Shown: in pieces, positions 1 to 64,000 of the stretch
Numbering within the stretch: the first letter of the stretch is position 1
How the letters are laid out: each line of letters opens with the position of its first letter
Assembly: GCF_963921235.1 (NCBI RefSeq)
Contig: NC_086108.1
Span: forward strand, 55,802,001-55,866,000
Length of the DNA stretch: 64,000 bases
Reading direction: 5' to 3'
Source of the DNA: Mobula hypostoma
Lineage: Eukaryota
Position numbers and translations under genes: made by a program
Notes under the pieces: model-generated
What the model was told of the DNA's origin: nothing
What the model saw: only the letters and a program-made list of their open reading frames with translations
Databases searched by the model: none

Positions 1-739
1 ACAGGATGATTTATCTGGAATGCACACAAACAAAGCTTTACACTATATCTTGCTGTATGTGATTTTATTAAACCAATACCTATTTGTATAAAAATCATCA
101 TCGATGAGTCCAAAGTTCGGGACCTAGAGTTTGGAGTCCCATCCTCAGCAGACCTTTGGGCTGATACTGAAGTTCAATCAAAGGTCCAGAGGTCGATGCC
201 CGATGGTAGAAGCCAAGTCTGTGAGTCCAATAGGGAAGTCAGGGGTATGATCTCAGTGTCCATGAGTCCCATGGAAGCTGGAGGCCCATCCTGTCCTGGG
301 GTAGGAGGGTTGTCTGTCTGAGTGAGTGCGAGCGAGGAAAGGGACTCATTTGCTGTTGTTGTTTTGTTATTGTTTTCCTGTTGTTGATTTGCTTATTTTG
401 TTCTGCTAAACATGGTTGACATGCTACGTTGGTGCTGGAATGTGTGGCAACACTTATGGGCTCCCTCCAGCATATCCCTAGGTTGTGTTGGTTGTAATGC
501 CAACAATGCATTTTTCTGTATGTGTAAATGTATGTGATAAATAAATGAATCTGAAAGAGAGGTTTGGTCCTCTTATCTGCACTATTCCATATTGTTTCTA
601 CATTGTATCTGTTGGTCTTTAAGTTACTTGCTAATGGGAACAACTCCTCTCTACTCACACACTCTAAATCAATTCATGACCTTGTCCACCTCCATCAAAC
701 CTCCTCCTTCTCAACTCCAAGGAGGACAACATCAGCCCT

Positions 740-855
740 TTCCAGAACAACACGCACAAAATGCTGGATGAGCTCAGGAGGCATCTATGGAGAGGAATAA
801 GCAGCCAACATTTCAGTCTGAGACTCTTCCTCAGGACCCTTCCTTTTCCAGTCTG
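740..855 (-). repeat. Penelope terminal-repeat fragment
   Basis: Matches the AAATGCTGGAGGAACTCAGCAGG..GGCAGCATCT family seen at 9925 and 19720. Confidence 0.6.
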
Positions 856-1309
856 ATCTTATCGCTGAAATCTCTCATCCTGTGATAAGTGAAGTAACTC
901 CCTTCTTTAGCTTTTCTGAGATCACCAGTTCTTTTCTAAAATATGCTGCCTGAAGTCACACAGTGGTCCAGCTGTGGACAAACCTAATTCAAGATCACTT
1001 TAGAAAAATATTAGTGACTAAATATCTTGTAAGTTGCAAAGAAGAAGAAGATTTTGCTATCTTTGCAACCTCTCAGTGGCTCAAAACAGGCTCATTTTCA
1101 AACCTTTCGTTGTTCTAATGAAAGGTTAACTTTATACTCTCACTGAGCTACACATAATTTGAAAAAGTAGAACTGGGATTGGGATTGGAATTGGTTTATT
1201 ATTGTTACATGTACCAAGATACGGTGACAAGCTTGTCTTGCATACTCTTCATACAGATTAAATAATCACACAGTGTATTGGGGCAGAACAATGTAAAACA
1301 GTAACAGAA

Positions 1310-1612
1310 TGGGTGGCGCAGTGGTTAACAAAATGCTTTATGTCATCTGCGATTAGAATTAATTTCCTGTTGCTATCTGTAAGGAGTTTGTATGCTCTCC
1401 CCAAGGTGCTCCAATTTCCTCCCACATCCCAAAGACATACAAATTAGGGTCAGTAAACCGAGGCTGTGCTCTGTTGGTACCAGAAACATGGTGACATTTG
1501 CGGTCTGCCCTAGCACATCCTCAGACTGTGGTGGCACTTGCGCAAGTGACACACTTTACTGTATTTTTCATCGTTTTGATGTACATGTGACAAATGAAGC
1601 TAATCTTTATCC
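1310..1612 (+). repeat. tRNA-derived SINE remnant
   Basis: GTGGCGCAGTGGTTA A-box-like head, GTAAGGAGTTTGTATGCTCTCCCC body; related reverse copies near 37100-37390 and 59280-59420. Confidence 0.5.
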
Positions 1613-2389
1613 TTTAAAGTGTTATAGTTACAAAGAAAGAGCAGTTCTGCTAAACAATAAGGTACAAGATCAGAACGAGATAGAACGTGAGGTCTAAAAT
1701 CCAACTTATCACATTAGGGAAGTAAAGAAACTTATAGTCTTATAACGGCAGGGTAGAAGCTACTCTTGAGCTTTCATGCTTTCAGCTTTTGTATCTTGTC
1801 GAACAGGGGAGAAAAACGAATATCCAGAGTTATTGACTTCTTTGACTATGCTGGCTGCTTTACTGCGGCAGTAAGGACAGAATCCGTGGAGGGGAGACTG
1901 ATTCGTGATCTGATGAGCTGTGTCCAGAACTCTCTGCACTTTCCAAAGTGAAAAACCATAGCTTGTTCATCCCTATACTCATAAGACACAGTCTCTGTTC
2001 CAGGTAACATCCTGGCAAATCTCCTTTCTAAAGCTTCCATATCCTTCTTATAATGTGGTGACCAGAACTGAATACAATATTCCTATGTGTCTAACCAGGG
2101 TTTTATAGAACTGCTACATTTCCTCATGGTCATACCAAGTTAAAATTTCAATGAAGAGCATTATGTAAGACTAGACAACGGGGTGACCTGTTGGGCACCC
2201 TTTGAGAGAAGGGTAGTACAGTCTGATGTGACCAGAATGAACATTAAATTTTCCTGATCACTTTGTTTTGGAAATTGAAGAAGAAAACCTCAGTTTATTA
2301 AAGAAGAACAACGTGTAGCAAGGCAAATATAGCTCCTCCTCGTTTAATGAAGGACACTTTTGATGGCATCATTTCTGGTTGATCTGCCA

Positions 2390-2830
2390 TCCTTGTGCCT
2401 CTCTTTGTCATTCTGGAGATGTGCGATCCTTTCATCCGTCATCTCTTCATCTCTTCTGCTGTTTATTCTTTATCTCTGATCTTGGAGAAGTGCATTTCTC
2501 TGCTCCTTTGTCTCTTCCTCTCTCCTCCTTCTGTGCCTGTTTTTGTCATTCTGGAGATGTGCAGCCCTTTCATTCCCCCGTCTCTTCTGCTGTTTGTCTC
2601 TGATCCTGGAGACGTGCATTTCTCAGGTCCTTTGTCTCTTCCTCTCTCCTCCTTCTATGCCAGTTGTTGTCATCTTGGAGACGTGCATGCCTCTTCTCCT
2701 CTGTCTCTTCTTCTCTCATCTTTTTTGTCCTGACTCTTTGATCCTGGAGTTGTGCGGCACTGGCCTCATCCGATTCTTGTTCTCTCCCTCTCCTTGCCAC
2801 TTCCCAGTGGCGCTTGGCGTCATCTCTTGA
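2390..2830. repeat. Degenerate pyrimidine-rich minisatellite, about 60-70 bp unit with dimeric higher-order structure
   Basis: Recurring (G)TCATTCTGGAGATGTGC / ATCTTGGAGACGTGCAT at about 2407, 2479, 2545, 2603, 2671, 2741. Confidence 0.8.
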
Positions 2831-3098
2831 CTATATTGTCCCCCTTCTGTTTCCACACAGCATAATTAGGCTGACCATATTTTTTTTTACCCTAATGCTG
2901 GATAAGAGATACAAAGCAGCAACACCAAAGCATCCAGGATGCTGATTATTCTTGATGATGTGGTTGGCGCTCTCCTAAATGGACGTGATATAGTTACCGC
3001 TGTCCTTTGACTGCAGCAAAGGGTTTGATGGGTGTCTCGAAGTACATCATTACAATAAGATTTATTTATCTCTTATTGATGGGTTTCTTATTGGTGTT

Positions 3099-3318
3099 GG
3101 GCACCTGGCCAAGTGGTTAAGGCGTTCGTCTAGTGATTTGTAGGTCACTAGTTTGAGCCTCAGCTGTGGCAGTGTGTTAGTGTCCTTGAGCAAGGCACGT
3201 AATCACACATTACTCTAGTCTGTGTGAGGAGTGGCGCCCCACACAGACTTCCAATCTGTGCCTTGTAAGGCATGAAAATGCCTGACATAGGCCTCTCATG
3301 GTCTGAGTCGACGTTCCT
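3099..3318 (+). mobile_element. tRNA-derived SINE
   Basis: A box TGGCCAAGTGG (3106-3116), B-box-like GTTTGAGCC (3151-3159), then GTGTCCTTGAGCAAGGCAC body. Confidence 0.7.
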
Positions 3319-3734
3319 GATGGATCTCAGTTTGATCTGTTCCAATCCTGCACATGCTGATGGTGATTAGCAGAAAATGACTGCTCAAAATAGATCTGCC
3401 CTGCCCTTTTGCTCTGGTTGGTGTCGCTGCTGTGAGCATTGTGAGTTGCTTCTGAGGCTGGCAGTGCGCATGTGTCGCGGTTTCCATCATGGCTGACATC
3501 GGCTCGGGTGAATGCAGGCTGTTGATTTTGGCGAGTGAGCAATTTTATAGGAATATATAACCCTGAACTTTGCCTGCATTCTGTAAGTTTGTGCATTTTA
3601 AGTCGATTTAGCCAAAAATAGTGCCGCTGTAATGCACCATTTGTGCCAATTGGAGGTCACAAACAGACAAACAGAGCATGAGAGTTTTAGTAGTATATAG
3701 ATAAATAGAAATTCCATCTGATAATAGCATCACA

Positions 3735-4585
3735 TTTAGATTCATAGACAGGTACAGCACGGAAACAGACTCTTTGGCCCATCTAGTCCATGCTGAAACC
3801 ATTTATACTGCCAACCCCCCCCCCATCGACCTGCTCGGGGACCAAAACCTCCATATCCCTACTATTCATGTACCTATCCAAATTTTTCTTAAATGTTGAA
3901 ACTGAACACGTATGCACCACTTGTGCTTGCAGTTAATTCCACACTCTCACAACCCTCTGAGTGAAGACGTTTTCCTTCATGTTGCTCTTAAATTTCTCAC
4001 CTTTCACCCTTAACCCATGACCTCTGGTTGCAGTCCCACCCAACATCAGGGTAAATACAAACAGGCTTTTTCCACTATCTGTACCCCTCATAATTCTGTA
4101 TACTCAAATCTCCTCTCAGCCTTCTACTTTCTAAAGAATATGCTCCTATCCTATTCAGTCGTCCTTGTAACTTGGGTCCTCCAGACCTAGCAACATCCTT
4201 GTAAATTTTTGCTGCATTCTTTAAAACTTGTTTCCATCTTTCCTATAGCTAAGTGACCAGACCTCCACACGATTCTACAAATTGGGTTTCACCCATGTCT
4301 TATACAACCTCATGCAAGTTGTATATAACATCCCATCTTCAGTACTCAATACATTGATTGATGAATACCAATATGCCAAAAGCTTGCTTTATGACCCTAT
4401 CTATCCGTGAAGCCACTTTTAACAAATTATGTACCTGTATTCCCAGATCTCTGTTTGACCACACCCATTAATGCCCTACTGTTCACTGTGTAAGACCTAC
4501 CCTGGTTGGTCCTACTGAAGTGCAAAACCCTTGCACTTGTCTGCATTAAATTCCATCTGCTATTTTTCAGCTCTTTTTTCCAGCT
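3735..4585 (-). mobile_element. CR1-type LINE 3' fragment
   Basis: Reverse complement of a CR1 RT C-terminus/3' UTR; ORF track ends MVSAWTRWAKESVSVLY. Confidence 0.7.
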
Positions 4586-4849
4586 GATGCAGATTTACAG
4601 TGATTATAAGATGCAAAACAAAACTCAACAAGAGATAAAGAACTATGGTGGAGAGGAAACAGAGCAAAAAGTGGATCAACACACTTCTATTGCATTTGAG
4701 AATATTCATTCACAGGCCTGTAAAACTAACGTGGTCACTCAATGATTACAGTGGAGAATACTTGCAAGTATTTCAAGAAAACAAAATAAATTTAAATTAA
4801 GAAGTCTTTTCAGCACAACGTAATTCATTCAAAATAAAATGATAGCATT

Positions 4850-7012
4850 GTGGGGCAAGTGAAGTTGAGTGAAGTTATCCCCTTTGGTTCAAAAGCATAA
4901 TGGTTGAGGGGCAATAATTGTTCCTGAATCTGGTGGTGTTGGTCCTGAGGCCCCTGTACCTTTTTCCTGGTGGCAGCAGTGAGAAGAGAGCATGGCCTGG
5001 GAGTTTGGGACCCCTGATGATGGATGCTGCATTCCTGCGACAACGCTTTATGTTGATGTGCTCAATCGTGGGAAGACCTTTACCTGCGATGGACTGGACC
5101 ATATCCACTAATTTTGTAGGATTTTCCATTCAGGGCATTGGCGTTTCCATACTAGGCTGTGATGCAGACAATGGATATAGCCTTTACTACACATCTACAG
5201 AAGTTTGTCAAAAGTTTAGATGTCCTGATGAATCTTTGCAAACTCCTAAGGAAGTAGAGGCACTGCCAAGCTTCCTTCGTAATTGCACTTACTTTCTGGG
5301 CCCAGGACAGGTCCTCCAGTGTAATAACTGAGGAATTTAAAATTGCTGACTCCCTCCACCTTTGACCCTCCAATAAGGACTGGCACCAGTATCTTTGGTT
5401 TCCTCCTCCTGAAGTCAATAATCAGCTTCTTGGTCTTGCTGATGTTGAGTATTGAGTAAGAGGTTGTTGCTGTGGCATTCAGATGGATTTTAAGCCCCTC
5501 CCCTATATGCTGATTTGTCACCACCTTTGATTTGGCCTACATCAGCAAACTTGAATGGGGCTTTGGAGCTGTGCTTAGCCACACAGTCATACATGTAAAT
5601 CAGGTAGGGCAGGGGTGAGAGCACATGGCTTTGTGGTGCACCTGTGCTGATGGTGAAGATGTTGTTGCTAATCTGAACTGACTGCGTTTTGCAAGTCAGG
5701 AAATCAAGGATCTAATTGCACAAGGAGGTATTGCAGACAAGGTTTTGAAGCTTATTGATTAGTTTTGAGGGGATGTTGGTATTGAATGACAAGCTGTGGC
5801 TGATAAAGAGCATCCTGATGTATGCATCTTTGCTGTCTAGATATTCCAGGGTTGAGTAAAGATCCAATGAAGTGGTATCTGCTGTGGATGTGTTGCTCCA
5901 GTAGGTAATTGGAGCAGATCCAAGTCAAATCTCAGGCAAACTGTAATTACAAAAGAAAATAAATAAACAAGCAATAAAAATATCAAAAACATGAGATGAC
6001 ATGCCCTTGAAGTCAAGTCCATAGGTTCTGGGAACAGATAGGACATGGGAACAGAATTAAGCCATTCAACCCTTCAAGTCTGCTTTGCCATTTGATCATG
6101 GCTGGTCTATTTTCCATCTCAACTTTTAGTGTTGGAGTTGAGTGAAGTTATCCCCACTGGTTCAAAAGCCTGATGGTTGAGGGGTAATAATTGTTCCTGA
6201 ACATGGTGGTGTGGGTCCTGAAGCTCCTGTACCTTCTTCCTGATGGCAGCTGTGAGAAGAGAGCATGGCCTGTGTGGTGGGAGTCCCTGATGATGGATGC
6301 TGCTTTTCTGTGATGGTGCTCCTTGTAAATGTGTTCAGTTACCCGTGACGGACTGACCCATATCCATTACTTTTTATATGATTTTCTGTTTAAGGGCATC
6401 ACTGTTTTCATACCAGGCCAAGTCAGATTCATGTTTATTATCACTGGAAAGGTTATGAAATTTTATGCTTTGCAGCAGCAGTACAGTGAAAATATATAAA
6501 ATTACAAGTTAGAATACAAAATTAAAATTAGTTCAAAAATTGAACAACTAGTGACGTATTGTTTATCGGCTCAGAAATCCGATGGCAGAGAGGAACAAGC
6601 CACTCCTAAAACTTTGATTGTGTGTTTTAAGGTTCCTGTACTTCTTCTCTGATGATAGTAATGAGAAGAGGGCATGTTCTGGGAGCTGAGTGTCCTTAAT
6701 GATGGATGCTATCTTTTTGAGGCCCTGCTTTGTGAAGATGTCTTCTATGGTGGGGAGACTAGTACCCATGATGGAGCTGGTTGAGTTTACAGCAGCTTTT
6801 TACAATCCTTTGCATGGGTGCCTCCATATCAGACAGTGAAGCAACCAGTCAGAATGCTCTAATGGTACATCTATAGAATTTGTTAACATGTTTGGGGATA
6901 TACCAAAACTCCTCAGACTCCTAATGAAATATGGCCACTGGTGTGCCTTCATAATTGCATCAAAATGTTGGATAAATCTTCAGAAACATTGATATCCAGG
7001 AACTGGAAGCTG
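4850..7012 (-). mobile_element. Cluster of Rex1/Babar-like LINE 3' fragments
   Basis: Frameshifted peptides LNISKTKKLIIDFRR, LYFLRSLQRF..LLTNFCRCVV, AASIIRGPKLPGHALFSLLPPGKRYR, repeated at about 6130-6420 and 6540-7010; another copy at 7780-8260. Confidence 0.7.
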
Positions 7013-9881
7013 AATGTGAGTAAGTTCTAATTCTTTCAAAATAAAAGCAACCATGAAACTACGAGGTTGTCATATTAAAAACACACACACACACCCCTAC
7101 ACCTGGTTCACTAATGTCCTTTAAGACAGAAGATATGTCATTCCTACCTTGTGATTTTTAATAACTGTTGTCTCAATTCGCGGGAAATTGAGGGAAGGAT
7201 AATAAATCTCAGTTACAGCCACATTCTGTGAAAGATTAAATAAAAGTACTTTAATTTTCCCCAAATGTAACATAGTTGTTTTTGAAAGAATTCCTAGGAT
7301 TTTGACTTCACTTTTCTCTGTAGATTTATTTTCTTTACTTAAGGCCAAAGCCAGCAAATTACACAAGAGGCTGGACATCCTTGAGTACGGCTCGCCACCT
7401 ACTCCCCAAAGGATTCCTGTATTTGCACAGGAAACATTGGGAATATTTTTGTCAGAATGAATGAATTTCAACCCCTTCCAAGATAGACCATCCTGTCCGA
7501 ATGCAATTACATCTACTGCCTTAGCATTTGCTCCCCTCACCTGTGACATACAGTGACTAGAGACATCCATCTACAAAATGCATCATACGTGTTCCTTGAA
7601 CCTATTCCAATACCTCTTAAACTAACAGTCTTAACCAGCTAGAAAAACATGGGGAAAGCATATATCACAACACCGACATTTCCAAGATTTCCTTTAGATC
7701 GCTATTGTGACCCGAAAATATATTCTTGTTCCTTTATTATCATTGGGCCTAAATCCAGGAACTTCCTACGCAACATTCAGAGTCAGAATCAGGTTTAATA
7801 ACATTGGCATATGTCATGAAATTTGTTCTTTTGCAATAGCAGTACAGTGCAAAACCTAATAAAAATATAAATTACGGTAATAATATATATACAGAATATA
7901 AATTAAATAAGTATTGCAGTATTGCAAAAGTTGTCCTTTCAGAAATGTGATGGCAGAGGAGAGGAAGCTGTTCCTGAAATGTTGAGTGTTTGTCTCCATA
8001 CACCTCTACCTCCTCCTTAAATGGTAGCAATGGGAACAGGGCATGTTCTGAGGATGGTGATGAGGATACATAATGGTGGATGTTGCCTTTGTGAGGCATC
8101 AACCTTTGAAGATGTCCTCAATGCTGAGAAGGCTATTGCTCATGATGGAGCTGACTGAGTTTGCAATGTTTTGCAGCTTTTTACAATCCTGTACAGTGGC
8201 TCCTCCATACCATACAGAGATGCAGCTATACAGAGTGCTCTCCATGATGCCTCTGCAGAAAATCCATCAGCTGGGGGCTGTAAGGGTTCAGAAGGCAGCT
8301 TAGCACCATCTTCATGGGAACAACTATGAGTATGCTTTAAATATTATCCACCAGTAAATGAATTAAAATTTCCTACAGTAAAATCTAATTAGTACCTGGA
8401 ATGAAAAAACATACCAGTTCATGAAAGGTAAGAGGTGATAAGTCACATAGAAAAGAAATTGAGTGCAATATCTGAACAGAATATTTGCTGATTACCAGTG
8501 GAAGGTTATCACAGGTGATTCCACAACATTATATAAGATAAAGGACATGAGGTCAATGAGAGAGGAACAGTTTGTAGAATTGGAAGGCGAGAGGGTGGGT
8601 GGTGGTCATGAGGTAAAAGACTGTAGAAAGGAGAGGTGGAAGAGAGCACAGAGGATTAGAATGGAGGAGGGGAAATTGAAGGAATAGAGAGAAGGTAGGA
8701 AATTAGAGAACTGGGGAGAATGCAAGGAATTGTAAGAGTGGGCAAAGAGGGTGGGGACTGGAATGTGGTGAGCTGGGAGTAGAAACAATCGTATTCCCAC
8801 TCCGATCAGGGTGGAGGCTGCATAACATCCATGTTTGGACCACCAGACTCAAACACAGTTCCTTTTTCCCAAGTAGTAAGGCTAATCAACACCTCCACCC
8901 ACTAACCCACCCCTCCACATTCCCCACCACCACTATTTTATTCATTTTCTGTCAGAGTCATCTTATGCACAGGCACTCCTGTACCTAGAGTCACTGTATG
9001 TATAGACAATCAATCTATACAACCATCTTATGTATTTATAATTGTTTTTATTAGTGTTCTTATCTTAATTTTTGGGGGGGGGGGCTGCATTGGGTCTGGA
9101 GTAATGATAATTTCATTCTCCTTTACATGTGTGCACTGGAAAATGATATTAAACGATCCTGAACCTTGAATTTTGAGAAAGGACGGGGAGGGAGCAGAAA
9201 TCGGAACAAGGAAAGGACTTGGAATGTAAACGAAAGAAAATGTATATGGGCAGAGAAAGAAATCCAAGAGTGAAAAGGACTAAGATTCAGAGTTGGGGGG
9301 AAAAAAAATCAGAGGAGCTTGCTACGTAGAAGATTTGGAGTTCAATTAAGTAAAGGGCAAATTGAAGGGAGCAAATGGAGAGGACTGGAGGGGAAAGAAT
9401 ACTGTGTATCGGGAATGGTTAGTCAGAAAGGGAAATACAAACTACTGGAGGAGTTCAGCAGGTTCCTTTAACCATACATCTAACATGCCACTCCCCTGTG
9501 TCAGTTGCCAGTGTGCACTGCTGCATGACAATGGTGCCAGTCAGTCTAATTGGTTTTATTGTATTGCTTACACTGTCTGAATGCACTTTGCATCCACAAA
9601 TTTTGTAATTTTATTGTATATTAATGTGTGCACTCATCGCTGTCAAAATATGAGATCCATTAAAAATTAGATATGTACCTCTCTCAGGTCATCTGTCAGC
9701 CTCCTTCACCCCACAGAATGTAAACCCAGCTTTTCAGATCCCTCCTCATATTTATGGTCTTCAGATCCAGACCGTATCCTGGTGACTGCTCTCTGTGGTG
9801 CAACCACATCCTTCCTATGGTGCGGTGACTAGAACTGCATACATAGAGTGCAGTCTAACCAGTGATTTGTAAACTATAAAT

Positions 9882-10130
9882 ATGAGAAAGTCTGAAGATG
9901 CTGGAAATCCAAAGTGCCACACACAAAATGCTGGAGGAATTCAGCAGGCCAGGCAGCATCTACGGAAAAGAGTAAACAGTCAACATTACCCTCCCCCCGC
10001 CATTTTTTATTCTGGCATCTTCCCCCTTCCTTCTCAGTCCTGAAGAAGGGTCTCAGCCTGAAATGTCAACTATATCTCGTTTCAATAGATGCTGCCTGAC
10101 CTGTTGAGTTCCTGTAGCATTTTCTCTGTA
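9882..10130. repeat. Inverted pair of Penelope terminal-repeat fragments
   Basis: About 9925-9985 is the reverse complement of about 10062-10125. Confidence 0.7.
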
Positions 10131-10382
10131 AAGATCTGTAAAGTTTCATACAGCAACCCTGCTTTTATTTTTCTTTCCCAATCTATGAAGGCAAATGTGC
10201 CATATCCTTCCTTACGACCCCATCTACCAATGTGGCTGCTTTCAGGGAATTATATTGCAGACAAATCCCAAGATACCTCTGTACGTTAACACTCCTTCGT
10301 GCACTAAGACATACTGGATATGTGAAATCTCATCTGACTTCCAAAGTGTGTCATTTTATGCTTATGGATTAAGTCCCATAAA

Positions 10383-13300
10383 CTCGCAGGATGAGGTTTT
10401 CCCTTCTAGATCATCAGAGATGTCCCCCTTCTTCGAAGCACAGAATTTCCCTTCCTCCACCACTGATGCTGCCCTCACCCACATCTCCATTTCCTGGATA
10501 TCCACACTCACCACATCTTCCTGCCGCCTTAACAGGGACAGAGTTCCTCTTGCCCTGCCCTCACCTACTAAGCCCATGAGCCTCTGCATCCAATATATCA
10601 TTCTCTACAACTTCTGCCATTTTCAATGGAACCTTACACATCTTTACCTCTCCCCCCCACCCCGCTGCGATTGCTCCCTCCATGATTCTGTCATCCATTC
10701 GTAACTCCCCCCTAACCCCCTTCACTGCCCCTGCCCCGGTCTTATCTCTGAACATGACAGAGATCTCCTCCTCCTCCATCAGCCCCATTCAGGGCCCCAA
10801 ACAGTCCTTCCAGGTGAGGCAACATTTCATCTGTAAATCCCTTTCCAACACTTCGGTTCATGGCCTCCTATTCCGCCATTATTGTCACTAATCATAAAAC
10901 AAAATAACTAAAATAACTGGGCCCAGAACACACACACCTTTATGAAACAAACATTATTTATTTTATTTGTGCACCAGGAGAACAGAATGGGCCCCTGTCA
11001 CCCACACTGTTCTGAATCCTGAACAGATATTTGATTATTTTTAATGCAGAATTGGCTTATCGGTTATGGATATTGACCATTTGGTAACTTATGCACATTT
11101 GAATTCCTTACTTGCAAGATCAACAACCATTCACAATAGAGGCGATAAGAGTCAGTCAAAACTTCAAGCAGACAACCAATTATTTGGATATTTGAATAGG
11201 TTCCTAACATATTCTGGTATCTGTCCCCCACTTTTCCTTCACTACATCGATGACTGCATTGGTGCTGCTTCCTGCACACATGCTGAGCTTGTTGACTTCA
11301 TTAACTTTGCCTCCAACTTTCACCCTGCCCTCAAGTTTACCTGGTCCATTTCCGACACCTCCCTCCCCTTTCTAGATCTTCCTGTCTCTATCTCTGGAGA
11401 CAGCTTATCTACTGATGTCTACTATAAGCCTACTGACTCTCACAGCTATCTGGACTATTCCTCTTCTCACCCTGTCTCTTGCAAAAATGCCACCCCCTCT
11501 CGCAATTCCTCCGTCTCCTCCGCATCTGCTCTCAGGATGAGGCTTTTCATTCCAGGACAAAGGAGATGTCCTCCTTTTTTAAAGAAAGGGGCTTCCCTTC
11601 CTCCACCATCAACCCTGCTCTCAAATGCATCTCCCCCATTTCACGCACATCTGTTCTCACTCCATCCTCCCTCCAGCCCACTAGGAATAGGGTTCCCCTG
11701 GTTCTCACCTACCACCTCACCAGCCTCCGGGTCCAAACATATAATTCTCCGTAACTTCCGCCACCTCCAACAGGATCCCACCACTAAGCACATCTTTCCC
11801 TCCCCCACCCCTGCTTTCTGCAGGGATTGCTCCCTACGCGACTTCTTTGTCCATTCGTCCCCCCCCATCCCTCCCCACCAATCTCCCTCCTGGCACTTAT
11901 CCTTGTAAGCAGAACAAGTGCTACACATGCCCTTACACTTCCTCCCTCACCAGCTTTCAGGGCCCCAGACAGTCCTTCCAGGTGAGGCGACACTTCACCT
12001 GTGAGTCGGCTGGGGGTGATATACTATGTCTGGTGCTCCCGATGTGGCCTTCTACATATTGGCGAGACCCGACGCAGACTGGGAGATCGTTTCACTGAAC
12101 ACCTATGCTCCGTCCGCCAGAGAAAGCAGGATCTCCCAGTGGCCACACATTTTAATTCCACGTCCCATTTCCATTCTGATATGTCTATCCACGGCCACAG
12201 TCATCGATGTAGCAAAGGAAAAGTGGGGAACAAATACCAGAATAGGTTACTGGCCTCTTACCTCTTCTCTTTACCTGCCTGCCATCTCCCCCTGTGCTCC
12301 TCCTTCCTCTCATGATCTACTTTCCCCTCCTTTCAGATTCCTTCTTCTCCAGCCCTTTGCCTTTTCCACCTATCAGCTTCCAGCTTCTTATTTCATCCCC
12401 TCCACCACCTATCACCTACTACCTTGTCGTATGCCCCCCCCCCCACTTTCTTATTCTGGCATCTTCCCCCTTCCTTTCTAGTCTGGCTGAAGGGTCTCGG
12501 CCCAAAAAGTTGGCATCATTTCCATAGATGCCGCCTGACCTGAGTTCCTGAAACATTTTGTGTGCGAGCCCTGGTATAACCAATTCCCCTCCACCGCCAC
12601 TCTCCTCCATCTGGTGGAACTGATTCTCACTCTCAATAATTTCACCTTTGCCTCTGCCCACTTCCTTCAAACAAAATGTGTAGCCATGGGCACTCACATG
12701 GATCCTAGCTATCCCTGCCTTTTTGTTGGCTATGTGGAATAGTCTATGTTTGAAGCCTACACTGTTATTACTCCACACTTTTCCTATGCCACATCAACAA
12801 TTGCATTGGTGCTGCTTCCTGCACCCATGCCGAGCTCGTCGACTTCATAAGCTTGGCCTCCAACTTCCACCCTGCCCTCAAATTTATCTGGTCCATTTCT
12901 GACACCTCCTTCCCCCTTTTCGATCTCTGTCTCTATCACTGGAGACAGCTTATCTACTGATAAACCCATTGATTCTCATAGCTACCTGGACTATACTTCT
13001 TCCAACTCTGTGTCTTGTGAAAATGCCATCTCCATTGCCAATACACCTGCTCTCAGGATGCAGCTTTTCATTCCAGAACTAAGGTGATGTCCTCCTTCAA
13101 AGAAAGGGACTTCCCTCTCTCTATCATCAACACTGCCCTCACCTTCATCCCTTCCATTTTGCACACATCTGTCCGCACTCCATCCTCCCTCCACCCCACC
13201 AGGGACTGGATCACTCATCTTCATCTACCACCCGATCAGCTTCCATATCCAGCACATAATTCTCTGTAACTTCCTCCAATGGGAACCCACCACCCAGCAC

Positions 13301-14192
13301 ACCCTTCCCTGCACCCCCCCCCCCACTTTCTACAGGAGTCGCTCCCACATGACTTCATTGTCCATTTGTCTCTCTCCCTTGTTCTCCCTCCTGGCACTTA
13401 TCCTTGCAAGCAGAACAAGTGCTCACCTGCCCCCACACCTCCTCCCTCACTACCATTCAGGGCCCCAAACAGTCCTTCCAGGTGAGGGAACACTTCACCT
13501 GTGAGTCTGTTGGGGTCACCTACTCTATGTGGTACTTCAGGTAGAGAGACCTGACGTAGATTGGGAGACCGCTTCACCAAGCACCTATGCCCTTTCCACC
13601 TGAAAAAAATAGGATCTCCCACTGACCACCCATTTTAATCCACTTCTCATTCCCATTTCAATATGTCAGTCCATGGCTCCTCTACTGCTGCGATGAGGCC
13701 ACACTCAGGTTGAAGAAGCAGCAACTTATCGTCCTTCTAGGTAGCCTCCAACCTGATGGCATGACCATAGATTTCCCCATCTTCTGGTAATGCCTCCCCC
13801 TTCACCATTCCCATTCTCCCCTCTCACTGTATCTCCTTACCTGCTCATCACCTCCTTCTGTTGCTCCTCCCCCTTCCCTTTCTTCCATGGCCTTCTGTCC
13901 TCTCCAATCAGATCCCCCCTTCTCCAGCCCTTTATAGCTTTCACCAATCAACTTCTCAGCTCTTTACTTCACTCCTCTGCCTCGTCCAATTTCACCTATC
14001 ACCTACTGCCTTGTACTTCTTCCTCGCTTCTCCCATCTTCTTATTTAAACTTCTCATCTTTTTCCTGCAGCCCTGATGAAGTGTCTCAGTGCCAAAATGT
14101 TGACTGTTTACTATTTTCCATAGATGCTGCCTGGCCTGCTGAGTTCCTCCAACATTTTGTGTCTGTTGCTTGGATTTCCAGCATCTGCAGAT
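10383..14192 (+). mobile_element. Three decayed Penelope-like retroelement copies (about 10383-10880, 11205-12565, 12566-14192)
   Basis: RT motifs AMGTHMDPSY, FLHYIDDCIG, LPFLDL, TDVYYKPTDSHSYLDY; GIY-YIG endonuclease GVIYYVWCSRCGLLHIGETRRRL; pyrimidine-rich terminal repeats; frameshifts and stops. Confidence 0.85.
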
Positions 14193-14849
14193 TTTCTCTT
14201 GTTTGCCAAAATTCTATCCAACTTCCCACCTCATCTGTCTCCTGCTGTACCCTTTTTACTCATAATACCACCAACTTTCATGTCATCTGCAAATGTACTC
14301 ACTCTGTCTTCTGCTTTTATATCGAAGTAATGAATATCAGAAACAAGGGAACCAATACTAACCTCTGCAGTTTGCCACTGTTCACATACTTCCACTCACA
14401 AAGTTATTCTTCCACCATCTCCTTGGCCTCCTGTTACCAAGTTAATTTATTTTATCCAAAAGGGAACAAACACAGAAATTGTTGGAAATGTTGGCAGATT
14501 AATCCGCTTCTATGAAGGAAAAAATAAATATTTTTAGTTTAAAATTCATTCTACTGTAAGATTTCCAAATAATTGCCTAAAGCTTTGCTAAACACATATC
14601 AATAAAATCATCAGCAAGATTTAATGACCTTCTAATCCACATAATCAGTTCCAGAAAGAACTTAAGCTTTATTAACTGACCTCTAAATGATCCAGTGTCA
14701 GCTGGAGTTACGGTTGAACATTTGGATGGTCTTAAATATTCCCAGCAGGAACAGCAAGACGGTGTAATGCTTACAGGAGAATAGATAGCCCGTAGTGAAT
14801 AATTGGCTATGAGGTGCAGAGCATCATTATTATCAGTAATTGACTAATT

Positions 14850-15464
14850 TATTCAGTTCGCGTTTTATGTTAGGATTGGGGAAAATCCAGTCCAGGCTTT
14901 CCAAGTGGTTTGTGTCACCGTTCAGTAAGATTTTCTGGCTTTTAACGAGTAACAACGTTATTCATTCAGCTAACACTTAATACAACTGAAGCACATAAGA
15001 TACAAAGTAGGAAAAAGGGACTACCCTTGTGTGAGCTTTGATGGAGTTACATTTTTATTAAGTTAGAGAAAGCCCACAAGGCAACAAGTGTCCGGCAAAA
15101 ATCGGGCTGTTCTTGTGATGCTGAGGGGTTTCCCTAAATCTGTAAGACTCCAAGGCGAACTTTCTTTCAATTTACGAAACCTACAAGCGTGCTCCGTAAC
15201 GTAAATGCAATATAAATTAAAGTTTGTCATAGTTTCGCTAAGGAGTAAACAGTACTGTTGACTAATTTTATGCTGGAAACGTGACGTCCGATTTGGGAAA
15301 TCTTCGCTATTATGCAAATTTCATGGTGTCATTTCTCCACTCCCCTTCCACGTTTAGAAGAGCGTTCCCGGCTAATATTCTGAATCTGAAGCTTGTCAAC
15401 AAACGCAAGGATAGCTGTCCCGTAACTCTGATCATTAACTGTGAAGGACTGTGAGGCTCGCACG
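14850..15464 (+). promoter_or_regulatory. Intronic promoter / 5' UTR of the PDE4B2-like isoform
   Basis: Visibly CpG-richer than flanks; kB-type GGGGTTTCCC (15125-15134) and GGGAAAATCC (14879-14888), CRE-like TGACGTCC (15282-15289), octamer ATGCAAAT (15312-15319), directly upstream of the ATG. Confidence 0.65.
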
Positions 15465-15680
15465 ATGAAGGAACATTGTGGTCGGGCATTGGGCTGCCCT
15501 AGTAATTCTGAAATAGACACGATGCAGCAGTTAAACCCTGACTACATGCCTATGTGCTTGTTTACAGAAGAAAACTACCAAAAGTTAGCTATGGAGACTC
15601 TGGAAGAATTAGACTGGTGTTTGGATCAACTTGAGACAATACAAACATACCGGTCAGTCAGCGAAATGGCTTCGAATAAG
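15465..15680 (+). CDS. PDE4B: PDE4B2-like first coding exon (unique N-terminus fused to UCR2 exon)
   Basis: [72 protein letters not shown]; donor AAG|GTAAAC at 15681; internal acceptor TTTACAG| at 15567 would serve long forms (exon 15568-15680). Confidence 0.92.
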
Positions 15681-17362
15681 GTAAACAATTGTTTATTATG
15701 TTTTCATGCTTGACAAAATAAATGGAAAAACACTAATATCTCTGACATAAAATGTAATTGTGAATTATCAGTATATTATGATTAAATGCTAATGTGCACC
15801 TATGGTGAAATATTTTATCAACTTTACACCAGAATGCATTCATGTTTTAAAAAACTTTAAAATCTTCAAAGAAAACTAAAACCCTTATTTAGATGTGTGT
15901 GTGTATATATATAATTTTTTAACCTGTTGCTCTTAAATAGATTGTATTGCTGCCTAATTATTAGTGAAATGAATACTTTGAACAGCTTAATGTTACTAGT
16001 TTTGTTTTTAATATCATCACAATTATTCATATATTTTAGTGCATTTAGTAGACTTAAACAATAGAATAGTAACAGATTCATTAACAGTTCAAAAACAAAT
16101 ATGCATATTTTAAATAGAGATCATGTAATAGCTCATATTACAGTACTGCACTGAATCTGAAATATGACCTCTAATAATTTTAAACATGTCTATGTATTCA
16201 CCAGTTATTATTTGTGCAGAATGACTAAAGGTATTATTTGAAATGTCATGAATTGACATGTTTAATTCTGTTCTTGTATGCTTACTCATTAGTATAGTGT
16301 CGAATATTATGCAAAGGATACAGTACAGCTAATATCTATTAACAAAATATCAGTAATTTAAAGAGTTTTCATTTCTAGTTTTGTGCTGAAGTTTATCCGA
16401 ACACTCTTGTGAGTAATACCATCAATAGTTGTAAAGGATCTTTGCTCTGCCTCAACAGTATGGTTCACCTACCATGTCAGAATTCCGTTGTTTTGTTTTC
16501 TATGGAATTCCCCATGTTTTCCAGTAAAATCAACAAATAAGTGAAGTATGAGCAAAATAGGAATAGTCCTTATTCATCACATGCAGGACTGTTAAATTAT
16601 GGAAATGGAATTCATTTAATCAATCAGGGCTGTATTTGGATCCAAGCACCAGAAAAGAAAATTTAATATTTTTAATATATCTGTAGACATTGATGTAAGA
16701 ATGATTTTATGTTTGAGTCAGTATTACAAACTGGAGGCACTGACTTTAATTGTTTCAGTTCTATAACACTTAACTTTTTCATTTTAACACCTATACCTCA
16801 TGCTACCACAGTTCACCAGCTCATTGCTGCTTAACTCAACATGGCAAAGCAGAAAATGGCTTCCATGCAACAAGGGTCAACAGTTGTCAAAATGGGTAGC
16901 GCACAACTCATGCGATATGAACATCAGAAGCTATGTTACCACATAAAATATGACAAAGCAGACCACAGTGTCCTGAAATAACAAATCCACTGCCTGGAGC
17001 TCTGTATTTCATGAGTTTTACAACATACCCCACAGTCTTGCAATTATAAGGGATAATAATTATCTTGGCAACAGGAATATTGCAATTATTTCTTTCTTTA
17101 TGACATGGATGGATGTCATTTAGCCCAGAAAGTCTATGCCAGTTCTCAGTGCATTTATATTATTTCCTATTCCCCACCTATTAACCTGTAAACTATTCTC
17201 TGTTGCATTCCAATTTTCCTGCCTCCCATTTATATGAATGGAAAAATTGTAGCAGTCAGTTTAACAATGAGCACACCTTAGGGATATGGGAGTAAACTGG
17301 AACACCCTGTGGAAAAGTCACATGGTCATAGGAAAAATGTGGCAACTCCACAGACACAGACA

Positions 17363-17364
<2 letters not shown>

Positions 17365-17398
<34 letters not shown>
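17365..17398. repeat. (CA)n microsatellite
   Basis: About 17 CA units. Confidence 0.95.
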
Positions 17399-17401
<3 letters not shown>

Positions 17402-19709
17402 CAGAACTGACTGGCACACTGGAACCATGGAACAGCTACATGAGCTGCAGCACCAGGGCACTGGCAGAGTGGTGAGGAACTGGGCAACAAATAAACGCCT
17501 TCCTCCACGGATTGTCTTCGTGCAAACAATACATTCAGCTGGGTTTTCCAATCCACTCAGCCCCAGGTGGCCACATGAACAGTCTCAAATCACAGCTAAC
17601 TTCTGGTCACAGTCAAGAGATCTACTTAGCCACATTGTAAAAATGAAACAAACACAAAATAAACATTCTGAACATATAAATCAAAGCATGCTGTATTGCA
17701 AAGCAATGCCCCCAATCAAGGTTTTTCTTCATTTTCAGAGTGCCTATTGTTCATGTACCTTTCTCTTCTTCTCTTGTTCAGTGCCTTCAGAATGGATCGA
17801 GCTTGAATAATGCAAAGTTGCAGACTAAATGTTCTTGGCTTTGGAGGATGACCTGAAACAATGGTTCTGAATCTGAACCTGGTTCGGTCAGGGTTGGGTG
17901 CCTGATGGATGAGAACAAGAGAGAAAAAAAAAATCAGGATTTTCTGGTATTCATTGTCATGACAGAAGTTAAAATCTGTTGATTTTGCTGAACTACAGTC
18001 TGAAATATGAGCCAGAAATATTGGCTGAGTTAACGACTGGGCTAATGAGTTGCTGCTACTTCCCTGCTGTATGGAATGAGCTCCAAGCTTGATGCAAGGC
18101 CCCACTTTGGTCCTTGCCACAATACACAGGTTTTCTGGCAGGCTTCAAAACCATAATGTGACATCTGTGTAGGGCTTGTCTTATCTCGTGTGACTGGTCG
18201 CCACATTCTTTATGAGAAAATCAAATTACATAGTACTACACTAGGCGCTAGTAGCCCATCAAAAGTCTAGGTATCGGAAGGAGACAGTAAATAGAAATCA
18301 AACACTGTATATAATAATATATACAAAATATTGATATGAGTAAGAACAATTTAAAATTCCAATGTTCTGTTTAGATTCCAAATCTCGGATATCAAACGAA
18401 AACCAAATTCCTTTTCAGTTAGAATCAGTGAAATTCATTAGAATAACCTTTGTTACTCCATTTTCACTAACTAATTAGATCTAGTGTAATCCCCTATTTA
18501 AAGGTTTACACACTAACAATTGCCTTTCTATTTATCCCTAGTTAGTTGAATAATAATTCAGCTCAAGTCAGTATCCCTACAGATTCAAATTCAAATTCCA
18601 AGATTATATATATATCCAGCTTAACTCCTTTCAAGACAATTCTCCAATATCACAACTTTTCAGCAAGGTAAATCCCATTGTAACTTATCAAAGTCTTTAC
18701 AAATTAATCATTTCTTGCAGAAAATCAAATTAAATCCTTCGAATGAAAATAAACTTGGACATCCAACCGTATTAAATCCTCTACCTCATTAAACATTTCA
18801 TTCCCATGCTGGTTCTTCGATCTTGGGTGGCTCGCCATCTTGTTTCTTGGTTTGTTGTCTGAAATAGTTGATCATTCGTGGATGGTCACTTCACAAACAT
18901 ACACGGAAAAAAAACTAACCAAATCCCTTGATATTGTTTCACAGAACTAATTCCTGGTTACACTTTAGAGATCTTGGACACTCGTCTCTGCCAATATTGG
19001 CTCATTATAGCTGCTGCTTGTTATAGTCATAGCTTCAGTTAGCCCTTTTATCACTATCGTCTCTCCTCCAGGGGTTTCACCCTGAGGTTTACAAGTAAGT
19101 AGGGTAGAGATACTCAATACTAATTCACTTTTAACAGTTTATATCTTTAGTTTCTAATAAGTTTGCTGCATTTCTCTTTCTTGTCTGTGCCTGTGTCAGT
19201 CGCACCTCGTTCTCACAGTTTTTCCTCAGGTTCTCTTTATTAAAAAAATTGGTAAACCTCATTTTCATCCCTCCACAGGTGGAGCTTTCTAACATTACAT
19301 ATTTGGTTTGAATTAACCTGGGTTACAATAACATTTTAACTTGCATATCATTCAGCCTTCAATGTAATTGGTTAGTCCTCTGCAAAAAAGTGTGTGTGTT
19401 TGCCAAGCTCTCTGCTGGGTTTGGCGGGGTGGGGGAGGGGGGTGAAGCTGGCACCTTTATTATCTGTGTGCTCAAGTTATGGACAGTTTCAATATATGAG
19501 CGGGTGGTTAAGGATGTTAGACCGTGCGTGATGTGTTTTTCATCATGCTTTACGATATTGCCTGTCTAGGTATTTGCAGCTTTAGAATTCCCGAAATGCA
19601 TGGAGGATTGAATTTTATAAGAGGTTGGGATGAAAAATAAAAGCAAATTCTTTTGTTCTGTGTAGTGCTGAATTGGAAAAGATGGTAGGTCAAAGGGAAA
19701 CTGAATGTG

Positions 19710-20060
19710 AGAAGCAACACACACAAACGCTGGAGGAACTCAGCAGGTCAGGCAGCATCTATGGAAATGAATAAACAGTCGACATTTCAGGCTGAGGCCT
19801 TTCTTCAGGACTGGAAAGAACTGGGGTGGGGGAGGGGAAGATGCCAGAATAAAAAGGTGGGGAGAAGGGAAGGAGGATAGCTAGAAGGTGATAGGTGAAG
19901 CCAGGTGGGTAGGGAAGATAAAAGGGCTGGAGAGGAAGGAAACTGTTAGGGGAGGAGGCTGGACCACAGGAGAAAGGATTGAAGAGAGGACCCAGGGGGA
20001 GATGATAGGCAGGTGAGAAGAGGTAAGACGCCAGAGTGGCGAATTGAAGAAGAGGGGAGA
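19710..20060 (-). repeat. Penelope terminal-repeat fragment
   Basis: Reverse complement of the 13790-14190 type sequence; contains the hammerhead motif. Confidence 0.75.
19776..19813 (-). ncRNA. Minimal hammerhead motif, near-intact, antisense to PDE4B
   Basis: Minus strand: CAGUC-CUGAAGA-A-AGGC(CUCA)GCCU-GAAAU-GUC-GACUG. Confidence 0.6.
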
Positions 20061-20273
20061 AGAATGCATGTATGAGAATAAACTCTTCCATTGTTTCAAC
20101 CCATTCCCAGCCTCTGCTTCAGCAATGGCCTGTCCAGTTGTACTAAGCATGGGGTTGTAAAAACTGCAACACTCATCCATGTCTGTTACTGCCTGTTATT
20201 CTGGCTGTGCACCTTTTCGATCTGCAAATGAGATGTCCCAGTGCATTTCTTTTTGGTAAGATATCTGGTCAAC

Positions 20274-21008
20274 TTAATTGATATAGTTGTTGAAGAAAGT
20301 GCAAAAATGGGTCTATCTGTTAATTGTAAAAAGACAGGATGTATGGTGATATCCAAAAAGAAGGAGAATCCTATCAGCAGACTGAGAATAAACAGGGAAG
20401 ACATAAAACAAGTACAGAACTTTTGCAACTTAGGAAGCTGGGTGACATCAGATGGCAGGTGTGACATGGACATCAAAAGAAGAATAGGGATGGCAAAAGA
20501 CACCTTTACGAGAATGAAGAATATACTGACCACACTAAACTAGGCATGACAACCTGCCTCAGAGTACTGAAATGTTAGGTTTATCCAGTTATGCTATATG
20601 GATCAGAATGTTGGACAATATCTAGTAACATGTGGAAACAAATTGAAGCAGCAGAGATGTGGTTTTTAAGGAGGATGCAAAGTATATCATGGATGAAATG
20701 AATATCTAATGAGGGTGTCATGAACAGAGCAAACACGAAAAGAGAAATAATGTATGAGATCATGAAAAAGCAACGTAACTTCATTGGACATGTGATTAGG
20801 AAAGAGGAGTTAGAATGCATGGTAATTATGGGAAAGATTGAAGGGAAGAAAGCAAAAGGAAGGCAAGACAAATGATGATGGGGACAGCAGCCAGAGAACT
20901 GGAAATGAATACCAATGAATTGATCCACTTGACCCAAAACAGGAGAGTGTGGACCATGGCAGTCAAAGCTCAAACTGGGCACGGCACCTGATGATGAAGA
21001 TGATGATG
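20274..21008 (+). mobile_element. 5'-truncated RTE-clade LINE
   Basis: MGLSVNCKKT..FCNLGS..DIKRRIGMAK peptide, (GAT)n tail, flanking direct repeat ATCTGGTCAAC at 20263-20273 and 21009-21019. Confidence 0.85.
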
Positions 21009-23029
21009 ATCTGGTCAACATTCTGTCCAAAACATAGAGGGAACAAGTTCCTAGAAACAAATCAAAAAATCATTTCTGAATGAATCAAAGAGACCACAAA
21101 TCTAACTACAAACGTTTGTACATGTATGTATTTAGAACATAGAACAGTAGAGCACAATATGAACCATTTGGCCCACAATGTTGTGCCAACATATATAAAC
21201 CTACTCCATGATCAACCTAACTCTTCTCTCCTACACTGCCCATACTCTATTTTTCTTATATCCCTGTGTCTATCTAAGAGTCTTTTAAATGCCCTTATTG
21301 TAACTGCCTCTACCATCAGTCCTAGCAGTGTTCCACTGCTCTTTGTTTTTATAAAGAACTACTCCTGACATCTCCGCTAAACTTTCCTCCACTCACCTTA
21401 AATGCATGCCCCCAGTATTAACTTTTCAACTGGAAAATTTCACAGATTAACATCACTTAACTTCAAATTCAAGCAACATATTGACAGATTGAAATGAATT
21501 GGAAATTTTGAATGTTTTGTAATTAAGTTACAAACCATGATTTGTAAAGGTAGAATTAACTTTTTTTTACTGAATGGGGTTTTTGAGGGAACTGTTTGGG
21601 GAGGTATAAAAACATCTCCACAGTGCTTTAGTTGAATGTGTTGAATTTTTGATTTCTCAGCCAGAAAGTATGAAGTGTGAGGAATAATTGTTTTGAAATA
21701 CTTTTTGTTCTCAAGCACATTAATTATAAGATGCATCATTATGAAAATCAAAGCTCCAACATAAAACAAATTAATGTCTCCCAAAAAGAAAAAGGATTTT
21801 TTTAAAAACAGGGTTCAATGTATAACAATAATGCCTTAAAGTTTTAAAGTGTTTTCCCGAGAGAGAGAGAGGTTGCAGCTAAAGTATGGAAATCACAATA
21901 ATATTTCATTGTGGTTGAAATAAAGGTTAAAAGTTATCCATGATTGCTTTATCAAAAACAGGATGCTTGTATTCCTGATAACTATGAAAGGAAGAGAAGT
22001 CAGTGGAACAATGTGGGGTGGAAATTGCAATAGAAATGTGAACACATCTACTGCAGTTGCACAAGCTGTGACTGTTTTCTGGCGAGATCATTGCTGAGTT
22101 CCTGACTGTGTTGCTAAACCCAAAAGACGTCATTGAAGACTGACAGGAGGCACCGGGTATCTGCTTAAAGAGTGACTTGTACTTCCTGTCTCGTTCCTGG
22201 CTACTTAACAGTACAAAGGCACTAAAGTATTTGGAATGTAGGCGTGTGCAGCTTCTAACCTTTCTATTCAAACTGATTGCAAACAGTAAACTAAAGGCAA
22301 CTATGATTACTAATAATTAAAGGGGATCTATCATCAAGATCGTGGCAGAATTTTAAATTCCTCAGGAAAATCAGCTGCAGGCATCTGTACTAACTTTATC
22401 ACTGAATTGTTGATGTTAGTACTGCTTGGATTGAAAATGGGAATATCCAGAAAAGAAAATAGGCCATATTTTGACTGTTAGTTTGAAAGTCTAAATAGTA
22501 CATGTTCTACCATTTATTTAATATATTTGCTTGGTGGACCACACTGCATCCAGCAAATTAATGCTGTGTGGTCTATCTAGCAAACACACAGCCAATACAT
22601 TGCCTTTTGCTTTCTTCTTGGCATCTAATTACTCAGCTACCTCACACAGTATTTCAACAAATACTGTAAAGAGAGAGAGTACACTGTTATGGGCAGGTGT
22701 GATGACTAGAGGGATTTTGGGGTCCTAATTCATAGCTCCCTGAACGTGGCTATACAGATTGATAGGGTGGTTAAGAACCATATGCTTGGCTTTAATAATC
22801 AAGGCATTGATTTCAAAAGTCAGGAAGTTATGTTGCCAGATTGTAAAACTCTAGTTAGGCCACATCTAGAGTTTGCATACATTTCTAGTTGCCCCATTCT
22901 TGGAAAGATGTTGAGGCTTTGGAGAGGGTACAGAAGAGATTTACCACGATGATGCCCAGATTAGAGGGCATGTGCTATACGAGGGGTTAGACAAACTTGG
23001 GTTGTTTTTGCTGGAGTGGAGGAGGCTGA

Positions 23030-26000
23030 TGTTATATTTTGTAACTCCAAAACACAAAATTAATTGAAAGAAAAACGCAGGGAGTCCAGGATAAATATGT
23101 ACTCTTTATTTTTCCTTTAAGTGAGACAAGCCGTTATGATGTAGTGGCATAATAATGTATGCCATTCATGTACTTTTACATAGAACCCGTAATGAATTAT
23201 TTAACCAAAGAATACTTAATCAAACAATATACTTACAATATTACTTAATACTACTGAAATATTAAATTACACAACACTCCTCCTGCTTAGCTATAAACTC
23301 TAACTCAATATAGAAGATATACTTTATACAGTCCACTATATAAATCAACTACTATATAGACATCCACATCATAGTAAATTTTAAATGGTCCCATTCAGGC
23401 CTAAAGCTGTGGTGGATTTCTTACTTTTGTGGGATAATGTCTTTCCTGACAAGGGGGATCACTCTGCTTGGCAGGAGAGACTTGTGGCTGTGATACAATC
23501 TCAGGTTCTGGGTCCTCCTCTGTAAAGGTTGTAGGAGTCTTCTCTGGGACTTCAGGAAGTGGGTCTGACAGCTCTGGACGACTCCTTTCTTCTCTAACAA
23601 TGGACTCTGCTCTCCTCAACTGATTGAGGTGTTGTCTCCAAGTGATATCAGACTCGATCTCCGCTGTGCTGGAGAGTGGTCCAGTTCTGTCCTTCATCTT
23701 TCCAGAAGTATCTGCATTTGTCACCTGTGTATTCCCATGGGAGAATTGTATGTCCAAGAGTGAAACATTGAAACTCCTTGTTTGAGGGGCCCTCAATTTG
23801 TCTCAGCTGTTTGTCCTGCATACGACTTCTAAGATTGGATTTGAGCAGGTTCAAGCGTGAATGCAAGGGATGACCCAGGAACAGGAACTGGTGAGTTATT
23901 GGCTGTGGAGTGTGTTGCATTCTGATATGCAAGGAAGAAATTGGTGAGCTTCTGATTCAGTGTCAGTGTTGTGTGTTCTGCTGACCTTGCTCGCAGTGAG
24001 TTCTTTAGACGGTGGACAAACATTTCCGCCGAGCCATTTGTTGCTGGGTGGTGTGGTGCAGATGAAGTGTGTCTTACTCCATTCATTTTCCAGAATGAGT
24101 GAAACTGTGCCCCCACCAGCTGTGGTCTGTTGTCACTAACTAAGTGTCTGGAATATCAGCCTTTGTTGATGTGTTGAGAAGTCTCTTCTCAATGTGTGAG
24201 GCTGCAGTGGAGGCTACTGGGAACACTTCTGGCCACTTTGCAGCTGCATCCACTACTACCAGAAAATTTGTGCGCATGAATGGTCCAGCAAAATCCACAT
24301 AAATGCTTTTCCAGGACAGTGCAGGCCATTCTCAGGGATGGAGAGATGCTGCTCTTAGCATCTTCTGGATGTGTTAGCATCCCAAATAGTGGACGGCAAG
24401 CTGCTCATTCTGCTGATCTATCCCAAGCCACCAGACAAAGCTTCGAGTCAACACTTTCATTTTGACCACACCTAGATGACTTGCGTGTAGTTCCTCCAAC
24501 ATTTTACCTTTCAGCTTGGATGGTACAACAACTCTCAAGCCCCACATAAGGAAACCTCCATCAAGGGCAAGTTCATCGCGACACTGGTAAAAATGAGGGG
24601 AGGAGTTTCTGCTGCATATTGCAGCCATTTTGCACAGCCATGTAGACCTGAGAGAATGTAGGATCTTTTCTGGTTTTCTTTTAGACTTTTGATTTGCATT
24701 AGGGAGAATATATCAAGAGGAGTGTCCACTTTTGAAACATTTTCAGTTATTTCTTTTTTCAAGGGCGAACAAGACAATCATCAGCATTTCCATGATGAGA
24801 TGTCCTCTTGAATTCGATCTTGTAATTATGCCATCCAAGAAACAGAGCCCATCTTTGCATTCATGCTGCCGCTGTTGTTAGTGGAACAGCCTTCTGTGGA
24901 TTGAAAATGGACACTAGTGGTTGATGATTAGTGATGAGGGGAAACTCTCTCCCATATCAGTACTGGTTGAAATGTTTCACACCCTAAACCAGACTCAAGG
25001 CCTCTCTGTCAACCTGTGTGTAATTTTTCTCTGCAACAGTAAGGGAATGTGATACAAAGGCTATGAGGTGTTCACTTACATCAATCATAACACGTGACAT
25101 GACTGCACCTGCATTATACCATAAGGCGAGGCATCACAGGCAAGTTTCACTGAATGATATAGATCTTAATGTGTGAGTACACTGTCCGACGTTGCCATTT
25201 CCTTTCCTTTTCGCAAAGTCATCTCACACTTGTTGTTCATTGCCATTTCTTCCTGATCTGTAGTAATGAGTTCAAAGCATGGAGCCAAGTAGCCAGGATT
25301 GGCAGGAGCCTATTAATATAAATTGAAAATCCCGAAAAAAAAACCACATCTATGACACATCCTTTGGTCTTGGGGCATCCAACACTGCTTGAATTTTCTC
25401 AGCGTATTTGTAATCATTGAGGTCAATCATGTGACCTCAAATGATGCTCGGTTTAAAGAACTCACACTCGTTGCATTGTTCTCTGAGCCAATAATCTTCT
25501 AATCTTTTGAACACAGTCTTGAGGTTTTGGAGAAGTTTCTTAGCATCCATACTGGTAACAGTGATGTCATCCATGTATCACTGAGTGCCTGGGCAACTTT
25601 GCAGCCTCTGGTCCATAGCTTTATGCAGAGAGCAGGTGTAGATGCTACTCCAAAAATAATCCTATTATAGCGATAATGCCCTTTATGAGTGTTTATGGTG
25701 AGAAATACTTTGGACACCTCTCCATCTCCATCTGTAGTAGATCTCAGCTAAGTCCACTTTACTGAAGTGTTTTCCTCCAGAAAGATTTGCAAATATTCTG
25801 GGCAAAGGTTATTGATCTACTTTCAGTACTGCATTGATGGAGATCTTAAAATCACCACAGATCCATTCTTCTTGGCTACTGGGACCACTGGCATTACCCA
25901 TGGGCTCCACTCAACCTTGGAAAGAATTCCTCCATGCATTCTAGCTCACTGGCTACTTTCTCATGGATGGTATAAGGAATAAAATAGGTTTTGTAAAACT

Positions 26001-29000
26001 TAGGTGTGGCATTTTCATTTGACACTATTTTACCCTTGATTTGATTGAGATTTCCAGTGCCATCACTGAACACCGTAGAGGCATCATCCGGTACCTTTCT
26101 TAAAATGCTTTCAGTTGACTCTATTACAGGGGATGTAGCATGCAAATAGTGGATCGATCTCCATTCAGATTTTGGTAATTTTTATGAATAGATTTAAAAT
26201 TGAGGATAAGATTTAGAGTCAATTTTAACTGAAGAAAGCCCCTTCCTGAATTTGCATGATATTGCTCTGTTTACTTCCAACTATATTTTCATAAAGTATA
26301 ACAACTCGGGTAACATTGTCCTAAAAGTAGGAATTGCTCTTGGAGAAATCTGTGTAAATAAATCAGGAAATGCTGCACCTGAAAGCAACCTAGTTTATTA
26401 AAAACCTCCATCACCCAATACCTGCCCTCTTCTCATTGATACCAGTGTTTAAAATAAAATGTTGCCATGCTCTAGATTGCGCCCCTCACGAGGTTGCTGT
26501 GCTCCAGGTTACGTCCTGCACAAAGTTGCTGTGGTCTGGGTCAGGACCCACACAAAGCACAGGAAAGTTCAGTAAGTTGTGTTGTAAAAACAAAAGGATT
26601 CAGAAATGTGTGTTGCTGTTTTGTAACTCCAAAATATAAAACTATTTGGAAGGAAAACAAGGGAGCTGGGAGACAGCTCGTGTATTGAAAGTTTTATTTT
26701 AACTGAGGTGTGCATGCATCATGTGGTAGCATCATGACATATGCAATTCACACATTTTTACATATAACCTGTAATGAATTATTTAAGCAAACAAGATGCT
26801 CAATTAAACAGTATGCTTGCAATATTATTCAAATATTACTGAAATATTAAATACACAACACTCCTCCCTCCTTAGCTATGAACTCCAACTCAGTATAGAA
26901 TGGATCTCAACTTAAGTACGTAGTATACTATAAAATATAATTATTATACAGACACCACAGCACAGGAAATTTTAATTTGTCTCATTCAGGCCTAAAGATT
27001 TAATTGCCTCAGAGGCTTTCTTATCTTGTGGGATAATGTCTTTCCAGACAAGCGGGATCAATCTGCTTGGCAGGTGAGACCTATGAATGTGAAACAATCT
27101 CGGGCCCTGGGGGCTCCTCTGTGGTGATTGCAGGGGTTAACTCTCATGGCAGTGATTCTGACAGCTCTGGACATCTTTCTTCTGGATGTATTGGCATCTT
27201 GAACCGTGCATGGCAAGCTTCAAAGGACGATGTGCATCACACTGTGTGAGAACTGTGTCCGACATCACTATTTCCTTTAACTTTTGGTAAGGACGCCTCA
27301 CACTGCTTTGTTCATTGCCATTTCTTCCCAGTCTGTCGTAATGAGTTCAAGGGGTAGGGAACAGTGGCCAGATTTGGCAGGAATCTTTTATAATAATTGA
27401 CAAAATCTTAAAAGGGTTGCAACTGTTACATATCCTTTGGCTTTGGGGCTTCCGGCTCAGCTTGAATTTTCTCAGTACACTTGTGTAATTCTTGTGTGTC
27501 AGTAGTTGACCACAGTAAGTGATGTTTGGTTTAAATAATTTAAACTTGTTGCATCATGCTCTGAGAACATAATCTTCTAATCTTTTTTAACACTCTGTTG
27601 AGATTTTGGAGATGTTCCTTGTCATCCTCACTGGTGACAATGATGTCCTCCAGGTAACACTGAGTGCCTGGGCAGCCTTGCAGCTCTTGGTCCTTAGCTT
27701 TCTGCCAAAGTGTAGGTGATGATGCCACTCAGAAAAAATAAGCCTGGTAGTTATAGTGATAAATCCCTTTGTCTGTGTTCATGGTGAGGAACACTTGAAA
27801 CCCTTCTTCCATCTCCATCTGTGGGTACACCTCAACTAAGTCAATTTTGCTATAGTGTTTTCCTCCTGAAAGATTTGCAAAGATATCCTCTATCCTGAGA
27901 AAGGATTTTGACCTGCTTTCAGTACTGGGTTGATGAAGACCTTAAAATCACCATGGAACCTTACATAATTCTTGGCTACTGGGACCACCAGCATTGCCCA
28001 TTTAGCTATCTGACTATTTGAATTTGCCAATACCATCCTTGAACACTGCTGTACCTTTATTAATTTGCTTTCAGTTAACTCTTTTGTAGCGCATGTGGCC
28101 GCAAAAGAATGAAGTTGTAGTTGTCTCAACCAAACACAGTCCCACAGTGCTGGCCCTCTTTTTTGTACCACATACAAACACAATGTGGCTTGTTGGCTGT
28201 TGCATTTCACTGTTATGAATGTCATCCCCACAGGAGTTATCTTTTCTCCTGTACAAGTTCTTAATTGGATGTCTGCAGCCTTCAGTTCAGTATCTTTGAA
28301 ATGTCTTTCAAACTCATTTTGTGGATTCACTGAAACAGGCAAGCCAGTATCCAATTTTATTTTAATTAAGTTGCCATTCCCACTTGCCATAAGCCATATT
28401 GCTTGTTTCTCATTAGTTCTCACATTGTAAATCTCAAGGCTACCCAGACTGTGTCACTCACATCATTATCAGAATTTTTAGCATGCAGATTAGTACTCTT
28501 TTTAAAGCTGCAAATTGATTTTCTATCTTTTTCACTTCCCTGTGCAGAAAGTTTATTTTTGTCTGCCCAACATGATCTTATTATGTGTCCTATTTTGTTG
28601 CATTTTCTGCAAGTTTTTCCTTAAAACCTGTATTGATCTAGTGTATATGAGCTCCTGCCACAACAGTAAACTTTTTTTTAATCCAGGAAGGTTTCTGTTT
28701 AGACTAGGAGTTCCCAAACCTTTTTATACCATGGAACCTTACCATTAACCAAGGTGTCCGTGGATCCCATGTTAGAAAACCTTGGTTTAAACATTGCTAT
28801 TTTGTTCATGCACACTTTCATTTCTGACTGCAATTCAATTGCTTTTCTGTCTGCAGTTTCTATTGCTACAGCAGGTTCCACTGCTCTTTTAAATATGAGT
28901 TGTGCTTCAGTTAGAAGCCAGTTTTGAATATATTGTAAGATTCCACAAACTAAACAATCTCTCAGTGCATCATTAACCCCATCACAGAACTGACAATGCC

Positions 29001-29825
29001 CAGACAATTTCTTCAATTCAGCAACGTACGCTAAAATGGACTTCTTTTTGATTCCACTTATGAAACCTAAAGCATTCTGCAACCAGCAATGGTTTTGGTT
29101 CTAAATGTTCCTAAATTACTTTCACAATATCAACAAAGCTCATTCTGGCCGTTTTAGTTGGACTATTTAAACTTCTAAGCAAACTCTATACTCTTCCATT
29201 GAGTGCAAAACTGGCACTTGTTTCTCATCAGCTATTCCATTTGCTTTAAAATAGTGCTCAATTCACTCAGTATACATCAGCCAGCTATCTTTTGTGCAAT
29301 CAAACATGCCCATCTTTCCTATGTCGCCAGCCAACTCTGCTTTGTTAAATGTATGATTATTTTCACTCCGGTACTCACTGTTTACGAACTTATGAATTTG
29401 TCCATTTTCTGCCTTTTTAAAAAATTCTGCTGGCTCTGTCTCTTCCTGAAGAAACACGTGCTGTGCTGTTTTTTTTTTACTTATCTGTTTCTCATTGCGT
29501 TTTGTAAGAAACTCGTATGTCTCACTGTGTTTCAACAAGTGGGTAGTCATTTTGGGCTCGTTTCAATCTTCCCTTTCATCATTGTTACATTTTCTAATTC
29601 CAAAACTTACAATTAATTGATAGAAAAACACCTAACTACAGGGATAAACATGTACTCTTCATTTTTACTTTGTGAGGTGTGCACTTATGACCTGGTGACA
29701 TAATGATGTACGCCATTCACGTACTTCTACATATAATCCATAATAAATTATTTAAACAAAAAATGCTTAAACAATATCTTTACAATATATTACTTAAACT
29801 TTACTGAAGTATTAAGTACACAACG
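23030..29825 (-). mobile_element. Decayed Gypsy-like LTR retrotransposon compound with three LTRs (23030-23276, 26611-26860, 29583-29825)
   Basis: TGTT...ACAAC(A) LTRs of about 250 bp; minus-strand polypurine tract next to LTR1 and LTR2; remnants of gag (DALRDCLVCGI), protease (LDTG), RT (LTINTHKG, YLEDIIV), integrase (ELHASHLGVVKMK, SAPHHPATNG); duplication GCTGA at 23025-23029 and 29826-29830. Confidence 0.88.
28705..28784. mobile_element. 80-bp hAT-type MITE inside the Gypsy gag region
   Basis: Imperfect TIRs TAGGAGTTCCCAAACC / GTTAGAAAACCTTG; 8-bp duplication GTTTAGAC / GTTTAAAC. Confidence 0.7.
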
Positions 29826-30934
29826 GCTGAGAGAAGATTTGATGGAGGTTTATAAGACAATGAGAGACATAGATAGAGCAGACAGATAATATCCTTTTCC
29901 CAGGGCTGAAATGTTTAATACCAGAGGGAACGCATTTAAGGTGAGAGGAGGTAATTTCAAAGGAGGTGTAAGGAGCAGGTCTTTTACACAGAGAGTGGTG
30001 GATGCCTGGAATGCATTGTCTGAGGTGGTGATAGAGGCAGATACATTAGGGGGTTTTAAGAGATGTTTAGGTAGGTACATGAATGTGAGGAAAATGGAAG
30101 GATATTGTCAATCTGTAGGCAGAAGGGATTGGTTCTATTGACCATATGATTACTAGTTTAATTGGTTCTGCACAGCTTTGTGGGCTGAAGGGTTAATGCT
30201 GTACTGGTCTATGCTCTATGTTAACACTAATATCATAAATTGGTGGGTTTGCAATGTTAAAATTAAAAGGACCTCAAAGCTATTTTTGCTCCCTCATGAT
30301 TATCAGCAACTTTTAAGTTTGTAGATTCCAAGCAAAAACTTACAAAGATATACAACATTGTGGTACAGCAATTAGTGCTGCTGCTTCACAGAGAGGTACT
30401 TAAATGAGATATTGAAGAGTTTTTTTAATATTGATTCTTCTTGATGTATATCTCCTGCATATTTTTCTTACCATGTCTGTAATAATTTTCTTCCTTAATT
30501 TAGACACTAACTTTTCTTGTGGATCATCATAAAAGTATTCGACAAATGTACCTTCATGACTAACTGTATTTCAGCCCAGTTCTTACCAGAAGCATCCTGG
30601 ATATGCATTTCTTGTTGTGGTAGAATTTTCATTTTGAATGACCCATTGATCATGTAAGCACGTGCATAATAATAGTAGAGGACTGGCAAGTTATAACATG
30701 GAAGTTGTTAATCAGAACTTCCGGCTGAATACAAGGAGCATCATTGAGTGAGTTGAGAAATAAGGAAGAATGACCATCCATATCATGATCAGATTGATTT
30801 TGAGTTCTACAGCAATATGCTGGCTATCCTACAAAACTACATTCTTCTCTGGTAACACTTCACTAAACATATAGATTAAGCCATCAACAAATTAGAGGTA
30901 CTTGATCAGAGAAGCTTTATTGATTATCATTCTT

Positions 30935-31552
30935 AAAACTGTATTCACCAACACTAAACTGTAATGTTGATACTTTATAAAGCGCTGATGAGACCTGACC
31001 TGTAGTATTGCGAGCAGTTTTAGGCCCCTTATTGTAGAAAGGGTGTGCTGAATTGGAGAGGGTTCGAAAGGTATTCGCAAAAATGTTTCTGTGTTTGAAC
31101 AGTTTGTCAGATGAAGAATATTTGATGGCTCTGGGCCTGTATTTGCTGGAATCCTTAAGAATGAGGGGTGACTTCATTGAAACCTATTGAATGATGAAAG
31201 GCCTTGATAGAGTGGATGTGGAGAGGATGTTTCCTATGGTGGGAGAGTCTAAGACCAGAGGACACAGCCTTGGAATAGAGGGGCGTCCTTTTCGAATGGT
31301 GATGAGAGGAATTTCTTTAACCAAAGAATGGTGAATCTGTGGAATTCATTGCCACTGGCAACTGTGGAGGCCAAGTCTGTATGTATATTTAAGACAGCGA
31401 TTGACTGATCCTTGATTGATCAAGACATGAAGGGATATGGGCAGAAGGCAGGAGACTGGGCTGAGAGGAAAGGTGGATCAGCCATGATGAAATGGCGGAG
31501 CATACTCACTGAGCCAAACGGCCTAGTTCTGCTTCTATGTCTTACGGTCTAA
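30935..31552 (+). mobile_element. CR1 LINE 3' fragment
   Basis: LYKALMRPDL.YCEQF, ERVRK, RMRGDFIETY, typical 3' tail. Confidence 0.8.
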
Positions 31553-34499
31553 GCAATCTGCACGAAGGCGTTACTTAAAGAGTTAATTTAAGTGGATGCT
31601 CATTATTAAGCTACATTGTTGGCATAACATCTGAGTGTCTGTCAACCAACAATATCTGTTTCCACAAGCAATAATATTTCTGACATGTCCTTAAACCAGT
31701 TGATTGTTCCTAAATATAGTACATTGTTTTCCAAAGATTCGTGGAATGATATCTTATCCACAAGAATCTGTGATGGAACCATCTTTCCGTTGATGCTAAA
31801 TTTGTTTATGTGAATTTGGACAACCTAACTTTCATGATGTGTTTACTCGCTGCTTTGTCTGCTTCATGTTAAATTTCTGAAGTTCCTTTATGCTGCCATG
31901 ATGTTGTGATTCCCAGTTAAAAAGGGCAAGGTTTCCTGCTGATAATCTTGATAACCATTATATTTTCCATTTGCTTTTCAACTGATGTCACAATTCTATC
32001 TGAAGTAGTGATAAATTGAGTTACATTTGGGAGAAAACGTTTTGAGCATGTGCTGAGTGATAGGGGAATAACTACAGATGACAATTCAGGTCATGAATTT
32101 AAATGATTGTACGTTAGTCCAAATGGCAGGTTCGTGCCCTAGTCTACTGAGAGCTTCCCACACTAATCTTTTCTATTAACTATATAAACATAGATGTATA
32201 AATAACAGAAGTTACTTTATCTGCCAGGACATTGACTCCCTTTAAAATGATTTGAAAAGATACAATTTCAGAAGTATTCTAAACTGAAATTTGCACTGCA
32301 TTTGAAAATTGTTCAGATGCGTAAATAAGAATGCAGGTAGGTCATATGTTGACTATTGAAGATGATGTACAACGTGCTGAATCAGTCCAGGTACACAGGT
32401 TTGTAGAATGGGAATTGAGGGGAAAGAATTTCTCAAAATTCTAATAGGTAGTGACAACTAACTTAATTTATTTTGGATGAGGAAGCCAGTTGACCTACCT
32501 CTGTTGATCCATCTAAAGAAATGCAGAGTCTAATTGTTTCTTAAATAATTTTATGCCAATTGTCTTCTCCATCTGGAAATTTGTTCAAGTTGTTGAATTT
32601 CCTGATTACTTCTTTGAAATATTCTTATATTAGAGTTTCAGTTCAAAAATATGAGTACACATGTATATGTTGCCACTAAAATGTAACATGTAGCAGGTGC
32701 TATCTTTTCGATAAAGAGTTAAACTAAGGTTTCAGCTCCTTTCAGGTATAATTCAAAGGAAACAAGAGAATTGTGCTCCCATATGTAAATGGCTACTTAA
32801 GATTATTGAAAGACTATATCTGATCACTATCATATTGCTATTTGTTTCAACTTGTGCATAAATTTGATTCTATGATGCCTGTATGTCATCAACAACTATA
32901 TGGATATCCTGAATGGGAAATGAAAGGTACTCTTTAAACTTTGATCCTTTCCAGTTCCATTTTATTCCACTGTTTTGGCTTAAACTAATACATTCAAAAA
33001 TGATTTAAATCCTTAACAATTTTGTATAACTTTTATAGTGTTAGTTTAGTTGTCTGCTTTGCTGGTTGTACCAAGCTACTTGATTCTTTCCCGACAAGTT
33101 GAAGCCCAAGATTAGTCATGCTGCTTTACAACATTTCAGAAACAATTTGTCAAGGTGTGTTCTATCTTGAGCTTTGTAATAACTGGAGCAGTAAGACAGA
33201 TAGTGCTGTCAAGTTACTTAAATTGTGTTTGATAGATAATGATAATTTGCACCTTGCACCTCCAAGTACTGTACATGATAGGCATAAATAAAATGTCAAA
33301 ATATCAAACCAATAATGTCAGCCGCTCAAGAGTAGCATTGAAATAGTTGCAGATGAAATTATAAGTGTCTGTGGGTGCATTAATAGGTTCAACGTTTTCA
33401 AATTTTAATGGGGCACAATCACAACGTTCATAGGAGATTATATAGCAGGAGTCCAAGAAAGTAACGGTTGAAGTTTATGGATATAGCTCCCCCTATGGAT
33501 TAGCTTCAGTTGACCTCACATAATTTAACATTGTGGGTTGCAGTTCTGTGCATTCATAGCCCCAGCTTAAATTGGATAATACTGTTACCCAAGTTGGATT
33601 GTATTGTTACTCATGAAAAGTCCTTTCTGATTATGAATAAAACAACATTTTGCTTCATGCTTTGCATGTCATGGAAAGTTATAAATGTTCATAAATCACA
33701 GCACAAGGTTAAAACAGTTTTATTTAATTAGGAAGTAATCTCATATGAATATCAAAATTGCTGCTATGCATGTGAACCTCACTGGTTAGGCAACAAACAT
33801 TCCTGTTAGTTCTCCTTTATAACCAGCTTCATATACGGTCTTTGAGTCAGTGTACCCAGTCTATTGGCAAAGTGAATGAACTACCAGACCAGTAGTTTAT
33901 AAGTTGTGGCGATATCTGGTTGCTGATGGCAAGTATTTCCTTTTAGGTACCCATTTTGATTTTCTAATTCTGACCTGATTCTGTCTCTTATGGGACAATG
34001 GCAGTCCTGTGTAAGAGAATGGATGATAGATATCGTTATATGATCATAGGAGTTACTTGCATAGGTTCTATGCAATAATTACTTTTAATAATATTATTAT
34101 CAATATATACATCCATAACAGGAAGAGTGTAGGCACCTGCTGAATTTCCACCTTGCCATGTGTTCTTTTAGAAATGAGTTAATTTTGATATTAAGCCTCT
34201 TTTAGTGATAGATGTTTTAAGGTCCTCTCAAACTGCTTTTGTATCATACCCAAGCACTCCTCTGTCCAAGTGATGGTGAGCATGGAAAAAAATTACTGGT
34301 TCATCACTAAGGAAGAGTAAGGTGGCTATCAACAGGAGGCTTCATATTTGACAAGAGATGTCATGATGTCCAATGACAGGAATTCTCCAATTGTTTCTAA
34401 GCATAATTTTATTTGGATTTGCGTGCACCATCGTCCCTTCCTCAGGTGGAGGTGCTTCCAGGCATTTCCTTTCCATAGAATGGTACTTTGAGCCAGGGA

Positions 34500-34932
34500 C
34501 ATCTGACCCTCCCCTCACTGACTTCCCAGGGAGAGCAGAGTGAGCTGCTTCAATGGCTGTCGCTCAGTGGCTCTCCCATCTACTGTGACAAAGTGCTTTG
34601 AGAGGTTGGTCTTGCCTAGAATCAACTCCTACCTAAGCAGGGACCTGGACCTGGACCTGCTGCAGTTTGCTTGTTGCCTCAATAGGTCTGCAGCAGATGC
34701 ATTCTCCTTGGCTTCCACTCAGCCTTGAATCACCTGGACAATACTAATACCTAGATCAGGCTGTTATTTATAGTTACAGCTCAGTGTTCAACACAATCGT
34801 ACCTTCAGTTTTAATCAATATGTTCCAAAAGCTTTGGCCTCTGTACCTCCCTCTGCAAATGGATCCTTGACTTTCTCACCGGGAGACTGCGGTCTGTGCA
34901 GATTGGATTTAGCATCTCCTCCTTGCTGATAA
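34500..34932 (+). mobile_element. Rex1/Babar-like RT fragment
   Basis: CRSVALPSTVTKCFERLV..LQFA, followed by YSSVFNTI and [13 protein letters not shown] motifs. Confidence 0.7.
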
Positions 34933-35242
34933 TCGGATCTTTTTATTTTGCCAAGCTCAGCCAATATTCTTTGTTCAGATTCTTGTCGTAAATGGGAGCC
35001 ACTCTTCAGTACTTAATGTAAATGGCAGGCAATAATCAGTGAAGTTAAAAGGACAGCTTTGCAAACATACACACAGTCTATAGAACACAGGATGCTGGCC
35101 CACAGCATCTGGGCTGATTTCTCAAGAGTCACAGTGTAAGATAATGGAGTTACTCCTTACTCGATCTTCATGATTTTAATTTTGGGAATATTGCCACCCC
35201 AGCAAAATTCATAAAACAGATTTAAAACTCAGTGGTTTTCTA

Positions 35243-36362
35243 CAGTGCCTTGAAAATGTATTCAGCCCCCACAACTATTTTCACATTTTACTGTCTCATT
35301 TTCTAAATTTAAAATATATTAAAGTAGGATTTTTGAGCTAATCAAAACGTTGAGCATCATATTAAATCAAAAGAAAAATTCCAAAATCTGCCAAAAATTT
35401 ACTTACAATTAAAAAACAAAATTGTGAAACTGAAAAAGTATTCATCCCCTTTGTAATTACTACAGTAACTTTCCTCAGGTAGAATGCTTTATATTACCTT
35501 ACCAACTCACATAATTTGTTATGTAGAAAATTGGAGGAGCACCTGAATAAATACCCCCTCTGTCTGTAAGCTTCAATAGTATGGTAGATTTTCAACAGAT
35601 CAAGCCAAAAGGGCATTCAAGGCAAGTCAGGAAAATGATAATAGAGAAGCACAAATCTGGGGAAGGGTACAAGACCATTTCAAAGGCACCAAACACACCT
35701 CAGAACTCAGAGCAGTCCATCATGAAAAAGCAGAAAAAATATGAAACCACAGTCATACTGTTTAGAATAGGCTGCCCCAATAAGCTTAGTCATCAGAGAA
35801 GAATGGCACTTGTAAAAGAGGCTACTGTGACACCAACAGTCACTGGAAGTGTGTTGCAGAAGTCAGTGGCTCCACAGTCTCCAAATCCTTGCAAAAAAAA
35901 GGAATTTATGGAAGAAGCCTTGGCTTTAAAAAAAAATATATCTTTGCCCATAAGGACTTGGTAAATGACCATTTAGAAGTTGCTGTAAAGATGTAGAAGA
36001 GGTCTTGTGTGAGGAGGTATGGGCAAATCTTGCTTCATCACATTGTGCAAAGCTAATACAGCCTATATAAACAGACTACTGGCTGTCTTAGCTGCAAGAG
36101 TTGGCTCAACTAAGTACTGAGCAAAGGGGGATGAATTCTTTTGAATTGCTGACACTTCAGGTTTTGAACTTTTAGTTTTTCATGCTTTACAGTTTTTCCC
36201 TGTTTTGTGGGCTCTACTTTGGTGGGGGGGGGAGGAAGGTGCATGTGATTCACAAATAAAAATTCTCAGTTAAATTGATGAACATCTCTAGTTGTAGTAC
36301 TCATTTACAAAGGGTACAATACAATACAAAGGGTTGGGGGCTGAATATTTTAAAAGGCACTA
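35243..36362 (+). mobile_element. Internally deleted Tc1-like DNA transposon (IR/DR type)
   Basis: TA-CAGTGCCTTGAAAATGTATTCAGCCCC..GGGGCTGAATATTTTAAAAGGCACTA-TA; inner DRs near 35436 and 36122; transposase N-terminus IIEKHKSGEGYKTISKA (35581-35964). Confidence 0.85.
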
Positions 36363-39300
36363 TATCTGGAAAAAAGATTCCTAATTACTAAGGAGTAATT
36401 AAAGTACAAAGGATTTGCAAAGCACTGAAACAATTCCTACAAACTAAAAAGATATACCAATGAGTCACAGATGAAGAAATCATCCCTCACAGAAATCAAA
36501 GGCAGAGGAATGGATTCCAATTAGCTATCTTTCTATCATTCTTCTTATGTTTCTTTACCATTCTTAATAAGTCTGACTGCTCTCTACATTTATGCTGTTT
36601 TTTTGCCACTTTGGTGACTTCATGCGTATATGATATTTGTTCAGATACTGTACCTTTTTATGTAAACAGTCTAAGCTTCTGGAGACAAAGTTCCCAGTTT
36701 CCAACAATTAAAGCTATGAATCTGACTCTGACCACACAGACTTTTGGACTATTAGCAGTCCAGCTATTTGATAAGCTGCTATTATTTGAAGGACCCTACA
36801 AGAACACGAATTTTATGTTCTAAGTTTGGTAGAACAGGCAAAAGCAAACTTTAAAAAAGAGAAAAAGGACAAAATGGTTGAGTGAGAATGGAATAATCTA
36901 AAGCTGCTCTACATGGTTTGTAGTAACAGTCTAGAACGATGTCTTTTACATCTGACATGCAACCACTCAAAGATGATTTTGACAACTTATTCATAAATTT
37001 GAATTTGTTTTCAAGCCATAGCCATGCTTGAGTTTACTCTTTTTGTAACAACAAGGATGAAAGTTACAGCATTGAAATGGAATATTTTATTTTATTTTGT
37101 TTAGAGAAACAGTGCAGAATAGCCCCTTCTGGCCCTTCAAGCTGCACTGCTGACTAACCCCCAATTTAATCCTAACCTAATCACCAGACAACTTACAATG
37201 ACCAACTAACTTACTAATCGGTGTATCTTTGGACTGTGGGAGGAAACCAGAGCACCCAGAGAAAATGTACGTATTCCATGGGGAGAACGTACAGACTCCT
37301 TACGGAGGATGTCAGAATTGAACTCCCATTCTCCACCGCCCCAAGCTGTAATGACATTGTGCTAACCACCATGCTACCATGGCACCCCAAGGGCCTGTTA
37401 AACCCTTTGAAGGGAAAATACTACTACAGTAACTATCCTCTGCATTTTTCTGTCATTTGAGAGGAATTCATAAAAGTGAAGTTGTGTAAAGCAATTTTTA
37501 CAGCAATGCATCATCGTAATTCTAAGCCAAATTAGAGGATTACACCCAAGTACTGATCAGAGATTCCGAGTGGAAATTACAGTCATTGGGTAAGGACAAG
37601 ATGGAGCATTTCTGTGATTCCCTCTGGAGTCATATGAATTGTTGATCTTCATTGTCTTGGTTCAATGTGAAGAATGACTGTTTATCTGGTATTTCATTAG
37701 ACCTCTGCTCTATTACAAATCGCTGTATGTTACTGAAGAAAGATGCAATGGCCTAGTCATAATCTGGTGACATGATCTTTTGAAAAATTTGAAACAGTTC
37801 ATTCACACCTTTGGAGGCTTATTGACTGTGTGGAAGAACAGAGTTTCCAACTCCAGGAAGAATGCCCTGGTTTTTTGTACTCTTGTGAAATTGACCCATC
37901 AGTTACATTAGCCCTAGGCTGTAAAATATTTACCATATCTATTGTTTCATTGGATGTGAATGATGCTGGCATTTATTTTCCATCCATGACTGCCCTTCAT
38001 GTTATTTCCAAGTGGTAATAAAGAATTAACCACATTGGTGGATTTCAAAAACATACAGTTCTTTTGTCTGGACAGGAAATTTCCTTCCCTGAAGCACAGC
38101 AGTGAATCATCTGAGTTCTAAATGGCAAAACAATTATTCCACAAATATTATTGATAGCTTTTTGATCCAGATTCACTTAATTACTTGAATTCTAACCCCA
38201 TTTACTGTTTGAGGGATTAGAATTTGTGTCTCTAGATCAAGAACTGAGGTCTCTAGATGGCTATTCGGTAATTTAACCACTCTGTAGCTATCAGCATTAA
38301 ATCTGCCCATTTAATCCTAAATGTAAGCAAACTGGCCTCTGGTAATAGATCAGTATTCTTCACAGGCACTATTGTGATTTGCATTTCAGTCTTCCGATGA
38401 GTGCCCTTTCTGACGTACTATAATGGAACCTCAACATTAGCATGTACACATGTCAGAATTGGTTTGTAATGTTGAAAGGTAGTCTTAAATGTTGTAAATG
38501 TGCCTCTGTTAAACCTTCTGCTAGGACCAAGTCAAATTTTTAATGATAGATGCTTTAATGAAATGTTGTATTATCAAATTGAATGACTCCTTTCAGTGAA
38601 AACTATCATATTTAAAACAGGTAGTCCTAGGTGAGCAGTTTGGTTAGAGTAATGACACTGCGGGGAAAAAAATACCTCTCTTCATTCTTGGTTAATACCT
38701 GGTGACCCCTTGAAAAGAAGCTCCATGAGCTTTCTCCTTCACCTGTGAAGCTGTACGTAATCTCATTTTTTTTTATTTTATTGTTTGAGATCACAGAAAG
38801 CAGGCAAAATCTATGGAGTTCATAAGAATAATTGTCAATTGATTTTTTAAAACCAAACTTTAAACAAATTAAAGTGAAGTTATTAAACCTTATTACATAA
38901 GGTACACTGGCCATGATCATTGGAGAGGTTGTGTTGGTTTATGTGTTCACAACAATTGCTCCCTTGAATTCAGTGGCAGATGCAAGTTAAATTATTATGC
39001 AAAATAAATGAGAATCCAGGCAACTACTTTGTTCATCGGTAATGTAATATATAGCAGGAACTCTTTAGGTAGCTAGTTGGAGCAATAGTACAGGATATGA
39101 TACCAGTGGAGTTCTAATGTTCAATTTGTGATGCTATTTTGACTTGCTCAAGATTCTCGGGGGCTCCTTAATGTAGCTGCCCTCCCATGTTTTAATGCTC
39201 TTTATCAGCAGTGCAGAGAAAGCCAAGGTGATGTCACTGCAGCTGAGCTGAAAGCCAATCAGACACAGAGTGAATAGCATTTTTATGCAGGCACTGTGCT

Positions 39301-40485
39301 TCGTCTAGAATTTAAAGGGGAACTGTTATGGGGAGTGCAGGTTGTAGTACAAGCTTTAAATAATCATCAATGTATCAGTTTCTTCAATATTGGGACTTTC
39401 TCCATTGTCTGAGAAAGCTAGTTTCTCTGTAGAATGTTTAATGAAACCATACAAAACATTGTGTTTATAGTTAGGAATGTCTCGCCTGGGTGATCTCAGT
39501 AAGGTGGAACTGATTTATTAGGATACCATTGTTAAGCACTCACTCAGTAACTTGGTTCTACTTGCTGGCACTATATCCATAATTTCAAATAACATTAGTT
39601 AAAAACCTACACATGTACAAATATCAGCAAATAGCCTCTTAATAAAATACTTGCTTCTGAAAATATATCTGTTTTAAATTTTAATAACTCCTTGAACAAA
39701 AAACAGCTAAATGGAATCCATCAGTATAACAAACCTTAATTTTATATTCCTTGTGTCAACAGAGAAATCTAAACCTCTTAGAATTACTCTAATTATTGTT
39801 GTAAATCATTGTAATACCTTTTTTATTCTCCTTATTTTGTGCAATTGAGAAGATTGGTTCAGATCATACCTCTATCTTAGACTGCTAATATGCCTAATCA
39901 TTTGTCATTATGTTGAAAAGTATCTGACAGTACTGTAGGAGAGTGCTAAAATCAGATTCTATTCTCCACTGAAATGGGGACACCATCTGCATTTGATTTA
40001 CATAAATAAGACATCTAATTTACATAAGTATTGGGCATCCTCCATGTTCTGTCATTTCCTATATTGTGCTTTAACAATCTAGATTCTGTAAGCTTGCAGA
40101 CAATAGATATATTTTGCCCCTTTATACTGAGACTAATATGAAGTAACACCCCCACCCCCTCTAGCGAAGAGACCAAAGCTATTCATAATTCATAAGTGCT
40201 GTGAAGTGCACACACTTGTATGGTCTCAGTTCCATGTGACCCCCTGATTTCATTATCTCAGTTCTGTCAGTGCAAATGCGCAGATAGATCCTGGGAAAGA
40301 TACTATTGCATGAACTGGATTTTCTCAGTCAGTGAAAGAGTATACTGAATTTTGGGACAAATTTTCTTCAAACATTTAAACTGCTAATGAAACATTGTGA
40401 CCATTGCTGTTGAAACTCTGCGTGTGGAATTGACCAGCTAGATACTTATTTTGTACACGGCTGTTGTTGCTTCTGTTGGGCCAAA

Positions 40486-40533
40486 ATGCCTGAAGCAAAT
40501 TATTTACTGTCTGTTTCTTGGGGTTATATCAAG
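40486..40533 (+). CDS. PDE4B: PDE4B5-like super-short isoform first exon
   Basis: AAAATGCC start; 16 codons MPEANYLLSVSWGYIK; consensus donor AAG|GTGAGT; phase 0 matches exon at 41638. Not in the ORF track. Confidence 0.93.
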
Positions 40534-41613
40534 GTGAGTAAATTAATTATGAAATGCTTTTGAAAATGCTTTTTTTTGTGAGATTACGTGGCTTTAGGTT
40601 AATATGCTGAAACCTCTGAACCTCAGACTTTATTTCCATATTGACAGTTTATTGCACTTGCTAATTTAATTTCAAATGAATATCAATAAAGTTCATCAGA
40701 ATTAAAATGTTATCTTTATGAGCAAAGACAAATAAATGAAACAAAAAGTGACTGACCAGGAATTTCCACTATCACATTTTGAATATAAAAGTTTTTATTT
40801 TTAAAAACAATGTATAATTAGAACAAGCCGTGCAGTGAAGGGGATGAGAAAAATCTTCAAATATGCTGTATGTTCTTTTATTAATATTTAACATTCTGAG
40901 TTCCAAAGTACATGTTTACAATCCTTTTATAAGTCATCACAAATTTATAGTTTCTTTACAAATATATTATAAGATTTCAGATTTTATAATGGAGTAATAG
41001 AGAATTAAGCTGCTATCATATTCAGAAAAATACTTAATATATGATCTCACTAAATTTACGATTGCATACTTCATATCAAAATAAATTCAGCTATTTGTTT
41101 AGGGAAATTATAAAACTGAGCTTCCAAATGGTCTATAGATTAAATACAATTTTAAATACCCATTTTTATCAACCATTTTAAAATAAATGCTAAAGGTAAG
41201 ATTAACATATCTTTTCCCGTACTTGCTGTGTCTTAGAACTAATTCATTAGCAATGTAGCTACATAATTACAATACCATTGTTTATTGTGTAAGTAAATAA
41301 TTTTGTATGCAAGTCAAACACTACTTCATCTGTTCTAAGCTCTTCCTTATTCATAATTAATATTTAAAATTTGAAGCATCAATTATTTGGGAACAATTCC
41401 TATATAACTGAAAATAGAACAATGAACCTATTTAAAATGCATTTTAGAATATCAGCTAGGTTTATACAGAGCACAGTTAAAATATTACAAACAATACCTG
41501 ACAAAAAATGTGAAAATTTACATTTCCTTTCACTCTTGAGGAATGTATAAATTGATGAAAATATCTGATTCAAAAGTGATATTGAAATGGTTGATAAAAA
41601 TAGTTGGTGATAA

Positions 41614-41766
<153 letters not shown>

Positions 41767-43408
41767 TAAAAGCAGAGACATTATTTGATAGTTTCAACAA
41801 TTAAGAGCTTCCTTTAAAATATTTAATACAATCTGAAATTACTCTGCATTGCTGCACCATTCAGAAAATACTTACTTTTAGTACCTTTTGCATTATTGTC
41901 CTATGCATCCCTGTCATTTAAATGTTTTTTTGAGATTTACATATTAACTGCAGATTTCTACTGGCCTTGTGATCCAGTGAATAAGCCTTAGTTGTATCGT
42001 TGATCCCACCATTACTCATTTCTTGGGTAAGTCATTCCCAAGTCCACAGCTCAAATTCATTATAAGAAAATTATATTTTTCTAAAGAAGAGTAGAAGTGT
42101 CCCGCTTTTGGAGTATTAAGAACAATAGAAGAAGCAGGATGTTGCTCCACTGAGCCTTCATATCCAATCTAGCGTGCAGTGATTAGAAATTTGGCAAGTC
42201 CCTATTAGGGAGCTTATCAACAGAATGATTCTGTTTTATCAACAGGAAGATTCTCTAGAATGAATATATGTTCTACAGATTACTAATTTCTTTATCTATA
42301 ACGTATTCTAAACTTCTGTATCTTTCCAAACCACTTGTGTACAGATAGTTACATATTTTTCTACCTCCTCCCACTCCTGGCAATTATAAAGATAATTTTC
42401 AATAATGTTGGTAACATGGCAATGTGAATTGTACAAGCACTAGGATGGAAATCGGGATCCATGTGTGGGATCTACTCTGAAAGCTTCCCACAACGTTGAT
42501 GATTTTCACCGCAATCAATTGCAATAACACAAACTCTGCTTATCTTGTCTTCTCCAAATTCATTCTTCTTTTGGAAAGCATGTTAAGCCAAATCACTGCC
42601 TATGACTCAACTAAATGTAGCATATCTCATGGCATTAATGAAAGATTTCCTGATTAGCATTCCCTTTTCAGTTAACACCAGCTAGTATAAAACCACATTA
42701 CCCAGTTATGTATAAGCTGCTGACTGTAGGATCCACCTGGTGGAGTTGGATTCAATCTCTGACAGTACATTGACAGTGATTGCACTAAAATATAGTGATT
42801 TCTTTCTACTTTATTAATCCATGTTTCTGACAATATAATAAATATCAATCCACAAGCATTTGTTGTTAGAAAGTGACTGGCTTGAGAGCAGGTTTCCTTG
42901 GAAAAATAAGCAAAATATTAGCTAACGAATTTTAAATAGTATTGATGGCAGCTATTAAAACAATTTGCAAAGCAGGCTACCTTTTTAGAAATTATAAGTG
43001 GAAATTTAATTTCTTTCTGGTAATGTCTGCTAATGACTAATGAGTCTGCCAATAGTAGCAGAGAATCTGTTCACCTGGATGTCCCGTGAACCATCTGGGC
43101 AAGGGGAGGACTTTATTAAATCTGCAAGACTCAGCAAAGCCTCTCTGGTTCTGATGGACTCTTAAAGGAAAGGTTTTAATTTATTTTCTTGTAGCTGCAC
43201 AACTCGGACGTGTATGAATTACCAAGGATTTTAAGATTGTTCCCAAGCAGCAATTGGCCCACCACATCTTACTGAAATTGTGTCTCAAGTAGGGAAAGCC
43301 CTACCTGTGGAAGTATAGCAATGGTGGGGGCAAAATGACACAGTCAGTGCTGGAAACACTTTCAACGCTATAAAAATTGTTCAGCTGGCTCTTAGGTGAG
43401 GTCCATAC

Positions 43409-43642
43409 TGTGGTAAACCATGTGTATAGGTTGTAACTGGGTTACCTGTCTGGACACGCCCCTCTGCTGACTGCTCCTGTGGCTCCTCCCACAGACCCCT
43501 GAATAAAGGTGTTTGTGCCATGGCTGCTCCTCTCAGTCCAGAACAGATATTCAGCATGGACGTGGGTCCATTTTACTTGTTAATAAAAGCCTTTCAGTAT
43601 TTACTCTACTTCCAGTCTTTTGGAGTAATTGATAGTGCATCA
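43409..43642 (+). mobile_element. Solo LTR
   Basis: TG...CA, 234 bp, internal AATAAA, perfect 5-bp duplication CATAC (43404-43408, 43643-43647). Confidence 0.85.
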
Positions 43643-43679
43643 CATACCCTGTGTGCTTTGGTCTCTCTAATCATCTTAA

Positions 43680-44010
43680 AACTACAGCACAATTCAAGCC
43701 CTTCAGCCCACAAAGCTGTGCCAAACATGTCCTTACCTTAGAAATTACTTAGGGTTACCCATAGCCCTCTATTTTTCTGAGCTCCATGTACCTGTCCAGG
43801 AGTCTCTTAATAGACCCTATCGTATCTGCCTCTACCACCATTGTCGGCAGCCCATTCCACGCACTCACCACTCTGTAAAAAAAAACTTAGCCCTGACATC
43901 TCCTCTGTACCTACTGCCAAGCATCTTAAAACTGTGCCCTCTCGTGCTAGCCATTTCAGCCCTGAGAAAAAGCCTCTGGCTATCCACACAATCAATGCCT
44001 CTCATTATCT
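43680..44010 (-). mobile_element. CR1 3' fragment
   Basis: Reverse-complement match to the 54735-55257 copy. Confidence 0.75.
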
Positions 44011-44999
44011 TATCCCCACTCTCCCCACTCTCCCCATCTATAGTATTTTTACATGGGGAAATGCTCTAAGATCACCTAAGCCATTTCAATTAGATTAGCA
44101 ATCCAGAGCCACCTGGATCTATTTGATTCGGTACCAATATAACTTTTGAGTGAATTCTACAAAGAGAACTTTCCTTGCATGCAGTTTAATCAAATTTGAA
44201 ACAAATATTTAATATAAGCCAGCATATTAGACATATGCTGCATATACTGATGTGCAATTATATAATCAGCTATCTGCTAAATTGGCAAAGCTGTGTGGAA
44301 ATCAAATTTTCTTTATTTATCCAAGCATGTTTTGTTTTAGCTATGAGCTATTTGATTGGCACCCATGGAATTTGCAGGCTTTGGCTTCTAATTCCTACAT
44401 GTGTTATTTTGCTGTTTCATATTGTTTATCATTGTGAAGCAATTTGTTTGGTAGGCTAGTGGGAAAATTGTTAATTTTTCATCTAATCCCTTTGAAAGTA
44501 TGAACAGCTGAATTGACCACATGCCTTCCTTTTAATTATTTGGATTATTTTCCAGAGTCCTATCAAAATACACCCTGAGGCTTTTTCATGTATTTGCTGA
44601 CCAATGTGAAATCAGTTAATTGGTTTTAATTGCCTCCATTTTCACTACAAATCTGATACTGATTTATTCTGTGGTGTGCTTTCCACTCGTTGACTCAGTT
44701 ATTCACAGAAGTGGAATAAATAATTTTATGGTTCAATTGGTAAAGGAGTTTCCTCTCCTGATGACTCACCAGGGACAGCCATTCAAATTAATTATCACTT
44801 AACCATATATGAATATAGCCAAAGGAAACAGCGTTCCTCTGGGCTAAGGTGCAAACGACATTACCAACAGCACCTAGCACATAGCGTAAATATATAATCA
44901 TATGGTTATGGTTTCAGAAAAACATAGTCACAATGAAAAGAAACAATATAGCCAATATATCTGAGTGGCATGACTAGATTTATGGGATGTTGTCCTTAG

Positions 45000-45545
45000 A
45001 CTATAAGACCATAAAAAATAGCGGCAGAATTAGGCCATTCTGCCCACAGAGCCTGCTCCATCATTCCATCATGGCTGTTTTATTATCATTCTCAGGCTCA
45101 TTCTCCTGCCTTCTCCCCTAATCTTTAACACCCTGGTTAATCAAGAACATATCAACCTATGCCTTAAATGTACCCAATGACTTGGACTGCACAGCTGTCT
45201 GTGGCAATGAATTTCACAGGTTCACCACCCTCTGGCTATGGATATTTTTCCTCATGGACATTCATAAATTTTGAGGCTATGCCCTCTGGTCCTAGGCAAC
45301 TCCACTAAAGGAAGTAAAATCACCATATCCACTTTATTCAGACATTTTGATAGGTTCCATTGTGATCCCTCCTCATTCTTCTAAGCTCCAGCAAATACAG
45401 GCCTAGAGCTATCAAACACTACTGGTATGTTAACTCTTTCCTTCCTGGGATCATTTTTGTGACCCTTTTCATTGCTAGCACATATTTTCTTAGATTAGGG
45501 GTCCAAAGTTGCTCACAATATTCCAAGTGCAGTCTGACCAATGTC
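45000..45545 (-). mobile_element. CR1 3' fragment
   Basis: Reverse-complement CR1 RT end (SQYSKCSLTN = rc of LVRLHLEYC) and tail. Confidence 0.7.
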
Positions 45546-47014
45546 TGTCTTGATCATCTTGCTTTTCCACCGAGCGAGCACCTGAGAGCAGCACAGAGTG
45601 AACACCAGAGGGCAGCACCAACAGAAGGGACCAGGCCCCAACACAATACTAATTCCTGTACACACACAGAGATGCTCGCCTCGGTATCTCTTCTCCTGGG
45701 CAGATGCGACAGGCGATCCCATGGCCTAGGCCTTGTCCTCACCACAACTGTAGCAATGCAGCCCTCCCCCTACTGTCAGTCTCACCAGTGAACCAGAATT
45801 GCAGTATTTTAGTTTACCAGTGCTCTGTAAAGTCTTGTGTTCCCACTAAAAATGTCCAAGACAATCAGTCCCACTGATTGTTTGATGGTATGCCACAGCA
45901 CAACAATGGTACAGAATATGCTGGGATAGTCCAGCAGTACTTGATGTTCTTGGTATCCGGCAGTGACCAGCAACCATTAAAAAAGACATACAGGAAAACA
46001 AATATACCTTTGATTAGATCCACAATGGTTGCTGCATCCAAGCATGCCGCCATCTTACCCAGTACAAATATAAATGCCATAAAAATCACTAATGATTCTG
46101 ACACAGTCACTGTAATGCCCAGGGAGTGGATCACAACTAGGGAAATCTAAATATCATGGTCTTCTAAACATTAGACAAAGAATTAGGGTAAAGAATCACC
46201 AAGGTTTCTTTCATCTAATTGGTATTAAAATGTGATCAGGTTAAGAAAAGAAGACAGCATATTTAGCAGAAGTGTAGCGGAAAAAGAACATTTTGACTAT
46301 ACATTTCAAAAGAGGTCATGATAGTTTAAAAGCTATGAAGATATAGTTGTAATATAAACATAGATTTTATTTTGAAATGTGAAGCTGAATTAGCATGTAG
46401 CAGAAAGTCTGAATCGTATAGTCCATCAAAACCACTCCCCAGATCTGATCATTTCTCATTCAAACAAGTTGAAAATTTGAAATTGTCCAGACTTTTTTGA
46501 TGGAATGCTCAGTGAGTGTAACGTTTCCTATTGTTCAATTCTTTTGCTGACCTAATCAGCTCCTAAACATGTACTTTTGCCAAAGACATGGCCCAGAATT
46601 TTCTTGTTTTCTCTGGTAGTTCTGCAGTGAGCTGCCAACACATATCCACTATGTCGAAACATATCCAGGATATTCTGAATCCCCAAGTTTATTGACAAAG
46701 CTTTGCTGGCAAATTAATGGCTGCTCCATCACAGATTCTAATAGGGGATAGATTTGCTGTGACACTCCAGCATCTAAACTGGGGTATTTACTCAGGTTAG
46801 TTCCTGAGCACAAGATCCACAGACCTATTATCCCAATGGAGACTCGATGCTGCATTTTTTAATTTTTTAAGAGTTCTTATAAAAAATGTATATTATTTTA
46901 CTTGCCCTCATTTTAATCATTTTGTTTGTTTCTGAATGTCATGAAGATAAGCAACTTTGGAAAAATTTGACATTTGGGAGTTTTTTGGGTAGAGCCTGTT
47001 CTGGCCCACATATT

Positions 47015-47567
47015 CACTCAGTGATCACTTTATTAGGTACACCTGTACACCTGCTTATTAATGCAAATATCTACTCAGCCAATCACGTGGCAGCAACTCA
47101 ATGCAAAAAAAAAAAACCCATGCAGACATGATCAAGAGGTTCAGCCATTGTTTAGACCAAATATCAGGATGGGGAAGAAATGGGATCCAACTGACTTTGA
47201 CTTTGGAGTGATTGTCGGTGCCAGACAGTGTGGTTTTACTTTCTCAGAAATTGCTGATCTCCTGGGATTTTCACACACAACTCTTTATAGTTTACAGAGA
47301 ATGGTATGAAAGACAAAAAAAAATCCAGTGAGTGGCAGTTCTGTGGGCTAAAATGCCTTTTTGATGAGAGAGGTCAGAGGAGAATGGCCAGAATGGGTCA
47401 AGCGGACAGGAAAGTGACAGTAACTTAAATAACCACGTGTTACAACAGTGGTATGCAGAAGAGCATCTCTTAATGAATAACACGTCAAACCTTGAAGTGG
47501 ATGGCGCACAGCAGCAGAAGACCACATCAGGTCCTACTCCTGTACCTAATAAAGTGGCTCCTCTGTG
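47015..47567 (+). mobile_element. Non-autonomous Tc1/mariner element
   Basis: TIRs CACTCAGTGATCACTTTATTAGGTACA / TGTACCTAATAAAGTGGCTCCTCTGTG; transposase remnant MGKKWDPTDFDFGVIVGARQCGFTFSEIADLLGFSHTT. Confidence 0.85.
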
Positions 47568-49189
47568 TATGCCTCAATTACAGAAGTTTCTAGTGCTTTG
47601 TAAAGGTTGAGGGACTATGTCAATTCTTTTCTAGTAGTAACAAATTTTAAAGTGAGATTGGCTAATTTAGGGTCTCAGGGAAGAGTGTAAAACTGAGGGA
47701 AGCCTTGAAAGAGTGAATTGGAAAGATCAGGGAAAGGAATAACTAGAGATCTTCAACTTGAGATGATTGGCTGAAGAGAGCTTTGGGGAAAAAATGGTTG
47801 TACCCAAAAGAGCAGTTGTGTCTGGAAGTCATAATGTTGGGCACAACAACAGTCCCAAGTGCTTTCTGTTTACTCATCAAGACTGGGGCAAGCTGTACAG
47901 AGTTAAGGAGTTCATGTTTCAGATCAAAAAAATCCTCATCAGAGGAGGGAATGTTAAAAAAAAACAACAGGCATGTTTTTAACTTACAGAGAAGTGAGAG
48001 AAATTTAACAGCATTTCTTGTTTTTATTTCTCATTTCTAGGATCTGCAATCTATACTTCAAATCACTACCAGTAAAACTAATGCACTCTTGCCCAACTTT
48101 ACTTTTATCAAATTCATCTCTCAAAGAAGTGACAGATGAAACACAAGTCTTCTACCTACTTTGTGGTTTCCATGGGAAAAAATAACTTTATGGAGTTTCA
48201 TTTATCTTTGAAATTTAAACACCTGGTCCTTTGTGTCTTCTTTCAAAGAAACTTTGCATTTGGTATATTTTTCTTGAGTTCTCATCAGTCGAATCTCAAG
48301 CATCACTCAGCTACAGCTTGTTAATATGAGGTTACTTCTTTGTCCTCTAATTTTCTCCTCATCTCTCCTGAAGGGCATGTTCTGGAACGTCCTTCCAATT
48401 TGACTGTGTAATGTCTGCTACCTAGTACTGGTTGTTATAGTTCAGGCTTGGCACTGTTGTAATTCAGTCTGACTGAAGATCTGTGACTGCTCATTTAGAA
48501 GATGACGGAGCACTGCTGAGACAATGTCATTAACCTTTCTGTGCTGCTCACCATCAGCATCCAATTTGCCAAAGAAATCTTTGAAGAGGAAGCCCTTCAC
48601 TGATAGTACAGAGTGAAAAAACATCCATTAATATCAGTTTGATAAGATGCTTGTGGATAAGGCCTCTGTGATGTGCTGCTTTGATGCAACCAGGTTCAGC
48701 TGAACTGCTTTCTTTTGCAAGGGTCTTTAATTAAGTTGTGGAATAGACCCTATGAATTCTGGTGTATAAATTATCCTGGTTGATTAAGCCCCTTATCCTC
48801 CGAAGAATATAACGATCTGTTATCTTAATAGTTGAAGACAAACCACAGTGGGATGTCATCAATTCAATGTGTCTGAAGAGAAACTGAGGTTTTGGTGCTG
48901 AATGCAAAATTCACGCAGATCCAGTAGATGTATTCTGCATTGAAATATAATTATGGGATTTAATATGAAACTGATAAAATATTTTGGAAAAAGAAATAGA
49001 GAAGTCCATGACATAATTAATATGCTGCGATCCTAATCTTCAAGGTTCTATTATAAATATTAATTGCAATTCCCTTTTACTGTTTGGGAAGTAATCATTT
49101 GTTTTAGATTATTTTCTTAATCACAGCTTCAGACTTCTAATTGTTAAGTACATCAAATTTAGATTTTAGTGAACATTCTAAAAGACACA

Positions 49190-50945
49190 GTGTCAAAGTT
49201 CAAAGTAAATTTATTAACAAAGTTACTATATACAACCCCGAGGTTTATTTTCTTGTGGGCATACACAGTAAATTGAAGCACAACAGAATCAATGAAAGAC
49301 CACACCCAGCAGGGTGGATGAACAGCTTGTGTGCAAAAGACAATAAACTATGCAAATACAAAAAAAGTATGAAAAAATAGTAAATAGAGAACATGAGATG
49401 AATAGACCTTAGAAGTCTATAGATTGGGGGAACAGTTTAGTGATGGGGCAAGTGAGGTTATACCCTCCAGTTCAAGGGTCTGATATTTGAGAGCTAATAA
49501 CTGTTCCTGAACCCCCTGTACCTTCTTCCTGATGGCAGCAGCAAGAAGAAAATGTGACCCGGGTGGTGGGGGTGCTTGATGATGGATGCTGCTTTCCTGC
49601 GACAGCACTCTGTCAATGTACTCAATGGTGGGGATGGTTTTACCCACGGTGGACTAGGCTGTATCCACTACTTTTTATAGCATTTTCCATTCAAGGACTT
49701 GGGTGTTTCCATACCAGCCATGATGTAACCAGCTAATATAATCTGCACATATCAGAACTTTATCGAAGACTTAGATGTCATACCGAGGTTTTGCAAACTT
49801 CTAAGGAAATAGAGGTACTGCCATGCTTTCTTTGTTGTGGCATTTAAATGCTGGACCAAAAACAGATCCTCTGAAATCTTAATGCAAAATTTAAAGTTGC
49901 TGACCCTATCCACCTCTGATTGCCCCGATGAAGACTGGTTTATGGACCTCCGGTTTCCTCCTCCTGAAGTCAATAATCAGCTCCCTGGTCTTGCTGACAT
50001 TGAGTGAAGGGTTGTTGTTTTGGCACCACTCAGCCAGATTTTCAATCTCCCTCCGACATTCTGAATCGTCGATAGTCGCTGAGGCAGGCTGCCACACTCT
50101 TCTGTGGTACTGGTATAACTGACCATCTTGAAGCAAGTCGCTACCTCAGATTTCTGAAACGAGAGGTTAAAGATTTCGGTGATCAGCACTGGCTTTTAGT
50201 ACTCGCCCAGATACTTTCCTTGGGTTCACCCTCCTGAAGGATGCTCTCATGTCGACTTCACAGACTGGAATCACAGGGTCATTGGGAACTGCAGAAGCTC
50301 GAAGAGCTTCGTCCATGTTTTGACGGTTAAAGTGGACATAGAAAGCATTGAGCTCATCTGGGAGTGAAGCTCCATTGTTGCCCAGTTCCACTTTGTAAGA
50401 AGTAAGAGCATTGAAGCTCTGGCACAGCTGTCGAGCATCCTTCAGTGATCTAAGTTTGGATCAGAACTTCCACTTTGCATGTGAGGTGGCTTTACAGAGA
50501 TCGTACCTGGACTTGTATCATACTTGGTCACCGAACCTGAATGCCACTGATCTGGCCGTCAGCAGATTGCGTATCCGTTGGTTCTTCCAGGCCTCCTGGT
50601 TGGGGAAGACAACTGTCTTATAATGTCTTTGACAACCCTGGTGTATTCATTCAGATCCTCCAATGACTACTCGAACACAACCTAGTCTACTGACCAAAAG
50701 CAATCCCGTAGCTGCTCCACTGCTTCCAGCAGCTACTTCTTTCTTGTCCCCATCTCTGGAGCACTGCTCTTAGGCCTCTGCCTTTGTGCAGGTAGGAAGA
50801 AAACAGCCAGATCAGACTTCCCAAAATGTGGTCTGTGAGTGGAATGGTAGCCATTCCTAATCTTACTACAGCAGTGGTCAAGTGTGTTGGGACCCTTGCT
50901 GCTGTAGGTTATATGTTGATAATAGTTGGGCAGAGATTTTTTTCA
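49190..50945 (-). mobile_element. Deleted Rex1/Babar-like LINE
   Basis: Endonuclease end (GPNTLDHC, HFGKSD), LPDELNAFYVHF, LAEWCQNNNPSLNVSKTRELIIDFRR and 3' tail. Confidence 0.75.
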
Positions 50946-51908
50946 AAGTAGCCCGATTGCTATCAGCTTGCTATTTACAATTGGATAGCATCATAGTGTA
51001 GGCCAGTGTTAGTAATTTAAAAGGCACCCTGAAAGGTGTCAGTTCATGAAATGAATATGTCATACTATTGAGAAGGAAAAGAAAACAATTCAACATGATC
51101 CTGGAACTGTAATTGTTAATCTCTTTATTGATGACAAGTTTTGAGGAATACCGATATTTTGTTGCAAATGTAGGCAAGTCTGGTCTGCCACACCTTCTCC
51201 CAAACACCCTCCCCACTTCACCCTGCTCACATTATCAAACAGACTCCCCAAGTAACAAAGGGTGGGAACTGTTCATCAGTTGTGATTCTTAGCCTAGGAG
51301 CATTAAAGCCAGATTAATCACGCTCTCACTACTCAGTCTGAGTTTACACAATGATCATGTGAAACACTGGCCTACACTGTGATGCTGTCCAGTTGTGAAG
51401 AGCAAGCTGATCGCAGAGGCTGCTTGGCAAAGCACAGGAGAGCTATTGGTGCCCATGCAAATTTATACATTCAGAACAAATAAAATAGAAACTGCTGAAA
51501 GTATATTTAAATGCCACTACTTCTCATCAAAAAATGCTTTGAAATAATTAGCAATATACTCCATTGTGAAATCTATGGTAATAATGAAGATACAATTCAA
51601 TGTTGACAATGGTCTGCAAGGAAAATGGAGTAGGCTGCATAAAGGGCAGTCACTCTGTAACTGCCCACATTCCCTTCTAGATAAAATTATGTCCACTTCA
51701 AAAATTCTGAACTTTCCCAATAGGTCTATGTTCATTTTAGGTTGACTATTATTATGTACTTTAAGTGAATAATTACACTCACAGTGAAAAATGTCCCCTA
51801 TTTTAGTATTCTTCTCTATTGTATTTTTCTTTTGAAGATAAAGCAGAATTTTATTTTTGGATTTCTAATTTATCCCAAGGTATCATATGTTCTGTTCTCT
51901 TGTTACAG

Positions 51909-52087
51909 ACAAGCAGAATGATGTGGAGATGCCGTCCCCCACACAGAAAGACAGAGACAAGAAGAAAAAGAAACAGCTCATGACACAGATTAGCGGAGTG
52001 AAAAAGCTGATGCACAGTTCTAGCCTCACATATTCAAGCATCCCCCGATTTGCTGTCAAAACTGACATGGAAGATTGCCTTTCCAAG
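51909..52087 (+). CDS. PDE4B: PDE4B exon (LR2 linker to start of catalytic domain), 179 nt
   Basis: TTACAG|AC...CAAG|GTACAA; (D)[59 protein letters not shown]. Confidence 0.95.
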
Positions 52088-52577
52088 GTACAATTCAAGC
52101 CTCCATGTGAACTTTTATAGCAATGGAATACTAGAAAAGGAGTTCACAGTTTTGCAGCCCAGCTTGTTCTATTTTTCAGTGGGATTTTGGCTGATCTTTG
52201 ACATTACCACAAGTAAAGTCCCTCAGTGGATGACATTCCGGCAAGTTCAGGTTTTCCAGTAAATACAAGCTAGATCATAATGATCAAAGATCATTACATC
52301 CTTCCAATGTGTAATGCTCTGACTGCTCACAGTGTACAGAATCAGAATCAGGTTTATTATCACCGGCATGTGTCATGAAATCTGTTAATTTAGCAGCAGC
52401 AGCACAATGCAATACATGATAATGCAGAAAGGAAAAAAAGTAAATCAATTGCAGTAGGTATTCCCACCATCCAGACCACATCATCATTTTGCAGCTACTA
52501 TCGGGCAGGAGTACTGAATCTCCTTGCCACCAGGCTCAAGAAAAGTTACTTCCCTGCAACCAGTTCGTTGTTGAACC

Positions 52578-52655
52578 AACTGGTAAAGCCCTGGTCACTA
52601 TAACTGGTAAAGTAAAGCCCTGGTCACTACAACTGGTAAAGCCCTGGTCACTACA
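52578..52655. repeat. Short tandem triplication
   Basis: Three copies of AACTGGTAAAGCCCTGGTCACTA. Confidence 0.85.
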
Positions 52656-52890
52656 GCTTAGCAACACTATGTCCACAGTGCTAAAATAGACATTTTTTTC
52701 TTGTTCTAATTGTGTTTCTTGTAAAAAAAAAGTGGATTATTTATAGACGTTTTATTCACAAATGCTGCTGATGTAAGATTATGTGTCTGTGATGATGCTG
52801 CAAGGTTTTCATTGCATGTTTGCATGCACATGACAATGAACTTGACTTCATTTTGTAGCAGTACAGTGCAAAGACACAAAATCCATAAAA

Positions 52891-53082
52891 TTTTGGATCT
52901 CCCCCTCCCCCTCCCACTTTCAAATCTCTTACTAGCTCTTCCTTCAGTTAGTCCTGACGAAAGGTCTCGGCCTGAAACGTCGACTGTACCTCTTCCTAGA
53001 GATGCTGCCTGGCCTGCTGCGTTCACCAGCAACTTTGATGTGTGTTGCTTGAATTTCCAGCATCTGCAGAATTCCTGTTGTT
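52891..53082 (+). mobile_element. Young-looking Penelope terminal-repeat insertion nested in a LINE tail
   Basis: Retains CpGs that are decayed in the other copies; contains the intact hammerhead motif. Confidence 0.75.
52949..52986 (+). ncRNA. Minimal type-I hammerhead ribozyme motif in a Penelope terminal repeat, core intact
   Basis: UAGUC-CUGACGA-A-AGGU(CUCG)GCCU-GAAAC-GUC-GACUG: stem I, CUGANGA box, stem II, GAAA box, GUC triplet, palindromic ACGU stem III. Confidence 0.75.
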
Positions 53083-53479
53083 AATAAAATAATAATCATA
53101 AATAACTAAATCAATTACACATTACATATATTGAATAGATTAAAAATTGTACAAAAAAACAGAAATACTATATATTAAAAAAGTGAGGTAGTGTCCAAGG
53201 GTTCAATGTCCATTTAGGGATCGGATGGCAAAGGGGAAGAAGCTGTTCCTGAATCGCTGAGTGAGTGCCTTCAGGCTTCTGTACCTCCTACCTGATGGTA
53301 ACAGTGAGAGAAGGGCATCAAGACTAGCATGTCCTTTATAGAAATGAAACTGTTGTATTAGCACATTTTAGATAAAAACTGTGAAATGATATGTGTGGAT
53401 GCAATATTTCCATACGGTTTTCATAAATATCTGAGGAATTTATTGTAATTGCTGTATTCCAATGTCCTTATCTTTGCAG

Positions 53480-53578
53480 GAACTGGATGACCTGAATAAA
53501 TGGGGACTTAACATATTCAAAGTGGCAGAGTTTTCAAACAATCGACCTCTCACCTGCATTATGTACAGCATCTTTCAG
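53480..53578 (+). CDS. PDE4B: PDE4B catalytic exon, 99 nt
   Basis: TTGCAG|GAA...[42 protein letters not shown]. Confidence 0.96.
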
Positions 53579-53780
53579 GTCAGTAAGGTCAAGTGAGCAG
53601 TGGAATTCTGGATGTTTCTAGTTCAGTTGTTACTACTATTGAATATATTTCAATGCACTAGTTAACAAAGTAAAAGTAATTATTTTCTGCACAAAAAAGT
53701 TAAATGAAATGCAGCCCAAAATGATTCTATGTTCATTTTAAATTGATGTGTAATTTACATTTTTAATCCATTTTCAATAG

Positions 53781-53945
53781 GAGAGGGATCTGCTGAAGAC
53801 ATTTCGGATCCCAGTGGATACATTTGTTACATACATCATGACACTGGAGGACCACTACCATTGTGACGTAGCCTACCATAATAGCCTGCATGCTGCTGAT
53901 GTTGCTCAGTCTACGCATATTCTTCTTTTAACACCAGCACTAGAT
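53781..53945 (+). CDS. PDE4B: PDE4B catalytic exon, 165 nt
   Basis: CAATAG|GAG...[64 protein letters not shown]. Confidence 0.96.
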
Positions 53946-54734
53946 GTAAGTACAATGTAAAAAAAGGAGTTGCATTGGATTCATTATAACCAGAGAATAC
54001 TCTTAAAGTCTTTTACAACCAGTTAAATGTTTTCTGAAGTGAAATGCACAGAATCACTACCAAAACATCTTGTTTCCCAAACCTATTTTCATTCTTGCCT
54101 AATTCTCAATCTATTACAACCAGAACTATTGCACCTCTTTTCTGATAACTCTTTCTGCTGCATGAAACAGATTATCTTTCTATGTTCCTACAATGATTAA
54201 GTTTATGCCCTAAACCCAGGATCGCCTTTCAATTCTTGCTGATTATTATCTGCAGCTATCAGCATGACACAGTGATTATGATAGAAAGTGTATAGTTGTA
54301 GATTTGCCAAATCAAAGCTTCATTTCATTATAGTACTGCGTTATTAGTTATATAATGTTTTAGTTCATCACTGATCCAATTATTTGTAAATTGAATTATC
54401 TAATTCTGACTATCGGTAGCCTTCCCCATTTCAATCATGGGTTTACAATCAAATACAACTACTGTTTGTTCTGTTCCCTTTCCCAGGCCTAGAAATACTA
54501 AAGCTAATTACCATCCCATAATCAGTAACCAAGTTGAAGTGAGCAAAGTTCAGTGCGGAAATGGGATAGAACTTGTAAACCTCCTAATCAGCATTGTTCA
54601 ATAATATATTACACAATATATTTTCTCAATAAGCTATCAAACAAGATTTTGAAGTTATGGATTTCAACGTTTTGTGCAAAAGTAGGATATGTAGTTTTGT
54701 TCCTCGCTTTCTCTAATGCTTTCATCGGTTAGTT

Positions 54735-55257
54735 CCAGTTCCGGTTGCCTCACTACAGGAAGGATGTGGAAACCATAGAAAGGGTGCAGAGGAGATTTAC
54801 AAGGATGTTGCCTGGATTGGGGAGCGTGCCTTATGAGAATAGGTTGAGTGAACTTGGCCTTTTCTCCTTGGAGTGACGGAGGATGAGAGGTGACCTAATA
54901 GAGGTGTACGAGATGATGAGAGGCATTGATCATGTAGATAGTCAGAGGCTTTTTCCCAAGGCAGAAATGGCTAGCACGAAAGGGCACATTTTTAAGGTGC
55001 TTGGAAGTAGGTACAAAGGAAGTGCCGGGTAAATTTTTTATGCAGAGAGTGGTCAGTGCATGGAATGAGCTGCCGGCGATGGCGGTGGAGGTGGAAACAA
55101 TAGGGTCTTTTAAGAGACTCCTGGATAAGTACATGGTTCTTAAAAAAATAGAGGGCTATAGATAACTCTAGGTAATTTCTAAGGTAAGGACATGTTTGGC
55201 ACTGCTTTGTGGGCCAAAGGGCCTGTATTGTGCTGTAGGTTTTCTATGCTTCTATGA
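54735..55257 (+). mobile_element. CR1 3' fragment
   Basis: PHYRKDVETIERVQRRFTRMLPGL..RMRGDLIEVY and TTCTATG tail. Confidence 0.85.
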
Positions 55258-55787
55258 TTACTTTCTAGTCCCATGGAATTATTTTCCTCCAGACCAATTA
55301 GAGACAATCATCAATGATATTCTGGGACTTGGGCTTATTTATCCAGGACAATAAAATGTCAGATTTTATACATGAATTCCCATGACTTAAAAGGCAAACC
55401 TGGCATTAACAAGTGCTTGTGAATGTCTTTGCGTACATTAAATAGTTTCCAAACATAATACATGGAATAAAAGTTCATCCCCCATTGTTGTCGGTGGAAG
55501 AACACATCTGACATTCAGTTGGTAAACTCCCATAGCAGTAAATATGAGATCAGTGATTGTGTTACAACAGTCAATTCGTACTATTTTGTGCCCTTGTTTT
55601 GCACATTATTACTACCGTGTGGTTCTCACAGGAACAGATTGCAAACAATTAAATTTATCTACAGTGAATCCAACACATTCTGTTTCACAGTTTTTTTTTA
55701 TTAACTGGTACAGTATTAGAAAGAAAAGTTAACGATCCTAAATATGCAGTTATTGCCATCTTTTGCTATTCATTCATGTTTGTTTGA

Positions 55788-55922
<135 letters not shown>

Positions 55923-57438
55923 TGATACTGTAACAAACTTCAACAATTGCATAGACTGTAGAACATTGAATAGTATAGCATGGACAGACACTATGGCCCA
56001 CAGTACCTGTATTCATTGTTATTTCTATTCTTTAGCATATGATTTCTGATTCAATTTAAAATGTCTAAAAAATTCATCTTTCTTCCTTTGTCCATTTATA
56101 GTAGTTCTTTCTGAAGTAGTACTTTTTTGTCGTAAGGCTTTCTATTGTAAGGGATATGGGTTGGATCCTGGAAAATGAGACCAGCTGGTATAGACATCTT
56201 GATTGGCAAGGACAAGATAGACCAACATGCCTGTTTCCTTGCCATAAAACCCTGAATATTTTCACAGGCATCAGTTGTCTTTGTGTAGTCTTCCTATTGG
56301 CTTTGTTGTAGAGTTTACAATGGAAGAGATTTTTCCTAACCAATGTCAAGTCCAAAATAGCAAGTGGAACTTTTCAATTATCTGTGACCACCAATGCTGA
56401 GTGGATGGTGCGCTCTCATTCCCCTTGATATTCTCCTCCAAACAAATGGTTTCATTGACTTGGAGGCGCTTTGAGCAGCTGATACTATGGCATGTGTTTA
56501 GTTCTGATTATTAAGGATGAATTCTTAGCCCAAAATTTTCAAACATCTGGCATTCGACTTAAGAAGCTTACCTTCAATTTTAATAAAAATGAAGGGATAT
56601 AAATTGACAAAGCTATTAAACCATTAATGCCAATCACATATATTCTACCCTTTAAAAGTAGAGAAATAATGATATCTGAGAGAATATCTTTAATTGCTAA
56701 ATTTTATCTGTCATATCAACACAGTTATTGATCTCGTGTATTCCTGTTTCCCTATTTTGGTTTTGTCTGTTTAACACTTGGTGACTAATTTTGTGTAGGC
56801 GGAGTGAGCAATGAGTATAAAGCCTCCAATTGGTTGCAGTTTCTAAAGGAATCTGTTAAGATTCATCACGTATTATGTTTTTGTTGCTGTTTTAATCCAG
56901 TTCTAAAATGGAACAATTTAAGCCTATTTCCAATATATTTTTTGTTCCTAATGAATTGCATCAATACAGATGGATGTTTCTCTGGACTTTTTTTCTTAAT
57001 GGTGTCCAGAATGTCTACCATCCTAGGTGCCTTATGTAATTGGCTATTGTTTGTAGCAGAGCCAAAAGACATAATACCAACAAATTTACTTGGCAATTGA
57101 ACACTTAAAACTGCACCTAAACTGGTAGAGTAAAGTGGGATGATTTACATGGATGATCTGCTAGTCAGCTGTTAGGTAGCAAACAACAACGCCTAGCTTT
57201 CTTAACCCATCCTTTCCCCCAATCCAACATGATTGTTTTATTTTGAATTATTTTAAAAGGGAAGCCCTGTATGTACTTGTGTCAACCCTTAAGTATTGTA
57301 GCATTCTTGTACTTTAATAAGCTGCACTGATTTTTTTTGGCAAAACATATTACCTAATTCACAAAGAATCAACATCACATGGGTGTCTTCAGCTTTCTTT
57401 TCATTGTCTTCACTTTCTTGAACCTGCTTATTTTTCAG

Positions 57439-57593
57439 ATTCCGAGTTAGCACTGATGTACAACGATGAGTCTGTGTTAGAAAACCACCATCTGGCTGTA
57501 GGTTTTAAACTGCTGCAGGAGGACTCCTGTGACATTTTTCAGAATCTTACCAAGAAGCAGAGGCAGATGCTAAGGAAGATGGTTATTGAGATT
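57439..57593 (+). CDS. PDE4B: PDE4B catalytic exon, 155 nt
   Basis: TTTCAG|AT...ATT|GTAAGT; (N)[51 protein letters not shown]. Confidence 0.96.
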
Positions 57594-57709
57594 GTAAGTA
57601 ATCAGGCCTGTGGACTCGGTGCTATAAACTGACAGACATCTTTTTGTTTCTGTGGAGATCTAAAACCTAAAATAATTGATCAAATATCCAATATTCTTCT
57701 TTGTTCTAG

Positions 57710-57832
57710 GTGTTGGCCACAGACATGTCAAAACATATGACGTTGCTGGCAGATCTCAAGACCATGGTGGAAACAAAGAAAGTGACGAGTTCAGGTGTTT
57801 TACAACTTGATAATTACACAGATAGAATTCAG
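57710..57832 (+). CDS. PDE4B: PDE4B catalytic exon, 123 nt
   Basis: TTCTAG|GTG...[50 protein letters not shown]. Confidence 0.96.
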
Positions 57833-58339
57833 GTGTGTAGCTTGACCAACAGTATTCAATGCCTACATGAAGTGCTGTTGAGGGTGCTGTTCATGTTTTC
57901 CAGGGCATCTGGTACACCCCTAATGAGATCATTATTCTCTTAACATCCATTTCCACACATGCTATTATAAATGAGATTAGAACTACTGTGGAACTGTTTT
58001 AATATGAATAGATGCATGCCCTTATGGTTTCTTGGTTTTTATACTATTTAAAGCTCCCTTTATATGGCAACATTAGCAGGGGGTACCTTGCAGCATACAC
58101 AAAAGATCCATAGTGCCTTTATATTCATCCACTACACACTGCACAATAAAAGAAGAAAACAGCTAGCAGATGGGCCATTCAGAACCTCACCTCCTGCTGA
58201 GCGAAGGAAACAAGTATTGTCTGCAAGGAATTTCAGTGATTATTCAATTGAGTGTCCTATCTTAAGAAGCCTGAAACATGTAATTGCCTGGTACAAACTA
58301 AAAAGCACTGTGCTTCCAAACTCTCTGTCAACGATTTGG

Positions 58340-59215
58340 ATGGGAATGTATAAAGCATGCTTAGTAAGTTTCTGAATTATACTAAAATGGGTGGCATTGT
58401 AGACAATAAAAATGGTTATCAGGATTTACAGAGGGATCTTGATCAACTGGCCAAGTGGACCGAGGAATGCAAAATGAGTTTAATTTTGATAATTACAAGT
58501 TGTTGCATTTCGGGAAGACAAATGGGTGTGGGACTTGCACACTGAACGGTAGGGTCCTGGGAAGTGTTATAGAACAATGGAGACAGGAGTACAAGTGAAG
58601 CAACCCCTGAAAGTGACCTTTTGGCACACTGACCTTCAGTCAGGGCATTGAGTAGAATGATTGAAATATATATATATATTGCATAGGAGGTACATTTGGA
58701 ATATTGTGCTCTTTTTTTCATCATCCTGCTGTATGAAAAACTCTATTAAGCTGGAAAGAGCGCAGAGGATTTTTATAAAGATGTTGCCAGGACTCAAGGA
58801 ACTGAGTTATCTTGAAAGGTTGAGCAGGTTGGGACTTCATTCACTGGAATGTGGGAAAATGAGCGTGATTATGAGAACATCTTTTTTCCCAGGTTTGGAG
58901 AATCAAAAGCTAGGCTCAAGCTGAGAGGGGAGAGCTTTAATCAGATTATGAGAACATCTTTTTTTCCCAGGTTTGGAGAATCAAAAGCTAGGCTCAAGCT
59001 GAGAGGGGAGAGCTTTAATCAGAATGGGAGGAACAACTATTGCACCCAGACAGTCATTGGTACATAGAATGAGCTGTCAGGGGAAGTGGTTGAGACATAT
59101 AAACAAAATTTTAAAAGTACTTGAGTAGGAAAGGGCAAATGGAACTACCTTAGATTATAACCTTGGTCCGAGTGGACTACTTGAGTCAAAGGACCTGTTT
59201 CCATGCTATATGACT
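58340..59215 (+). mobile_element. CR1 fragment with an internal 77-bp tandem duplication (58867-59023)
   Basis: LQRDLDQLAKW, KLERAQRIFIKMLPGL; GATTATGAGAACATC..GCTTTAATCA present twice. Confidence 0.8.
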
Positions 59216-59630
59216 CTGACTTTTGACTTTATGATCCTTAGTATCAATATAGTACACTGATAATTAATTTAATTTATTTAGAGATACAGTATGGTAACAG
59301 GCCCTTCCAGCCCAATGAGCCATTAACACCAACCTGTTTGTCTTTAGAATATGGGAGGAAACCCGAGCTCCAGGGGAAGCCCACACAGTTCCAACCTGCT
59401 CAAACTCCTTACAGATAGCAGTGAGTCAGAAGCAAGAGGTCAGAAAAGTCACAAAATACCATCACATTCACTTCTATTAAAATAAACAGGCGTTTGCAGT
59501 GTATCACTGCTGTCGAGCTTTGTAGAAAAGACAGGGTAGAATAATATGCCTCCTTTGATGCCATTATTAAAATAATTCTGTAATACTGTTCTTCAGCAGT
59601 CTGGTTAAACATCTGTTATTTTGGTTGCAG

Positions 59631-59813
59631 GTTCTCCGTAACATGGTACACTGTGCTGATCTGAGCAATCCCACAAAGTCTCTAGAGCTGTACAGACAAT
59701 GGACGGATCGAATCATGGATGAATTCTTTCACCAGGGAGACAAAGAACGGGAGCGAGGCATGGAAATAAGCCCAATGTGTGACAAACACACAGCAATAGT
59801 TGAAAAATCCCAG
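59631..59813 (+). CDS. PDE4B: PDE4B catalytic exon, 183 nt
   Basis: TTGCAG|GTT...[70 protein letters not shown]. Confidence 0.96.
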
Positions 59814-60588
59814 GTAGGTGATAAGTTCTGTAGTTGTTGAATAGTGTTCAAAAGGTCCATGAACAGTTTTATTATTATCCTGACTTCCTTGTTTATGTGC
59901 ACTGTGCCTCTATTTATAAACTGAAAAATACTTGATATTTTAAAATAGCATTATTAGATTGATCTTCTGTCTTCAAAGATTTGTCTATTAAGCCTGCCAC
60001 TCTTGTGCAACCTTTTTGTGTCATTTAAGTTATATTGACTTTTGTTCAAAAAGATACCACTTCACACTTCTCTCTTCTCTCATTATGCTTCATTCAGCTT
60101 TTGTCTGTCAATTTTCTATAGGGGGCCTTTGCTGTCCTGAACTCTGCTACTTTTTGTCACCATTTTGTGTGCTACATTTTAAAGTTTTTTGTTGCCTGTA
60201 TTAAAATAATGCCCTATTCTGGGTCACTAATGTACATCAGAACAAGAGCAAACAATCTTGTGAAGCGCAACTCCATTCATCACTTCAGAGCTTTCTGTAA
60301 TAGGGTGAGAGAGTGGATTAAGTGTCTTTGATTAATGGAAAAGGAACAGGCTTATTTGATCCTTGGTCTCTATTCTTATGTAATCAGTGCACTGGATTAC
60401 TTTCTGTTCTCCCTACTCCTCCTTTCGTCATTTATGTAAGCAGGGATGCATTTGGCCTTGTGGTGCCAGTTCAAATAGATTCCAAATGAAGCACTGAGAC
60501 AGCATTCTCGTTCAAAAATTACAGACTTATATTTCCATCTTTACATGTGTACATTTTAAATCTATGTTCTTAATTTGTTTTAATTCAG

Positions 60589-60978
60589 GTTGGATTCATT
60601 GATTACATTGCACATCCATTGTGGGAAACGTGGGCAGATCTCGTTCATCCTGATGCACAGGATATTCTAGACACATTGGAGGACAATAGGAATTGGTATC
60701 AGAGCATGATACCCCAGAGCCCATCCCCTTCCCCTGATGAGCAAGAGAAAGAAGGACAGTGTTCCACTGAAAAATTCCAATTTGAACTCACACTAGAAGA
60801 AAATGAGGATTCTGAAGAAACTGAGAAAGAGGAAACAAGTCAGGGAGAAGAGGACAGTAGCTGTCAGAGTTGTGAAACAAAAATCTTTGTTGCACTGGAG
60901 TCCGAGAACCAGGAAACAGAGATGGAAGAAGCACAAACAGATCCACTCACGGAAGACACAACACCCGTAGATACGTAA
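60589..60978 (+). CDS. PDE4B: PDE4B last coding exon
   Basis: [56 protein letters not shown]...[10 protein letters not shown]...TPVDT-TAA; ERK site (PQSP) and FQF docking motif present. Confidence 0.96.
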
Positions 60979-63800
60979 ATTTTCTAAAGATGTGGACATA
61001 TGCTTATTGTCACACTTGCAATTTATCTGTAGGAAAGAAGCCTATGATATGGGTTTATATTCCTAGATAGACATTTGCCGAAGAAAGCTTGCCGTTATGG
61101 TTCAGATGATGAACTATCATGACACCAAGGTTGGAAAGACAATAGTGGTGGAAACATTTAGAAGTTTTGATGTAGGGGCTTATTGACAAGCAATGTTTAT
61201 TTGAAACTGGTGGGCACAAGCCATCCAAAAGTAGGGATGAGCATGCAAATGAATGACACAACACTGAGAGATTTTGTATTGCAAGACACTGAAACTGCAT
61301 TCCAGTCTCAACAATATGAAATAGCTTTTCATGTAGGAAAATGTTCTCTGTTAAGTCAATGATGTCTTAGGACTGTGTGCCTTTTGAAAAACGTTTCTGT
61401 CCTTCCAAAAGTATTTTATTTTAAGTGAACACAATTTACTAAAATCCTAACAGAATTTTTCTACATATGATGAATAGTGGCATGAACAAATGAGAATTAA
61501 GTCTTCCGTTTCCCATCATAGACAAAATGGCAATATCTTCCAGTTATCAGTAAATTGTTTATAAAGTGTATTCTTTGGTGTATCTTTACTTTTGAAAGTT
61601 AAAAAGGGGACAAACAGTTTAAACACATTTTTTAATGTATCCCAACTATTCTGGTGGTTTAGAAACATTTTCTTTTTATATCTGCCTTTTTTTAAGAAAC
61701 GTTCTTGGGATATTCTAAATACCTACTTGTTACACATTACCACAATTTTTCAAGGAGGAAAGGCAATTTAACTTTACTCCGTAATGCAAGTTTGAAGATC
61801 TGAACACAATATCAAGTCATTGATTCTGTGAAATATACCAAATGATAATATTTCCAACTCACAGTTCACCCTGAAACTAACAAAACAAGTGAGAAGGTTG
61901 AATGGCTCACTAAGTTTGAGCCTTCAGGGCAAGAGTTTGGATCCAGCTCAGAGTGATGTGTTGAAAGAAAAATGAAGAAAATTTGGGCACTCCACTCTGG
62001 CATGGACCCTTCAGAAAAGTTGCTCACCACCCAAAGATTTGGTCTAATTTGATGTTAATTCTGAGAAAATACCTGGATCATATGTTAGGATAATGAAAGA
62101 ATCCTAGGATTGTATAGATGAAAGGAAGCAGTAAACTTTCTTTGGATCAAACATGCAAAAAAAAACACAAAAATGATACATCCCCATAATGTCAGTTAGC
62201 ATTTTTTAAACTCATTCACACCACATCCTTTGGGAATTAGGATCTGTTTATTGGGAAATGTAAGGGATTTTTCTGCTGGAAATGTTCTGGGAGTTATGTC
62301 ATGTCATTTTCCAGGTTGTCAAAGCAGATGCATGTGCCAAGCTCAGACCTTTGTAGAAAGACACGAGTTTCATTAGGAATTGTGATTTCTTGTGTAACTT
62401 AGCAGCTTGGATTCCAGTCTTTTTAGTTCAAAGAAAGCTCTTAATCCCTTTAGAACATTTTCTTTTTGGTTTCTGCATTAGTGATATATGCTGGAAAATT
62501 GTTAGTTAATGTTTATTACCAGCAGTGTTAATAAGTTCAAATAAATTGTGGGCTAATTTTGATTTAATTAACAAATGAATTATATGACATCACCAGGATC
62601 AAGTAAAAATTATCTTTTCTTTTTTTCTCTTTTTACTTTTCAAAATGGAAACTTTTGATTAGGAAGAGGTTTCAGCTCTATTTTCATAATTTCACTTCTT
62701 AAAAACTGGTATTTTGGCGCACACATATTGCCTGATCCATGATAGGCCAAAATTTTTCAAACACACATTACCAATGTTAGGTATGATCACCCACAATTAT
62801 AAATTGTCTTTTCAAACGGTAATATTTCACTGGATAATTGGGTAGTTGGAGGGCGTTGGAAGAGCATGGCGATGCCTTCCTCCTTTGCTTATACTCTGAA
62901 ACCATGGCACCACTTTTCATTGTTCCTATTCATGATCTTAACAGTCATAGAAAAACATTGTCTATGTGCAGGTACTTCTAACCAACAATTTTAGAACAAA
63001 CTCTGGCAACATGAGTTTGTATTAGGAGACCTTGGTGAGCATTTAGATTTTTTACATGTATCATGTAGAACTAAGAGACTGTTCACTTGAATGCTTTTAT
63101 CCTTTAATTTATTTAGGTGTCTTGCCATTCTTCATCAGCTTGGGCATCTTTTGTATAGCATTGCAACCATATTCTTAGAACACATCCATTTTCTATTTAG
63201 AGCTCTGTATTTATACCATGTACATACTGTATAATGTTTGCTGTAAATTATTAATTTATACAGGTACATTAACATTGCCTTTAAAGTGGTGGTGTTGCTG
63301 TGTAGAAAATTTCAGGTGAAAATTCCCTTTTTACCTTTTTTTTAATAATGGTGTAATATAGAATAACCTGAACAGTGGTGATAAAGAGACATATGGAACC
63401 CAGAGGTCACAGATATTAAAGTTTTTCAGTTATCTGAAGTAATCCACCATAGATTCCAGTTTAAAACTATTCAATGTGCAACTATGAAGCAATGTCTGGG
63501 ATAACTGTTAAAAAGATAAAGCAACAAAACACAAAAAAAAAATTGCAGTCTGATGTCAGTACCTTTTAAAATACGTTTTAAGCTTTTGGTCCAAATTGTG
63601 TTAAAAAACAGTTCAACAGATTGAAACGTCTGCATGAGTAATGGGTTTATATGTCTGTTAAACATTGCAATGTTTCAGGTGGTGATTTCCTTAATGTTTT
63701 CTGAGTCTCACACAATGTATGGTACAGTATTGTATATTGTGTTCAGAAACCTTTTAAGAGATTTTTATATGAAGTGATTAAACAAAAGCATGGATATATT
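60979..63800 (+). other. Probable PDE4B 3' UTR; candidate poly(A) signal ATTAAA at 63777-63782
   Basis: AT-rich, no recognisable transposon fragments; ATTAAA followed by U-rich sequence. The true end is not demonstrable from sequence. Confidence 0.55.
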
Positions 63801-64000
63801 TTATGTTCCTTCAATTTTATTGCATTTTGGAAGTTATTAAATAGCACGATTGGTGCTTTTAAACTCAGTGAGTATAATACTCTGCATTTTAATTATTTTT
63901 CTCGTCATGTCCTCTTTTTATCCTGGTCACCCAGCATGCTTCACTCATTGTAATCTCTCCAGTTGCTATTCTTTATTGTCCACTCTAATTGCTCTCCAGA

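What the first reader, a model, noticed from the sequence alone, without database searches (positions are those of the whole stretch)
52949..52986. Intact minimal hammerhead ribozyme motif, sense-strand, in a PDE4B intron
Seen: UAGUC/GACUG stem I, CUGACGA, one extra A, a 4-bp stem II with CUCG loop, GAAAC and a GUC triplet (predicted cut after 52981). Stem III is reduced to the palindrome ACGU. Established: Penelope-like elements carry minimal type-I hammerheads whose palindromic stem III favours cleavage as dimers. Inference: every PDE4B isoform transcribes this motif in the 1.4-kb intron 52088-53479, so the pre-mRNA may self-cleave, or be cut in trans with the help of other Penelope-derived RNAs. 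A lone copy may well be nearly inactive.
Basis: partly seen in the sequence, partly recalled or inferred. Interest (0 to 1): 0.72.

Follow-up and report, generated by a model that had tools for sequence, protein, structure and literature searches.

The report
Penelope transposon scrap carrying minimal hammerhead
The hammerhead-shaped motif is really there, but it is the tail end of a very abundant Penelope-type jumping gene, one of tens of thousands of identical copies in this genome, and it is likely an inert passenger in the PDE4B intron rather than a switch on that gene.

Summary
The motif is real (52949-52986, + strand) and sits in the PDE4B intron 52088-53479. It is not a PDE4B feature. 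It lies in a 193-nt 5'-truncated end (52890-53082) of a Penelope-like retroelement whose long copies encode RT, a Cys linker and GIY-YIG. The family's 35-mer occurs 33,195 times exactly. This copy's G10.1-to-A change occurs 265 times, as a point mutation would. Inside PDE4B the copies show no strand bias: 36 sense against 36 antisense, intact 7 against 5. Folding predicts the core is sequestered and the active dimer disfavoured. Published minimal monomers do not cleave unaided. Among 100 unbiased copies, 21 start at the motif's 5' edge and 1 at the cut site, so inserted templates were mostly uncut; the element's RNA likely starts near 52946. No cleavage or RNA data could be obtained for this intron. 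The scan has noted both this family and the pile-up before, in this and other genomes. Verdict: ordinary member of a known kind; a host role is unlikely.

The parts
52890..53082 (+). 5'-truncated 3' end (pseudo-LTR plus tail) of a Penelope-like retroelement, inserted in AT-rich DNA; no clear target-site duplication
   Evidence: 96-98% identity to dispersed copies starts at 52890. Unbiased copies with the tail end at the place matching 53082 (30 of 100), so AAT 53083-53085 is likely target DNA. Flanks printed.
52949..52986 (+). Minimal type-I hammerhead motif: stem I, CUGACGA, bulged A, 4-bp stem II, GAAA, ACGU palindrome, predicted cut after 52981
   Evidence: Sequence; family form exact in 33,195 places
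52962..52962 (+). Copy-specific G-to-A change at hammerhead position 10.1 (A-U here; G.U or G-C in the family)
   Evidence: 25 of 25 closest copies have G; 265 exact copies of this variant against 33,195
52944..52948 (+). Initiator-like TCAGT; its A (52946) marks the upstream edge of the pile-up of copy 5' ends and is the inferred start of the element's RNA
   Evidence: 21 of 100 copies start at places matching 52946-52954; the initiator consensus is recalled; start site not measured
53048..53082 (+). Optional tail of about 35 nt, typical of Penelope-like elements
   Evidence: 3' ends are bimodal, near 53082 and 53038-53056; a 30-40 bp tail is described in PMC8557442 and PMC11167929
51909..52087 (+). 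PDE4B exon upstream of the intron
   Evidence: Best PDB match PDE4B, E 1.5e-23; 98% to a ray PDE4B protein
52088..53479 (+). Host intron, GT..AG, 1,392 nt; also holds two other high-copy repeats
   Evidence: Sequence; exon mapping; repeat depth
53480..53578 (+). PDE4B exon at the start of the catalytic domain
   Evidence: Best PDB matches PDE4B, E 7.8e-14

Best explanation
This is the cut-short end of a Penelope-like retrotransposon that landed in a PDE4B intron, and its minimal hammerhead is likely a silent passenger that is spliced out with the intron. Shown: the motif belongs to the pseudo-LTR of a roughly 3.5-kb element encoding RT, a Cys linker and GIY-YIG; the copy is young, truncated and one of tens of thousands. 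Inferred: the element's enzyme nicked AT-rich DNA, began reverse transcription in the tail and stopped after 193 nt. Inferred: the hammerhead serves the element, at the very 5' end of its RNA, and cuts only slowly, as a dimer or with help from the element's protein. Predicted: in the pre-mRNA this copy misfolds and has no nearby partner, so little is cut before splicing.
For: Dispersed copies share the 3' end and differ in 5' extent. Upstream ORFs carry RT and GIY-YIG motifs; Pfam GIY-YIG E 2.3e-4 and RVT_1 E 1e-3, both under the curated cut-off. Relatives bear RVT_1 and often GIY-YIG. 29 of 30 copies holding the element's 5' region have a direct upstream pLTR joined at one junction; tandem period 3,515 nt. 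Exact counts: 33,195, 41,774 with two free positions. 109 related copies in 664 kb around the window, 20 intact, control 0. In the gene 36 sense and 36 antisense; intact 7 and 5, p 0.77. The nearest intact sense copy upstream is 63 kb away, before the short-isoform first exon. Predicted fold: -12.2 kcal/mol with the core paired to the cut site against -7.6 for the open form; stem I probability 0.01 in the 196-nt context; active dimer -13.9 against -32.7. Literature: a minimal monomer had no detectable cleavage and dimers were weak (PMC4209133); an anole PLE hammerhead cut only with protein, and its mutants still inserted (PMC11167929); hammerhead-cut introns still spliced (second-hand in PMC2995048).
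Against: No cleavage assay and no RNA data for this intron. The strand test covers one gene with 12 intact copies, so it cannot detect mild selection. Nearest-neighbour energies omit tertiary contacts and proteins. The core is complete and the A-U at 10.1-11.1 still pairs. The insertion also stands in a second organism (X5 record 18), so it has lasted at least one split. The clade label rests on a motif, not a tree.
Confidence: 0.88

Rival explanations
1. The copy cleaves PDE4B pre-mRNA at a rate that matters, as a trans dimer with other element-derived RNAs or when the element's protein folds it.
For: All core nucleotides and both stems are present. Partners could be plentiful: 41,774 exact family copies. 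The ACGU palindrome allows dimers (PMC4209133). Protein assistance is shown for an anole PLE hammerhead (PMC11167929). A review cites a paper whose title says these motifs cleave as dimers (paper not held).
Against: No sense depletion in the gene. Active dimer strongly disfavoured in the model. Only 1 of 100, 0 of 27 and 0 of 29 copies start within -2..+3 of the cut. The conserved G10.1 is lost. Slow hammerhead cuts in introns did not block splicing.
Confidence: 0.06
2. A domesticated intronic ribozyme, like the conserved amniote hammerheads in RECK.
For: Intronic, sense and core-complete; present in a second organism. Domestication from retroelements is proposed in PMC6155905.
Against: The fragment differs from the majority of its 25 closest copies at only 2 of 166 places, one of them inside the hammerhead, so it is young and shows no sign of special constraint. 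It lacks the canonical stem III.
Confidence: 0.02
3. A monomer of a separate non-autonomous retrozyme that spreads through circular RNA.
For: Short hammerhead-bearing copies are common: 39 of 100 start within the motif or just after it. Retrozymes derive from PLE pLTRs and occur in a chondrichthyan (bioRxiv 10.64898/2026.07.22.740005).
Against: This copy is collinear with the PLE 3' end and extends 56 nt upstream of the pile-up. 5' ends form a continuum out to more than 1,200 nt. There is no tandem unit here.
Confidence: 0.03
4. A chance match to the hammerhead consensus.
For: No Rfam hit; folding z-score -0.36.
Against: Strict descriptor expectation 0.01 per window. The bulged base after A9 and the palindrome are the features described for PLE hammerheads, and the motif lies in a PLE pLTR.
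Confidence: 0.01

Closest known systems
Minimal type-I hammerheads (min-HHR) in pLTRs of metazoan Penelope-like elements (Cervera and De la Pena 2014, PMC4209133; parts 1-2 of 4 read)
   Same: Short stem I, CUGANGA, one unpaired base before stem II, no stem III beyond a palindrome, location in a pLTR, mostly single truncated copies across the genome.
   Different: Stem II is 4 bp and closes with G.U or G-C in the family and A-U in this copy. The exact-match count (33,195) exceeds the roughly 4,000 and 9,000 motifs reported for coelacanth and Xenopus, though counted differently.
Neptune-type endonuclease-positive PLEs (Craig et al. 2021, PMC8557442; passages read)
   Same: [quoted passage not shown]
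   Different: The linker is shared by Neptune and Nematis and no tree was built, so the clade is not settled.
Poseidon element of Anolis carolinensis (Frangieh et al. 2024, PMC11167929; passages read)
   Same: Two 3' ends about 35 nt apart, AT-rich targets, insertion from uncut RNA, no ends at the cut site.
   Different: A different clade. No protein or in vitro data here. A pile-up of genomic 5' ends at the hammerhead's front edge was not in the passages read.
Conserved intronic hammerheads of amniotes, such as RECK (PMC6155905; passages read)
   Same: Type-I hammerhead in an intron of a protein-coding gene.
   Different: Those are conserved across amniote lineages; this one is minimal, young and one of tens of thousands.
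Non-LTR retrozymes (bioRxiv 10.64898/2026.07.22.740005; parts 1-2 of 5 read)
   Same: Type-I hammerhead, PLE-derived, non-coding.
   Different: Defined there by tandem units that each hold a hammerhead; this is a single truncated pLTR.

Membership tests
PLE minimal hammerhead | Core C3 U4 G5 A6 N7 G8 A9, G12 A13 A14 A15.1, U16.1, H17 | tested here: met
PLE minimal hammerhead | Stems I and II can pair; one unpaired base between A9 and 10.1 | tested here: met
   5-bp stem I, 4-bp stem II, A52961; pair probabilities 0.87 or more in the 45-nt piece, but stem I 0.01 in the 196-nt context
PLE minimal hammerhead | Palindromic 15.2-16.2, no real stem III | tested here: met
   ACGU 52977-52980
PLE minimal hammerhead | Highly conserved G10.1-C11.1 pair | tested here: not met
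   A-U in this copy; in the family G at 10.1 in 84 of 89, with U in 55 and C in 33 of 89 at 11.1
PLE minimal hammerhead | Lies in the pLTR of a PLE | tested here: met
PLE minimal hammerhead | Site-specific self-cleavage (dimer or protein-assisted) | not testable with these tools
   needs an in vitro assay
PLE minimal hammerhead | Compensatory changes in stems among families | not tested
   No formal covariation count was run; by eye stem I is invariant and only one-sided changes occur in stem II
Rfam hammerhead models | Score at the gathering threshold | tested here: not met
   0 hits in the window; no hammerhead among 6 hits at E<=10 in 52000-53600
EN+ Penelope-like element | ORF with RT and C-terminal GIY-YIG | tested here: met
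   Motifs; weak Pfam hits below cut-off; none on two shorter pieces; relatives with RVT_1 and GIY-YIG
EN+ Penelope-like element | Partial tandems (pLTR), inverted 5' copies, optional tail | tested here: met
   29 of 30 with a direct pLTR; 46 of 100 with an adjacent inverted copy; bimodal 3' ends
Neptune clade | CX2-5CxxC linker between RT and endonuclease | tested here: met
   C-x4-C-x2-C motif in the ORFs; shared with Nematis
Neptune clade | RT phylogeny | not tested
   No named reference PLE sequences were on hand
Non-LTR retrozyme | Tandem units, each with a hammerhead | tested here: not met
   Single copy in the intron
Domesticated intronic hammerhead | Conserved at the orthologous site across distant species | tested here: inconclusive
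   Present in organism B; the other 3 of 4 runs show no listed piece across the junction

The most novel reading that the evidence does not exclude
The hammerhead sits in the first 40 nt of the element's RNA and is switched on by the element's own protein. When the element is active, for example in the germ line, that protein would also fold thousands of intact sense copies in host introns, this one included, into cutting ribozymes, coupling transposon activity to host pre-mRNA turnover.
Probability: 0.06. Interest if true: 0.65.

Novelty: new member of a known kind. Interest (0 to 1): 0.2.

Why it matters
As a PDE4B regulator it would matter only if cleavage were shown, and the evidence points the other way. 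The family is more useful than the copy. What PLE hammerheads do in vivo is an open question (PMC4209133, PMC8557442), and a genome with more than 40,000 near-identical copies allows direct tests. Copy ends pile up at the motif's front edge, not at its cut site, and an older subfamily spread with a core change. Both fit the in vitro result that uncut RNA is the insertion template.

Tried and rejected
Rfam at gathering and at E<=10: no hammerhead. Pfam on two ORF pieces: no family. Sequencing runs: no RNA holder listed on record. Four runs guessed to be RNA left the two flanking PDE4B exons uncovered, so splicing and expression were not seen; as contigs they cannot show ends or strand. Empty-site test in other organisms: three of four DNA runs gave no listed piece across the junction. 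Idea that 5' ends pile up at the cut site as a footprint of cleavage: rejected (1 of 100, 0 of 27, 0 of 29). Idea that the pile-up at -36..-28 comes from shared flanks or a nested family: rejected for the 10 solo copies, whose flanks share no collinear junction. Idea that the window's A at 10.1 marks a subfamily: 265 against 33,195 fits point mutation. The A6C count with a strict pattern was unclear (159 against 256 for G plus T) and became clear only when CpG decay was allowed. The paper by Lunse et al. (PMC5785218) is not held; only its title was seen. One search listed 2 papers naming G10.1 and C11.1, which were not read; that an A-U pair there lowers the rate is recalled. Search of earlier findings by sequence: nothing.

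Full report
Observation. The motif is present as described at 52949-52986 on the + strand. A minimal type-I descriptor finds it and two more window sites (19808 and 834, both - strand) against 0.1 loose and 0.01 strict hits per shuffled window in 100 shuffles. Rfam does not recognise it and its folding energy is ordinary (z -0.36). The intron is GT..AG 52088-53479. Both flanking exons match PDE4B better than PDE4D, A or C among solved structures. The nearest named protein is a ray PDE4B at 98%. All 6 PDE4B proteins mapped, long and short, use both exons, and their coding exons span G000:C50:55426311-55862975 on the + strand.

What it is. The motif lies in a repeat. The 30 best genomic matches fetched are 96-100% identical over 52920-53085. 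They share the 3' end and extend 5' by different lengths. The window copy starts at 52890. Longer copies run into an ORF with RT motifs, a C-x4-C-x2-C linker and a GIY-YIG domain. Pfam gives weak hits below its cut-offs, and 2,294 relatives were found, most of those listed bearing RVT_1 and some GIY-YIG. Of 30 copies picked by the element's 5' region, 29 have a direct upstream copy of this 3' end joined at one junction, and two adjacent units lie 3,515 nt apart. Of 100 unbiased copies, 46 have an adjacent inverted copy, and 3' ends fall in two groups about 35 nt apart. These are the pseudo-LTR, inversion and tail described for endonuclease-positive Penelope-like elements (PMC8557442, passages; PMC11167929, passages). 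The linker points to Neptune or Nematis; no tree was built.

How common. The family's 35-mer is exact in 33,195 places, with 0 for the reversed control, and 41,774 with N7 and 11.1 free. In 664 kb around the window there are 109 related copies, 20 of them intact by my descriptor, and 0 in the reversed control. The window copy differs from the majority of 25 close copies at 2 of 166 places (L017 and L018 were left out for length, L029 and L030 were not included). One difference is G10.1 to A, found in 265 places, 0.8% of the family form, which fits a recurrent point mutation. A contig of organism B crosses the 5' junction (X5 record 18), so the insertion predates that split. The other three runs were uninformative.

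Does it act on PDE4B? Not tested directly; four indirect lines say probably not. First, within the gene there are 36 sense and 36 antisense copies, intact 7 and 5, a small sample with no depletion. Second, the nearest intact sense copy upstream is 63 kb away, before the short-isoform first exon. Third, the predicted monomer pairs core GACG with CGUC at the cut site (-12.2 against -7.6 kcal/mol for the open form), stem I has probability 0.01 in the 196-nt context, and the active dimer scores -13.9 against -32.7 for the best co-fold (tertiary contacts are not modelled). Fourth, in print a minimal monomer showed no cleavage and dimers little (PMC4209133, parts 1-2 of 4), the anole PLE hammerhead cut only with protein (PMC11167929), and introns cut by a slow hammerhead still spliced (reported second-hand in PMC2995048, passages). 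A review states that rates are very low even for dimers (PMC6765202, passages). Against my reading: the core is complete, partners could be abundant, and protein assistance is real in one PLE. The four runs guessed to be RNA did not cover the flanking exons, which says nothing either way.

What the family says about the ribozyme. I took the first 100 exact matches on contig C1 to a 31-mer downstream of the predicted cut and mapped their 5' ends. With 0 as the first base after the cut, 21 of 82 copies at risk start at -36..-28, against 1.2-1.7 expected from the background rate (p below 1e-16). The two arms of an inverted pair are not independent, but 10 of 54 solo copies show the same, with unrelated junction flanks. 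Only 1 of 100 starts within -2..+3. A second sample near the window gave 7 of 27 and 0 of 27 (two of the 27 are cut by a region edge). Long copies behave differently: 23 of 29 upstream pLTRs reach -85 or beyond, 2 start at -30 and -32, 4 start downstream of the cut, and none at it. Their templates were therefore read-through multimers or circles. The upstream edge, -36, is the A of TCAGT at 52946, which resembles an initiator (recalled), and Drosophila Penelope has an internal promoter (PMC2377424, passages). I infer that the element's RNA starts there, that short copies are run-offs to its 5' end, and that inserted templates were mostly uncut, as found in vitro. An RT barrier at that place is the alternative. 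Cut RNAs might also be degraded and leave no trace. An older subfamily has C at core position 6: 1,911 matches against 761 for G and T together, and 10 of 30 sampled copies by eye. A6C was slow in a phage hammerhead (PMC3088659, passages). This fits cleavage being dispensable for spread, though such copies may have been moved in trans.

Comparison and novelty. It works like, and meets the sequence tests for, the minimal PLE hammerheads of Cervera and De la Pena, except for the G10.1-C11.1 pair; activity is untested. It is not a retrozyme array (bioRxiv 10.64898/2026.07.22.740005, parts 1-2 of 5; its supplements, which list the chondrichthyan families, are closed and may bear on prior description) and shows no sign of domestication (PMC6155905, passages). 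Searches listed no paper whose title or abstract start concerns this ray family or a pile-up of 5' ends at the hammerhead edge; the library lacks most subscription papers, and Repbase was not available. The scan's own notes record the same family many times and the same pile-up in this genome. I read those, and they are not independent evidence.

Verdict. Interest 0.2.

Noticed in passing
L143-L232 (G000:C1, first 5.6 Mb); window equivalent 52946-52954: 5' ends of family copies pile up at the front edge of the hammerhead (21 of 100), not at the cut (1 of 100); the edge coincides with an initiator-like TCAGT.
   Followed up: yes
L263-L292; genome-wide counts: An older subfamily carries C at core position 6 (1,911 matches against 761 for G plus T), mostly with a 2-nt shorter spacer after stem I; it spread with a core change known to slow cleavage.
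   Followed up: partly
window 52890-53082: The fragment keeps the inferred start site and downstream pLTR sequence in sense orientation ahead of the PDE4B catalytic-domain exons, so it could in principle act as an internal promoter; no evidence was obtained.
   Followed up: no
window 802-837 (-), 9885-9961 (-), 9989-10111 (+), 12436-12542 (+), 14069-14203 (+), 19712-19850 (-): Six older copies of the same pLTR family in the window; only the one at 19812 passes the intact test, and 9961/9989 form a head-to-head pair.
   Followed up: partly
window 52333-52456, 52842-52882 and 53108-53318: Other high-copy repeats in the same intron (very high contig depth); not identified.
   Followed up: no
window 52579-52655: Short local tandem of about 23-28 nt (CTGGTAAAGCCCTGGTCACTA), three copies, in the intron.
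   Followed up: no
L034, L035 (G000:C130:560000-579999): A roughly 4.9-kb duplicated unit holding an inverted pair of this element and a second, divergent RT/GIY-YIG element.
   Followed up: no
L066 875-1500 (oriented): In tandem copies the long ORF is open from within the tail, so the tail may encode or precede the protein's N terminus; a GT donor-like site at the window equivalent 53040 might mark a 5' intron as in Drosophila Penelope.
   Followed up: no
L146 and L179: Two copies start at +8 behind the same unrelated upstream sequence, suggesting a chimeric repeat or a duplication.
   Followed up: no
P0145, P0188: Public ray gene models named for host proteins include long pieces of this element's ORF, probably annotation chimeras.
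   Followed up: no
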